Below are positions 1-64,000 of a stretch of 64,000 bases of DNA, piece after piece. The position numbers and the translations under genes are program-made. The notes under the pieces are model-generated. The model did not search any database and was not told where the DNA came from. It worked only from the letters and a program-made list of their open reading frames with translations. Positions within the stretch are counted from its first letter, which is position 1, and each line of letters begins with the position of its first letter. Location: the NCBI RefSeq assembly GCF_000142905.1, contig NW_013657660.1, positions 272,056 to 336,055 of the forward strand, in the 5' to 3' direction. This stretch comes from Thecamonas trahens ATCC 50062. Lineage: Eukaryota > Protista > Apusomonadida.

Positions 1-283
1 CCAAGCGCATCGCAGCCCGCAGCATCCTTCCGGTCTCACGAGTTGAGTGTTGCCACTCCACCAATCGCGCTGCCCAGTGGCCAACAGAGGCAACGCAGCA
101 CGCCCCATTCGCCCCCCCTCCCCTCCCACACCCACCCACCAACCTCATCCGCCGCCATCATCCATCATCATCATCATCCGCCACCATCATCATCCCCCTT
201 CCCTCCCCCTTCCTCCCCCCCCCTTTCCCCTCCCCGATCACCCTCCCTTTCCCACACACCCCTCTCTCCCCACCTCGTCCACC

Positions 284-801
284 ATGTCCTTCCCGGCGAC
301 CCTCAATGTGGCCAACGAGTACGAGCGCCAGCAGGTGGAGGCCATCATGCAGCAGAAGACCGTCCGCGACTACATGACCGTCTACAACAAGCTGGTGGAG
401 AAGTGCTTCTCAGACTGCGTCAACTCTTTCTCGTACGCCTTGCCCTTCCCCCCCTCCCCTCTTCCCCCTTCCCCACCCTCCATCGCCACCCCCACCACCA
501 ACCCCTCCCCGCTCACCTCCCATCCCACCAACTCACCACCGTCCCCCCCCCCTCCCGCCATCCCTACCCACACCCACACCCACACCCACAACCGTTCCTC
601 CCTCCCTTCCTCCCTTCCTCCCTCCCGCACAGCTCCCGCAAGCTTACCGGCAAGGAGACCTCGTGCGTCAACACATGCTGCGACAAGTTCCTCATGGGCG
701 TCTCCCGCATGAACCAGCGCTTTGTCGAGCAGAACATCCTCATGCAGGAGAAGAAGGCCGAGGCCCTCAAGGCTGCAAGGTCCGGCGATGACTCCGAGTA
801 A
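284..801 (+). CDS. TIM9: Mitochondrial small Tim chaperone (Tim9-like); exons 284-432 and 633-801
   Basis: Splicing GTACGC(433)...CAG(632) gives a twin CX3C motif: YNKLVEKCFSDCVNSFSSRKLTGKETSCVNTCCDKFL...RMNQRF. Confidence 0.9.
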
Positions 802-1037
802 TCGCTGTCTCTCGTACTGCTGCTTCCTCTTTCAGCAGGCGTGCGGCTGCTGCTGCGCTGCCGCTCTCTCATCGCTCGCGCACCCACATCGCCGCTACCT
901 TGCCTGCCGCGTCACCCCCCCCCCCACCCCTCGCTCCCTCGTGCGCGCACGCTCATGCTGCTCAACTGTCAAGCACAGCAGCTTGCGCTCTCTCTTCTAC
1001 CCACATCAGTGAACAATGCTCTTCAAGATTCCGGCGG

Positions 1038-2573
1038 CTACGGCTCGCTCGCCGACCCAGCCTCCAGTGGCGCGTCGACAATCTTGCCCTTGACCTTGCG
1101 CTGCCGTCGATGCGAGCTCATTGTCGTCCACACCGAGCCTGCGAGAAGGATCGGCCCACCGACAAAGGTCCACAAGCCCGGAACCGACGACTCGCCCACC
1201 ACCAGCCCGATGAGCGTGCCAACCAGCGGCTCGGTCATGAGCGTGACCGAGACCACCAGCGACGGCAGGTGGCGCAGAACCCAGTTGATGAATGTGTGAC
1301 CCATGATGCCCGGGACGACGCCCACGTAGATGACATACCACACGTCCGGTGATGTCCACGTCCACGCAAACAGCCCCCAGCCGCCCGCAGAGCTCACGGT
1401 ATCGTACTCGGCCACCGCCGCCGCAAGACTCAGCACCACCGCCGCCAGCGCCGTCACCGGAAACACATACACAAACAGCGGCAGCTGCTGCCTCACCGCA
1501 AAGCCGACTACAAGGTACACAATCATGGCCACCCCTCCCAGAAATGCGTACACATCGCCGAGCAGCGTCACCTCGGCATCCGCAGAAATGTCCAGCGAGA
1601 CAATCGCAAGGCCGGCAAAGCCGACTACCGTCCCCAGCGACTCGCCCCATGAGATTGCAAGGTCCGGTCGGATCCGCGCCAGCTTGAGCGCCCACATCCC
1701 GCTCACCATCACAATAGAATGCGTCGTCACAAGCAGCAGCGAGTGGGTCAGCGACGTCTTGTCCAACGACATAATCCAGAGCCCAAAGTGCGCAGCTAGC
1801 GCAACGCCCGATGCCCCAATCCGCCACGCCAGCCACCGCGATCCGAGCTTGCTCATCCACCCCGCACGGCGTCCGGCCCACAGCTGCCAAGCAAAGCCCG
1901 GCAACTGCAGTGCTGCCGTCATCTGCATCCGGGACGACGCCTTGGCCAGCGGTGAAATATTGATCTTGCGCAGCACCGCGCCCGCAGACGAGACAGAGAC
2001 TAGGGCAACAAGCAGGACAACGTACGCCATGACCAACATCGTCCCACTCTCGTTGCTCGCCGCGTCCACCGTCTCCACTTGCTCCCTCTCATCAGCGCTG
2101 CCCATGCTCTCGCCCGCTCGCCGCCGCCGCCGCCGCCACTGCCGCCGCCGTCCCGCCGCCGCCGCCGCTGCCGCTGTCTGCCGCACCACCGGCGACCGCG
2201 CCAGCGGAGCCCGCACCATCGCATCGTCCCGTGCCACCTTGGTCGCCAGCGGCGGCAGCCGCGCCGATGCCATCAGCGCATTCCACCCCGCCGACGCCCG
2301 CGCCTCGCGTCCGCCGCTACTCCTCATCCCCACAGCAGCCCGGAGCGGCGACAATGCCACAGCACCACGTCCAGCCCTGGTTTCATCGGAGCTGCTCTCG
2401 CTCGAGTATGTGTAGCTTGTGTAGCCGAGGCTCCCGGTCCCCGAACCCGGCACGCCCCACTCGCTGGTAGCCTCGTCGCCCGTGGCACCACTACCCGCCG
2501 GCGCAGATGCCGGACGCTGCTGGCCGCCATCATGAGGGCGCCCCGGCAGCGGCGAGAACCGCACCGTCGGCAT
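1038..2573 (-). CDS. EamA/DMT-family transporter with disordered N-terminus
   Basis: About 10 hydrophobic helices; two EamA repeats (VSSAGAVLRK; LLGDVYAFLGG; GHTFINWVLRHL..LTEP-like 'LMTEPLVGTLIG'). Start at 2573 is inferred. Confidence 0.85.
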   Translation of the reverse strand: MPTVRFSPLPGRPHDGGQQRPASAPAGSGATGDEATSEWGVPGSGTGSLGYTSYTYSSESSSDETRAGRGAVALSPLRAAVGMRSSGGREARASAGWNALMASARLPPLATKVARDDAMVRAPLARSPVVRQTAAAAAAAGRRRQWRRRRRRAGESMGSADEREQVETVDAASNESGTMLVMAYVVLLVALVSVSSAGAVLRKINISPLAKASSRMQMTAALQLPGFAWQLWAGRRAGWMSKLGSRWLAWRIGASGVALAAHFGLWIMSLDKTSLTHSLLLVTTHSIVMVSGMWALKLARIRPDLAISWGESLGTVVGFAGLAIVSLDISADAEVTLLGDVYAFLGGVAMIVYLVVGFAVRQQLPLFVYVFPVTALAAVVLSLAAAVAEYDTVSSAGGWGLFAWTWTSPDVWYVIYVGVVPGIMGHTFINWVLRHLPSLVVSVTLMTEPLVGTLIGLVVGESSVPGLWTFVGGPILLAGSVWTTMSSHRRQRKVKGKIVDAPLEAGSASEP

Positions 2574-2833
2574 CCGCCTCCCGCTTCCTGCCTCTCTCGT
2601 GCTCTGCCTGCAACAGTAGACGTGTGGTCGGCCTAGATAGTGATCGCGATCGCGATCGCGATCGCCACCGCACCCCACTCGGCTGGCACCCGGCGTACGA
2701 CCTTTTCCTGCGGGCACTCTTCCACCCACCCCTCACCGTCCTCCCCACACAGGTGCGTGACACACGACCAGCCCCATCCCACCTCGCTCCACAAAACGTG
2801 TCTACACTCTCCAAGCCATCCGTCGTGTTTGGT

Positions 2834-5709
2834 ATGGCTGAGATGTCGGTACAGGCGGTATGGGTTGCGGCACTGGTGCTCGCCGTCGCAAGCGTCGCAT
2901 GCTCGGCGCAGGGCCCCTCGCTCTACTGCCCGCACTGGCAGTGCGGCGGAGAATGCTGTCAGGCTGGGAGCTGCGTGAGCGATGCCAAGACCGGGACCGA
3001 GCGGTGCGAGTGCATAGGCGGATGGACCAACACCACGCAGGGCTGCGACGCCCTCTCGTGCCCGTTCAACGCCACCATGCACCTCCACCCGGGCAACCAG
3101 GCGCCGCCTGGGCCGATGCCGCCGTGGCAGCAATGGCATGTCTGCGAGTGCGCCAACGACTACATCGGCATGGCATGCATGACGCCGACAACCAACGCAT
3201 CGTGCCGCTACGCTGCCGACCACTCGCCCGAGCCGCATCGCGCCGAAAGCTCGCTCATCGACACCTCGAACGTCATCGTGAACGACATCTCGTTTGCATG
3301 CAACATCACAGGCTCGTGGAACAAGCAGCTTGGTGGTCACGGGACAGGCTACATCCGCTGCCAAGGCGGATACTCGCCGGAGCACTCGGCCAACAACACG
3401 TGCTTCATCTCCATCAACACCCGCATGTGCTCGCAAGTCTACTGCGCCCAATACGCCACCCTCGTCATCAAGCTCGCAAACTGCGCCTTTGCCCTTCAGG
3501 CCGACGGCAAGATGCACTACGAGTGCCTCCACACAGAGGCCGGCTGCGCCAACAAAGCCGCAGACTACACATGCTCCACATATCTTGCTCTCGTCCTCTC
3601 GGGCGTCTCCGGAAAGTCGTCGTTTGTCTGCGATCCGCTGGGTCCGAGCTGACCTTTTTCCAGCCCAAGGTCTCGTTTGTCATCCCTGCCATGTGCGCTG
3701 CAGGCCAGTGCCTCTCCCACCCAGTCCCGCTCCCGCCCATCCCGGCCTCGCTCTCGTCGTCGGCCATTGTCGAGCTCACCTTTGCCGCGCTCGCATCCGT
3801 CGCCGCTGCCCTCCTTGTCATTGTGGCGGCCGTCCGCGCCGCGGGCTACGCCCTCGAGCTGTGGCGGCGGCGCGCGTCGCGTGCTGCCACTCGCCGTCAC
3901 ACGAGCATTGCCCTGGTCGACGCCCTCGCCCCGTTCTACGCGAGCGACAATAGCGATGCAGTGTCTGGCCCGCTTGTCTGGTCTGGCCTCAACGTCCGCC
4001 TCCACGACGACCGTGCTCTTGGTTATCTGCTGTTTGGCGGCTGGGGATCGGTCGCCCGCGGCTCCATCCACGGCGTTGTCGGCGAGTCCGGCTCTGGAAA
4101 GACTACGCTCCTGCACGTCCTTGGCGGAACGCGCTCCAAGCTCGGCTCCCGTGGCCTCATTGACGGCTCGGTCTCCGGCCCAACAGCCGCGCGTATCAAG
4201 CTTGTTCTGCAGTTCCCGGCCCTCCTCCCGCACTTTACAGTCGCAGAGACGCTTTCCTTTGCCATTGACGCCCATGCGCCGTTCTGGTACGCTTATGCCG
4301 AGCGTAACCTGCTCCTTGGCGCCCTTCTCGACGCTCTGGCTCTGCGCCGGGTGGCAGACGCGCGCATCGGCGACCCTGCTGCTGTCGTCCATCGCGGTCT
4401 CTCATCCGGCGAGCGCAAACGACTCTCGCTGGCGCTAGGCCTCATCCGCGCCCCACACTTTCTGCTCGCCGACGAGCCGACCACCGGGCTTGACGCCTTG
4501 ACTGCCGCCAGCGTCATGAGCCTCCTCCGCACCTTGGCCGACGAACTGAACATCGGTGTCCTGGTCACACTTCACGCGCCCTCGCGAGCTGTCCTCAACA
4601 CGCTAGACACGCTCACTCACCTTCATCGCGGCTACGTGGTCTACTCGGGCTCACCGGCTGTCGTCGATCTCGAGGGCTCGCTCATCGCATTGGCACGCGC
4701 ATCGCCCGACGCTGCCGCGGACCTAGCCCGCGCCACCGAGGTACGCCGGCGGACCGCGTCGGACCGGCTCGGTGCCCGTCACGGCTCTCGCCTCGTCTCG
4801 TACCCGCTCTCTGGGCGGACGAGCCCGTCGCGGGCCCACGTTCGCGTCGGCCCTGTCGCCCAAGCCATCGGCTGGGTCGAAGACATGATACGAGTGCTCC
4901 GGCGGCTTGCGCTTGCGGCCTGGCGCGACCCGCTCCTTCTCCGCGCCCAGTACGTGCTGACCCTGGGCGCAGCGCTGCTGCTCGGCGGAGTCTTCTGGGA
5001 TTTGCCGCTCAATCTCATCGGGGCGTGGAACCGCATTGGGCTTCTTTTCTTCTCAGCCTCGCTCTTCTCGGGCCTCGCCACCGTCGTCTTGCACCTACTC
5101 TCCGGCTGGCTGCCTGTGGTCGTTCGCGAGGTTCGGTCCGGGCTCTACTCGCGGACGGCATTCTTTGTGGCCTTTGCCATCTTTGACATCGTACCGTTTC
5201 GGGTCATTCCCGCCCTTCTCTTTGGCTCGATCACGTACTGGATGGCCGGCTTGCAGGAAGAGCCGGCCAAGTTTCTCACCTTTGAGCTGTATGTGGTGCT
5301 CGTGGCCGGGGCGTCGTCCGGCATGTTTCTCGCGCTCGGCGCACTACTCCACCGTACGCCGCTGCTGCTCGGCATGGCCGGAGCACTGGTCCACCTCGGC
5401 TTTATGCTCTTTGGGGGCTTCCTGCTCAACGTCCAGAACGTCCAACCCGCTATCGCTTGGCTCCTCGACGTTTCGCCGGTCCGATACGCGTTCCAGGCGC
5501 TCATGTTCAACGAGCTCAACGGCATCGCCTTTAACTTTGACCCCAAGGCCGGCAACTTTCCGCAGTCGACCCTCGACGCTTCCATCCTCATCCGCCAGTT
5601 TGGTTCAGGTGATGGGGGGACGTGGCTGCCGGCGTACGCCCTGGCTGGCCTTTGGGCCTCTGGCATCGCCGTGGCGCTGGTCGTCCTCCTCACTGCTGCG
5701 CTGCGGTGA
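2834..5709 (+). CDS. ABCG half-transporter with Cys-rich EGF-like extracellular N-terminus (ADP1-like); apparent -1 frameshift near 3640
   Basis: Signal peptide, EGF-like repeats (CECIGGW, CECANDYIGMAC), TM segment, Walker A GESGSGKTT, signature LSSGERKR, Walker B LLADEPTTGLD, ABC2 membrane domain. Split over ORFs 2507-3652 and 2860-5709. Confidence 0.85.
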
Positions 5710-5710
5710 G

Positions 5711-6904
5711 TCAGCGCTGCCTTCCCGAGCACCGCCTGCGCGTAGGCGGCGGCGTTGACGAGGAGGCGGAAGACGACGACGACAATGACGACGCCGACGA
5801 AATGGTGGTTTCACCCGATGACGTCGTCATGCTGCGCGGCAGGCAGTCAGTGTATGGCAGAATGGTGTGGGGGAGACGCGTTTGGCGCTCGGCGGCCGAA
5901 GACGACGATGTTGACGAGCCCGATTTGGCCTCAACGGCACCGGCAGCCACCGCGCGGTTGTGCAGTGCAGCGATGAGCTCGCCGTCGCGCTGGCTATTGG
6001 CCAGCTCCTTGAACTCGCGATCGTCGTCAAAGCCGTTGCCGTGCAGGCGAAGGAGCTTGAGCCGCGGCGCCGTCGCCAAGGCGAGCGGCTCGGTGGTGAG
6101 CAAGTTCTTGGACATGTCCAGCCAGGTAAGCGCAGGCAGGTTCGGGAGCGCCGCCGGCAGCTGAGTAAATAGGTTGTTGCCGAGCATGAGCTTGCGGAGC
6201 GCTGTGCAACACCGCAGGCCGACCGGATCCAGATCGGTCAACTGCTGGTTGGTGAGATACAACTCGCGGAGCGCGGTGCCCGACGCGAGGAGCGACCGTG
6301 GCATTACGGTGAAAGCCTGCTGCAGCATCCGTGCCATACCGTTGCCCTCGTGCGACGAGTAGGCCGCGGTGAGATCAAGGGTCTGCAGCTGCGACGGCGT
6401 TGCCAGCGCTGGCGCCTTGCCTGCCACGCCGGTGAGCGCATTGCCCTTGAGATGGAGCGAGACAAGTGCCTTGAGCGCCGGCAGAAAGGTGCGTGGAAGG
6501 CGACCGGAGATGTCGTTGTGTGAGAGATCGAGCGAGACGAGGCGGCCTGCGAGCGGAAGTGCTGCGAGTGCCTTGAGCGCAGGGCGGGTAATGCCGTTGG
6601 CTGCAAGGTTGAGGTGACACAGCGCTGGCAGCGCGTCGAGGACCGCCATGAGGTCAGCACGCTCGCCGAGGCGGTTGTCGTAGAGATTGAGCCGTGAGAC
6701 ATGCGCAGCGACTCGAGTTCGCAGCCGCGGCACTCGAGTCAGCCCGCATCCGACCCGCGACACCAGCCGCCCGTCTTCCGGTGCCTGGCCTGCTGTGTCC
6801 GCGGCTCCCGTTGCCACATGGGACGCTCCGCGGCGCCGCCTCCGCACGCCCGAGAACATTGTCCTGAGCGCCTCGTCGCTCACCATGCGCTGCGGTGCAT
6901 CCAT
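5711..6904 (-). CDS. Leucine-rich repeat protein
   Basis: Repeated LxxLxLxxN motifs: LNLYDN, LNLAAN, LDLSHN, LHLKGN, LMLGNN, LDMSKN, LRLHGN. Confidence 0.85.
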   Translation of the reverse strand: MDAPQRMVSDEALRTMFSGVRRRRRGASHVATGAADTAGQAPEDGRLVSRVGCGLTRVPRLRTRVAAHVSRLNLYDNRLGERADLMAVLDALPALCHLNLAANGITRPALKALAALPLAGRLVSLDLSHNDISGRLPRTFLPALKALVSLHLKGNALTGVAGKAPALATPSQLQTLDLTAAYSSHEGNGMARMLQQAFTVMPRSLLASGTALRELYLTNQQLTDLDPVGLRCCTALRKLMLGNNLFTQLPAALPNLPALTWLDMSKNLLTTEPLALATAPRLKLLRLHGNGFDDDREFKELANSQRDGELIAALHNRAVAAGAVEAKSGSSTSSSSAAERQTRLPHTILPYTDCLPRSMTTSSGETTISSASSLSSSSSASSSTPPPTRRRCSGRQR

Positions 6905-7063
6905 GGAGAAGGGGTGGGGAGGGAGAGGGGTGCACTAGTTGTGGTAGCGTGCCGTGGGTGTACGTGGTGGCTGCAGCCGTGGCCATTCATTGCGGGGTGG
7001 CCAGCGGTCGCCTGCCCCTGCCCACCAATGCATGGATGCGGAACGGCGAGCGTGGGGCGAGCA

Positions 7064-8577
7064 CTAACAGTTAGAAAAGCAAGCGCGAGCGTCGGTGATA
7101 CGGACCTCAAACTGGCCGTTGGGTCGCTCGATGACAAGGGCGGTGGGGAGGGCGATGAGCTGGGCCGGTGTCATGCGGCCCTTGAGCGCCTTCTTGAGAT
7201 TGTACAGTTGGCCGCGCATGACGGCCATCTGTGCATCAAAGATGTCCGAGTCGAACGAGGGGTCCTTCTGGAAGAGACGGCGGAGCTTGCGGACAAGGAG
7301 CTGGATCGAGTCGTGGGTGAGGAGCGGGGTAAGTTTGGTTCGGATCTCGGCCGAGAACGGGACGTCGGTCTGCGGCATGTCGGCCCAGCCGTACGGGTAC
7401 GAGCGGACGGCGTCCGGATGCTTGTATGGGAAGGCGAGCGAGTTGTCGATGGCGGCGACGGTAATTGGGGTGCCGAACGAGCCGGCAACTCGCGGCGAAG
7501 ATGCCGCGGCCGCGGTGTGTGCGCTGCTGGACCGGCCGTCGAGCTCATCGTCGGGCGCGTACGGCTCGAGCGCTGGGCCACTCATCGGAGTGCTCAGCAG
7601 AGGCTGTGACACGCCCGGATCACCTGGTAGGCTCCCGCCGGCCAGGTCGGTCTCGCCGAGCGGGTCGGCGCGGACGAGCCAGTTGTCGGAGCCACGGTCG
7701 GTGTTGCGGATGATGTAGTCAATGATGACGAGGCGCTCAAACTGGAGCTGGAACTCTTTGGAGGCGAGCTGCGCCGTCGACATACGCGGCAGCAGTTGGG
7801 TCGCCTCCTCGTAGCCCTCCATGAAGACTTGCAGCGAGCCGCGCTTGTGCGGGACCGGGGCTGACGCCCGGACGCCGCGTGCAAGTGACGGGCCGGGCGT
7901 CATTGACGAGCCTTCGTCGTCCGACTCGGCGCCATAGTCCGAGTAGCCGTTGAGAGAGTCGTCGCGGTCAAAGGCGCGGATGGGCGCGGCGGCGACGGGC
8001 TCACACCCGTCCGAGCCATCCGAGTACGAGGCGTCGAGGTCGAAAAGGTTCTGGTGCGACGACGGACGCGGCAAGACGCCGCCGGGGACTGCAAGATGTG
8101 AGTGGGCCGGCGACTCAGCGTCGCTGGCGTGGTCGAGATACGGGCTGACAGCAGTCGGCACGGCCGCCAGCTGGTCGTAGTCGTAGTTGAACACTTCTGA
8201 GGCGAGCGAGACGACTCTTGTGTGCGGGACGATCGAGAGATTAAAGTGCTTGTCGACGATGGAGGCGCCAGCCTCGGAAAGGTGGCCCTGGTTCGGCGGG
8301 AGGCAGCCGCGGCCAAAGCAGCAGAACATGATGTTGCGGTGGAACCACTTGAGCCACTTGGGGTTGTTCTTGTCGTACGGCCCCTCGTCAAACGGCTTAA
8401 AGACGCCGAGGATCTTGCCCGATGCGCCACGCACAAAGTACGTTCCCGAGGATCCCTGCGCAACTCGCGTCGGATGAATGCCTTTCGCCATCGCCACTTT
8501 GACCTTGCCCAGAATTCGCCCCAGCATGTTGGTAGCCTCGTGTGACGACTCGAGGAGCGACGACCACCGCAGGCCGT

Positions 8578-8614
<37 letters not shown>

Positions 8615-8824
8615 CGCAGGCCCCGCAGACGCCTCGCCGTCCCCAGCGGCCTTGAAAGACTGCTGCAGCGAAAAGGTGGCCGTCCGTGCCCGCGCCCGCC
8701 GCGCCCGCCGCCCACGCTTGTCCTTACGCCTCCGTGGCACCGACGCCGACGGTTGCGCGCCCGAGCCCTTGCCGACTCCGGCCCCGCGCCGCAGCCTCTG
8801 TCGCCTTGACTCTCCGCCCTGCAT
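7064..8824 (-). CDS. PI4K2: Phosphatidylinositol 4-kinase type II
   Basis: QGSSGTYF, GVFKPFDEGPY, palmitoylation cluster CCFGRGCL, GSLQVF, DYIIRNTDRGSDNWL, AAIDNSLAFPYKHPD. Confidence 0.95.
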
Positions 8825-9165
8825 GCCCGTCAGCCGTTACACTGCTCTGCCGCTGACTCTCGAGCTCCAGTCCTGGTCGTCAAACTCTGCTGCCCGTCTG
8901 CCGTCAACTGCTCGCCCGAGTGGTGGAGGAGGGCGTGGAAGGCGGCGAGAGGTGGCGATCGGATCGCAGCCACAGCCGAAGGTCAATTCCACAGGGAGGT
9001 GGGATTGGAAGTTGGGGCAGGGCAGGGGGGAAGGGCTACTATTTTCTAAATATTTTGAACAAACCTTGCCGGGTCGCGCCCCAACCAGAGCCTTCCATTC
9101 GCCCCTCCGTATTCCTTGCGTTCTCTCAGTAGAAGCAGCACTCGTCGCCAGCAACAACCGTTCGC

Positions 9166-9768
9166 ATGGATTCCAACACCGACAGCCGAGACCAGGTCCC
9201 GACACAGGGCGCGCCGGACGAGGCCATGCTGGCGCACATCCGCGCTTCGGTCGAGGCTGTCGCCGCCGAGACCTTTGAGCGGCTCTCGGCGGCCCACGAG
9301 GCCGCCTCCGAAGACGCGCTTGTGGCCAAGTGGCGCCGGCTGGCCGACGAGCGGACGGCCGAGCTGCAGGCGCGCGAGGCTGCTAGTGATCCAGCCCGCT
9401 GGCAGCGCCGCGCCCGCCCCATGCCGCCGGCCCCGCCAGCTCGCCTTGATCCGGCTCTGTACTCGGTGTACGTGGCCGACCGGCCGCCGCTGCCGCGCAC
9501 AGTCGACGCCGCGCGCGCTTTGCATCCGCACTCGCACCCGCATCCGGCCCCTGCCCGCTTGGATCTGGTAGCGCAGCTCTGCGATGAGAACGAGCATCTT
9601 CGGTCGACGGTCGGTGTGCAGGCGGCCGAGATCGATGCGCTCCGCGCCCGGGTCCGGGAGCTCGAGCGCTCCGAGTCCAACCTCCGCTCCGGCTTCCTCG
9701 ACCTGACCGACGCCTACCGCGACGCCGTGGCGCGGCTTGACTCCGCGAACACCGGCTCCGAGCCGTAG
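9166..9768 (+). CDS. Hypothetical coiled-coil protein
   Basis: 200-aa ATG ORF with GC3-rich codons like neighbouring genes and heptad-rich C-terminus (LCDENEHLRSTV...LRARVRELERSESNLR). Confidence 0.6.
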   Translation: MDSNTDSRDQVPTQGAPDEAMLAHIRASVEAVAAETFERLSAAHEAASEDALVAKWRRLADERTAELQAREAASDPARWQRRARPMPPAPPARLDPALYSVYVADRPPLPRTVDAARALHPHSHPHPAPARLDLVAQLCDENEHLRSTVGVQAAEIDALRARVRELERSESNLRSGFLDLTDAYRDAVARLDSANTGSEP

Positions 9769-9770
9769 CC

Positions 9771-10721
9771 TCACAGCACCACACACTCGTTGCCGGGTAC
9801 CATCGCCGACTTGTAAGTCATCTCGTCGCAGTAAAGGAGCTCTCTCGGGGCGACCACTACGCTCGCCGGCCGCATCTCTGCCAGCCACGCCCGTGCTGCC
9901 GCCCCGGCCGCCGCCAGCTCGGCCAGCTGCACCTTGCGATCCAGATCGCCCACATCGGCTACTGTTGGCCAGCCGACAATCCGCGCAAGGCTCGAGTGGA
10001 CGATGTATGTCGGCTGCTTGTGCGGGAGCGGGCGTCCTGCTGCTTGCGCCAGTGCGCGGCGTAGAGCCTCGGGACTTCCGGTGACAGGCCGCCACAGGGC
10101 GAGCACAACACCAGCGGCGTCAATTACCACGTCGTGAAGCTCGAGAACGAGCCCATCCAGAGCCGACCTGGCACCGGCCGCCGCCAGCGCGGCCGCTTCG
10201 GCGGCCACAGCCTCGGTCGAGCCCAGCGGGAACGGCTCGTCCGGCGACGAGAGGAGTGCGAGGGTGATGTGGAGCGCGGCCCGCGGATTGACAAAGATGT
10301 GCGCCGAGCACGGCGCGGCGACCATGACCCGGCGGAGATTGTCGGCCAGCTCCGCCAGTACAGCGCCGGCGGGCGTCGCCCCGATGCCTGCCACCACAAA
10401 TCGCGCGGCATGGGCGTTCACAACACGCGGCGGGTGGCTGCGCAGAGCGCCTGCGCCGGCGTCCCACATCCGTGCACCCTCGGCAATGACGAGCTCGCGC
10501 ACGATGCGCTGTCCCGCTAATCGAGCATACAGCCTCGCCCTTTGCCACTCTGCATACGCCGGCACCCGTAGGGCCACCTCTGCCGCCAGCGGCTCGAACA
10601 TCGGCACACTCGGTCCCGCCCACAGCGCCACAGCCACTACAGCCACCGCCACCGCCACCGCCACACCCCATCCTGTGCCTGCCACCTGCCACCGGTCGCC
10701 GCGTCCGCTGTGTCTGCCCAT
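9771..10721 (-). CDS. 2H phosphoesterase superfamily protein with N-terminal signal anchor
   Basis: Two HxT/S motifs (ALHITLA; IVHSSLAR) about 90 aa apart; hydrophobic stretch WGVAVAVAVAVVAVALW. Start at 10721 is inferred. Confidence 0.65.
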   Translation of the reverse strand: MGRHSGRGDRWQVAGTGWGVAVAVAVAVVAVALWAGPSVPMFEPLAAEVALRVPAYAEWQRARLYARLAGQRIVRELVIAEGARMWDAGAGALRSHPPRVVNAHAARFVVAGIGATPAGAVLAELADNLRRVMVAAPCSAHIFVNPRAALHITLALLSSPDEPFPLGSTEAVAAEAAALAAAGARSALDGLVLELHDVVIDAAGVVLALWRPVTGSPEALRRALAQAAGRPLPHKQPTYIVHSSLARIVGWPTVADVGDLDRKVQLAELAAAGAAARAWLAEMRPASVVVAPRELLYCDEMTYKSAMVPGNECVVL

Positions 10722-10830
10722 GCCACGCACCCGCCACGCAGAGCCCGATTTCCAGCTACAGCGACAGGTGTTGCTCCAGCACCAGCACCAGCACCAGCAC
10801 CAGCAACACTCGACTCCGCCACCAACAGCC

Positions 10831-12302
10831 ATGGACGGTCCGTCGTCAATGGCCGACATGGCTGCGCAATGGACACCCGACGCCACTGCCGGCTGCCGGG
10901 TCGGGGTGCTGGACCCGGCTGCGGGTCTCGACCAGGTCGACGTCTGGCTGGCAGACGCTCTCGCCACCGCTGGCCCCCACCCCACCCGCACCCGCACCCG
11001 CATCCGCACCCACATCCGTACGCGGATGGCGACGAGGACGAGGATTTCCGCCATTGCAGTCCGCATGTACTGGTGGCGCTTGATTTTGATCAGACGCTCA
11101 CTACCCACACTGTGGTCGACGGCGTGAGGCAGTACGCGCTGCGCGGTGGCGAAGCCTCGAGGGCATGGCTGCACTCGCTGCCTGATCGTGGCGTCGACAC
11201 GGTTGTCGTCACCGCGGCGCCGGCGTCGGTCGGCTCGGCGGCGGCTGTCCGTGCTGACATGGCTCGCATCGGTGTCGCTGATCTTTTTGCCTGCACCGCC
11301 CGTGATGCGGCCCACGGAGCTGCCGTCGCTGCCGCGGTCGCTGGCTATCTCGCGCCGACGTTCGACTCGCCGCAGAGCGCGCTACTGCGGACAATGACCG
11401 CGTTCATGCTCTGCTCGCCGCGCCGCGGCTGTGACTTGCATCGTGTTGGCCGCTCAAACTTTGCCCTTGTGGACGAGACTACCATCTCCTTTGCACTCGC
11501 CGCGCCCGACGGCTCGACTTGGTCGGCTCGCCAGCTGATCACCCTCTCGCCCGACTCGGCGCCGGTGTGGGATGCGCTCCAGCCGGCCACTGCCGTTGCC
11601 ATCTATCTGGCGCATCTCGATGCTCGTGGCCCGCCGCTGATGCCCGCGGCCGCGCCGGTGCCCGACGATAGGCTCTTTGTTCGCTGGCATGACTCGGAGG
11701 GCGAGCCGCTACTCCCGTTTACCTCGGCCGGCGAGATGGTGTCTTGGTTGGAGGAGCACCTCGTCGGCCCTGCTGGTCTCGACGCCGTCGTCCCTCCGCC
11801 AGTCCTCAAATCGCTCTTCTGGCCCGACGCTGCCGTCATCAACACCGTTGACGACATCGGAGTCGCCTCATCGGGCCGCCTGCTCTGTGCCCGCTACAAC
11901 AAGCCCGAGGCTGTCGAGGCCTACGTCAACGCCTGGCGGTTCCCAGTCCCACTTACATCGGCTCATCCCTCGCCAACTCCGCTCGAGCCTGATGCGCTCC
12001 CGCACGTCGACACCATCATCTTTGTCGATGACAACTCGGACAACGTCGTCAAGATGTTCCTCCACTTTGCCGCCAAGCACGCCCACCATCTCCGCCACAC
12101 CCCGCACCACGACCCCTCTGCCCCGCGCATCATCTCGCTCCTCTACCCGCCGCCAGCATCCGGCCGTGCCGAGGCTTCGGATCCGTACTTCCGCGCCCTC
12201 CTCGACGCCCTCGTCGCCGGCCAGTTATCAACCCCACAGCCCGCTATCTCGTCTGACCGCGACCCCAACCATGACCATACTCCCGATCCAACCCCACAGT
12301 AA
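10831..12302 (+). CDS. HAD-superfamily phosphatase-like protein; probable -1 frameshift near 10980
   Basis: Motif I LVALDFDQTLT, motif II VVVTA, motif III K (YNKPEA), motif IV IIFVDDNSDN. The N-terminal ATG ORF joins in a C-run/His-Pro repeat. Confidence 0.7.
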
Positions 12303-12562
12303 ACAATCCCTTTCACTTCCCCTCCCCCTTCTTCTCCCCCCCCCCCTCCTCCCCTCCTGTACATGCACGGCCGAGGCCAGCGCGCCAAAGCCAATTCCGC
12401 CCCCCCCCCCCACCGCCCGGCCACCCAACCCCCTCACCCCCCCCCTCCCCTCACCCTACTTATTACCTCCTTCCTCCCCACACCACTCCACCCTCTCCCT
12501 TCCCTCCTCCTCCCCTCCTTTCCCTCCTCCCGCCCCGCCCTCCCTTTCAACCTCCCTTCTCT

Positions 12563-15500
12563 ATGGCCGAGCCGGGCAGGGCGTCGGCCGCGCCGGACGA
12601 CAGGCTGGGCTCGGACTCGGACTCGTGGGCATCTTCCGCATCGGACTCGGAGGCGAGACCAGAAGCAGAAGGATCGTGGAGCGGCTCCGGACTCGGATCT
12701 TCTGCCGCTCTCCAGCCGTCGGGTCGGACTGTGGTGCTCGAGGGCCTTCGAATGGAGTACCCCGGCCCAGACGAGCCGCTAGGAGACCGCAGAACGGCGC
12801 TCGACGACTCGCTTGTCACCTCGTTTGCCATGGCGGCGCCCGGAAGCCTCCTGCGACTGACGTACTGCTCGGTTGAGACCAAGCCGTGGCTTGCTTCCGA
12901 GCTGGATGCTTCTGCCGGAAGATGGGCTGCGGCCAACGTCGAGGCCGGCATCACCGGCGTCCTCGTCTACGTCGCCGGCCTGTTCTTCCACGTTCTCGAA
13001 GGCCCGGCCCGCGCCGTCAACGCCCTCTACCTCCGCATTGCCCGGGACGAGCGCCACGGTGAGTGCTTTGTCATCAATCTGGAAACCGCGCCGCTCGGCG
13101 ACCGGCTGTACAGCGAGTTCATCTTTCAGCGCGCCTCGTCGCAGCCGCAGGTCTACACCATCCTCAAGAACGTCCTCGCCTCGCTCTCTTCATCATACCA
13201 AATCCTGGAGCGCTACCTCCCGCCTGTAGTGCTTTACCAGCTCAAGCAGGGTCTCAACCCGTTTGACTGTCAGCCGCGCATCGTCGATGCTCTTGTTGTC
13301 TTTGTCGGCCTCACCAACACACAGCCGGCCTCGGCTAAGTGGCTCTCCGATGCCCACTATCCCACTTTTATCGTCTTGCTCTCCGAGCTCTACGAGCACG
13401 TCACCTCGTCCATCGTCCGCGCTGGTGGCGAGGTTGTCAAGTTTATCGGTAAGGACGTCATGGTCTGCTTTCCCGAGGCCGACGTTCTCCCCGCCCTCCA
13501 CGCCCTTCACAACCTGCATGTCCTCCTCACCGTCCTCTGCGACCGCTCGTCGCTGCCTGGTGCCTCGGTTGCCATGGGCGCCTGCGCCGGTCCGGTCGTT
13601 GAGCTCAACATCGGCTCGGTCGACTTTGAGAAGCTCGACTACACCCTCCTCGGCAACGTCGTCAACACGGCTTCGCGCTTCAAGTCGCTTGCTGCCTCGC
13701 TCGGCCACGATTTGGTTGTGGCGCCCTCCGTCGCGGAACTGATTGCTCCGGGCGGCGCGTCGCTGCCGGCCCAGCCTGGGGCCCAGCTCGCAGCAGCAGA
13801 GTGGACGCTCGTCTCGCTCGGCGAGCACGTCCTCAAAGGACTCGCCGACCCGCAGCCTGCCTTTACCGTCGTTCCGCCTTCGACCCGCGCCAACAGCTGG
13901 CCAGCGCTACCGCCGCGCGAGCTCCTGCCTCCTCGCCCGCGCCTCCTGGACATTGCTGCCACCCACTCTTCCTCCTTTGACCTCCTCCGCACCACCATCG
14001 AGCTCACCTCGTCGCCCAAGTCGCCACCAGTTCGCCTCGATGCCTCGGGTCGGTACTCGATCGACCACTCGATCGCTCAGGTTGCCGACCGTGTCGACCA
14101 CGCACTCGACAACGCCTCGTTCCGGCTCTCGACTTCGATGCTCTCGTCGGGCTCGCCGTCGAGCTCGCCGTCGGGCGACACGCCGCTCCCGCGGCTTCCT
14201 TCTATTGACCTCTCCGACACCCCGCGATACGTCGCGCTCGTTGCCCCGGACATCCGCGGCGATGCGGCGTATCCGCGCTCACCGGACAAGACTGACCTTG
14301 CCCGCGCGCTACAGGTCACACTCTCCGAGCCCAAACTGCCGGCGTCGCCGATTCGTGGCCTTCAGCACTTGGCCAACCGGCGGATGGGCGGCTCGTTTGA
14401 CTCACGTCGGCATGTCGACGTCGCCTCACTCCTAGCTACCGGATGCGACCGCGCTGGCGCGTCTGCGCCGACCTCTGCTTCGATGCCGATTCAGGCACGT
14501 TCGGTTGCTGCAGCCGCCCGCGCCCGCTCGCGCGCCCGCAAGGCCTCGGTCTCGACGCCGCCGCCAATCGGCATGCTGCGTGTCACGTACGTCTCGCTTG
14601 CTTCATCGTCGATGCCGTCGTCAGAGTGGGCGAGCCTCGTCGACAAGTGGCGGATGCGGAACCTCAAGCGTGGCATCACCGGCCAGCTGCTCCGCTCGTC
14701 ATCGGGCGAGGTGCTGATGCAAATCCTAGAAGGACCCGCCAGTGCCGTCGATGCACTCTTTGCCCGCATTGCTGCTGACCCGCGCCACCACCACGTCACC
14801 CGCGTGGGCTCGGAGACCATTGTCAGCCGCGAGCACCACGGGTTCTCGGCCGAAGTCTTCTCCTTTGACTCGACTGGGCCGTCGGGCGAGCTCGTGGTCG
14901 AGCACATGATCCGGCTCATGCTCGACACCATGCTCACCTCGTACGTCTCGCTCCGCGGCTACACCCAGAAAAAGGTACTGGACATCCTGCAGACCGGTGC
15001 CAATCCGCTCGCCCACTACTCGCACCCGGTCCGGGCTGTCATCCTTGTCACCGACATCCTCGACTTTACCCGCATCACCGAGGTTGTCGGCCTCAACGCT
15101 GAGTTGGTTGTCGAGCTCATCAACACCTTTCTGGAAATCGTCATTTCCGCCGTCGAGCGCGGTGGCGGCTCGGTCAACAAGCTCATCGGCGACTGCGTCG
15201 TCGCCTTTTTCCCGCCACATTCCCGGTGGAACGCGGTCCATGTCGCGCTGGACATTCAGCGCCGGCTTGCCGCTGCACGAGCCGCCGCCGGCGAGGATTC
15301 GATCCTCTCGATCATGTACTCGGGCGTTGGCCTCGCGTCCGGCCGGGTCTTCCTCGGCAACATCGGCGTTACCCGCCTCGACTTTGCCATGATCGGCGCT
15401 GCTGTTGACGACGCCCATGATCTCGAGTCGGCCACTCGCTCTGTTGATGCTGCCCTCCTCATCTCCCCGAATCTCTTCCGTGAACTGGAAGGCAACCCGC

Positions 15501-16570
15501 CAGAGCCGCCGTCGCCGTCGCCCAGCGCGCCGCCGACCATCAGTGCGCTCCCGCTAGTCCGGCTTGGGCTCGGCGAGAGCCACGCCTACACCGTCGACTC
15601 GCCCGACGCCCGCTGGGACGTGGCTGATGTTCAGGCCACCGTCAATGCCCACCTTGAAGGGCCGGTCTTTGCCCTCCCGTCGGCGCTCGACTCGATTGCC
15701 GACCTCGCCAACAGCTCACCCGGTGAGGGCCGGACCCAGCCGATGTCGCTCCACGCGCTTAGTGTGTCGCCGATTGTCAAGTCGGGCGCATCGTCGCTCG
15801 ACGACGACGGGTCGACGCGGTCGGACGGCGACGATACCGGCCGCGACGGCGACGACGACGACGACGCGGTCGATCTCAACGAGCTGCTCTCGGACGATGT
15901 CTCGTTCATGACAATGGTCACAGCGTCGGGCATGCTCGACTCGCCGTCGGCCGACGCGGTCGACCCGAAGCTCGAGGTGACGCAGTCTGGCGACTCGGGT
16001 GAGTTTACTATCAACTCGGTCCAGCGGTCGCAATCGTTCGACATGCGGCGGCAGCCGCATCGGTCGATCTCGCGCCGCCGCGCAGGCTTCCTCACGCTGG
16101 GACGTTCCGGCAGCCCGGGCAGCGGACTCGGTTCGCCGGGCGGCCGCGAGGACTCACCGTCAGCGTCACGACTTGCCGCGGCCGTTGCCGGGCGGCGACT
16201 CTCAGTCTCGCTCTCGCCGCCGCGGCAGCTGAGCCGCAGCATGCGACACACGCCGGCGCGAGCACCGTGGCAGCAGTCGCCGACGCACTGGCGCGACTCG
16301 CCGGCGTCGTCGTCGGTCTCGCCGCACCGCGGCACGGTCTCGCTGCTCTCCGAGACGTTGCCGGCGCGGGCGTACTCGTCGGGGGAGCCCGGCGAGTTTG
16401 GATCGGCCACTGTCTCCAATCTCTTTGCCTCGCTCTCTGGCCGGCGGCTCGGCCGCTCCAGTGACTCGTCGCGAGTCGGCTCAGAGCTCCGCGAGCTGGC
16501 CGGGCGGCTTGCACAGGCACTGCCGCCACTCAAGAAGCACACCAAGAGTCAGTCGGGCCCGGCGACGTGA
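12563..16570 (+). CDS. PAC: Photoactivated adenylyl cyclase, Euglena PAC-type (BLUF1-CYC1-BLUF2-CYC2)
   Basis: BLUF1 RLTYCS..N..GITGVL..FFHVLEGP..RIARDERH; CYC1 VVKFIGKD..DYTLLGNVVNTASR; BLUF2 RVTYVS..RN..GITG..MQILEGP..RIAADPRH; CYC2 LVTDILDFT..VNKLIGDCV..GNIG; S/P/R-rich linker and tail. Confidence 0.93.
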   Translation: MAEPGRASAAPDDRLGSDSDSWASSASDSEARPEAEGSWSGSGLGSSAALQPSGRTVVLEGLRMEYPGPDEPLGDRRTALDDSLVTSFAMAAPGSLLRLTYCSVETKPWLASELDASAGRWAAANVEAGITGVLVYVAGLFFHVLEGPARAVNALYLRIARDERHGECFVINLETAPLGDRLYSEFIFQRASSQPQVYTILKNVLASLSSSYQILERYLPPVVLYQLKQGLNPFDCQPRIVDALVVFVGLTNTQPASAKWLSDAHYPTFIVLLSELYEHVTSSIVRAGGEVVKFIGKDVMVCFPEADVLPALHALHNLHVLLTVLCDRSSLPGASVAMGACAGPVVELNIGSVDFEKLDYTLLGNVVNTASRFKSLAASLGHDLVVAPSVAELIAPGGASLPAQPGAQLAAAEWTLVSLGEHVLKGLADPQPAFTVVPPSTRANSWPALPPRELLPPRPRLLDIAATHSSSFDLLRTTIELTSSPKSPPVRLDASGRYSIDHSIAQVADRVDHALDNASFRLSTSMLSSGSPSSSPSGDTPLPRLPSIDLSDTPRYVALVAPDIRGDAAYPRSPDKTDLARALQVTLSEPKLPASPIRGLQHLANRRMGGSFDSRRHVDVASLLATGCDRAGASAPTSASMPIQARSVAAAARARSRARKASVSTPPPIGMLRVTYVSLASSSMPSSEWASLVDKWRMRNLKRGITGQLLRSSSGEVLMQILEGPASAVDALFARIAADPRHHHVTRVGSETIVSREHHGFSAEVFSFDSTGPSGELVVEHMIRLMLDTMLTSYVSLRGYTQKKVLDILQTGANPLAHYSHPVRAVILVTDILDFTRITEVVGLNAELVVELINTFLEIVISAVERGGGSVNKLIGDCVVAFFPPHSRWNAVHVALDIQRRLAAARAAAGEDSILSIMYSGVGLASGRVFLGNIGVTRLDFAMIGAAVDDAHDLESATRSVDAALLISPNLFRELEGNPPEPPSPSPSAPPTISALPLVRLGLGESHAYTVDSPDARWDVADVQATVNAHLEGPVFALPSALDSIADLANSSPGEGRTQPMSLHALSVSPIVKSGASSLDDDGSTRSDGDDTGRDGDDDDDAVDLNELLSDDVSFMTMVTASGMLDSPSADAVDPKLEVTQSGDSGEFTINSVQRSQSFDMRRQPHRSISRRRAGFLTLGRSGSPGSGLGSPGGREDSPSASRLAAAVAGRRLSVSLSPPRQLSRSMRHTPARAPWQQSPTHWRDSPASSSVSPHRGTVSLLSETLPARAYSSGEPGEFGSATVSNLFASLSGRRLGRSSDSSRVGSELRELAGRLAQALPPLKKHTKSQSGPAT

Positions 16571-16574
16571 TGGC

Positions 16575-17978
16575 TCACGAGGCTGGCTGCCCGTCAATCC
16601 GGAGTCGCGCGCCCTCGGCGCCCGACACGTACTGATGGTCGACGTCCCAGCCGGCAGCCGCAAGCGCGGCAGTAAACTCCGAGTCAGACCAAGTCCGCAA
16701 CCGCTCCACCAGCGCCGTGGCGCTGGCCCGCAACGCCCGCGCGTGCAGATAGCCTCGGAGTACCTGTGGCGCGGTAGCGTCGACGTCAAACCAGAGTGCA
16801 ACCGAGCCGTCAGGCCTTGGGTGTACAATGTACTTGTGTGCATCAAAGACATCCAGGCTCGACGGCTGGGCTTGGATCTCATTCCAGTCGCTGTGGGTGA
16901 GTGCAGGATCGATGTCGATGCCGGTATCGCCGCGGTAGCGGGAAAGGAACGACTCGCGTGCGGCGACGGCGGCTGGCGCGGCGATGGCTGCGAGGGACGG
17001 CGAAGCGGCGGGCGAGGCAACAAGCAGTGGCTCAAAGGCGAGGTCGGCTCGCTGCTGATCAAAAGTGGTTAGCACGGCGTGCGCTGACGAGCGCGCCGCG
17101 GCGTAGACCGTGAGCGCCGAGAGCGGGAGAAAGGCGGAGAAGGCGACCCAGGTGGCATCCGATCCGATGGCTGAAGAGAGAGCAACGCCAAGGCCGGTGC
17201 CAATCAGTGAGGCCGAGATGGCCTGCGACGTCGCCTTGCCAGTCACGTCGCCGAGGTTCTCGGAGATGGCAAAGGCCCTGTTGAGCTGAGCGCGCGAGGC
17301 GCCGGTGGCGAGGTAGGCCACGTTCTTGCCGATGTTTGCCACTGAGGCAAGCGGGAGGAAGAGAGCCGGGACAAGTGGGGCCAGGACCTCGAGCCCGGTC
17401 GAGAGCTGCAGCAGGAGCGTCGACGAGTAGCGGTGGTACTTGGGCTGGGCGTCAAACGATCGCGACGAGAAGGCGGCGTACAGCACGCCACCAAGCTGCC
17501 CGATTCCGTCCTTGAGCACAAAGTTGAGCGCTCCAGCAAGCGGAATGGCTCCAGCGCCAAGGCCAACAGCAAATAGCAGGCCCTGCATTGAGAGCACGCC
17601 CGTCATCGTTCCGGCGACGAGGTGGACGGCGTGCCATGCCGAGTACGGGATGTACCCGGCGCCGACGCTCGCCGGAAAGCCGCGCGGGAGCAGGACCTCA
17701 CGACCATGGGCTCCGATTCGAGTCATCAGCCCATGGTCGTGTTCTCTCCCGTCGGCGCTCTCGTCAGCCGCGCTCCCGCTCTCCGGCCAGACCTTGATCC
17801 ACCGCCCGCCTCGCCGCTGTGCCACCCTCGGGGCATTGGCCGTGGTCTTGGCCGGCCTGCCGCCTGCTCCTGCTCCTGTTCCTGCTCCTTCTGCCGCTAA
17901 GGCACCGGTTGCAAAGCAAGGACCGGTTGTCAGCTGTGTTAAGTGCGGTGCAATCGAACGGAGCAGCGGGCGGAGCAT
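16575..17978 (-). CDS. RUS1: RUS1 / DUF647 (ROOT UVB SENSITIVE, C16orf58) family protein
   Basis: LLPRGFPASVGAGYIPYSAW, ALNFVLKDGIGQLG, FDAQPK, FLPLASVANIGKN, ENLGDVTGKATSQ; N-terminus resembles a mitochondrial presequence. Confidence 0.92.
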   Translation of the reverse strand: MLRPLLRSIAPHLTQLTTGPCFATGALAAEGAGTGAGAGGRPAKTTANAPRVAQRRGGRWIKVWPESGSAADESADGREHDHGLMTRIGAHGREVLLPRGFPASVGAGYIPYSAWHAVHLVAGTMTGVLSMQGLLFAVGLGAGAIPLAGALNFVLKDGIGQLGGVLYAAFSSRSFDAQPKYHRYSSTLLLQLSTGLEVLAPLVPALFLPLASVANIGKNVAYLATGASRAQLNRAFAISENLGDVTGKATSQAISASLIGTGLGVALSSAIGSDATWVAFSAFLPLSALTVYAAARSSAHAVLTTFDQQRADLAFEPLLVASPAASPSLAAIAAPAAVAARESFLSRYRGDTGIDIDPALTHSDWNEIQAQPSSLDVFDAHKYIVHPRPDGSVALWFDVDATAPQVLRGYLHARALRASATALVERLRTWSDSEFTAALAAAGWDVDHQYVSGAEGARLRIDGQPAS

Positions 17979-18099
17979 GATGGAGGTGTGGGGGGGGTGT
18001 GGGGGAGGGGGTGGGGTGGTGCCGCTAGTTGAGTAGCCGCAGCCGAACGTGTCAGCGGTGGAGGCATTTTCCATTGCCCGGGGGGGGGCTATTGGTGGG

Positions 18100-18150
18100 G
18101 GCCATCGCATGGCTATTGCTAGGCCATCGCATGGCTATTGCTAGGCCATT
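18100..18150. repeat. 22-bp direct tandem repeat (GGCCATCGCATGGCTATTGCTA) x2 plus a partial copy
   Basis: Read directly, upstream of RUS1. Confidence 0.8.
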
Positions 18151-18409
18151 GGCTTATTGGTTGCTGTGGGTTGAGTTGGCTGTTGCGGCCTGACTGCTGT
18201 GGGCTGGCTATCCGAGACCGATCTTAGTAAGTTGTCGATGAGATGTAAGCCATGGCTGGGGTGTGACGCCCATCGACATTGATTCATACAGCCATCCATC
18301 CCTTGATCGATTGCCCTCAACCCCCCCCCCCTAACCACGCTCAAGTTGGCTGGTGGGCATGGCCAGGGCATCCGTTCGGCCAGCAAGGGGGGGGAGGGGG
18401 GGGGAGGGC

Positions 18410-18613
18410 NNNNNNNNNNNNNNNNNNNNNNNNNNNNNNNNNNNNNNNNNNNNNNNNNNNNNNNNNNNNNNNNNNNNNNNNNNNNNNNNNNNNNNNNNNN
18501 NNNNNNNNNNNNNNNNNNNNNNNNNNNNNNNNNNNNNNNNNNNNNNNNNNNNNNNNNNNNNNNNNNNNNNNNNNNNNNNNNNNNNNNNNNNNNNNNNNNN
18601 NNNNNNNNNNNNN
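18410..18613. other. Assembly gap (N run)
   Basis: Run of n, preceded by poly-G. Confidence 1.
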
Positions 18614-18797
18614 CACAGTGGTGCATGCTTCCCTCGTGTTTGTATAGTTGTATGAGTCGTCGGCGGGCTCCCTCTTGGCCCAGACCCAGTACTCCAACAC
18701 GCCGACCCTGCTTGACCGCCATTTTTCTTTTCGGGGGGGGGGGAGAGAGAGAGAGAGGAAGGGAGACGGGTACAGCTGACTGCAGACGGCCGGGGAG

Positions 18798-21314
18798 ATG
18801 GAGCGGGACGACGAGGTACCCGAGGGTGTGGAGAAGCTATTCCTCCGGCTTGAGCACCAGCGGCACTTTCATACTATTATTGGTGAGGACGTGACAGTCC
18901 AGGACCCGTTTGTCCTCCTGCCCAAGGCCGCCCTGGAGGACCAGCTCGACTCTATTGTCTTTGCCTTTGACCCGCTGCTGAAAAAGGTGGCAAACTACGA
19001 CGGCGAGGAAATGCTCCTGGTCTACGACGACAACGACGACGGGGATGGCCACAACTTCCTCCTCTGTGTCACCGAGGAGGCCAAGGAGAACATGCTCGGT
19101 CGTGCTGGGCCTGGCCCTGGCGGCTCGGCCAGCCGGGCTGACCGGGCCGCCGGTGAGGCAGCCGACCCGGGCGCGGCAGGCGGGCAGGGCGGCGGGCCCG
19201 GACCTGACCGTCGCACCGCCTCGGTCTTTATCTCGGCGGCGCCCGGTGAGGTCGAGGCCGAGATTGCCGCCGGCTCGGCCAAGCCAACCCGCCCGCTGCT
19301 CAAGCTGGCCATCTCGCGCCCGCGCAAGTTCTTTGGCGCGCCGTACAAGCTCGGCGATCGCGAGGCCCACGATGGGATGGAGGAGTGCCGCCCGTACAAG
19401 GACCCCAACTTTTCAGTCGTCCGCCTCGAGGCCGACGTCGGTTTCCAGGCCGTCCGGCGGACCGCCGAGTCCGGCTTGCAAACCGGTTGGAGCAAGCCGG
19501 AGAACGCCGCGACGCAGTGGGAGGCGCAGACCATGGAGTCGGCCGCCGCCGCCAAGCACCTCGACGACGACGCCCTGGCGGCGGCGCTGGGCGAGAAGGC
19601 CGCGCTCTTTGAGTTTGCCCTCCAGCAAAACAACGCCGTCAACGTCTACGCCGACAACTTTGCCGCCCTCGTCGACGAAGACGCCGTTCTCGGCCGCGAG
19701 TCCGAGTCGCTCCTTGTGGAGACCCACTCGTGCTCGGACGCGCAACTCATCGGCGACGCGCTCCTGACGTCGGCAGACTGGCAGCCCGGCCGCCGCGATG
19801 TCCTCGCCGTCGCCGTTGCCGCCAAGGCCTCGTTTGACGAGCGCGCCGCAGAGTCGAACGTCAACAAGCCGCCGTCGCTGGTCGCGGTCTGGAACCTCTC
19901 GGTCACCATCCACTCGCACCCGGTCCTCTTGCTGCAGGCCCCAGCCGACGTCCGTGTCGTCCGGTTCTGCCCCTCGCAGCCGCACATTCTTGCCGGCGGC
20001 CTCGTCACCGGCCAGGTTGTCATCTGGGATATTGCCGAGGCGCAGGCCGCCGTCGAGTCGTCGCACCTCAGCGGGAGCGGAAGCGCCGGGCCGGCACTCG
20101 GCGCCTCGGCCGCCACCGCCGTCCTCCCGGACGTCCTGCAGGCAAAGGCCACGCCCGCGGCGTCGCGGCCTGGCACCCAGGGAGGGAGCGGGAGCGCCGG
20201 TACTGCCGGTGCCTCAGCCGCTGCTGACATCCCGGTTGTCTCGTTCTGCCTCCTCTCGACCATCGAGAGCTCGCACAAGCGGCCAGTGACGGACATTGTG
20301 TGGATGCCGCCGCAGTTTGAGGTCAACTCGTCGGGAACAGTCAACGAGGACGAGACGGTGCTCTCGCACCAGTTTGTGTCGTCGTCGTACGACGGCGCAG
20401 TGGTGTTCTGGGACATCCACTCGCGGAAGGATCTGGTGTCGGAGCGGGCGTGGCGGCCGCTGCACCGCATCCGGCTGCACAAGGTGTCGCGGATGGGCGA
20501 CCACGGCCCCATCAAGGTGGCGGTCGACCCGTTGCGCGCCCAGCTGACGGCCATCACTGAAGATGGCGAGCTGGTCTTTGCAGACTGGCGCATCAACCGG
20601 TCCGAGCAGAAGCGGCAGGTCGTCCGCGCCAACTTTTACGGCGCGCCCGGCTTTGGCGCCGCCATTGCTCCGCACCCGGTCCTGCCGTCCATCATTCTCA
20701 CGGCCTCGGACTGGTGCACCCAGATCTGGACCGAGGCCGAGTCCAAGCCGCTCATCACATCCCCGGCGACACCAGCTGTCATTACTGATGCCGTCTGGTC
20801 GCCGTCGCGGGCTGGCGTCTTTTACATCGCCCGCGCAGACGGGTGCATCGAGGTCTGGGACTTGCTCGAAAAGTCGCACGGCCCGTCGCGCATCGAAAAC
20901 ATCACCAGCTCAACCGCCATCACCTCGGTCGCCATCCTCACCGTCCCGCACAAGAAGCGCAAGCGGAAGGCGGTCAAGCAGCTTCTCGCCATCACCGATG
21001 ACTCGGGCTTTGTCCGCGTCGTCGCCATCCCCCGCTCGCTGGTCAAGGGCCCAGCCCAGGAGGCCGAGTTTGTGGGCAAGCTCTTTGAGCGCGAGCGTGA
21101 GCGCCTTGTCTACTTTGCGGACGTCATGATCCCGCACCGCGACGAGCTCGCCCTAGCTGAGCGCGCCTCGGCCGACGCACGCGCAAAGGCTGCCGCCATG
21201 GCCGCCATGGATGCCGACGAAGACGCCAAGGAAAAGGTCGCAGAGCTGCAGTACCAAAAGTTCCAGGCCAACTTTGAGCGCGAGCTCGAGATGATGGCTG
21301 GCGGCGCGCCGTAG
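18798..21314 (+). CDS. DNAI3: Axonemal dynein intermediate chain WDR63/DNAI3 (IC140-like)
   Basis: ADVGFQAV..SGLQTGW..NAATQW, ALQQNNAVNVYADNF, WD40s (LAGGLVTGQVVIWD, STIESSHKRPVTDIVWMP, WSPSRAGVFYIARADGCIEVWDLL). Confidence 0.88.
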   Translation: MERDDEVPEGVEKLFLRLEHQRHFHTIIGEDVTVQDPFVLLPKAALEDQLDSIVFAFDPLLKKVANYDGEEMLLVYDDNDDGDGHNFLLCVTEEAKENMLGRAGPGPGGSASRADRAAGEAADPGAAGGQGGGPGPDRRTASVFISAAPGEVEAEIAAGSAKPTRPLLKLAISRPRKFFGAPYKLGDREAHDGMEECRPYKDPNFSVVRLEADVGFQAVRRTAESGLQTGWSKPENAATQWEAQTMESAAAAKHLDDDALAAALGEKAALFEFALQQNNAVNVYADNFAALVDEDAVLGRESESLLVETHSCSDAQLIGDALLTSADWQPGRRDVLAVAVAAKASFDERAAESNVNKPPSLVAVWNLSVTIHSHPVLLLQAPADVRVVRFCPSQPHILAGGLVTGQVVIWDIAEAQAAVESSHLSGSGSAGPALGASAATAVLPDVLQAKATPAASRPGTQGGSGSAGTAGASAAADIPVVSFCLLSTIESSHKRPVTDIVWMPPQFEVNSSGTVNEDETVLSHQFVSSSYDGAVVFWDIHSRKDLVSERAWRPLHRIRLHKVSRMGDHGPIKVAVDPLRAQLTAITEDGELVFADWRINRSEQKRQVVRANFYGAPGFGAAIAPHPVLPSIILTASDWCTQIWTEAESKPLITSPATPAVITDAVWSPSRAGVFYIARADGCIEVWDLLEKSHGPSRIENITSSTAITSVAILTVPHKKRKRKAVKQLLAITDDSGFVRVVAIPRSLVKGPAQEAEFVGKLFERERERLVYFADVMIPHRDELALAERASADARAKAAAMAAMDADEDAKEKVAELQYQKFQANFERELEMMAGGAP

Positions 21315-21354
21315 TAGTAAAACGCGAACAACTGCTAGCCGGCTGTACGGCTAC

Positions 21355-22365
21355 CTACCGATCCCGGAACGACGGCATCGACCACTGCGCAGCCTTGACG
21401 GGATCCTCTGCGAACCAGTCGGCGCTCACCACGTCGCTCGCGGTCAGCCGCGCCGCAGGGTCGTAGGTGAGCATGCTGCTGATCAGCCGGCGGCCAGCGA
21501 GCGAGGTTCCGTCGGGCAGCCGATCGTCGAGGTACGAGTCGCGCTGCGCCGGGAGCACATACTTGCTCCCGCCGGGCAGGAGCGAAAAGCCCGGCCAAAC
21601 CGCATCCGACGGCGCGCCCAGCAGCAGGCACATCTTCTGGACGTACGCGGTCTCCGAGTCTGCGCGGAGCAGCGGCTCACCGGTGAGGAGCTCGACAGTG
21701 ACAGCGCCAGCCGACCACACGTCAACAGCCGTGTTGTACGCCGCCTCGCCAAAGATCAGCTCGGGCGCGCGGTACCAGAGCGTGACCACCGTCGGAGTGA
21801 GCACCGCTGGCGGCGGATCGCCAAACGGCCGGACGAGGCCAAAGTCGGCAATGACCAGCCGCCCGTCAGCCGAGTACAGCAGGTTGGCTGGCTTGATGTC
21901 GCGATGGATGAGCCACGAGGCGTGAAGAAAGGCAAGGCCCGAGAAGAGTTGCCAGACAAGCAGCTTGGCCTGTGCACTGGTGAACGCGCCGGCGCCGTGG
22001 GCGTCGAGGATGACCTTGAGATCCAGCGGATGATGCTCGAGGACCATGTACACCTCGTCCATGGTCTCGCCGACCACCACCTCGAGCAGGCGGACCACAT
22101 GCGGCGATTCAAGCGAGCGAAGGGCAGCAAGTTCCCGCAGAGCAGTGACGGGAAAGCCTTCCTCCACATTCCCCAGCTTGAGCTTCTTCAAGGCCACAGG
22201 TGCCGCGTCGGCCTTGTCCTTGCGGACAGCCTTGAAGACCAAGCCATACTGACCCTCAGCAATGGTTGAGACCTTCCGATACAGATCCTTCAGCAGTCGA
22301 GCCCTCTTTGACTTGCGCAGTGTGGGCGGTGGTGTCGATGCCTCCCGTTTACGAGTGTCAGCCAT
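21355..22365 (-). CDS. CDK11: Cyclin-dependent kinase, CDK10/CDK11 (PITSLRE) class
   Basis: EGQYGLVF, VALKKLK, EGFPVTALRE, EVVVGETMDEVYMVLE, HRDIKPANLL, DFG, TPTVVTLWYRAPEL. Confidence 0.85.
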   Translation of the reverse strand: MADTRKREASTPPPTLRKSKRARLLKDLYRKVSTIAEGQYGLVFKAVRKDKADAAPVALKKLKLGNVEEGFPVTALRELAALRSLESPHVVRLLEVVVGETMDEVYMVLEHHPLDLKVILDAHGAGAFTSAQAKLLVWQLFSGLAFLHASWLIHRDIKPANLLYSADGRLVIADFGLVRPFGDPPPAVLTPTVVTLWYRAPELIFGEAAYNTAVDVWSAGAVTVELLTGEPLLRADSETAYVQKMCLLLGAPSDAVWPGFSLLPGGSKYVLPAQRDSYLDDRLPDGTSLAGRRLISSMLTYDPAARLTASDVVSADWFAEDPVKAAQWSMPSFRDR

Positions 22366-22623
22366 GGTGATGGGTGCGAGCGAGGGAGGGGGGGGAGGGG
22401 GAGGGGGGTGTCAAGGGACATTATTGGCATTGGCAGAGGCAGAGGCATCGGAGACATAGGCCATTTGGCCATTGGCCATTGGGGCATATCGTCAGTGAGG
22501 GAGTTAGTTGGGGAGGGGGGACGGGGGAGGGGGGGGGGGGGAGAGAGGGGACCACAGGCAAGGGGAGGGGGAGGGGGGATACACGACACACTTGACTTGT
22601 ACTTGTCTACAGTGTGTGTGGAG

Positions 22624-23468
22624 ATGGGCAAGCGGAGAGTGGATGATGCAGAGGACGTGATCGATGAGCGTGTGGCTAAGCGAGGGAAGCCGCTGGGTGA
22701 GGGGGAGGATGGTAGGATGATGGGGGGGGAGGAGGCGGTGACGGGCAAGGACAAGTCCAAGGACAAGTCCAAGGACAAGTCCAAGGCCAAGTCCAAGGGC
22801 AAGGATAAGGCCAAGTCCAAGGACAAGGCCAAGGCCAAGTCCAAGGACAAGGATAAGAGCAAGGACAAGAGCAAGACAATGACCTCGTCCATGGACGAGG
22901 GTGTGACAGAGGCGACAGAGGCCGTGGACATGGTGGTCGAGCCCGCCGAGAGCGACAAGGCCGTCATCAACAAGCTGACTGGAAATCCGATGCCTCGGGA
23001 CAAGGCCAAGAGCAAGAAGAAGGAAAAGGACGGTGGGGCCACTGCTGGCCGCAAGAAGCCGCGGTGGAAGAACTCGGATCAGACCACCGTCTTTGTGGCC
23101 AATCTGTCGTTTAATGCCATCGAACCCAAGGTCCGCAAGCTGTTCGAGGACATCGGTAAGGTCGCCGACGTGCGCTTTGTCAAGGAGAAGGAGACCGGCG
23201 CGTTCCGCGGCCTCGCCTTTGTCGAGTTTTTCACCGCAGACGCCGCCCGCATCGCCGTCGGCCGCTCCGGTGAGCTGAAATACGCCGGCAAGCAACTGCG
23301 CATCGAGCACAGCCAGACCCGGCTTCAGATCCCGCGGGCACAGCTTGAAGCAGCGTACGACGCCGCCACCGGCGAGCTCGACACCACCGCTCTCCCGCGC
23401 TTCCTGCGCCGCGCCATCAAGCGCGGCGAGATGACCACCGACGAGCTACTCATCCGACTCGGCCTCCG

Positions 23469-23505
<37 letters not shown>

Positions 23506-24138
23506 GCGTCCGACAATGGCGACAAGCGCAGAAGCAAGGCCAAGGGCGGCGACAACGACGATGACGCCACCAGCGACAACGACAATGCCGAGGCTGAGCC
23601 CGCCGAGCCGGCTCCGCCGCCGGCCGATCTCTACGCCGTCCACGTCCACAACCTCTCGTACGACACCACCCAGGCGGATCTAGCCAAGCTCTTCGCCAAG
23701 TACGGCACCGTGGTCTCGGTCACTGTCCACACGGGGGTCAACGGCGCGCCCACTGGCCGCGCCACCGTGCTCTACTTCTCCGGCTCGGGCGTCCGTGCCT
23801 CGGTCGTCAACGCGGCCGGCCTTGTGGTCAACGAGCGCCACATCCACGTCGCCCCGGCCCATGAGCAGGTCATGAAGGGCACAACGTACGGCAAGGCCCT
23901 GCGTACCAAGCAGCGCGCCGCCGAGCTCGCCGCCGAGCTCGCCGCCAAGACCAGGCGCTCCAAGGGAGCAAGCAGCCGTGGCCGCCGTGGCCGCGGTCGC
24001 GGCGGCCGTGGTCGCGGTCGCGGCGGCCGCGGCCGTGGCCGTGGCCGTGGCCGTGCCTCTGCAGGTCCGTCGCGCGGCTCGCCGGCCATCCGCGGCGGCA
24101 AGTTCTTTGCCTCGTGGACCGCCACCGCTGACTCGTGA
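22624..24138 (+). CDS. Nucleolar-type RNA-binding protein: Lys-rich tract, two RRMs, RGG box
   Basis: RRM1 TVFVANLSF...FRGLAFVEF; RRM2 VHVHNLSY...GRATVLY; C-terminal (GR/RGG)n. Confidence 0.85.
22745..22876 (+). repeat. Coding AAG-NNN hexamer array encoding (KD/KS/KA)n
   Basis: aaggacaagtcc repeats read directly. Confidence 0.9.
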
Positions 24139-24234
24139 ACAGCCCAGTCCCCCTGATCATGTGATGAATCCCATGCCATCACTTGCCGTCCCAACATCAA
24201 TGTGCTTGTCCGCAGTGCCAATGAAACTCGCGCA

Positions 24235-24648
24235 TCAACCCGACGACCCAGCAATGACACTGATTCGGTCAGTCCCGCCCTTGGCTTTCCCCTTGCCCTT
24301 GCCCTTGCCCTTGCCCTTGCCCTTGCCCTTGCCCTTGCCCTTGCCCTTGCCCTTGCTGTGCGCCGCCGCCCGCCTCAGCCGCGCGATGCGGACGCTTTCA
24401 TCGTCGACTCGAGGCACGACGCGCGAGGTACGGATCATTCTCCCCGAGCCCGGATCGACGCGGATGGCAGCCAGCTCCCGGAGCGAGCGGAGTGACTCAC
24501 GCGACGGCGGCGGCGAGGAGCGGCCCAGCTCGCGACCATCGTCGTCCACCGATGACGGCTCCAGCACCAGCACCACAAAGCCAACCACCACCGCCACCAG
24601 CAAGATCAGCACCTTGCACCCCGCAACCACAAGCTCGCCGACCTCCAT
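24235..24648 (-). CDS. Possible small single-pass membrane protein with (KG)n tail
   Basis: ATG ORF with hydrophobic segment VLILLVAVVVGFVVLVL and a (CCTTGC)n-derived KG repeat; no recognisable domain. Confidence 0.4.
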   Translation of the reverse strand: MEVGELVVAGCKVLILLVAVVVGFVVLVLEPSSVDDDGRELGRSSPPPSRESLRSLRELAAIRVDPGSGRMIRTSRVVPRVDDESVRIARLRRAAAHSKGKGKGKGKGKGKGKGKGKGKGKAKGGTDRISVIAGSSG

Positions 24649-24777
24649 GACCGTCCGCTCTCCACACACAGCGACAAGTGCCCACTCCTCGCGGCAACGA
24701 CTGCGGTGCCAAGCTCCGGTACAGCAAGCCGAGCACCGAGCACCTCACTCGAGCAAAGACGGCACCAACAGGGAGAC

Positions 24778-26532
24778 ATGGCAGCCATCGTGGCGGGCGC
24801 CGACTCGCGGAATCAAGAAAGGGAGCGTGTGCCCGTTTTGCTCTGGCCAGAGTGGAGCAGTAGCCTGGGGGAAGCCATCGAGGTCGAGCTTGGCCGTCCT
24901 GCTGGCGGCAGCGGCGGCGGCGAGTCGACTGCCACTGCTGCTGGCTTCATGAACTCGATCCTGGCTCCGGCCCTTAAGGCTACCGATCCACTGTTTTCGG
25001 TGGACAACGTCCGCCTGGCCCATGCCCCAGCAGTGGCACGGGCTCGCGAGACATGGGATGTGACGCGCATGACTCTTCTGCGTCCAGAAGACAGCTGGGT
25101 CGTGCCGGGCGACGGCGCGAATGGCAACATCGCGCTTGTCCTCGTCCCCTCCCCGCAGCTCTACCTCGACTCGGCCGGCGGCATCGCCTTTCCAGATCCG
25201 ATCCAGCGCCCACGATTGGCCGAGCTTCTCGCTTGGGCCCAGAACCTGACCATCAAGGACGTTGTCGATGACCCACGGCTGAGTCTGCCTGCGCTCGGCG
25301 CCGATCTGCCGTCGGCGTCGCGGCTGGCGAGCGAGTTTGGCGTGGGGACCGACAATGGCGGTAGCTTTGAGAGCATCGACGCGCTGCAGACTGCTGTTGA
25401 GGCTCAGCTCTCCCGTCCGCGCCGCCGGCTGTTCAACGAGCTTGCTTTTGGCGCGTACGGTCTCGCGCCGTGGCTCGAACTCCTCGGCGTCGCGCCAGGC
25501 GACGACGACGACGCCGCCGTGGACACCGCCGCAGATACCAGCGATGCCAAGCCTGGTCCGTCCAGCGATGCAGCGTCGGGCTTCGCCAAGTTCAAGGCTG
25601 TGACTGCCGCGGTGTGGACGCTTGTGTACCACCCGTCTAAGAGCTCGGTCTACGCCGGCGGCGGCCCGTTTGAGCTCTCGCTCCGGCTCGGCGGTCAGTA
25701 TCCGCTCTCGTTGCCGTCGCTCCACGTCGAGACGCCGCACATGGTGCACTTGCATGTGGTCGACTCACTCTCGGCGGTCCACCCCAACGCTCCGGCGCGG
25801 CGCGGGCGAATTGATCTCGAGCGGCTGCGCCCGGCGCAGTGGAGCCCGACCGCGTCGCTCATCGAGGTCTTTACCACTGTGGTTGAGCTGTTTGAGGGCG
25901 AGCACACCGGACCCGACGAGTTGCTTGCGCGCACTCCGTTTGCCATCTCGCACGATGCTCGCCTCGGCGAGCTCTATCGCACCGACAGGGCCGGCTATCA
26001 TCAGGCAGCCGCAGCCTCGGGCGCGGTCGCGGATCCGGCACTCGGTGGCGCGCGCAGCCCCGGATCCCTTGTTGACCCGCCAGCCTGCGCCGCAGTCGCC
26101 ACAGCCTGCAAGCTCGCCGGCAACGCGGCTTTGGGCCGGGGCGAGCTGGCGACTTCCCGTGCGCTCTACGCCCGCGGCCGCGCATGGTGCCGGCAAAACC
26201 GCAGCGAGCCTGAGCTGGCCGAACTCTACCTCGCACTCGAGCTCAACGACTCGCTGGCGGCGATCCGCGACGGCGACGCACGGGCGGCGCTGGCTTCCGC
26301 CAACGCCGCTCTCGCCGCGGCACCCTTATCGACCAAGGCTCTCTACCGTCGCGCCAAGGCGCACGCTGCGCTGGGCGACGACGAGCTGGCCATTGCAGAC
26401 CTGGAGCGCGCAGTGGCGCTCGCGCCGAACGACGCTGCTCTGGCCCGCGAGTTGGCCAGAGCTCGCAAAGCCAAGGCCCGCGCCAAGGCCGAGCAGGCTG
26501 CGCTCTACCGACGAGCGCTGGGCGGAAGCTGA
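24778..26532 (+). CDS. Protein with Cys-less UBC-fold (UEV-like) domain and C-terminal TPR domain
   Basis: SVYAGGGPFELSL..QYPLSLP..GRIDLERLRPAQWSPTASL (E2 consensus GxICL has Asp instead of Cys); TPRs KLAGNAAL.., KALYRRAKAH.., AIADLERAVALAPND. Confidence 0.7.
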   Translation: MAAIVAGADSRNQERERVPVLLWPEWSSSLGEAIEVELGRPAGGSGGGESTATAAGFMNSILAPALKATDPLFSVDNVRLAHAPAVARARETWDVTRMTLLRPEDSWVVPGDGANGNIALVLVPSPQLYLDSAGGIAFPDPIQRPRLAELLAWAQNLTIKDVVDDPRLSLPALGADLPSASRLASEFGVGTDNGGSFESIDALQTAVEAQLSRPRRRLFNELAFGAYGLAPWLELLGVAPGDDDDAAVDTAADTSDAKPGPSSDAASGFAKFKAVTAAVWTLVYHPSKSSVYAGGGPFELSLRLGGQYPLSLPSLHVETPHMVHLHVVDSLSAVHPNAPARRGRIDLERLRPAQWSPTASLIEVFTTVVELFEGEHTGPDELLARTPFAISHDARLGELYRTDRAGYHQAAAASGAVADPALGGARSPGSLVDPPACAAVATACKLAGNAALGRGELATSRALYARGRAWCRQNRSEPELAELYLALELNDSLAAIRDGDARAALASANAALAAAPLSTKALYRRAKAHAALGDDELAIADLERAVALAPNDAALARELARARKAKARAKAEQAALYRRALGGS

Positions 26533-26566
26533 CCCACTCCATAGCCCTGTGTGGACTCGCGTGAAG

Positions 26567-27715
26567 TCACTGGTGGGTAAAGAGAACCGCCGGAATGTAG
26601 GCGACCGAGACCTTGGGATCGGCAAGCAGGCGGGCAAAGAGCCGCGAGTCGGCGTCAAACATGCCCTTGGGCTCGGTGATGAGGTCAGCGACGACAAAGT
26701 TGGGCTCGTCCGGATTGAGCAGGCGAGTGGAGATGACAGCGGCACCAAGATCGATGGCGCCGTCCGTCCGCAGCTTGTGGCCGACGTGATGGGTGGTAAA
26801 GTCGACATGGACAAAGTCGATGCCACTGTTGAGATGCGGGAGAATGGCCGGCACAAAGTCGGCCGAGTAGAGGTTGTCGCCGTTGGTGATGAGCACATAG
26901 TCGCACGCCGCACGCCCCGGTAACATCGGCGAGCGCAGGTTCAGTACCCGCGCCAGCTCGGCCTCGGTCCGCAGGTAGCCGACCGGCGAGCCGTACCCGC
27001 GCCGTGACGCTCCGAGGCAGGCAAAGCCCGAGGCCTCGAACGAGACATCGTTGTTAGCTGGTGCCACCACAACCCTGCAGTCGTCGACCTCGGCCGCAAG
27101 CTCATCCAGATACTGCGGATTCTCTAGCGGGCCGGGAACAGTGGCCTCGGCGAGAAATATGGTCATGTTGGCGTAGCGCGAGGCAAAGAGCGAGTGCAGC
27201 AGCGCTGGGATCTGTCCACGCTTCGGCTCGTACGTGCGGACGACGACGCAGAGCTCCGGGCCTGTGGTGAGGCTGGTGCGGTCGAGGGTCTGGCGGCCAT
27301 CCGGTGCGTGCATAACACACTCGGCCTTGCGGCGTGTCCCGCCGAGGCGCGCCAGCTTGCGGGCCGTCTCCAGACCGAGTCCGGCGTACAAGATGTCTGC
27401 GGCGATGCGCCCGTTCGGCGTCTCGGCCATGCCGCGCGCGCGGTACTCGGCGAGCTCATCGGAAACCTGCACAAACTTGGCCTGGTACTTGCGGCTGCAC
27501 CCATTGTCGGCGCCGGGAGCCTTTCGCTCCGGTCCACGGCCATAGATGGCGCCAAGAGAAGCCCTCCGCCCAGCCGCCACCGCCGAAGACGCCGCCACCG
27601 CCGAGGTGTAGCCCACTCCTTGAGCCGAGCCCCACTCTCCCACCACCCACCACCCGCCCACAAGCAGCAAAGCTGCCATAACCACAATCGCCTGTCGCCG
27701 TTGCTGTGCCACCAT
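26567..27715 (-). CDS. Type II membrane glycosyltransferase, GT-A fold (GT2-like)
   Basis: N-terminal signal anchor; LCVVVRTY; DxD-like YVLITNGDNLY; IDLGAAVIS; FDADSRLF. Confidence 0.7.
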   Translation of the reverse strand: MVAQQRRQAIVVMAALLLVGGWWVVGEWGSAQGVGYTSAVAASSAVAAGRRASLGAIYGRGPERKAPGADNGCSRKYQAKFVQVSDELAEYRARGMAETPNGRIAADILYAGLGLETARKLARLGGTRRKAECVMHAPDGRQTLDRTSLTTGPELCVVVRTYEPKRGQIPALLHSLFASRYANMTIFLAEATVPGPLENPQYLDELAAEVDDCRVVVAPANNDVSFEASGFACLGASRRGYGSPVGYLRTEAELARVLNLRSPMLPGRAACDYVLITNGDNLYSADFVPAILPHLNSGIDFVHVDFTTHHVGHKLRTDGAIDLGAAVISTRLLNPDEPNFVVADLITEPKGMFDADSRLFARLLADPKVSVAYIPAVLFTHQ

Positions 27716-27909
27716 CCCCGCGCGCGGCAGCAAGGTCGACTCGCGTGTGCCGAGTTGCGTGAGGTGGCGACTCCGTGTTGGATCGAGCAGTCGGTCGGCC
27801 GGCGTGCGGCAGACGGGGACATTCGCGAAAGGGTGACGGGGGAGACCGGAGCAGACCAAGGGCGCCACACTGCACTGCGCAAGAAGAACAACAGAAACAC
27901 ACATACATC

Positions 27910-28697
27910 ATGCGGGGACTTGTTGAGCCGTACTACTCGGACAAGTACAACGACGACATTTACGAGTACCGGTACGTGCTCTTCAAGCGTGTCCATACCG
28001 ATGAACGGCACCATGCCCAGCCCCTGCTTGCCCTCCACCTTGAGCAGGTGGCCTCAGCCGGCTTGGCGCCCACTTGCCAAATTTTGAACTTTTTTCGCCC
28101 ACCTGGAAACTCACCCGCTCGCTCCTTGCTGGTTCCCCCCTCTCTGACCACAGTCACGTCATCCTTCCGCAGGACTGGGTCTCACGCGTTCCGAAGGACC
28201 GCCTCATGTCCGAGTCTGAGTGGCGCAAGATTGGCGTCCAGCAGTCGCGAGGTACGTCATGCCCCTGCCCCTGCCGTGTCGTGTCGCCTTCCCAAAACGC
28301 CAAAGTTTGTGATCGCAAACTTGGTGCCATAATTACCACACGGCGCCATTCTCGGAGTGGCGACACGGCATGGCGACCTGGGAGCCCTACCCCCTCCCCC
28401 TCTACCCCCTTCCCTCCTCACGCACACATTACTTACTCACATGACTACGACAATGGGGGACTGGTATGCCTGTACTGGTGACGACGATAGGATGGGTTCA
28501 CTACGAGATTCACAACCCCGAGCCGGTACGCGCACTTTCTTTCGCGCACTTTCCCCCCTCCTCCCCCCGCCCTCCCCCCCCTCCCCGTCCCTCTCTCCCC
28601 TTCCACTCCCTCGCCCCTCCCTCCCCGCGCATACTCACCCGATCTTCCATCTTCGACCCAACAGCACATCCTGCTCTTCCGTCGCGCTCTCGCCTGA
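27910..28697 (+). CDS. CKS1: Cyclin-dependent kinase regulatory subunit; exons 27910-27971, 28154-28251, 28491-28525, 28665-28697
   Basis: Spliced product [54 protein letters not shown]; all introns GTACGY..AG. Confidence 0.96.
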
Positions 28698-28802
28698 GCA
28701 TGTCCTTGTAAACTCGAACTCTCCCCTGGCACCACCACCATGTGGGCAAGCTCGCTTGGCAGGTTGACTATGGTAGACGATTCTCGCGAGCATGTCATTG
28801 CG

Positions 28803-30794
28803 CTATGTGGTTGGTTGGGTAGCCTCTGGCTCTGCGATTAGATTGTGGGTGCACGGGGTGCGATGCCGCGTGGGCGAACGGGGCGGGCAGAAGTGCCTGT
28901 GGAGGGCTTGGAGGGCATGGGCGGCGGGCCGGCGGCTGGCGGCGGCGGGGCGACAACGAGGCGANNNNNNNNNNNNNNNNNNNNNNNNNNNNNNNNNNNN
29001 NNNNNNNNNNNNNNNNNNNNNNNNNNNNNNNNNNNNNNNNNNNNNNNNNNNNNNNNNNNNNNNNNNNNNNNNNNNNNNNNNNNNNNNNNNNNNNNNNNNN
29101 NNNNNNNNNNNNNNNNNNNNNNNNNNNNNNNNNNNNNNNNNNNNNNNNNNNNNNNNNNNNNNNNNNNNNNNNNNNNNNNNNNNNNNNNNNNNNNNNNNNN
29201 NNNNNNNNNNNNNNNNNNNNNNNNNNNNNNNNNNNNNNNNNNNNNNNNNNNNNNNNNNNNNNNNNNNNNNNNNNNNNNNNNNNNNNNNNNNNNNNNNNNN
29301 NNNNNNNNNNNNNNNNNNNNNNNNNNNNNNNNNNNNNNNNNNNNNNNNNNNNNNNNNNNNNNNNNNNNNNNNNNNNNNNNNNNNNNNNNNNNNNNNNNNN
29401 NNNNNNNNNNNNNNNNNNNNNNNNNNNNNNNNNNNNNNNNNNNNNNNNNNNNNNNNNNNNNNNNNNNNNNNNNNNNNNNNNNNNNNNNNNNNNNNNNNNN
29501 NNNNNNNNNNNNNNNNNNNNNNNNNNNNNNNNNNNNNNNNNNNNNNNNNNNNNNNNNNNNNNNNNNNNNNNNNNNNNNNNNNNNNNNNNNNNNNNNNNNN
29601 NNNNNNNNNNNNNNNNNNNNNNNNNNNNNNNNNNNNNNNNNNNNNNNNNNNNNNNNNNNNNNNNNNNNNNNNNNNNNNNNNNNNNNNNNNNNNNNNNNNN
29701 NNNNNNNNNNNNNNNNNNNNNNNNNNNNNNNNNNNNNNNNNNNNNNNCTGGGCCGGGGCAGGAGCGCGGGTGGCGAGTGGCGGCGGCGGAGCGGCGACGC
29801 GGGGTGGAAGTGGTGGGGCGGGAGAGGCAGCCGGCGGCGGGAGAGGAGGCGACTCGTTGACCGACATGCGTGCGGTGTTGGAGACGAGGGCGTCGAGATC
29901 AAAGTCATCGTCGTCATCAGATTCGTCGTCGAGGTAGTCGACGCCAGCAGTGGCGTGATCCGACGAGTAGCTCGGGGACGGGGCGGACGCCGACGCCGCC
30001 GAATACTTTGTAGACGAGGGGCAGAACTTGAGGGTTATGAGCTCGGTCACAAACTGGGCTACAAAACCGGTGTTGCGGACCTCTGTGCCGAGATCAGTGG
30101 TGCGGAGAATGTTGGGCCCGATAACAAGAGCAATGTTGGACGGAGTCATGAGATTGTCGTCCGAGTGCTGCGAGACTTTGCGGAAGAAGGAGAGAAGATA
30201 CTTGAGGGTGGTGCGGGCGAGCGGGTCGAGCGACTGCATGAGCTCGCGGACGGCGTCGCGCTTGGCGTCCGGGTCGTTGACAGTCCGCTGCATGTCGATA
30301 CAGACCGGGTAGAGCTCGTACGGGATGAGCGGGGTAGGCAGCTCGCGGAGGTAGTCCTTGAGCGTCTTGGCCATGGTATGCTCGTCGCGGATCGAGTCGA
30401 GGTTGACCATGCCGTTGGTCTCATACGCCTTGCGGATGACCTTGGCCTCTGCAAAGTCACCAGCCTTGCGGAAGAGGCCCGGGAGCTTGATGCACGACTC
30501 GCGCGAGAGGAACTGTACCGTCTGCTTGATAATCGGCGGCACGTTGTCCTTGTAGCCCTTGGACCGCGCCCACGCCATGTGGTCCTTCATCTCCACCCCA
30601 AAGGTGCAACCCCTAGTTGCCGCCACCGCCCCTGCAGCCTTGCCACCTCCGGACGATGACCGGCCCTACACACTCCACATGAGGGGGGAGGGGAGGAAGG
30701 GGAGGGTGAGGGTGTGTGGAGAGGGAGGAAGGAGGGGAAGGGGGAGGAGGGGGGGGGCCGTGCGTACCTTCTTCGACTTGCGCCCAAACACCAT
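28803..30794 (-). CDS. RhoGAP protein with Pro-rich C-terminus; exon 1 30794-30768, intron to 30666; 3' part interrupted by gap
   Basis: TFGV, VPPII, GLFRKAG (Arg finger), LKDYLRELPTPLIP, NLMTPSNIALVIGPNIL; 3' end uncertain. Confidence 0.85.
28965..29747. other. Assembly gap (N run)
   Basis: Run of n. Confidence 1.
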
Positions 30795-31246
30795 TTCGGG
30801 CGTGGCCGGCGACGCGTGTTACCGCCAACGAATCGAACGTTGGAACAAGAGGGGGTGGAGGGGGCGGGGGGGGGGGGGGTGATGAGAATTGAGGGGTGAT
30901 GTAGATGGGAAAAAGATGGGGAATGGGGATGGGGGAAGGAGAGTGGGTCTTGGTGTGTATGTGTCTACGTCTGTACGTGGTGGGAGTGAGGGGAGGTTAT
31001 GAATGAGGGTGGATGGGGAGCTGTGACTCGGTGGCCACGTGGTCTTGTCGTGGCCCAGCAGGGGCGGCGGGGCGGGTGGTGTGGGCAGGGCAGGGCGGGG
31101 CGGAGCCGGCGGCATTGGCCGGACGATCGCAATGTGAGTGGCGAGAGTGACCGGGGACAGGATGGAGGGGAGAAGGTGGAGGAGGCAGATGCAGTGGGCG
31201 GCACACCCAACTCGAGTGCGGCAGACTAGAGCAAGCGAGTAGGAGG

Positions 31247-31894
31247 ATGGCCATTGCACCGCGGGCGTCGCTGGTGCAGCTGGCGCGGCTGACGCTGCGG
31301 TTTTGTGGAGCGTCGGGCTCGTCATCACAAGCTCGGTACGCGGCGTGGAGGAGGGGCGGGTCGGGGCGCGGTAGCGGGGCGGGGCGGGCCAGGGAGGGAC
31401 ACGGCAGGGAGCGAGGACTTATAGAGCACTTGGCGGACAGGGTGTATGTGGAGAAGAACAAGCTGGAGGAGTTGGCGGCCAAGTACGACGCGGCGTTTGT
31501 GGCGGCGGCGGCCGAGGCGCCGGGCAAGCACCCGCACGCCGAGGCCGAGTACGCCAACGGGACGACGCAAGTCGTGCCGCTGCGCAAGCTGAGCGTGGAG
31601 CAGATTGATGCGCAGCTCGATGCGCTCGCGCAGCGCCGTGGGCGCAAGATGAGCAGCGTGACCAAGATCAACCGGGTGGTGGGCAACGTGAGCCAAGGCG
31701 TGCCCGATGCCAAGGCGCTGCCTGTGGGCGTGGCGCAGCGGACCCAGGGCTCGGTCCAGGGTGTGTGGGGTGGCCTGGGAAAGGTGCGTCCACTGCGGGC
31801 GTCGAAGGAGGGCCGCACTCCGCGGAAGAGCCCGACTCTCTCGCGCAAGCACATCGTCGCCGCTCGCGACATGGCCGCCGAGTCCAAGCCGTAA
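31247..31894 (+). CDS. MRPL43: Mitochondrial ribosomal protein mL43 (L51/S25/CI-B8 domain); in-frame intron 31336-31440
   Basis: LARLTLRFCGASGSS..R, PGKHPHAEAEYANG, GRK, SVQGVW; G-rich GTACGC..ACAG intron of 105 nt. Confidence 0.8.
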   Translation: MAIAPRASLVQLARLTLRFCGASGSSSQARYAAWRRGGSGRGSGAGRAREGHGRERGLIEHLADRVYVEKNKLEELAAKYDAAFVAAAAEAPGKHPHAEAEYANGTTQVVPLRKLSVEQIDAQLDALAQRRGRKMSSVTKINRVVGNVSQGVPDAKALPVGVAQRTQGSVQGVWGGLGKVRPLRASKEGRTPRKSPTLSRKHIVAARDMAAESKP

Positions 31895-31934
31895 AAGCAC
31901 TTTGCAAGCTGCAGGCCATAGCGGGCGACTTCAA

Positions 31935-34084
31935 TCATTCAAACTCGACAGTGAGCACCGCAAGGACGTAGTCCTGGAGGATGTGGGTGGAGATGGTGAT
32001 GGCTGCGATGAGAAACTCAGGCGAGGTGAGGACCATCGAGCCAAGCTTGTGGCTCGTCGCCCTGAGGGCGGCTGAGTGCCAGGCGCGGACAATGTAGACC
32101 GAGAGCCGCGAGCAGGCGAGAGTGATGGCAACGTAGGCGGCAAAGCGTGGGAGCGACGAGGTGTGACTGACGCCGTCGGCCTCGGTGTACGGGAACACGC
32201 CCCGGTTGTGCGAGTTGTGGAGGACTACCGCGAGGATGCAGAAGCCGACGATGGTCATGGTGTCGACGATGACCTCGAAGAAATAGTCGATGGCCGACTG
32301 CTGGACAAAAACCCTGTAGCTGACCGGCTCGGGCACGAGGGTGGCAAACATGCCGAGCCGCCTCCGTAACGCCACACAGGTCCGGGTGTAGACGACAAAG
32401 AAGACGGCTGTCGTGCCGAACACGTAGATCAGCATGTCGAGTCCAAAGGCTGCGATGTTGATCACCACAATGACCGTGTACGAGTCGATCTCCAGGAACA
32501 GATTGCGCTGAAAGACGAGCCGGAAGAGATCCATGGTGAAGAGACAGAGCGGGCGGATGTCGACCTCGTGGTAGGCGTCAAACTGCGAGGTGACTCGCTT
32601 CATCACAATCTTGAGGACAAGGAGCGGGAGCGTAAAGACGACAACTGCCAGAGTCTGCTCGACTTGACCCAGCTTGCGGAGCGATGACATCTGGAGAAAC
32701 TTGGCGGCATAGAGCTGGCAAAAGACGAACGATACAAGGATAACGGCGAGGACGGCAATGAGCCACATACCGGTGTGAAAGATCGAGTGGCGGACCCGCG
32801 ATAGCCGTTGGCGTGACGCCGGATGCGCGTGCGGCCCGTTGCTCCCCTCACAGTCGGAGCTGGTGTGCGTCTGCGTCACGTCCTTGTGCTCTTCATCGAG
32901 CGACGAGATTGTCGAGAAGCCCATCGACGCGCACGACCGAGTCTCAACATCTGACGTCTCGCTGCTATTGAACTCAAGCCCACGCGCAGGATTGCTGCCT
33001 CTGGATGCAAGCGAGGTCATGGTCATTCCCGTGGTGTGCAACTGAGGCTGCGGCGGCGAGGGCGGCGGTCGCGCCGGCCGGCTCGAGGTAAAGATCGGCT
33101 CGTTGAAGATGCCCGGTGAGGGCGCAATCGGCGAGCAGAAGGAGTCATCGTCAAAGTCCGGCATGGCCATGACGGAGTCGCTGGGGTGGGGCGATCGACG
33201 AGTCCGGCTGTGGGCGACCTGTACTTGTAACTGCGGTGAGCTTGGCTCGTTCGAGCGGGGCGCGTCTGGCCGCTCAAGCTCGGTCGATCGCTGCTGCGAG
33301 AGCCGCCGCGTCCAGGCGCGAAACGGCATCGAGAGCAGCGATACAGCAGATACCAGCTCGTCTCCATTATCAGAGGTTGACGAGCTGAGCGAGTCGGAAC
33401 GGAGGTTGTCGAGCGAGGCGCTGCCGTCGAAGACAGGAAGGACCGAGTTCGACGCCTCGAGGTGCGCAAACGACGGCGAGAGCTGCTTCCGAAAGTAAAA
33501 GGCCTGCGATGGAACCACTTGGAGCGCGAACGAACCTCGGCCCGCCAGAAGGAGACTAGATCAGGCTCGTTGGTCAGCTTCCAAGCTTCGTACATGAGAA
33601 AGCCTAGCGCGGGAGAAAAGGTAGCGAGCACGACGAGCGGAAACACCATCCGCCGAGACCACCAATCAAAGTACAGCACAATGCTGCGAAAGATCACGTC
33701 GAGCACAACAGTAATGCAAGTCCACAAGACAAGCTTACGTGAGCTCGGCAGCGGGAGGACAAGGCCGTAAAAGGCGAAGCCAACGCCCGTCGCAATGATG
33801 TTGTAAGGCATCATGACGACGGTGAGATACAACCAAACGTTGGTTTTGCGCGATTGTGTCGGCTTGTGGTCAAACCTGGTCTCGGTCGTCATTGGCATCA
33901 TCAGCCAGACGACAACCACCGCAAGCGGCATCCATTGGACCGCCATATATCGCCATTGGTCGCGCCACGAGCCCGGCCATACCTGCTTCCATGACCATGG
34001 CGAGATGCGAGTGTCTGCAGTTTCCCGCGTCGGTTGCGTGACCCCGGTGCAAGTGCGGGGCTGGTTGATTGCCGGCGAGTTCAT
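31935..34084 (-). CDS. Multi-pass membrane protein of unknown function with large Ser-rich central loop
   Basis: Two TM-rich ORFs (33023-34195 and 31935-33518) joined by a possible 32-nt GTTCGT..GCAG intron (about 33535-33504) or a -1 frameshift. Confidence 0.6.
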
Positions 34085-34315
34085 AGCAAACAGCGAGAGG
34101 TACTTGACAAACGCCAATCTGACGAACCAATTTGATGAGATTGTGCCGAGTCGCCTTTTTTCTCCGCTCGCCGCTCGCCGCTCGCCTCTCACCACTCACC
34201 ACTTTCGCCCGTTCGCCCGTTTGGGCGAACTGGATTTGTTTCCGGCCAGAGCCAGAGGTGGGCCCGATCTCGCTCGCTGGCGTGGGTGTGGGCGCATACT
34301 CAACTTGACCTCAAC

Positions 34316-35544
<1,229 letters not shown>

Positions 35545-35948
35545 TCTTCCGCACTTCCTGCATAAACTCCCTCCCCCCATTTCGCACCTCTGCCCACACC
35601 GCCTGTGCTGCACTCGTCCACACAACTAGTTGCAAAAGGTCGGTTGCCCAGGCCGAGTGCTTGCCACGCGGGCACGTGACGCACTTTTTGGCCCGCCATG
35701 TCGAGTACGTTGCAGCCCCTCCCAGCCCCTCCTCGCCCATGCTGAGCACCCAAACATGGTCGGAGTGGATGTGTAGCACTATTGTACATGCCTCTCCCTC
35801 TTCTCCTCACCCCTGTCTCCTTCCTAGCAGCTGCTGTCACCGCTACCGGCGACGGCGCGCCCTGGCTGGCCATCGACCGCCCCTTCCCTCCCCCTCCTCA
35901 CCCTCACCCTCACCCTCACCCTCACCCACGGTACTTCGCGTAGAACCC

Positions 35949-37691
35949 ATGTCGGAGCAAGAGGAGCAGCTGGAGGCGTATCAGAAGATCGAGTCGCTGC
36001 TGCTTGCGGCGGGATTCTTCCGGGTCCGCATCGCGGCGCTGTCCAAGTTTGACAAGGTTGTGGGCGGGCTGGCATGGGCGATTGCTAACTGCGGCACGTC
36101 GGCCGACGTCAACGACGTGGTGTTTGTGGAGAACTCGTCGCTGCGGCAAAAGGTGCGGATTGCAGACACCATTCTGCGGGCGCTGCAAAAGATGAAGTGC
36201 CCATTCCCACTCGCTTCGCAGCACATCCAGGGATCCAACTTTATCGAGCTCTTCAAGCCGATCCAGTGGCTCGTCAAAAAGGTGCTGGAGAACCGGTCCG
36301 AGACCGGCGACTACATGCGGCGCTTTGCCGAGTCGCAGTTTGACAAGTTCAACGCGCTGCCCGAAGACGTGCTCCGTGAGCGCTCGCTCAAGCCCGCCTC
36401 CGAGTACGCCAAGCACGTGGTGGAGCGGTACAAGCCGAAGCGCGGGTATCGGCCGACGATCTCGCTCCGCGAGCGGCCCGAGGATGAGCAGGCGACCTCG
36501 GTCCTCCTTGAGTTTGGCCACCGGTACCGGCTCTCCAAGGCCTCGTCGGGTTCGGCCGAGGAGCAGGAGCGGCTGGCGCGGATGGCGGCCGAGGAGGCCG
36601 AGCGGCTGAACGAGATGATGTCGTCGCTAGCCCAGGTCTCGGGCAAGGGCATCGCGTCGTCGATCATGGGCTCTATGTTTGGCGACACGTCAGACATGGA
36701 GGCTGTCGACGACTCGGCCGAGCGCCTGGCCGAGCTCAAGCGGAAGCAGGCCGAGAGCCGCGAGGCCGCGTTTGTCAACAAGCGCGCCGCACTCATGCAG
36801 CGCATTGCCGCGCTGAAGGCCGAGGCCGAGGCTGCCGCCGCCGAGCTCGCCGCTGCCGAGGAACGCAACGCCGAGGGTGCCACCCGCCTGCAGGCCAAGG
36901 TCGAGTACAACGCCAACGTTGTGGCCGAGACGCAGAAGCTTCTCGACCTCGAGACGCCCGAGAACGCTCACATTGTGGCCCAACTGCGCAAGCTCTACTC
37001 GCTCGTCGACAACCTCGAGCTGCAGCACACGTTTTTCCGCTCCTCCTGCGCCGCACAAAAGGCCGAGCTCGAGGCAACCATCGCCCGGATCAAGGCCGAG
37101 GGCCCCAACTCGGCCGTCGCCCAGCGGCTGGCCCAGCTACAGTCTGCCGAGGCTGCCGAGCAGCACAAGCTCGACCGCCTCCGCGCAGCGTACGCCAAAA
37201 AGATCCGCGACATTGCCCTCGTCGAGCGCAAGATCGACGAGCTCCCATCTCGGGCCGAGCTCAACCAGTACCAGCGGCGGTTTGTCGAGCTCTACGAGCT
37301 CGTCGCTTCCAAGCACATCGAGACCAAGCGGTTCTACGCTACGTTCAACACCCTCACCTCGGTCCATGAGTACCTTGACAAGGAGGTCGAGTACGTCGAG
37401 TCCATCGCAGAATCGTACCGCGCCGTGTTCAAGGTCAAGAAGCCAAAGTCCAAGGCCAAGGCTCAGTTTGTGGCCCACGTCGAGGAGCTCGCAAACTCGC
37501 TCGGCTCAATCCTTGAGCGCGCCAAGGACCAAGCTGCCAACGAGAAGGCCAACCGCGACGGCCTCAATGCGCTTTATCTCAAGCAGGTCGACATCGAGCG
37601 CAAGTACTTCCAGGCCGTCAAGGCGTTTGAGAAGGAGTGCGGCAAGAACGAGCTGCTCATGACCCAGTTGGTGGCCGAGGCTGAGGCCTGA
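35949..37691 (+). CDS. CCDC93: CCC/Commander complex subunit CCDC93
   Basis: LLLAAGFFRVRI..FDKVVGGLAWAI, CPFPL..HIQG, IQWLVKK, IDELPSRAELNQYQRRFVELY. Confidence 0.92.
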   Translation: MSEQEEQLEAYQKIESLLLAAGFFRVRIAALSKFDKVVGGLAWAIANCGTSADVNDVVFVENSSLRQKVRIADTILRALQKMKCPFPLASQHIQGSNFIELFKPIQWLVKKVLENRSETGDYMRRFAESQFDKFNALPEDVLRERSLKPASEYAKHVVERYKPKRGYRPTISLRERPEDEQATSVLLEFGHRYRLSKASSGSAEEQERLARMAAEEAERLNEMMSSLAQVSGKGIASSIMGSMFGDTSDMEAVDDSAERLAELKRKQAESREAAFVNKRAALMQRIAALKAEAEAAAAELAAAEERNAEGATRLQAKVEYNANVVAETQKLLDLETPENAHIVAQLRKLYSLVDNLELQHTFFRSSCAAQKAELEATIARIKAEGPNSAVAQRLAQLQSAEAAEQHKLDRLRAAYAKKIRDIALVERKIDELPSRAELNQYQRRFVELYELVASKHIETKRFYATFNTLTSVHEYLDKEVEYVESIAESYRAVFKVKKPKSKAKAQFVAHVEELANSLGSILERAKDQAANEKANRDGLNALYLKQVDIERKYFQAVKAFEKECGKNELLMTQLVAEAEA

Positions 37692-37743
37692 CCACCGTCG
37701 GCAGTTGCCGTAAAACAAGCAGAGGGCGAGAGCCGAGTCGCAG

Positions 37744-38926
37744 TCACAACCCAGCTAGCCACACAGCCACTGCAGGCGCTAGCACGCTCGGCGCCGCCCC
37801 AGCGTCTGTCAGCAGCGGAGCGCTGGCGAGGTCGTCGAGTCCGGCGCGGGCGGTCGGATCCTGGACGAGGGCGAGGGCGACAAAGTCAGCAAGCGCAGCC
37901 GGGTAGTCGTGAGGCAGGACCGCAGGGTCGAGTGCCGGCGGAGGCGAGTGGATGATGGCCGTGTTGAGGGCAAACATCGAGAGCTGGGCGCGCTCACCGC
38001 CACGGCAGCTCTGGACAAGCGGGTGGTAGCCGAGCGCGAGCTCGACCAGCGTCATGCCGAGCGACCAGACGTCAGCCTTGACAGTGTATGGATCGCCGGC
38101 GCCCGAGAGCGTTTCGGGCGCGGCATAGAGGGTGTTGCCGGCCACCGTCAGCGCGCGGCTCCGCCGAAGCTCACCCGACTCGCCAAAATCGGCCAGCTTG
38201 AGCTTGCCGGCAGAGTTGACCAGAATGTTGTCCGGCTTGATGTCGCGGTGCATGAGTGATGCGGCCTTGAGAAAGATCATTGCCCTCGTCACGCATCCAG
38301 CCGCTGCCACCAGCACCGCGCCCGGTAGCGGCGTGTCGCCCACCCGCGCCGCCAGGCTCGCCAGATCGCCGCCGTCCATGTACTCCATGCAGATAAACAG
38401 GTGATGATCTGCGAAAAACGCGCCGCGAAACCGCACTACGTCCGGGCATGCCCGCGCCTTGTACAGGCTCCGCAGCTCTTTGACGTGCCTCCGCCGTGAT
38501 GCCGCCAGCGATGCCCCGGTCTCCACCGCCACTTCCTTCACCGCCAGCTGACTCCCGTCCACGCTATTGCTGCAATTCCACACCACCCCAAACGATCCGC
38601 CGCCAAGCCGCTCGCCAAACTCAAGCTCGTACTGCGCCACCCCGTCCATGCACACCTCATCGGCGTCGAGCAACGTCTGCATCTGCGGCCCGCCGGCCGC
38701 CACCGACGCCTGCGACGTCATCACCACCCGGTACTGCGCCGAGATAGGAACCACCACCCCGGCTGCGTTGCCCAGCGCCTTGCCCTCCTCATCCAGCAGC
38801 GTCCCGGACTTGGAGATCTCATCCCGCCGCTTGCCGAGCTCAATGGTGAGTCCACCTACCGCCGCCTGTCCTGCAGCAGCCCGACCTGCAGCTTTAGGGC
38901 CCTTGACATCGATCTTGAGCCCAGGT

Positions 38927-38957
<31 letters not shown>

Positions 38958-39078
38958 ACGATGATGGCGGCGGCGGCGATGGACTGAGATCAGCCTGAGT
39001 CTGCACCGCCTCGATCCTCACCCGACGCACTTGGCCAGCCTTCTTCCCCCTCTGCAGCCAACCTCCGTCCCTTGGCTG
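37744..39078 (-). CDS. MAP kinase kinase (STE7/MEK family); true start possibly ATG 39140 via a -1 shift
   Basis: LGGGSFGVV, LAVKE, CMEYMDGGDL, HRDIKPDNILVNSAGKLKLADFGESG, activation loop SRALT, KADVWSLGMTLVELALG. Confidence 0.85.
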
Positions 39079-39637
39079 CTACCCGCCATCGCACCTGTCG
39101 GATCTACGCCTCTGGCAGACGCCTTGGACGAGTCGGCCATGACCGCCCGAGAAGACGTGGGGGAGGACTTGTGGTGTACCACCGACGTCAACCGTGGTTA
39201 TGCAAGAGGTCGTGGGTGTGGGTGGCAGGGAATGGCGTCAATGTGGGAGAATGTGAAAGGGAGGGGAGTGTGGCGTGTGACGGCGATGCGTCGAGGGCGA
39301 GGTTGAGGGCGTAGGGCCAGGGCTGAGGCGGGCGCAGCCAGCGGTGGCCGGCGGCAGGAGCAGCAAAGGGCCGGCGGTCGTACCGAGTCACCGACCGAAT
39401 GACCGGAGAGCCACCCGCACCACCACCATGGCCACCGCTGACACCACCTTCCTCACCACCGCCACCACCCCACCACCACCACCACCACCAACAAGAGAAG
39501 GGCTGTAGTGATTGCGCGTGAGTGGACCACCGCCAACGTCACTGTCTCTAGACCGTCTCCAATCCCTCCCCCCCCCCCCCCTCCTTCCCGTCTCCCCCCC
39601 CCCCCCCCCCTCCCGCACCCGTCACCAATCACCACAC

Positions 39638-40722
39638 ATGGCAGATGCACAGGAGAGCACCGCCTTCCGTGGCTGGCTGCTGAAGCGTGGAGGTCTTCGC
39701 AAGTCATGGAAGCGGCGGTGGTTTGTACTGGAGAACAAGAGACTCTCGTACTTCAAGAGTCAGGATGAGGATAAGGCTGCCCTTGGTACCATCGATCTCG
39801 CCGTCTACACCTGTGTCGACTTTGTGCCACTCGAGGTTCATGGCAAGGCCAACGAGTTTAAGATCGAAGGCCCCGATCTGCGCACCTACTTTTTCATGGC
39901 ACCGAGTGCTCTGGTACGTATGGAGGGATGTGGGCGCAGTATCGTGGTGTTGGGCGTTTTGCAGGTGGCGCGGGCACAGGACGACTCACAGCAAACCAGC
40001 TCCAAAGTGAGTGGTGCGTGGCCATCGCCGGCAAAGGTGTCGGTGCCTCCGCGGTGGTGCAGAAAAAGGTGGATGCGGCGGCAAAGGTTCATGTCGTACT
40101 CGAGCCGAACGGCTTGCCCAACGGGTACGACGTGTTCATGTCCAAGGATCCCATGCCAGCCGAGGCCGTCCCGCCCATCGCCAAAGACTCGTTGTTCCGG
40201 TATCGGGCCATGGTGCGGCACGAGAGTAAGGCTAAGACGACCAAGGTCATGTTTGTGCTCACTTCGGAGGGCTTTTCAATTGTCGAGGGCGAGACCGAGA
40301 CGCTGTACAAGATCAAGGCAATTGTCAAGTACCTGTTCAAGCCGGAGAAGCGGCTCTTCCGCTTTGTCACCAAGCACAATGACGAGAGCATCCAGACTAT
40401 TTGCTTCTTCTCCTCCGGCGCACTCGTCGAGCACCTGGAAACCACTATTGCGGCAATGATCCAGGCCTTGCTCGCCGACACCGGCATTCTCTCCACCGTC
40501 CTCTTTGACTTTGAGTCGGAGGATGAGGACGAGCTCAACGTCAAGCGCGGCGACCGCATCGCCGTCCTCGAGGTATTTGACGATGGCTGGCTCCTCGGCT
40601 CGCTTGGCGACGGCACAACCGGCATGATCCCAGTCTCGCATGTGTACTCGGATGCCAAGGTCATCCAGAACGCCCGCAGAAAGGCCGAGCGCAAGCTGAA
40701 GCGGATGACCGCCGCGTCGTAG
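39638..40722 (+). CDS. PH domain + SH3 domain adaptor protein; intron 39914-39999
   Basis: PH: GWLLKRGGLRKSWKRRWFVL..EW; SH3: VLFDFESEDEDELNVKRGD..DGWLLG..GMIPVSHV. Confidence 0.85.
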
Positions 40723-40728
40723 TTCTGG

Positions 40729-41859
40729 TCACGTCTCGACCGAGACAGCAAAGAAGCCTGCAACAACAAGGCACGCTCCGAGGATGTAGACAAAGGTAAA
40801 GTGCGCGTCAGAGGTGAACAGCGCCTGGGTCACCATCGCCAACGGAATGGTAAGCGAGAGCCCGATAGTGGCCACCAGCGGCGTCGTGAGCATGACCGCG
40901 TACAGCCAGAGCAGGTCGGAGAGCACCGTGCCGAGCAGGCCGTTGAGGAGAAGAAAGCCCCAAACCGGCGGGCTCGGCCATGCAAACATCTCCAGCCCCG
41001 TCACCGAGAGCAATACGCCCAGCGGCCAGGCGAGGAGAAGGACAAAGACGCCGACGAGGCCAAAGAGCATCGGCATCGACACGCGCGACTCATGCCGCAC
41101 CGCCCGCTTGAGGTAAACCACATACGCGCCGTAGCCGGCGGCCGAGCCCAGCGAGAGCGCATCGCCCCACAGTGAGTCGCGCTGCCCGCTGTCGCTCTCG
41201 CCCGAGTCCGCCAGCGCCACGCAGGTCACGCCGCCGACCACAAGCACCACCGCCACGCCCTTGGCCACCGTCGGCCGCTCCACACCCGCCAGCCAGCCGA
41301 GGCCAAAGGTAAAAAGCCCGCTCGTCGATGAGATGATTGTGTTTGACGAGACAGTCGTCAGCGTCAGCGCCGCGTTGAACGCGTAGTTGGCCGCAAACCA
41401 GAGGGCCGCCACCACGCCGGCAATCTGGACCAGCTCGCGCATCGTGAGCGGAGGCAGCTCAGCGCCGTCTCCCATCGCTCGCGAAACAGTAACCTCTTCC
41501 ACCACTGCTGCACTGCCGCCGGATCGCCTGGCCTCCGCTCGCCTGCGATCGCGCTGGACAAGCAGCGCGACGGCGTCGGTGTTGGCGTCGGCGCCCGGCG
41601 CCCGGCGCTCGCGCCACCCGCTGCGCGCCATCGCCCTCCATGACGGCCGAACAAAGCCAACCATATATACCGAAAACAGCGACGAGGCCAGATACGTGAC
41701 AAAGAATGGCTTGGAGAACCCGCCACCATCGTAAATGTGCTGCATCAGGTACGACGAGCCGACCCAGAGCGAGACGACCACTCCCAGCAAGAGGCACCCG
41801 AGCCCGCGCCGGAGCCACGGCACGCCGCTCACCTCGACCTCCTCGCCAGCCTCCTCCAT
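40729..41859 (-). CDS. SLC35F5: SLC35F5 / YML018C-like DMT transporter
   Basis: LWVGSS, FSKPFFVTY, LWFAANY, TIISSTSGLFT, GTVLSDLLW..LTTPLVATIGLSLTIPLAM. Confidence 0.85.
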   Translation of the reverse strand: MEEAGEEVEVSGVPWLRRGLGCLLLGVVVSLWVGSSYLMQHIYDGGGFSKPFFVTYLASSLFSVYMVGFVRPSWRAMARSGWRERRAPGADANTDAVALLVQRDRRRAEARRSGGSAAVVEEVTVSRAMGDGAELPPLTMRELVQIAGVVAALWFAANYAFNAALTLTTVSSNTIISSTSGLFTFGLGWLAGVERPTVAKGVAVVLVVGGVTCVALADSGESDSGQRDSLWGDALSLGSAAGYGAYVVYLKRAVRHESRVSMPMLFGLVGVFVLLLAWPLGVLLSVTGLEMFAWPSPPVWGFLLLNGLLGTVLSDLLWLYAVMLTTPLVATIGLSLTIPLAMVTQALFTSDAHFTFVYILGACLVVAGFFAVSVET

Positions 41860-42265
41860 CTCGTTGTGCTACGCAGGGGGAGAGAGCCACGAGAGGTGAT
41901 GGTGGTTTGTTGTTGTTTCTGCCTCGAAAGGCGGTCCCTGCCCACCTTCGGATCGGCTCGTGCCAGAGGCCAAGGCCAGCAGCCATGTCCACCAGCCGAT
42001 TATGGAAGTATGATGGGCAGGCGATGGGGGGTTGGGTTGTCGTAGGGGTTGGAAGTATGTGCTACTGTCAATACTCTGCTACACCCTGATAGCCATGCCA
42101 TTATCCGTGGCTTTCGTTTTACCCAGCGTGGCTTCCCTCTCCTCTGGGTGCGCCTGTGGTTTGGCTCCGGAATCAGAGTTACCATGGAGGAAGTAGCACC
42201 AGCAACCACAAAACGGCCGGAAGTATATGGTCCGAGTTATAGACACTCCTCCTCCGAGCTGCGAC

Positions 42266-43187
<922 letters not shown>

Positions 43188-43428
43188 TTGCCTCGTCGCC
43201 CGCTCGCGTCGTCGCCTGGGCCGGAAGAAGTAGCGAAGAGGGCAAGGGAAACGGTGGCGATGCCCCCCCCCCCCCCCCTCTCCAACATGAACTGACACAT
43301 GTTGTAGCCCGAGCCCTGCCAGCGACCTATGAACGAGTCGTCGCCGCCGAGTCGTCGCGTAGTCGCCTTCCTCACACTCCACTCAACCACCCCCACGGCC
43401 ACCCCCACGGCCACCCCATCTCACGACC

Positions 43429-44726
43429 ATGGACCTGTTCTGGGGCAACCCCCTGAGCGAGCCTCCGTCTTCGTCCGAGGCGCCTGCAAGCTCTGCGCCT
43501 GCAAGCTCCGCGCCTCCACCCGCCACGTCGTCGGCAGACGCCACACCACGCCCGACTACCGAAGCCGAGGCCCGAGCCGAGCCTGGTGGCGGCTCGTCGT
43601 GGTGGGGCCTCATCGATACGATCAAGGGCAAAGTAAGGACCGCACCTCCTGCCCCCCTGCCTTTCTCCCTCTCTCTGCCGCACACGGCACTCACACCCCG
43701 CTCGCGCCCGCCTCGTCGTAGTCGACCGAGATCCTCGAGGTCTACAAGCGCGACCTTGGCGAGTTTGTCTCGACCATATCTGAAGATACTCGCGAGTCGC
43801 TACATGCAGCGGCGTCTGCTGTCCGCGGCGAGCGCGGTGAGCACGGTGACGCCGATGGCTCGTTGCCGGGCTCACGGCCAGGCTCGGCATCCGGTGACTC
43901 GTCTGCCCGCCGCCAAGCTGGTGACGACGTCGGCCTTGCTGCGCTCTCACGCTTTGACGCCGCCCTGCACAAGCTTCAGTGCGATCCGGCGACGTTCTGC
44001 CATGATCCGGAGCCCGAAGCAGAGTATCAGGCCTGGCTTGCAGACTTTGACGTCGACAGCAAGACCGCAGACATTGCCGAGCTGCTCAAGGTCTCCGAAT
44101 CGGTCCGCACCCTCCACACCCGCCTGGTCCCGAGCTCGCTGCCCTACGCCGACTTTTGGGCTCACTACTACTTCAACGTCCACCGTCTTGAGCAGGAACA
44201 AGCGCGGCGCGCTAAGCTTGTCGAGCGAGCCCAGGCTTCCGACGACGACGAGCTTGGCGGGTGGGGCACCGACGACGATGACGACGACGACGAGCCTGGC
44301 GAGCTGAATGATGGCGAGCTCGGGGCTGCCACCGATCGCGATGGAAGCAGCACTGAGCTGGTTTCTGCCGATGTCACTCCTGTGCCTCAGCCTGCCCCTG
44401 TGGCCGAGCCCGTGTCCAAGGCCGAGGCCGAGGCCGAGCCTGCATCCGCGGCCGAGGCCGAGGTCGAGGCTGCATCCGTGGCCGAGGCCAAGCCCGTGGC
44501 CGAGGCCGAACCCGTGGCCGAGCCTGTGGCCGAGGCCGAACCCATGGCCGAGCCCGTGGCCGAGGCCGAACCCATGGCCGAGCCCGTGGCCGAGGCCGAA
44601 CCCATGGCCGAGCCCGTGGCCGAGCCTGCACCTGTTACTGCTACGACTCGTCTGGCGCTCGCCGATGAGACTGGTGACATCGACGACGGCGACGATGATG
44701 ACGATGGCTGGCTCGACTGGGAGTAG
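43429..44726 (+). CDS. BSDC1: BSD domain protein (BSDC1/Dos2-like); intron 43633-43721
   Basis: SWWG..K|STEILEVYKRDLGEF; BSD domain LVPSSLPYADFWAHYYF; acidic tail ending in DWE. Confidence 0.85.
44495..44626 (+). repeat. Coding 30-bp tandem repeat encoding (AEPVAEAEPM)n, about 4 copies
   Basis: gccgagcccgtggccgaggccgaacccatg repeated. Confidence 0.85.
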
Positions 44727-44784
44727 ATGGTGACCGGAAGCATGATATGCATCGAACAAACGTGTTATTGAGCCAAGATCGTCA

Positions 44785-47483
44785 TCAGGTCGACGGAGAC
44801 GGCGAGCGTGAGGTGTGGCCAGAGTCAAACGAGTTGCCGGTGGCAAGCACCAACTCTCCGCCGGTCACACCGAGAGCCACGCCGCTGCCTTGCGAGTCGA
44901 GCGACGAGTTGAGCGACGCGTACGCCATGGGCGTCACCGTTTGGGACGCGCGGAGCGACATGACGATCCGAACGGCGGCGGCGGCTACAAGCGCAATAAC
45001 GGTGAGCGCAACAAGGGCAAGGAAGGCCGGGCCGGCCCCCTCCTTGCTCAGCATGTCGTGGTCAACAGCAGCAGCGAGAGCGGCAAAGAGGAGCGGGATG
45101 ACAACCGACGCCAGCGCCTCGGCCAGGCTGATGAGCGAGGTGTGCGGTCGAAAGGCAACAAGGAGGCCGCCGTGGACGGCAAGCACCGTGATGGCGACCG
45201 CATACCGCAGACTGACGTGGGCGTCGACGACCAGCGCGGCCGCCGCAAGCAAGAACTGCTGGAGGTAGAAGCCGAGGTGGAACCAGCGGAGCCGTGGGGA
45301 GCGGTACGCGTTGAACACAAGCGCAAAGCGAGCCGCAAAGTCAGGCGGCGAGTACAACTGCGGCCACCAGGCGTTGAGGACCGAGAGCGTGACAAAGGTG
45401 ACGACCGGAAGACCGATGCCAAAGTGAACGAGGAGCGCCCAGCCGGTGTAGGCCGCCATGGTGTGGGTTGACTGGTAGCAAAAAACCCGCGGGTCGGCAA
45501 CAAGCAGGAGCGCATCACCCGACTCGGTCCGCATGCAGTTGAGCGCCTCAAAGCCGAGCCGGACGGCGGGCGTGTAGGCAAGTCGCAGCGCTAGCGCGAT
45601 GGCCAACACCCGGCGTGCCTTCAGCGCAGACGCACGCTCGCTCCCACACGCCTTGCTAGCAATGAGAGCAACGATGAGCGGCGCGGCAAGCCACACAAAG
45701 ACAACCACGACGTTGACGCCAAAGATGGTGGCAAAGGTGGCATGGACCGAGAGGCAGAGCGGGCGGATGCCGGCGAGATCGAGGCCGAACAGCGAGACCG
45801 CACCGTAGAACTCGAGCGCAGCATTGGGAAGCGCAATCGTATCGCCCAGGCCGACCGCGTACACGCCCTGCAGTGTGGCGAGAGCAAACGAGAGCGAGTG
45901 GAGAATGAAGCGCGGGGCCAAGATCATGACAGCGGCGGCGCTAAAGACAAATGCAGCCAGGACGGTGACCAGGAGCGGCGCCAGAGCGCTCGAGCCACAT
46001 GGCACACACTCGGTCGCTCCGCGCTTAAAGTGATTGTCGGCGCAGGCAAGGCAGAGCTGGCCGGTGTAGCCGGGCGCGCACGCCGAGTTCTCCCGCCAAG
46101 ACACAGTTCTCGGATAGGGCAGCGGTCGACGTAGTCGGCACCCTCGCCTGAGTTCCAGTACCCAGGCAGTGGCCAGACCCGGTCGCCACCCGGGCACGTC
46201 GCCCCTGGAGGGCAAGACGAGCACTCAAGCCGATTGCGGTATGTGCCTGGCGCGACACACGCCCCGCCGACAAATGCCAGCAGCGCTCCGCTGGCATCGC
46301 TCGCCACGTCGTCCCACGGTCCGACCACGGCCTCGAGCGCCGCCGGCCCGGGCGCGGTCATAGACGGTAGTGTCACGTTGAACTCGACGACGTTGCCGAC
46401 TACGGCCACGTCAGAGATGATGCCAGTGACGCCGTTGATGCGGAACGAGGTGACCGGCGTTGGCCAGTTGGCAAGAACGGCGACGCGGAGGGAGATGGGG
46501 GTGAAGACCGGGTACGTCGACGGCGTGACCGAGACAATAGCATTCGTCACGCAATCTTCACCGGCACTTCGCCCCGACGACCCACCAGCGCAGCGGTGGC
46601 AGACGTCGAGTTGGCCGCCATCGGCACAGCACGTTTCCTTGGTGCAGCACGCCGACGAGACGCAGAGCCCCGACGTGCACTGAGCCGCCCGGGTGCAGAA
46701 CGTGCCAGCCGCGCGCGGTGCTGCGCACACTGTGGGGTCGGGGCAGACAAAGCCGGTAGGCACTGCAGTTGCTAGGTTCGGGTCGCAGGTCGACTTGACA
46801 AACGGCGCCGAGCCTGGCAGCACAGCCGTGGCCGCCAGCGGGCCGGCGCACTCGGTGATGCATGCCGCCGGCCCACAGGTGACCGAGCTCCCGCGGCAGG
46901 CTGCCACACCTGAGCACTGCATCGCGCACCCGCCTTCGGTGGTTGGGCAGGTGACTTGCAGATCAGAGCAGGCGTACGGCGCCGAGCACGCGATCGAGCA
47001 CGCGCCTGAATCTGGGCAGACAACCGTCGCGTTGGAGCATGCGCCGTCCATACCCGAGCACACCACCCGGCAGTCGCGGCCGTCTGGACACGTGATCGTC
47101 GAGTTGGCACATGCGCCCAGGCTTGTGCACGAGATGACGCACACCCCATCGGGGCAGCCAGAGCAATGCGGGGGGCAGCTTCCGGTGCCGCACACGGCCG
47201 AGTCGCAGGTCGGTTCGAGGACAGCAGGCACACACGCTGTGGCAAACGGCGTCGAGCCTGTCGGGCAGCCAGTGCACTTGGCCAGATGATCCGGCGCGTC
47301 GCTATCGGTGGCACACGTGCCCAGACCATCGCCACACACCACCCCGCGGCACACGTCTGCCGCCGCCGCCAATGTGGGCGTGGAAGGCGCCGGGAAGGTT
47401 CCACTTGCCACGACGACGGCGACGAGTGCAATGGCGACAGCCTTCCACCACCGCACCAAACCTCGTCTTCGAACCCTTTGCAT
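44785..47483 (-). CDS. Cys-rich cell-surface protein with Ig/TIG-like segment and multi-pass C-terminal membrane domain; -1 frameshift near 46093
   Basis: Signal peptide; many CxxxxAC repeats; CSSCPPGATCPGG..PLPGYW; CAPGYTGQLCLACADNHF; about 9-10 TM helices. Confidence 0.75.
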
Positions 47484-47776
47484 CACCTCCAGGAAGGTGC
47501 TCTGGTGGAGGACGAGTGTGGCGTTGAAGATGGTGAGGAAGCGGCTGCCGCGCAACGGTGGTGGGCCTTTGGTCCTGCTGCCTCGGCAGTGCGCACTGTG
47601 ACTGATGCGCGCACGAGCAAATTGCAACGAATGATGATGGTACGGGACGAATGGCGGTGGCAACGAACAAATGGCTGCCATTCCAAAAATTGTAATCGGA
47701 TTCGAGTCGGCGAGCAAGCAACTGGTGGCCTGTTCCCCTTGCTCGGTTGAACGACCAACCAACTCCAATATTCACA

Positions 47777-48789
47777 ATGGCTGTCGACGCTGCTACCGCT
47801 TGGTACGTTGGAAGTTTGCCTTGCGCTGCTGCGGGCGCTGCGGGGTTGTGTGTTTTGGGCGGGAGTAGAAGGGGTAGAGAGTTTCAGTAGAGGTTGTAGA
47901 GCAGGGGCATGCTACCGGCACTAGTGGTGGGGTGCTAAAGGAGGATGAGATGGCGGAGCAGGCGCTGTAGTAGGGGTGCGTGCGTTGCCGCGAGCCTGTG
48001 GCTATGAAAAAAAGGTGGTTTATTCGAAGAGCGACCAGCGGGAGAGGCACTCACAGAATGCGGGCGTGGTTCTGTTGGGGGACAGGGATGAGGTCTGTGA
48101 CCAGGCCAACGACCGCAACTGGTAAGTATTATGTGTGAGGAAAGAAAGAGCATGTGGGCGTGAGAGCGTGCGTCGTTGCCGGAGCCGACTCGCTCCCTCC
48201 TCCCCCCCCCCCCCTCCTGTGGTTGCGGGGATGTCTCGCCTGCTCGGTTTCTTGAGAAACGGCGGTGACACGCCGACAGGCTCGCGGCCTGGCGGCGGCG
48301 GGACGAGCGGCGAGGCATGGTGGCGAATTTTTCCTGCACGACGACGGCATGCGCAGCGGGAGGCCGAGGTGGCGGGCGACTCACAAGAATGTTTGCGGGT
48401 ACAGGGTCATCGTTAACACCGACCTGGAGGTTGTCAGCACTGGCAACGGTGGCCTCGAGGAGATGAAGGCTGCCTTTGACGACTCGGAGGTCCAGTTTGC
48501 CGGCTTTGTGGTCTACGGCATCGACGACCGCGGCTCGACCGTGTCGAAGCGCACCAAGACGGTGTTCTGCGTGTGGATCGGTTCGGGCGTCGGCGCGCTT
48601 GCCCGCGGCCGCGCTCTCCGCTGCAAGGACGAGGCTGCCAACCTGTTCAACGGCCACAACCTCTCGATCGACGTTGACGACACCGACGACCTGACCCAGA
48701 AGGCCATCGCCGACCGCCTCCTCAAGGCCGGTGGCGCCCACAAGCCGACCGCCTACGACTTTGGCCCCGAGCAGGTTATGGAGCTCTAG
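47777..48789 (+). CDS. COTL1: Coactosin-like ADF-H actin-binding protein; exons 47777-47802, 48086-48121, 48405-48789
   Basis: AWDEVCDQANDRNWVIV..GNGGLEEM..DDSEVQFAG..SKRTKTVFCVWIGSGV..LLKAGGAH. Confidence 0.85.
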
Positions 48790-48938
48790 GCATTGTGTAG
48801 CCCCATCCTTCCGCAGTGAATCATGTCCTGCCATTGTTGTGCTGTGCTGCCAGCAGCCCCCCCCCCCTGTGGCCTTCCTCGGCCTTTAAGCCAGCTACGC
48901 CAATGAGTCGCTTTACCTCCGTCACACAGCTACAGATG

Positions 48939-49274
48939 CTACGACACCATGTTTGACGGCTCCTTGAGGCAGTACAGCGGGATCTCATACTTGTAACCGA
49001 GGCGGTCGTACGACTCGGTGAGAACGCCCGACGGGACGGTGATGGCGGCGGCGAGGAGGATGTCGTTGGCCGCGGATCGCGATGGCGCCTCCACTGCCGA
49101 CTTGAGTGCTGCCCAGCACTCCTCATTGCCACCATAGTACGGCGCCGTGTCCCAAAACTCCTCGCGCTTACGTGCCAGATCGTCCTTGGTCATAGGCTCG
49201 TCCGACTTCCATTTGGGGACGACACCTGTGAGCGGGCCCGACGAGCCAGCCGCCGACGATTGTGAGCAGCCCAT
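48939..49274 (-). CDS. UBTD: UBTD1/2 (DC-UbP) N-terminal ubiquitin-binding domain protein, myristoylated
   Basis: MGCSQS; KREEFWDTAPYYGGNEECWAALK; YDRLGYKYEIPLYCL..PSNM. Confidence 0.88.
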   Translation of the reverse strand: MGCSQSSAAGSSGPLTGVVPKWKSDEPMTKDDLARKREEFWDTAPYYGGNEECWAALKSAVEAPSRSAANDILLAAAITVPSGVLTESYDRLGYKYEIPLYCLKEPSNMVS

Positions 49275-49639
49275 AGTCCAGACAAGGTCTTGCTCTTTTG
49301 ACTTTCCTGGTTCTTTGCGACTTTGCCTTGCCCTGCCTTGCCCTGCCTTGCCTTGCCTTGCCTCACCAGCAAACGTTACGCTTCTTCCTGGTCCTATCGC
49401 TCGTCGTATGGTGCAGAACACAGACGCGGCGACCTGTTGTCCAGCACGCCTACTACCAATCCACCGGCACCTACCAACACCAAAGAGTGTCGTCCACAAG
49501 TACCCACTCGTCTAACGTCCACCGTCAGAGAGATGTACGACCTGTGTCTTTCCTCCCCCCTCCCCCCTCGCCGCTAGCCTTCCCCCCCCCCCCCGTTCGG
49601 ACTCGGCTGATTTGACGAACGCAGCGCGTGTCGCCACCC

Positions 49640-49690
49640 GACTCGCCGACTCGCCGACTCGCCGACTCGCCGACTCACCGACTTGCCGAC
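49640..49690. repeat. 8-bp tandem repeat (ACTCGCCG)n, about 6 copies, in a divergent intergenic region
   Basis: Read directly. Confidence 0.8.
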
Positions 49691-49807
49691 TTGCTCGCTC
49701 GGACTAGTCGCGAAAAACACGACCTTTTTTAGGGCGAGAGCTGAGGCAGAGGCCACCGTCACCGCCACTCTCTCCACTTGTCGCTGCACTCCCTTGCGAC
49801 AACCGCC

Positions 49808-52147
49808 ATGATGGCTGTCACAAGCAGCGTTGCCATGGCTGTCACCACTGTCACCTCTGTTCCGCAGTCTCCATCGCCGTCACCGACGTCGTCGTCGTCG
49901 TTCTCGCCGTCTCTCTCGCCTCTCCGTAGAGCCGAGGGCGAGGGCGAGGACGAGGGCGAGGGCGAGGGCGAAGCTGAGCTCTCGAGCTCGCTCCCGACCC
50001 TGCCGTCGCTCTCGCCACCATCGCTCTCGCACCCGTCACCGACCTCGCCTCCGTCAACCTCAAAGCTTGTGGCCAAATCGTACCTGTCGGCGGGGACCTC
50101 GCCGCGTCGCGCGTCACGAAGGGAGGCTCTGCTCAACTTTGTCCCGTCGTCGCCGTCGCGCGAGACTGTCATCTCTTCGCCGCACAAGCTGTCTGCTGCT
50201 GCAGCCGCGGCTGCACACTCACAGGCGAGGGCACGGCCACGGCAGAAAAGATCGGGGCCGAACTCTCCGCAGCGAATCCGCGTCGCACCGGACGACATGG
50301 TGTGCGCGGCGCTCGGCGCGAGGTCACAGGTGTGCTCGGTCGGCGACGTGCCCGTGTGGATGCATCTTGCGCCGCGGATCCACGGGCGAGTGCTCGCGGT
50401 GTTTGACGGCTCGGCCGAGGTTCAGCTCTTTGCCACGCCTCAGCAGACGCACTGGGGCGCGGCGCTGCCGTGCCACGGCAAGGGCGAGCTGCTGCGGACC
50501 CGGCTGGTGCTCGTTGTCCCGCTCGCGTCACTCGAGGCCCACATCTCGATTGAGCCGCTGCGGGCGTTCCAGACGCGGTTTGCCCATGGTGCGTACAGCT
50601 ACGACCCGGATCGCAACTTTTACTTTACATCCGACTACGATGCGCACGGCCGCGCGCTGGTCCCGCTCGGGCCGAGCGAGCTGGAGCACACGCTCACCAC
50701 TCCGCGTCGCATCGCGGCCGCCTCGACCGCCAGCCGGGCGGCGGCCGTTCCGGGCGTCTCGCCAGGCAAGCGTCGTCGCATCGTCGACTCGGATTCGGAG
50801 TCCGAGTCTGGCGGCGACGACGACGACGACTTTGAGGCGGCGCCGATGAACATCCCGGTGCCGCCGGCGCGAAGCCGGCCACGGGTCCGAGCCGAGCGGC
50901 GGGCCGAGCCGGTTGGGGGGCGGAGTCGCGGCGGCGGGCCCATTCGCAAACGGGCGCGGCGGTCGCTGGTCTCGACCTGGCGCGAGTCAGCCAACAAAAT
51001 CCAGACCGAGGCGCGCAAGTCCGGCCGGCGGCACGGCGGGCCGCGGTCGAGCGCCTCGCTCCGTCAGCGGCCGACTGCCGAGTGGCTCGAGGGCATGGCC
51101 GCGTACCTCGCGGCGTCGTCGATGAAGCACGAGCAGCAGGTGCGGAGCGGGGCAAGTCTGCGGGTGCGCCCCACCGGCGGTGCCAGGGCATCCGAGGTGC
51201 TGGCTTCCGACGACTCGCTGCACGACTTTGTGGTCGACGACCTGGGGTCCGGCACGGACGAGGTGGCCGGCGGGCGGGTGCATGGGGCGGGCGGGGCGGT
51301 CAAGTTCCCGCCGATGGCGCCGGGCCGCAGGCTGACCAACGCGTGCCCGCTCCTCCGCGAGTTTGGCGACTTTGTCCACTTTGTGGCGGCGTGTTTTGTC
51401 GACGCGTCGTTCTGTGAGTCGGTCGCCGCCGAGGACGCTGCCGCCGGCGCACCGTCGTTCCTCCTTGCCGCTGCGCGCAAGCTCCGCAACGCGCTCGACG
51501 TTCGCAAAGACTCGCTCGTCCGGTCCAACTCATGGCGGATCCGGTTTTCAGACGCGCTCGAGGCGCACCCGCAGCTCGAGGGCATCGACCTGTCGACGCC
51601 GCTGACCCATCCGCACAATGCAGTCCCGCCATCCTCGTCCGAGTCGGACGACGAGGCGGCTGCACTCGAGTCTGGGTGCGAGGCGTGCGGCGTGTCGACC
51701 CATACTGCACGGCACGCGGTCCTCCTCGGCTCCACCCACGCTCGCTACGACGCCAGCGAGTGGTGGATCCGGCCGTGGTCGCACCCCAATGCCCGCGGCA
51801 TCGCCGTTGCACTCGCGGGCAACAGCACGTGGATAGGAAGCATGTCCAGCAGCGAGGCTCGGCCCGGCACCCGCTTCGAGCTTGGCTCACTCTGCTTCCG
51901 CCGCGCGCTCCTCTTTCACAGGCTGCACCACTTTGCCTTCAAGCTTGCGCTCCGCGTCCGCCGCAAGATCCTCACCCTCGCCGACGAGCTCAGCGTCGTC
52001 CTCGACTCGACGTCCGAGACACAAGAGACCATCCAGACTCGGGCACTCCTAGTCAAGTCGCTCCTGCACTCGTCCGAGTGGTTTGCCGCCGAGCACCAGG
52101 AGCTCACCACCACCATCGACGCTGCCGACGCACTCCGCACCCGTTAG
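49808..52147 (+). CDS. Protein with putative BAH domain and C-terminal DUF4211 (CCDC82-like) domain
   Basis: BAH-like QLFATPQQTHWG..HGKGELLRT..VPLASL..FYFTSDYD; DUF4211-like LVRSNSW..FSDAL..CEACG..YD..FELGSLCFRRALLFHRLHHF. Confidence 0.65.
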   Translation: MMAVTSSVAMAVTTVTSVPQSPSPSPTSSSSFSPSLSPLRRAEGEGEDEGEGEGEAELSSSLPTLPSLSPPSLSHPSPTSPPSTSKLVAKSYLSAGTSPRRASRREALLNFVPSSPSRETVISSPHKLSAAAAAAAHSQARARPRQKRSGPNSPQRIRVAPDDMVCAALGARSQVCSVGDVPVWMHLAPRIHGRVLAVFDGSAEVQLFATPQQTHWGAALPCHGKGELLRTRLVLVVPLASLEAHISIEPLRAFQTRFAHGAYSYDPDRNFYFTSDYDAHGRALVPLGPSELEHTLTTPRRIAAASTASRAAAVPGVSPGKRRRIVDSDSESESGGDDDDDFEAAPMNIPVPPARSRPRVRAERRAEPVGGRSRGGGPIRKRARRSLVSTWRESANKIQTEARKSGRRHGGPRSSASLRQRPTAEWLEGMAAYLAASSMKHEQQVRSGASLRVRPTGGARASEVLASDDSLHDFVVDDLGSGTDEVAGGRVHGAGGAVKFPPMAPGRRLTNACPLLREFGDFVHFVAACFVDASFCESVAAEDAAAGAPSFLLAAARKLRNALDVRKDSLVRSNSWRIRFSDALEAHPQLEGIDLSTPLTHPHNAVPPSSSESDDEAAALESGCEACGVSTHTARHAVLLGSTHARYDASEWWIRPWSHPNARGIAVALAGNSTWIGSMSSSEARPGTRFELGSLCFRRALLFHRLHHFAFKLALRVRRKILTLADELSVVLDSTSETQETIQTRALLVKSLLHSSEWFAAEHQELTTTIDAADALRTR

Positions 52148-53223
52148 TGGGCGTGGGCACACAATGCCTCGTGACTCTCGCGCTCGGTAAGAAGAACAAC
52201 AGCATCGCAGCCCGCTGGATCGCGCTCGTACAGCTCGCCGCGCGCCGCGACTTCTGCTGGTGGCAGAGGCCGGAGGCCGTACTTGCATGCGATCCGCAGC
52301 GAGCCGACCAGTTCGCGGACCATGTGGTTCGGTGCGAGGTCCTGGGTCGATAGCGGCGTGCGATCGAGCGGACAGGCCGAATGGAGGTCAACAACACGGG
52401 TAAAGCACGCTTGACACGCGCTGTGGCCGCAAGGTGCAACTACGGCGCGTACGACAACGTCGAGGCAGATCGGACAAGCCAGTGCGTCCGGCGCCTCGTC
52501 GACAAACACCCGCGGCTCGTCGTCGCCGTCAGCGGCAGCGGCGAGATCCGACCAGAGTAGCTGCATGCCGTCCGCGCCGAGTCGCGGTGCGGCGCGGACG
52601 GCGCCGGCCTCTAACATGTAGTAGTGATGGTTGCAGTCGGGATCAGAGAGGCACTCGGCGCAGGCGGCAACGACATGGTAGCCGACAACCGTGTCTGTGC
52701 CTGCGGCAGCGCACGCGCCACAGGCGACATCGCGGATGACGCAACTGCAGTGCGGCGCTTCTCGCGGCTCGCCGGTCTCAACCACATGTGGGGTGACCAG
52801 ATCGGTCGAGTACAGCTCGTCACCGGTGGCAATGAGGTTGACGACGACGCCGCGGTGGCAGAGATGCAGCTGGCACGCCGCGCACTCGAGGACAACCACC
52901 GGCGGATCGGCCCCAGCATCGCCACGGATCGCCGCCTCGTTGGCCACCACCATTTCTGTCATCGCCTCAAACATTGCTGCCAGATCGTCGTCAATCTCGC
53001 CAAACTCCATCCCGCTCTCGACCAGTGCCGTCAGCGCTTCGGGCATCATGCACATGGCCTCTGTCTCGTCGTCGTCGTCGTCGTCGTCGTGGTCACCAAT
53101 ATCACCAGCGTGTGCCTCGAGAGCAGCCCACACCGCCGCCAGTGTTTCGCCGGAAAGAACCAGGGGTTGCGCTTCTGCCTCATTTCCTGTGGCTGTGTCT
53201 GGCACGTCGTCGTGATTGGACAT
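52144..53223 (-). CDS. FAM72 domain fused to TRAF7-like RING-HC and TRAF-type zinc finger
   Basis: FAM72: LECAACQLHLCHRG..ELYSTD..CSCVIRDVACGAC..VVGYHVVAACAECL..NHHYYM..LLWSDL; RING CPIC..CGHSAC..C..CPLD; LRIACKYG..DPAGC..HEALC. Confidence 0.82.
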   Translation of the reverse strand: MSNHDDVPDTATGNEAEAQPLVLSGETLAAVWAALEAHAGDIGDHDDDDDDDETEAMCMMPEALTALVESGMEFGEIDDDLAAMFEAMTEMVVANEAAIRGDAGADPPVVVLECAACQLHLCHRGVVVNLIATGDELYSTDLVTPHVVETGEPREAPHCSCVIRDVACGACAAAGTDTVVGYHVVAACAECLSDPDCNHHYYMLEAGAVRAAPRLGADGMQLLWSDLAAAADGDDEPRVFVDEAPDALACPICLDVVVRAVVAPCGHSACQACFTRVVDLHSACPLDRTPLSTQDLAPNHMVRELVGSLRIACKYGLRPLPPAEVAARGELYERDPAGCDAVVLLTERESHEALCAHAH

Positions 53224-53561
53224 GCGGGGAGGAGGTGAGGAGGAGGGGAGAGGAGTGCCGGAAGGGGGGGGGGGGGAAGGGGGGGATGGGTGCGGATAGA
53301 GTGTGTGATCGGGTGGTACACGCGCAGCTGTACGGACTACAATGTGTGTCCTGTGGTGATCGTGTGGCGATGGGGTTGTTTGTGGGGTATCAGTGATGGC
53401 AGATGGGCAGGCAGGCAGGCAGGCAGGCAGGCAGCCGGATGCCATCGACTCCATCCATCCATCCATCCCGGGCTGTCAGCTCACGAGGGACATAGGTGAG
53501 GAGGGGAAGACGCAGGGATAGAGTCACACACTGAACTTGAACTTGGAAGAGGGAGTGGACA

Positions 53562-54467
53562 ATGACAGACGAGGAGCAACGGAAGAGAAAGCATGAGGGC
53601 GATGAGGGCGATGAGGTGGCTGTGAAGAAGAGCAAGCTGTTGAAGGACAAGAGCAAGAAGAGCAAGAGCAAGAGCAAGAGCAAAGACAAGAGCAAGAGCA
53701 AGGACAAGGGCAAGGGCAAGGGCAAGGAAAAGGACAAAGACAAGAAGAGCAAGAGCAAGAGCAAGAGCAAGAGCAAGAGCAAGGACAAGAGCACCAAATC
53801 CAAGTCCAAGTCCAAGTCCAAGTCCAAGTCCAAGTCCAAGTCCAAGGCCAAGTCCAAGGACAAGGACAAGTCCAAGGCCAAGTCCAAGTCCAAGGCCAAG
53901 GCCAAGGCCAAGTCCAAGTCCAAGTCCAAGTCCAAGGCTGCCTCCGGATCAGACTCGGGATCGGGATCGGACTCGTCTGCCGCCTCGGCCTCGGCCTCAT
54001 CTTCCTCCTCTTCGTCGTCCTCCTCCATCTCGCCCGAGGAGCGCGCCGCGCGTAAGAAGCTGCGGAAGCAGCAGCGGAACAAGATCATCCGGGGTGCTGC
54101 CGACGATGACGAGATCAACGCCTTGCGTCCGTCCGGAACAAACGGAAACATCATGGCGCTCAAGTACCTGTGGGACTTTGTTTATGATCGCTCTTCGTGG
54201 CGCTTCCAGAAGGTCCGTCAGACGTACCTGCTCAAGTCGATGTACTCGGAGCAGCGCCTCTCGTCGACCCACTTTTCGTGGCTGCTCAAGTACCTCAGCG
54301 GCCTCAAGGGCAACGCCCGCGCCGTCACCCTGCAGCAGGCCCGCGACATCGTCCGCGCCGTTGACGATCCGAACTCGGGCTTTCCCATCCCCGAGCCGCC
54401 CGCCCCGACAGAGGCCGAGCTCGCCGCAGAGCTCGCCGCCAACACCGCAGCCAACGCCGCGGCTGCT

Positions 54468-54548
<81 letters not shown>

Positions 54549-54734
54549 TCCAACGCTGATGCCGACACCAAGCAGGTCGACACCGCTGCCGCCGCCGCTG
54601 CGGAAGTCGAAGACGTCGATCCCAACGCAGTTCCCCCGCTTGACGTCACCGCCGTCCCGGACCCGACTCTCACCGCGGACTCGACCAAGTACATGCGCGC
54701 TGCGGCCATCGTCGCCCTCCTCATCGACGAGTGA
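53562..54734 (+). CDS. WKF domain (DUF2373, C7orf50-like) protein with long Lys-rich N-terminus
   Basis: ALKYLWDF..SWRFQKVRQTYLLKSMY..LLKYLSGLKGNAR; RAAAIVALL at the C-terminus. Confidence 0.85.
53643..53937 (+). repeat. Coding AAG-NNN hexamer array encoding (KS/KD/KG/KA)n
   Basis: aagagc / aagtcc / aaggcc repeats read directly. Confidence 0.9.
54468..54548 (+). repeat. Coding microsatellite (GACGCC)n encoding (DA)n
   Basis: About 13 perfect copies read directly. Confidence 0.9.
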
Positions 54735-54759
54735 GCAACGCCTGTTTACCTCGCGCGCA

Positions 54760-55683
54760 CTACAGCGCCTTCAGTGCCTCGTACAGCTCATTGAAGACTG
54801 CCTCGAGTGCAGCCGGGCCTTCACTCTCGATGCCCCTGCGAATAGAGGCGTCAATGCTCTTCGGCTTGTCGCCGCGCTTCTTGACCTTGACGCTCATGGC
54901 GTCCTTGATGTCGTCGGCATCGCGCGAGTGCTCCGCCACCTCCGCCAACTTGAGCGTACCTGTCACAACCCCGTTACAGCCTCATCGTCCTCTACGCCTG
55001 GCACCGCCGCCGCCGCCGCATCCGCATCCGCATACCACGCCCACTTGAGCGTGACATCCAGCTCAAATCCCGGCCGCTTCTTCTGCCGGACAAAGACCAC
55101 CGATGCGTCGCCGGTCACCGACTCCACCCCGCACACCCGGCACTGCGGATGGAGCTCAATCCCGAGCATCCGGACCTCCAGAAAGTCGCGCGTATGGCTC
55201 AACACAGACTTTTCCTCCCTATAATCCACCCCCCGCCATCCCCAATCCCAACACTCCCTGATGTGAGTCCCCCCCCCCCTGCCCCCTTGACATCCAGCCC
55301 GGCTGGCCAGCTGCCCAATGTGGCTCTGTCCCCGATCCCGATCTTCACGAAGCCAGCGGCAGGCTCCAGAGGACGGGCGGGGCGGCGAGGCACCGACATG
55401 GTTGCGAGCGTCCTTGACAGAGAAGTCATACTTCTAGCTTCAAGTAGACTAGGTTACTAGCAACACTTATGTGGTATAACACTACGGTATGGCTCACGTA
55501 CCAAGTCCCGCCGGTGTTCCAGGCCGACGCGCCCGGTACGACGCTCACCTGGGCCTCAGCCTCGGAGGCGATTTGCTCCGGAAGCCGCTGCGAGTCCGGC
55601 ACGTTCCGCGCCCAGTACCGGTACCCACCGGCGTTCTTCTTCTGCTCCTCCTCTGCTGCAGCCACAGCCGGATCCATGTCCAT
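54760..55683 (-). CDS. Hsp90 activator Aha1 N-terminal domain protein (Hch1-like); intron 55501-55219; -1 frameshift near 54970
   Basis: SAWNTGGTW|EEK; VTGDASVVFVRQKKRPGFELDVTLKW; GTLKLAEV. Confidence 0.78.
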
Positions 55684-55847
55684 GATCGATGTCTGTCGGG
55701 TTGAGTGTGCCGTGCATCCGTCGTCTCCAGCCGCTGCCTCGTCGCTTATCTCGCCCGCCCCCCCACTCGTCCACTCGCCCACTCGCCCACTTGCCCGCCC
55801 ACGATCACCACACCCACCACCCATGGAGACTAGAATGCGGGGGCCTT

Positions 55848-56732
55848 TTACTCAATCTCCATCTTCTGCACATCCTTGCCCTTGCCCTTGGACTGGGCCT
55901 TTCCCTTTCCCTTTCCCTTGGCAGCCTTTGCTGTCGTCGCCTTTGCCTTGGCCGCCGCCGACGACGACGCCGACGCCGACGACGCCGCGCCCTCAGTGGG
56001 CACAACATGCTCGCCGTGGCGTGAGGCATCAAAGACCTCGACGCCGACCGAGGTGCGGTACATTGAGCGGGACTCGGCATGGGCGAGGACGTCCGACGCC
56101 GCAGAGGAGATCGCGAGCTTGGCTCCTCCGGGGCTGAGGCCAAACAGGACGCCGAGGTTGGTGACATCGTATGGCGAGCGAAGTGCGAGCGCTTCGCGGG
56201 CACCCGACGTCAGTAGAATGTTCTTGCCGCGGGTGTACCGGACGAGCGAGAGGGCGTTCGACATGAGGTTGCGGACGGCGACCGGCGAGCCCGTGAGCAG
56301 CGGCGAGAACGAGAGCTCAAAGTGGATGCCGCGCGAGATGGCCTGTCCCACCGTGGGGAACTTGAGAAAGAACGCAAGGCGCTCAGCACCGTCGATCGAG
56401 ATGATGTCGGTCTCAAGCGAGGCGCACGCTTGCTGGAACAGCTTCTCCGTCTTGGGCACCACCGCTACCAGGCCGTACGACGCCAGCACCGGCGACGTCG
56501 GCGTGATCGGATAGGCATCGCTCAGCTTCTCCAGGACCACCGTCAGCCGCGAGACTTGCACAAACCGTGCCACATCCCTCGCCAGTACCACATCGTTCCT
56601 CCCACCACGGACTACCCGAGCACATCCGGTTCCTGTCGGCAGATTGGCCGCGTACTCCTCATGGTCGCAAGCATGACTCTGCACCAGCCCCGTCCGCACC
56701 TCGGTATTCCACGCCATCCCATCGTATCCCAC
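55848..56732 (-). CDS. RPP30: RNase P/MRP subunit p30 (PHP fold); 5' end uncertain
   Basis: GYDGMAWN, SRLTVVL, YGLVAVVPKTEKLFQQAC, DIISID, RGIHFELSFS, GKNILLTSGA..LRSPYDVTNL. Confidence 0.9.
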   Translation of the reverse strand: MGYDGMAWNTEVRTGLVQSHACDHEEYAANLPTGTGCARVVRGGRNDVVLARDVARFVQVSRLTVVLEKLSDAYPITPTSPVLASYGLVAVVPKTEKLFQQACASLETDIISIDGAERLAFFLKFPTVGQAISRGIHFELSFSPLLTGSPVAVRNLMSNALSLVRYTRGKNILLTSGAREALALRSPYDVTNLGVLFGLSPGGAKLAISSAASDVLAHAESRSMYRTSVGVEVFDASRHGEHVVPTEGAASSASASSSAAAKAKATTAKAAKGKGKGKAQSKGKGKDVQKMEIE

Positions 56733-56926
56733 TACCAGCCCATCAAGCCATCCGCGCCCTCTGTGAGTGTGGTTGCATGCATGAGCCTGGACATGGGCTT
56801 ACCCCCCTCCCCCTCCCCCCTCCCCCCTCCCCCCCTCCCCCCTCCCCCTCCCCCCCTCCCCCGCCCGCCCTCCCCACCCACACCTCGCTCACCCACCCAC
56901 CCACCCCACCCCCCACCTCCCTTCGC

Positions 56927-59550
56927 ATGTCCACACCATTTTCTCCTCGCAGGGTGGTGGTGGCAATACTGGTGACCTTGGTGACGGCGGCATCGTTGTC
57001 GCTTTGGGCTACGGCTCCCGACTCGGATCCTGCGGTGACCACACCACCACGCTCAGCACCGCCACCGCCGCCTCTCGATCAGCCGCTACCGCTGACGAGT
57101 TGGCGTGGTATGAGACAGCCGGATGACGTGCCGCTGTCATCTACGCTGAGAGTGCCGCCTGTATCGCCACTGGGTCTTGGCCTCGGCGTGGATGATCAAT
57201 CACACCTTGCCCTGCGATGTCTGGCCGAGTCGATTGCTGTTGTCCTTGACCCTAGCGCGAGCTGCGGCTGTGCATCGCCGTTCCTCACGTCGGCTGCCGG
57301 CCGTATTGCGGCTCGTGTCCTGACACCACCAATGCCGTGGTCGCCGTTGGCGAGTCGCAACCGAACCGCGCCGCAGGTGACAAGCATCCATCTCTCGCTC
57401 TCGGTCAACGCGTCGTGCGGCTGTGAGCCGCCGATCGCGCTGGAACCCCCGAGCGGTTTGAGCTCTCTGCGCCGCGTGGCCCGCGCGACGGACCGATTGT
57501 CATTCGCGGCGACTCGGTCCTCGGCCTCCTCCGTGGGCTAAACGCGCTCGCGCTGAGCACTGCATGGGTGCCCGAGGTCGGGCGCCATTGCCTGGCGCTG
57601 CCGCAACTCCCGTTTGCACACGCCCCTCGTGCGCGATGGCGCGGCTTTATGCTCGACACGGCGCGGCACTTTGCCAATCTGCGCCAAGTCGAAAAGCTGC
57701 TCGATGCAATGGAGGTTGCCCACCTCAACGTCTTCTCGTGGCACATCACCGATGCCCCGTCGTGGCCACTCGAGCTGGCGTCATGGCCAGAGCTCTCACG
57801 AGCCGGAGCCTTTGCGCCGTCGGCCACCTACTCGCGCGAGGCTGTTGAGCATGTCATTGCCTATGCGCACGCCCGCGGCATTCGTGTGGTCCCATCCATT
57901 GATATGCCGGCGCACGTTGCTGCCATCGGTAAGGCCTTCCCAGAAGCCATTGTCCGTCCGTTCAAGTGGGAAAAGATCGACGAGTTTGGCCTCAACCTTA
58001 CGTCACCGCTGGTGACGGCGCTGGTGACCGACGTCATCGACGAGGTTGCGAGCCTCTTTCCCGACACCTTTCTCCATCTAGGTGGCGACGAGGTCAAGCG
58101 GTCGGTGATGAGCCATGCCGAGTGGACGGCATTTGAAGACTCTGTGGTGGCGCGGGCGGTCGCTGCCGGCAAGCGGCCGATGTTGTGGCAGGATGCGTTG
58201 GACACCGGGGCGCTCTCGCGCGGAGCAATAGCCAACGCGTCGGCTGCTGGCGCCCGCGCAGTGGTCCAGTCGTGGAAGGCTTGGGCTCACCTCGGCAACG
58301 CCGCTGTCCGCAAGGCGCTCGCGGCGCAAGTTGATATTCTTGTCTCGCATGGCTGGTACCTCGACTTTGTCGAGACGACTATCGACGCCTACCGCAAGTC
58401 TGACGTGCTCGGCGAGGCATTCGAGCTAGCGCAGACCGCAGGCACGCTCACTGACGCGGTGCTCGGCGGCGAGATGGCGCTATGGACCGAGCGAGTCGAT
58501 GCCACTAACTTTGTCTGCCGCGCCTGGCCGCGCGGCTTAGCCATTGCAGACCTGCTCTGGCGCGAGCCGGCAGGCAACGCCACTGTGGCGATGATGGCGG
58601 CGGCAGGAGGGCTGGTCGCGACTGGCCTACCTGATGCTGCGTGGGAGTCGCGGCGGGCGACCGGGACGCCCGGCCACCAATGCGGACGCATTCCAGTTGA
58701 TCTGCAGCGGCGGCCGGGCCTGCCACATCCCGACGCATGGACTGTGGCTCAGCTCAACATCGATGCCGGCGGCGGCGATGAGTTGCAGCACCTCGAGACC
58801 TGGGTCCGCAACCACGAGCTCGACGTACTCGGCCTCTGCGAGCTCAACCAATGGGAGGCGAGTATGGGGACCAGAGCCGCCGAGATGGGCTTTCCGTTTT
58901 ACCATATCATGCCCATTCCGTCGGGCTACCACCTCGGCATCATGGCAACGCGACCAATCAGTGTTGTCGCCGAGCTCCGGCAGCCCGGGAAGCCGTTTCA
59001 ACGCGGCGCACTCCACGTCCGCATCGAAGGTATCCACTATGTCGTCGTCCACCTCCACGCTCATGACGCAGGCGCGCGGCTTGCCGAAGTCGAGGCCCTA
59101 ACTACCCACCTCGCCGCCACACTTGCAGACACCGCGCCGCTGGTGGTCATGGGCGACTTCAACACACTCTCGCCCGACGATGACGACGGGTGCGAGTACA
59201 GCAGCAGTCTGGTGAGCACCATCCTGAGCCACAACTGGACCCGTCTCCGTCTCAAGTACCTCAATCCGGATCACACGGTGGCGTACGCACCGTACAACAA
59301 GCTTGCTCAGTTTGGTCTCCGCGACCTTGTTGTCCACCACTCGGCGTGCGAGTACACCGAGCCGACCGCATTTGGCATCGACCAGATCCCGCCAGCCGAC
59401 ACCACGCTTGCGCCACAAATGCGGGTTGACTACGTCGTTGCCCGCGGCCTCGACTCGTCGGCAGCATGCACCATTGTGCGGACAAACGTGACCAACGCGC
59501 TTTCGGACCACTTTCCCACCGTCTGCTCGCTGCCGCGCAGCATAAAATGA
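56927..59550 (+). CDS. Type II membrane GH20 beta-hexosaminidase fused to an EEP (endonuclease/exonuclease/phosphatase) domain; -1 frameshift near 57443
   Basis: WRGFMLDTARHF, NVFSWHITD, IDMPAH, catalytic HLGGDE, WYLD, GGEMALWTE; EEP: VAQLNID, LGLCELN, VMGDFNT, RVDYV, LSDHFP. Confidence 0.85.
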
Positions 59551-59552
59551 CT

Positions 59553-60320
59553 CTACCTCGACTCGGCCGCAACCTCGGCCTCAATCTCGGCAAGCGCGAT
59601 GCGGACTGGCGTGCTCGAGGCCTTCTGTGGGTTGCTGCCGCGTCTGCGGCTTGAACCGTCGACACCACGCGGCTGGACGTCGATCACCCGCGACGGCGCA
59701 AAGATCTGCATCCACTGCAGGGTGACGCGATCGAGGCCTGTGGGTGTGTACATAAGCATCCAAGCGCCGATGCCGAGCGCAGCAAGCGCAAGTCGCAGCC
59801 AGGCGGCGATCGAGTCCGCAATGAACCACCAGTCGCAGGCCAGGTCCTGGAACCAGACCTCGCCCGAGTCCACGACCATGGCCGGGCGGCCATAGGCGCA
59901 GTCGGCGTCAAGCACAACAGCATCGGCCCCGCCAGGCCCACCATCGCGCAGCAGTACACGATCGTCCTGCGCGTCGAGTCGGATCCGGCCCATGGCCATG
60001 GTGAGGCCCTTGCGCGCCGTGTACGACCACTCGAGATGAAGACCGCGGACGAGATCAGCACCGCCACTTCCGCCTCTCGCCTGCGGCCCCGTCTCATGGC
60101 CCCCATCCACACCATCGCCGCTGTCCCGAGTGCCCTTGCTTGCCGAGCAGCACTTTACGTCATCCACGCCCGGCAGCGCATCCAGAGTCGGAACCACATG
60201 GGTCTGGGCGTAGACCACCAGGTGTGAGACCGAGGCGTAGGCCGGCGGCTTCAGGCCGACCACCCCAGCGGCAGACAGTGCCGCCCCCAGACGGCTTCCC
60301 TTCACCTGTGACGCGGCCAT
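59553..60320 (-). CDS. TPGS2: Tubulin polyglutamylase complex subunit 2
   Basis: GLHLEW, MGRIRL, VWFQDLACDWWFIADS..LRL..LGI..W..TPTGL..TLQWM. Confidence 0.75.
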   Translation of the reverse strand: MAASQVKGSRLGAALSAAGVVGLKPPAYASVSHLVVYAQTHVVPTLDALPGVDDVKCCSASKGTRDSGDGVDGGHETGPQARGGSGGADLVRGLHLEWSYTARKGLTMAMGRIRLDAQDDRVLLRDGGPGGADAVVLDADCAYGRPAMVVDSGEVWFQDLACDWWFIADSIAAWLRLALAALGIGAWMLMYTPTGLDRVTLQWMQIFAPSRVIDVQPRGVDGSSRRRGSNPQKASSTPVRIALAEIEAEVAAESR

Positions 60321-60568
60321 TTCCCCCTACGATGAGAGAGAGAGAGAGAGAGTAGGGGATGAGTGTGTGTTGGGGGGGGGGGGCAGTGAGCGGCGTGGTG
60401 ACCGAGTCGAGTCGGCAATCGTCGGGGTGTCAGTCAGGCTGCCCCTGCCTGCATGGCACTCCTGCCTGCCGGCTGCATTGCGCACAGCCATCCTGCTTAG
60501 CCTGCTTAGCCTAGCCAGGTATGATCACCTGACCCAAGTGCGTGATACGCATTCCATCATCCCCCCCC

Positions 60569-60668
60569 NNNNNNNNNNNNNNNNNNNNNNNNNNNNNNNN
60601 NNNNNNNNNNNNNNNNNNNNNNNNNNNNNNNNNNNNNNNNNNNNNNNNNNNNNNNNNNNNNNNNNNNN
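60569..60668. other. Assembly gap (N run)
   Basis: Run of n flanked by poly-C. Confidence 1.
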
Positions 60669-60949
60669 TCCACCCCCCCCCCCCCCTTCCATCAATATCC
60701 ATCCCGATGATTCCCCGATCCAAACACCCTGCCCCAGCCTCTGCACCCTGCGTCACCCAGTTGGGGACGCAGGGGTGACACGTCGACGAAGGAAGGCAAC
60801 CACAGCCATAACCACTACCACAGCCACAACCACTCCACCCCCCCCCCCCCCCCCACCCCCCCCCCACCCCCCACCCCCACCACCCACCCGCCCACCCTCC
60901 TCTCCTCTCCTCCTCCTCTTTCGCATCCGCTGTGGGCCAGGCGGTCACC

Positions 60950-63125
60950 ATGGCAACCACCGGCGACGCCACCGCTGTTGCTGCTTCAAGTAACGAGACT
61001 CCCGCAACAACAGGTGGGAGAGAGGAGAGACATCGGAGTGCAAGGTCGTCACGGAGTGAGTATGAGTTTCTGGAACGGGAGCTGGATGCGCAGAGAGCTC
61101 GGGCTCGCGCTGCAGAGAGCTTGCTTGCATGCCGCACTGCCGATGAGGAGCGTGTGGTCTCGGCTGGGGCGGAGGAGTTGCTACCGGCTACCACCGAGTC
61201 CGATGGCACAGGATCGATGACAGCAGCGGACATGTCGACGTTGCGCCGCAAGGTGGCGGCGCTCAAGGCCGAGTCGCGCCGGACTGAGCGTGAGCTGCGC
61301 GAGGCCAGGCAGCGGGCCACCATGTGGGCGGCAGTGCGATCAGGCCCGGCGCTGGAGGAGCCCGAGGGCGAGGGCCGCCGAATGCGGGCGCTTTCGACAT
61401 CGGTCATGTTTGCTGACGAGCGAAGCGGGATGGACGATGATGACAACGCCATGGCGCTGGCGGCACTGGTCCAGGGACTCGACGAGGCTCATGCCGCCGG
61501 CGTGCGCGACGACGAAAGTGACGGCCTCGAGTCTGCATCCGGGCCCGAGTCCGAGCCTGACGGTGTGGCTCTGCCGATGATGCCGTCGCGGCTGAAGCTC
61601 TCGGAGAAGCTGCCAATGGGCCAGCGGCTGAGCCGAGCCGAGCCGGAGTTTCGCGAGATGTTTGCGGCATGCGTTGCACCGTGGGGCGACGACCGCAACG
61701 CCGTCCTCACCACGGTCTACGGGTCGCGTGGCACTGTGCTGCGGGCCTCGGACAGCGCGGCAGCGTCGGCAACATCAGCCGAGCCGCGCGCGGTCTCGTC
61801 GCTGAAGCGAGTCTTCTTCCGCCGGCCGAACCGGACCTCGCCCTCGGTGCGGCTGACCAAGTACGCTGACAAGCTCAAGGCTTTTCTGGCCAAGCGGGCT
61901 GCGCTGGTGGTCGACTGTAATGAGCGCGAGCATGAAGCTCGCAAGCACCTCAACCGCGAGGTCAGCCGCTGGCGCGATGCGGCCAAGGCCCGCATGGTCC
62001 GGCGTGCGCGCCACGTCTTCCTTCAGCCCATCCACGTCCTTCGCCTCCTCCGCGAGCTGTATCAGTTCCAGCGGCGGCTTGGCATTGCGCATCTCGGCGT
62101 CATCCACAAGGTGTTGGCCCGGTCCGACGCGTCCATGGCCGCCCTCTCGATCGACGAGGCCGAGACACTCGCCATCCCCATTCCAGACCTGTGCGGCGCC
62201 CACAACTACCATGTAATCCGCATGCGCGCCTTTATTGAGCGGCAAGAGATCCAGGTGAAGGATCTTGTCCGCGCCTACGCCACCGAAGTCAAGCACGTGG
62301 TCATGTACACCCGTGCCGACCGCCTCGAGCTCATCCACGGCATCCTCGCCGAGTCGCCAGGCGCCTCGCAACTTGACGGCTACTTTCCCGAAGACGAGCT
62401 CCAGCAGTCGCTCTTCAACTCGCTCATCCTCGACGTCGCTGCGCCCGAAGGCGCCGCCATCCGCAAGTTTGTCAACAAAACCGACGCCGCCGGCGCTTCT
62501 CTCGACCCACAAGCTGTCGTCGGCTTTGTCGACGCCCTCGCCAACGACCTCGCCGTCATGTACCGCGTCGCTGACGCTGACGCCGCCCGCTTGCACATGC
62601 TTGTTGCACGCGCCGTCATCCCGCGCGTCATCGCCCCATCTGTGCCTACCTCGAGGCGCAGACCAGCGATCGCGACGCCGTCTTTACCTCGCAGGCCGCA
62701 TGGCTTCGCAAGCTTCCCCCCAGGACTTTGGTGTCTCGGAGCTGTTTGTCGCCGGCGCTGCTGCCGCCTGCTTGCCGCTCTGCGCAGACGCCATCGCACT
62801 CGCCGAGGATCTCCCGTTCCACATCGTACCGTCAGACGTCGCCGCCAACCTTGTCGCCTTTGCTCGCGCCATCTACGATCAGCCAACCTTGGATCCGGAC
62901 TCGTCCGCCACTCTTGGCGCCGACGACACCTTTCCCGTTGTTGTCTATGCCCTCGTCCACTCGGACCTCGCCACACCCTGGGCCGTCCTCGACTTTCTCA
63001 ACGCCTTTTGCTCTCGCCCACTCTTCCCCTCGGAAGCCCAGTACTGCGCCGTCACCGTCGAGGCCGCCCTCACCCACATCAATCAGGTCTCGCCGGCCGA
63101 CATCGACAAGCACCGCACCCCGTAG
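60950..63125 (+). CDS. VPS9-domain Rab5-family GEF; two -1 frameshifts near 62636 and 62719
   Basis: LGADDTFPVVVYALVHSDL, EAQYCAVTVEAALTHI; restoring two C's gives a continuous ..IAPICAYLEAQTSDRDAVFTSQAAWLRKLPPQDFGV.. Confidence 0.8.
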
Positions 63126-63160
63126 CCACGCGGTGTTTCTGTGGTAGCAGCTCAGGCCGC

Positions 63161-63219
63161 CGTCGGCGATGCTCCGTTGGCGATGCTCCGTCGGCGATGC
63201 TCCGTCGGCGATGCTCCGT
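63161..63219. repeat. 14-bp tandem repeat (CGTCGGCGATGCTC) x4
   Basis: Read directly, in the 3' region of the VPS9 gene. Confidence 0.85.
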
Positions 63220-63696
63220 CTGAGGGCAAACAACAACGATGACATCAGTCCGCTTCTGCAGAGAGAAAAATATATGTGTGTGTCCCGTCCCGTCCGTCCA
63301 CATTGTTGCGGTGGTGCGGCCCGAAAGCAGCGTTTTTTTTGCCCCCCGTCCCCCCTCCCCTCTCCCCCCTTCCCCCCACCCCCCACCACCCCACCTGGCT
63401 ACCTTTCCACACCGACATCCACACTCATCGCCTCCTGCGCATGGAGTCGACACGGTCACTGGACCGCCTCCCTGTGGGCAATGGAGTTGTGCCTGGGCGG
63501 CGTGTGCGCAGTCCGCTCAAGAACAAAGGTGCCCGGTCACTCTTTCCCTTCCCCTCCCTCCCCCCCTCTCCGGCTGGCCGCCGGCACGTGCCGACCGGCC
63601 AAGGCGGTGCCCAAAGTGGTGGTCTCGGCCGGGCTCGAGGGCAGGGGAAGGGGCAGCGGCAGGGGCAAGTACACCGCCAGGGACACCATACTCGAC

Positions 63697-64000
63697 ATGG
63701 TCATGCTCAGTCTGCTCGTGGTGGCCTGCGTCGTCCTCCTCGCATGGCCCCGCGGAGCCGGGAACCCCCGCGTTCGCACGGCCACCACGGCGGCCAGCCG
63801 ACGACGGCCAATCGTCCGCTGCCGCCGCCGGCAACGTCGACCGCTCTGGCCACCGCTTCGAACCAGCCAGGCCTTCGTCGCCGCCCGAGTGCAAGCCGCC
63901 CGCCGCAGCCGCAGCCGCCGCAGCCGCAGTCGGTCCACCAGGTCGAACCGCCCACGCTCGAGAACGATTTGCACGCTTGGACGCCCGCAATGATCTCGCT
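63697..64000 (+). CDS. Possible 5' end of a type II membrane protein, truncated by the window edge
   Basis: MVMLSLLVVACVVLLAWP signal anchor followed by a Pro-rich stem in a shifted frame. Confidence 0.35.

What the first reader, a model, noticed from the sequence alone, without database searches (positions are those of the whole stretch)
12563..16570. Euglena-type tandem BLUF-cyclase (photoactivated adenylyl cyclase) in an apparently non-euglenoid flagellate
Seen: an intronless 1335-aa ORF with order BLUF1 (about 12848-13130), class III cyclase 1 (about 13290-13870), S/P-rich linker, BLUF2 (about 14573-14860), cyclase 2 (about 15035-15600) and a disordered tail. Known: F1-C1-F2-C2 is the architecture of Euglena PACalpha/beta, which drive photophobic responses; bacterial PACs (bPAC, OaPAC) have a single BLUF-cyclase unit. 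Seen: neighbouring genes have short conventional GT-AG introns and high gene density unlike Euglena, and include flagellar genes. Inference: a blue-light to cAMP sensory system in a lineage not known for photobehaviour, from either an ancient origin or eukaryote-to-eukaryote transfer, and a possible single-chain optogenetic tool.
Basis: partly seen in the sequence, partly recalled or inferred. Interest (0 to 1): 0.92.

Follow-up and report, generated by a model that had tools for sequence, protein, structure and literature searches.

The report
Tandem blue-light adenylyl cyclase in Thecamonas
The marine gliding flagellate Thecamonas trahens, a relative of animals and fungi, carries one gene for a Euglena-type blue-light-activated cAMP-making enzyme, which makes it the obvious untested candidate for the blue-light avoidance recently seen in a related apusomonad.

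Summary
Window 12563-16570 (+) is an uninterrupted 1335-aa ORF with BLUF1, cyclase 1, a disordered linker, BLUF2, cyclase 2 and a low-complexity tail. It is the only BLUF gene in the genome.

I verified the genome as Thecamonas trahens ATCC 50062, an apusomonad and not a euglenoid. The gene sits among ordinary eukaryotic genes and has host-like composition.

Both BLUF-cyclase units align end to end with the solved bacterial photoactivated cyclases OaPAC and bPAC.

The two cyclase domains are complementarily degenerate:
- C1 has lost both metal-binding Asp but keeps Lys, Thr, Asn and Arg.
- C2 keeps both Asp but has lost Thr, Asn and Arg.

Every tandem PAC I found shares this overall pattern, including Euglena PAC alpha/beta, phagotrophic euglenids and a diplonemid. 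An AlphaFold model packs C1 and C2 like human soluble adenylyl cyclase and AC9. One intramolecular ATP site is therefore expected.

BLUF2 keeps the Tyr-Asn-Gln triad. BLUF1 has His in place of Gln. Both lack the Trp-x-Met motif.

The nearest kin are a diplonemid protein and environmental sequences, at about 30% identity.

The gene's existence was mentioned in passing in a 2024 preprint on apusomonad photophobic behaviour, but I found no characterisation. Other first-reader notes of this scan cover this same stretch.

Verdict: a new member of a known kind. Light activation is inferred, not shown.

The parts
12563..16570 (+). Complete intronless ORF of 1335 aa plus stop: tandem photoactivated adenylyl cyclase homologue (F1-C1-F2-C2)
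   Evidence: An identical protein is in NCBI, UniRef and EukProt.
12563..12835 (+). N-terminal low-complexity region (aa 1-91), rich in Ser, Ala, Gly and Asp
   Evidence: No Pfam match lies in this region of the whole-protein scan.
12836..13141 (+). BLUF1 (aa 92-193). Y101 and N125 are kept. The photoactive Gln is replaced by H143 (codon CAC, 12989-12991). Trp-x-Met is replaced by F186-x-F188.
13142..13270 (+). Helical alpha3/handle connector between BLUF1 and cyclase 1 (aa 194-236). It aligns with the OaPAC connector.
   Evidence: helices at model residues 115-136 and 141-148
13271..13873 (+). Class III cyclase homology domain C1 (aa 237-437). Both metal Asp are lost (G249, K297). The substrate Lys K293, T361 and the transition-state N368 and R372 are kept.
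13886..14566 (+). Disordered Ser/Pro/Ala/Arg-rich linker (aa 442-668), far longer than in the relatives
   Evidence: (pLDDT below 50 for model residues 362-588). Pfam found nothing in aa 467-660 of it.
14558..14872 (+). BLUF2 (aa 666-770). The triad Y676, N700, Q720 is intact. Trp-x-Met is replaced by F761-x-A763.
14873..15007 (+). Helical alpha3/handle connector between BLUF2 and cyclase 2 (aa 771-815)
   Evidence: helices at model residues 696-720 and 723-730
15008..15658 (+). Class III cyclase homology domain C2 (aa 816-1032). Metal Asp D831 and D877 and Lys K873 are kept. Thr, Asn and Arg are lost (A942, D949, D953).
15659..16567 (+). C-terminal low-complexity tail (aa 1033-1335), Ser-rich with an acidic patch and one RRxS motif at aa 1211
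   Evidence: (no family)

Best explanation
The gene encodes a soluble, single-chain, blue-light-activated adenylyl cyclase of the tandem (Euglena/diplonemid) PAC type in the apusomonad Thecamonas trahens.

Proposed mechanism, step by step:
1. A flavin held in BLUF2 (Y676, N700, Q720) absorbs blue light and undergoes the usual BLUF hydrogen-bond switch. This is inferred.
2. The change passes through the alpha3/handle helices, which are conserved in both units. This is inferred by homology to OaPAC and bPAC.
3. It reaches an intramolecular head-to-tail dimer of the two cyclase domains. This geometry is predicted.
4. That dimer has only one complete catalytic site. C2 gives the two Mg-binding Asp (D831, D877). 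C1 gives the adenine-selecting K293 and T361 and the transition-state N368 and R372. The residues are shown; ATP to cAMP is inferred from the Lys/Thr pair.
5. BLUF1 (Gln to His) is probably a photochemically altered or inert structural partner.
6. The cAMP feeds a very large cyclic-nucleotide network in this organism. It plausibly drives a blue-light photophobic or avoidance response like the one reported for the apusomonad Podomonas. This last step is speculative.

On origin, the protein belongs with a diplonemid-type clade of tandem PACs. The tandem layout was most likely inherited from that clade's ancestor, probably by eukaryote-to-eukaryote transfer, rather than built anew in Thecamonas.
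For: - Architecture: Pfam finds BLUF twice and Guanylate_cyc twice, in the order F1-C1-F2-C2.
- Homology to solved PACs: each unit aligns over BLUF, connector and cyclase with OaPAC and bPAC, at E 7e-37 to 8e-43. The AlphaFold unit matches 4yut and 5m2a with target TM 0.85.
- Active-site table: C1 reads G249/K297 at the metal positions but keeps K293, T361, N368 and R372. C2 keeps D831, K873 and D877 but reads A942, D949, D953. The same broad complementary split appears in the 11 other distinct tandem PACs tabulated, with a few single-position exceptions. By eye it also appears in Petalomonas.
- Geometry: the AlphaFold model has pTM 0.76 although 227 residues are disordered. Its C1 plus C2 superpose as one body on single-chain pseudo-heterodimeric cyclases. 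Human sAC 4clp gives Z 30.1, rmsd 3.4 A over 399 residues. AC9 9u3r gives Z 30.7, rmsd 3.1 A over 386 residues. The aligned model range is about 83-934.
- Host identity and native status. It is the only BLUF gene in the 28.7-Mb genome.
- Downstream parts: at least 65 cNMP-binding matches and 14 PDE matches in the genome.
- Kinship: a whole-library HMMER search puts the diplonemid Rhynchopus euleeides on top (E 3.8e-73, 33% identity), followed by environmental tandem proteins and Euglena PACs. In the careful tree, unit 2 joins the Rhynchopus and environmental unit 2s with support 98/95. C1 shares an 8-column deletion with only those same proteins.
- Behaviour context: blue-light photophobic response in an apusomonad, with the receptor unidentified (bioRxiv 10.1101/2024.09.02.610796).
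Against: - There is no biochemical evidence for flavin binding, light activation or product.
- Both BLUF domains lack the Trp-x-Met motif of strand beta5, which nearly all single-unit PACs keep (Trp in 67 of 70, Met in 61 of 70). The Met is held to relay the signal in other BLUF proteins (my own knowledge). Euglenid F2 domains also align poorly here.
- BLUF1 has His for the essential Gln.
- H143 is one base away from a Gln codon, and the reads I could lay did not cover it. An assembly error is not excluded.
- Evidence of expression is weak. Three near-exact short contigs were found in two metatranscriptome runs of one study, and these could be carried-over DNA.
- The C1-C2 packing is a prediction. 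The complex test with controls was not available.
- Placement of unit 1 is weakly supported (70/39).
- The AU test disfavours an independent duplication in Thecamonas but does not reject it (delta lnL 24.4, p 0.084).
- No orthologue was found in any other apusomonad.
Confidence: 0.7

Rival explanations
1. The protein is a cyclase whose BLUF domains no longer transmit light. It would be a constitutive or otherwise regulated adenylyl cyclase, for example one controlled by redox state through the flavin or by phosphorylation of the long linker and tail.
For: Trp-x-Met is lost in both BLUF domains (F186/F188 and F761/A763), and Gln is replaced by His in BLUF1. The branches leading to both units are long, 1.06 to 1.30 changes per column. 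The linker and tail are long, disordered and Ser-rich, with RKAS and RRLS motifs.
Against: BLUF2 keeps Tyr, Asn and Gln and scores 73.6 bits against Pfam BLUF. The connector helices and the one complete active site are conserved. Euglenid F2 domains also lack a clean Trp-x-Met alignment. Euglena PAC is light-activated (Iseki et al. 2002, from my own knowledge and as cited).
Confidence: 0.17
2. The tandem layout arose independently in Thecamonas. A single-unit PAC of bacterial or heterolobosean type duplicated, and the complementary decay of C1 and C2 is convergent with Euglenozoa.
For: The AU test does not formally reject a Thecamonas u1+u2 clade (p 0.084). The backbone of the unit tree is weak, and bacterial single units interleave with the tandem clades. 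Complementary decay has happened more than once in class III cyclases, as in the animal membrane cyclases and soluble cyclase (my own knowledge; their fold matches are).
Against: Unit 2 groups with the diplonemid and environmental unit 2s at 98/95. In the best tree unit 1 is sister to their unit 1s. Only these C1 domains share the 8-column deletion. Holding u1 and u2 together costs 24.4 log-likelihood units. The same domain (C1) lost the metal Asp in every lineage.
Confidence: 0.1
3. The gene is not native to Thecamonas. It would be contaminating euglenozoan DNA in the assembly.
For: The closest relatives are euglenozoan. No other apusomonad orthologue was found.
Against: The gene lies in a 525-kb contig that also carries the Thecamonas trahens gene AMSG_04649. 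It is flanked on both sides by ordinary eukaryotic genes. Its GC (0.663) and GC3 (0.795) match the window (0.65) and other ORFs of the contig, whose GC3 is 0.77 to 0.86. Identity to any euglenozoan protein is only about 30%.
Confidence: 0.02

Closest known systems
Euglena gracilis photoactivated adenylyl cyclase PAC alpha/beta (Iseki et al. 2002).
   Same: The F1-C1-F2-C2 order is the same. Both have a BLUF-connector-cyclase unit repeated twice. The complementary split is the same: C1 lacks both metal Asp and keeps Lys/Thr/Asn/Arg, while C2 keeps Asp/Lys/Asp and lacks Thr/Asn/Arg.
   Different: Identity is only about 25-32%. The genome has one gene, not an alpha/beta pair. The linker is about 225 aa and the tail about 300 aa. 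BLUF1 has Gln to His. In the trees the euglenid units form clades of their own, apart from the Thecamonas/diplonemid-type units. Subunit assembly and location are unknown.
Predicted tandem BLUF-cyclase of the diplonemid Rhynchopus euleeides (EukProt EP01061_P005850; P0005), with environmental relatives P0006, P0007 and P0011
   Same: This is the best hit in 1.84 billion representatives (E 3.8e-73). It has the same architecture. Its unit 2 is in one clade with the Thecamonas unit 2 at 98/95. Its C1 shares the 8-column deletion.
   Different: These relatives keep Gln and Trp-x-Met in both BLUF domains and are much shorter, 688-853 aa. None has been characterised in the papers I could search.
Bacterial single-unit PACs: OaPAC (PDB 4yus, 4yut, 5x4t) and bPAC (5m2a, 5mbk)
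   Same: Each Thecamonas unit aligns with them from BLUF strand 1 to the end of the cyclase domain. The predicted unit matches their folds at TM 0.85.
   Different: Those are homodimers with two equivalent active sites and two equivalent sensors. Here the two halves are fused in one chain and specialised, leaving one site.
Single-chain pseudo-heterodimeric class III cyclases: human soluble adenylyl cyclase ADCY10 (4clp) and membrane AC9 (9u3r, 6r3q)
   Same: Two cyclase domains in one chain form one active site and one degenerate site. The model's C1 plus C2 superpose on them at Z about 30.
   Different: The roles are in reverse order: here the second domain carries the metal Asp. There is no BLUF in those enzymes. 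Sequence identity is 13-18%.
Single-unit eukaryotic PACs of Heterolobosea (Naegleria PACs from my own knowledge; Pharyngomonas kirbyi P0029 seen here)
   Same: A BLUF plus class III cyclase in a heterotrophic protist.
   Different: They have one unit only and fall among the bacterial-type single units, not with the tandem clades.

Membership tests
Tandem (Euglena-type) photoactivated adenylyl cyclase | Domain order BLUF1 - cyclase1 - BLUF2 - cyclase2 in one polypeptide | tested here: met
   Pfam and iterative HMM limits
Tandem (Euglena-type) photoactivated adenylyl cyclase | Complementary cyclase halves: C1 without the metal Asp but with Lys/Thr/Asn/Arg, and C2 with the metal Asp but without Thr/Asn/Arg | tested here: met
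   Column table over 12 distinct tandem proteins and 70 single units.
Tandem (Euglena-type) photoactivated adenylyl cyclase | Phylogenetic placement of each unit with the corresponding unit of other tandem PACs | tested here: inconclusive
   Unit 2 joins the diplonemid-type unit 2s at 98/95. Unit 1 is their sister at only 70/39 but shares a C1 deletion with them. One clade of all unit 1s, euglenids included, is not rejected (AU p 0.244). A Thecamonas-only duplication is not rejected either (p 0.084).
Tandem (Euglena-type) photoactivated adenylyl cyclase | Two paralogous subunits (alpha and beta) forming a heterotetramer, as in Euglena | tested here: not met
   The genome-wide BLUF search finds only this gene. 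This feature defines the Euglena complex, not the wider family.
Tandem (Euglena-type) photoactivated adenylyl cyclase | Blue-light-stimulated cAMP synthesis | not testable with these tools
   Needs an enzyme assay in dark versus about 450 nm light.
BLUF photosensor domain (PF04940) | Conserved Tyr, Asn and Gln around the flavin | tested here: met
   BLUF2 has Y676, N700 and Q720. BLUF1 has Y101 and N125 but H143 in place of Gln, so BLUF1 on its own does not meet this.
BLUF photosensor domain (PF04940) | Trp-x-Met on strand beta5, the signal relay | tested here: not met
   F186-x-F188 in BLUF1 and F761-x-A763 in BLUF2. Trp is present in 67 of 70 single units and Met in 61 of 70.
BLUF photosensor domain (PF04940) | Non-covalent flavin binding and a roughly 10-nm red-shifted photocycle | not testable with these tools
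   Needs spectroscopy of the purified domains.
Class III nucleotidyl cyclase (PF00211), adenylyl type | A complete set of catalytic residues at a head-to-tail dimer interface: two metal Asp, the substrate pair Lys plus Thr/Asp, and Asn and Arg | tested here: met
   The set is complete once across C1 plus C2. The predicted head-to-tail packing matches sAC and AC9 at Z about 30. The Lys/Thr pair is the one seen in OaPAC.

The most novel reading that the evidence does not exclude
This single gene is the photoreceptor behind blue-light photophobic gliding in apusomonads, the sister group of animals and fungi. Tandem PACs would then not be a euglenid invention tied to the plastid. They would be a wider family of heterotrophic marine flagellates (diplonemids, phagotrophic euglenids, apusomonads), either spread by eukaryote-to-eukaryote gene transfer or inherited from a very early eukaryote. 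BLUF1 with His in place of Gln, and the loss of Trp-x-Met, would then mark a BLUF-to-cyclase relay that works differently from the bacterial model systems.
Probability: 0.3. Interest if true: 0.78.

Novelty: new member of a known kind. Interest (0 to 1): 0.6.

Why it matters
A blue-light avoidance response was reported in 2024 for an apusomonad, with no receptor identified. This gene is the only BLUF protein of the one sequenced apusomonad genome and has a complete catalytic site. The question 'what senses blue light in the sister lineage of animals and fungi' therefore becomes a direct experiment.

The finding also widens the known range of tandem PACs from euglenids to diplonemids, phagotrophic euglenids and an apusomonad. 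As I recall it, an older idea held that PAC entered euglenids with the plastid. A family carried by heterotrophs argues against that idea.

For protein science, it is a natural single-chain PAC with one active site and one degenerate sensor, and so a natural experiment on how a BLUF signal reaches a cyclase.

The practical optogenetic value is uncertain, because compact bacterial PACs already exist.

Tried and rejected
- Complex prediction (unit 1 against unit 2 with controls) was not available. The C1-C2 pairing therefore rests on one AlphaFold model and its fit to sAC and AC9.
- The look-up of encoding contigs held no record for the protein itself.
- Expression: the only RNA runs found were two subsurface metatranscriptomes of one study with a 6-7% word share. 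Laying them gave three near-exact short contigs (13501-13784 and 16036-16412) and many 33-base low-complexity matches. This is too weak to claim transcription, and H143 is not covered.
- Taxon of the environmental relatives: the contigs (L005, L006, L007) are 3.5-6.7 kb, and their neighbours gave no useful family or Thecamonas match. The run id of L006 appears in no held paper. Their origin stays unknown.
- Metagenome scans: the alignment had no stretch conserved enough to search with. A scan with unit 2 alone found only distant cyclase-domain matches at 28-37% and no close orthologue.
- Kaushik et al. 2019, the BLUF survey cited for Thecamonas, is not held in the library. I could not see what it says about this protein.
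- Contamination by euglenozoan DNA was considered and rejected.
- Guanylyl cyclase specificity was considered and set aside, because the substrate pair is Lys/Thr as in OaPAC.
Multi-exon genes could have been missed.

Full report
**1. What is in the sequence**

Window 12563-16570 (+) is a single open reading frame of 1335 codons starting with ATG. Pfam finds BLUF twice and the class III cyclase domain twice. When the protein is cut into pieces, each of the four domains passes its curated cut-off on its own. The inter-domain linker and the C-terminal tail match nothing. An iterative HMM search gives these limits: BLUF1 aa 92-193, cyclase 1 aa 237-409, BLUF2 aa 666-770, cyclase 2 aa 816-1000. 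The same 1335-aa protein is already present in NCBI, UniRef and EukProt, so the public gene model is this ORF.

**2. Whose genome**

The window is G000:C20:272056-336055 of a 28.7-Mb assembly in 131 contigs. Earlier notes of this scan named Thecamonas trahens, and I tested that. An ORF on the same 525,314-bp contig, about 30 kb upstream of the window, is letter for letter XP_013758323.1 / AMSG_04649 of Thecamonas trahens ATCC 50062.

The PAC gene is native to this genome:
- Its GC (0.663) and GC3 (0.795) match the window (0.65) and other ORFs of the contig, whose GC3 is 0.77-0.86.
- It lies between ordinary eukaryotic genes: an ABCG-type transporter, LRR, PI3/PI4-kinase, WD40, protein kinases, RRM and E2.

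A genome-wide search finds no other BLUF domain.

**3. Relation to solved photoactivated cyclases**

Each BLUF-cyclase unit aligns with the cyanobacterial OaPAC and with Beggiatoa bPAC. The alignment runs from the first BLUF strand, through the connector helices, to the end of the cyclase domain. E-values are 8e-43 to 4e-33 for unit 2 and 7e-37 to 5e-32 for unit 1. These are therefore two copies of the whole PAC module, not a chance neighbourhood of two common domains.

**4. Active-site anatomy**

I aligned 94 BLUF-cyclase units and read the columns that correspond to the OaPAC residues.

| Position | C1 | C2 |
|---|---|---|
| Metal Asp 1 | G249 (lost) | D831 (kept) |
| Substrate Lys | K293 (kept) | K873 (kept) |
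| Metal Asp 2 | K297 (lost) | D877 (kept) |
| Substrate Thr | T361 (kept) | A942 (lost) |
| Transition-state Asn | N368 (kept) | D949 (lost) |
| Transition-state Arg | R372 (kept) | D953 (lost) |

In class III cyclases the active site lies at a dimer interface. One partner gives the two Asp and the other gives Lys, Thr/Asp, Asn and Arg (established knowledge of the family). A C1-C2 pair therefore has exactly one complete site and one dead site. The Lys/Thr pair is the one found in the adenylyl cyclase OaPAC, so cAMP is the expected product.

The same broad division of labour is seen in the 11 other distinct tandem proteins in the table: Euglena PAC alpha-like and PAC beta, other Euglena transcripts, the diplonemid protein and the environmental proteins. 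A few single positions depart from it. By eye it is also seen in Petalomonas. Single-unit proteins nearly always keep all the residues. An earlier first-reader note on this stretch (s1-756583) proposed this reading, and my table confirms it.

**5. Predicted geometry**

AlphaFold2 was run on the 966-residue core with a 65-row alignment. It gave mean pLDDT 76 and pTM 0.76, although residues 362-588 of the model (the linker) are disordered. Each unit matches OaPAC and bPAC at target TM about 0.85.

More telling is the fit to cyclases that carry both halves in one chain. C1 and C2 together superpose as one rigid body on these:
- human soluble adenylyl cyclase 4clp: Z 30.1, rmsd 3.4 A, 399 of 460 residues, model range 83-934;
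- AC9 9u3r: Z 30.7, rmsd 3.1 A, 386 residues.

The model thus puts C1 and C2 in the canonical head-to-tail dimer within one chain. This is a prediction only. The complex tool with controls was not available, and pairing between two chains is not excluded.

**6. The sensors**

BLUF2 keeps Tyr, Asn and Gln (Y676, N700, Q720). BLUF1 keeps Tyr and Asn but has His (H143) where the photoactive Gln should be. Among the tandem relatives, one environmental cluster has Glu there, and 2 of 70 single units have His.

Both domains lack the Trp-x-Met of strand beta5 (F186/F188 and F761/A763). The diplonemid-type relatives keep this motif in both domains, and most single units keep it too. Euglenid F2 domains also align poorly at this motif, so its loss need not abolish function.

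I read BLUF2 as the working sensor and BLUF1 as an altered or inert partner. H143 (CAC) is one base from a Gln codon, and no read I could lay covers it. Note s1-756627 of this scan had listed the same substitutions.

**7. Relatives and history**

A HMMER search of 1.84 billion representatives gave 42 proteins at E up to 1e-30. Of the 13 best hits (the gene's own protein set aside), 10 are long, and all 10 are tandem proteins. Their sources are:
- the diplonemid Rhynchopus euleeides (best, E 3.8e-73, 33% identity);
- four environmental proteins;
- Euglena stellata PAC beta;
- E. gracilis PAC alpha-like;
- other Euglena transcripts.

Tandem proteins of two phagotrophic euglenids were also found: Petalomonas cantuscygni, which ranks further down the list, and Entosiphon sulcatum, which came up as a cluster member. 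The roughly 350-aa hits are single units, for example from Pseudanabaena. One is from the heterolobosean Pharyngomonas.

In a careful maximum-likelihood tree of 58 units over 330 columns:
- Thecamonas unit 2 falls with the Rhynchopus and environmental unit 2s (98/95).
- Unit 1 is sister to their unit 1s, but weakly (70/39).
- The C1 domains of Thecamonas, Rhynchopus and two environmental proteins share an 8-column deletion found in no other unit.
- Euglenid units form their own clades.

A single clade of all unit 1s is not rejected (AU p 0.244). An independent duplication inside Thecamonas costs 24.4 log-likelihood units but is not formally rejected (p 0.084).

No closer relative exists in the protein collections or in the JGI metagenome contigs. 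My reading is that the Thecamonas gene is a divergent member of a diplonemid-type tandem PAC clade. With this patchy distribution, transfer between eukaryotes is more economical than descent from a common ancestor with many losses. Neither the direction nor the age is shown.

**8. Cellular context**

The genome holds at least 65 cNMP-binding domain matches, about 50 cyclase-domain matches and 14 class I phosphodiesterase matches. A cAMP signal would therefore find many targets.

Other candidate light sensors exist:
- two photolyase/cryptochrome genes;
- two microbial rhodopsins, one of them a histidine-kinase rhodopsin.

**9. What is already known**

A 2024 preprint reports a blue-light avoidance response in the apusomonad Podomonas kaiyoae, with speeding up, cell contraction and Ca2+ dependence. 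It states that no photoreceptor was identified. It also notes that the T. trahens genome suggests BLUF/PAC proteins, citing a 2019 BLUF survey (bioRxiv 10.1101/2024.09.02.610796). I could not read that survey.

No held paper links PAC with diplonemids or phagotrophic euglenids or describes this protein. The existence of the gene is therefore not new. The following are, as far as I could search, unreported:
- its anatomy, with one active site, a degenerate first sensor and the lost Trp-x-Met;
- its diplonemid-type kinship;
- the wider spread of tandem PACs among heterotrophic flagellates.

All of these are untested at the bench.

**10. Verdict**

It is out of date on apusomonad photobehaviour and too generous on two working sensors and on tool value.

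This is a new member of a known kind. Its interest is moderate to high because it turns an open behavioural question into a direct experiment.

Expression evidence is weak. Light activation is inferred from homology.

Noticed in passing
window 16575-18110 (-): The convergent neighbour ends 5 bases after the PAC stop codon. It is a 511-aa ORF of the UVB_sens_prot / RUS family (PF04884, E 2e-58), which Pfam names for UV-B sensitivity and vitamin B6 photoprotection. This is probably coincidence.
   Followed up: no
L009:1616-4840 (+) = G000:C11, about 8115-11339: A 1075-aa ORF with microbial rhodopsin, HisKA and response-regulator receiver domains. This is a histidine-kinase rhodopsin and another candidate light sensor of Thecamonas.
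   Followed up: partly
L010:1627-3297 (-) and L010:4080-5249 (+) = G000:C51, about 109100-112750: A photolyase/cryptochrome gene and a second microbial rhodopsin gene lie side by side, about 800 bases apart and divergently oriented. Two light-related genes are paired here.
   Followed up: partly
whole genome G000: The cyclic-nucleotide toolkit is very large for a 28.7-Mb genome: at least 65 cNMP-binding matches, about 50 class III cyclase-domain matches and 14 PDE matches. One further cyclase gene lies about 10 kb beyond the window's end, at G000:C20:345916-346476 (-).
   Followed up: no
P0005, P0002, P0164 (EukProt transcriptomes): Tandem F1-C1-F2-C2 PAC homologues occur in heterotrophs without plastids: the diplonemid Rhynchopus euleeides and the phagotrophic euglenids Petalomonas cantuscygni and Entosiphon sulcatum. 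I found no paper that mentions this.
   Followed up: partly
L005 (ENA ERZ23487347), L006 (Logan DRR659772), L007 (ENA ERZ27287412): Short environmental contigs carry the closest tandem relatives after Rhynchopus. L005 and L006 have GC 0.657, like Thecamonas. L006 also carries a weak match to a ciliary inner-protein family. The organisms are unknown.
   Followed up: partly
window 13501-13784 and 16036-16412: Two subsurface metatranscriptome runs of one study hold short contigs identical or nearly identical to this gene. Thecamonas trahens or a very close strain may therefore live in that habitat.
   Followed up: no
window 18410-18613, 28965-29747, 60569-60668: Runs of N (assembly gaps). The second explains the apparent GC dip at 28-30 kb in the composition profile.
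   Followed up: yes
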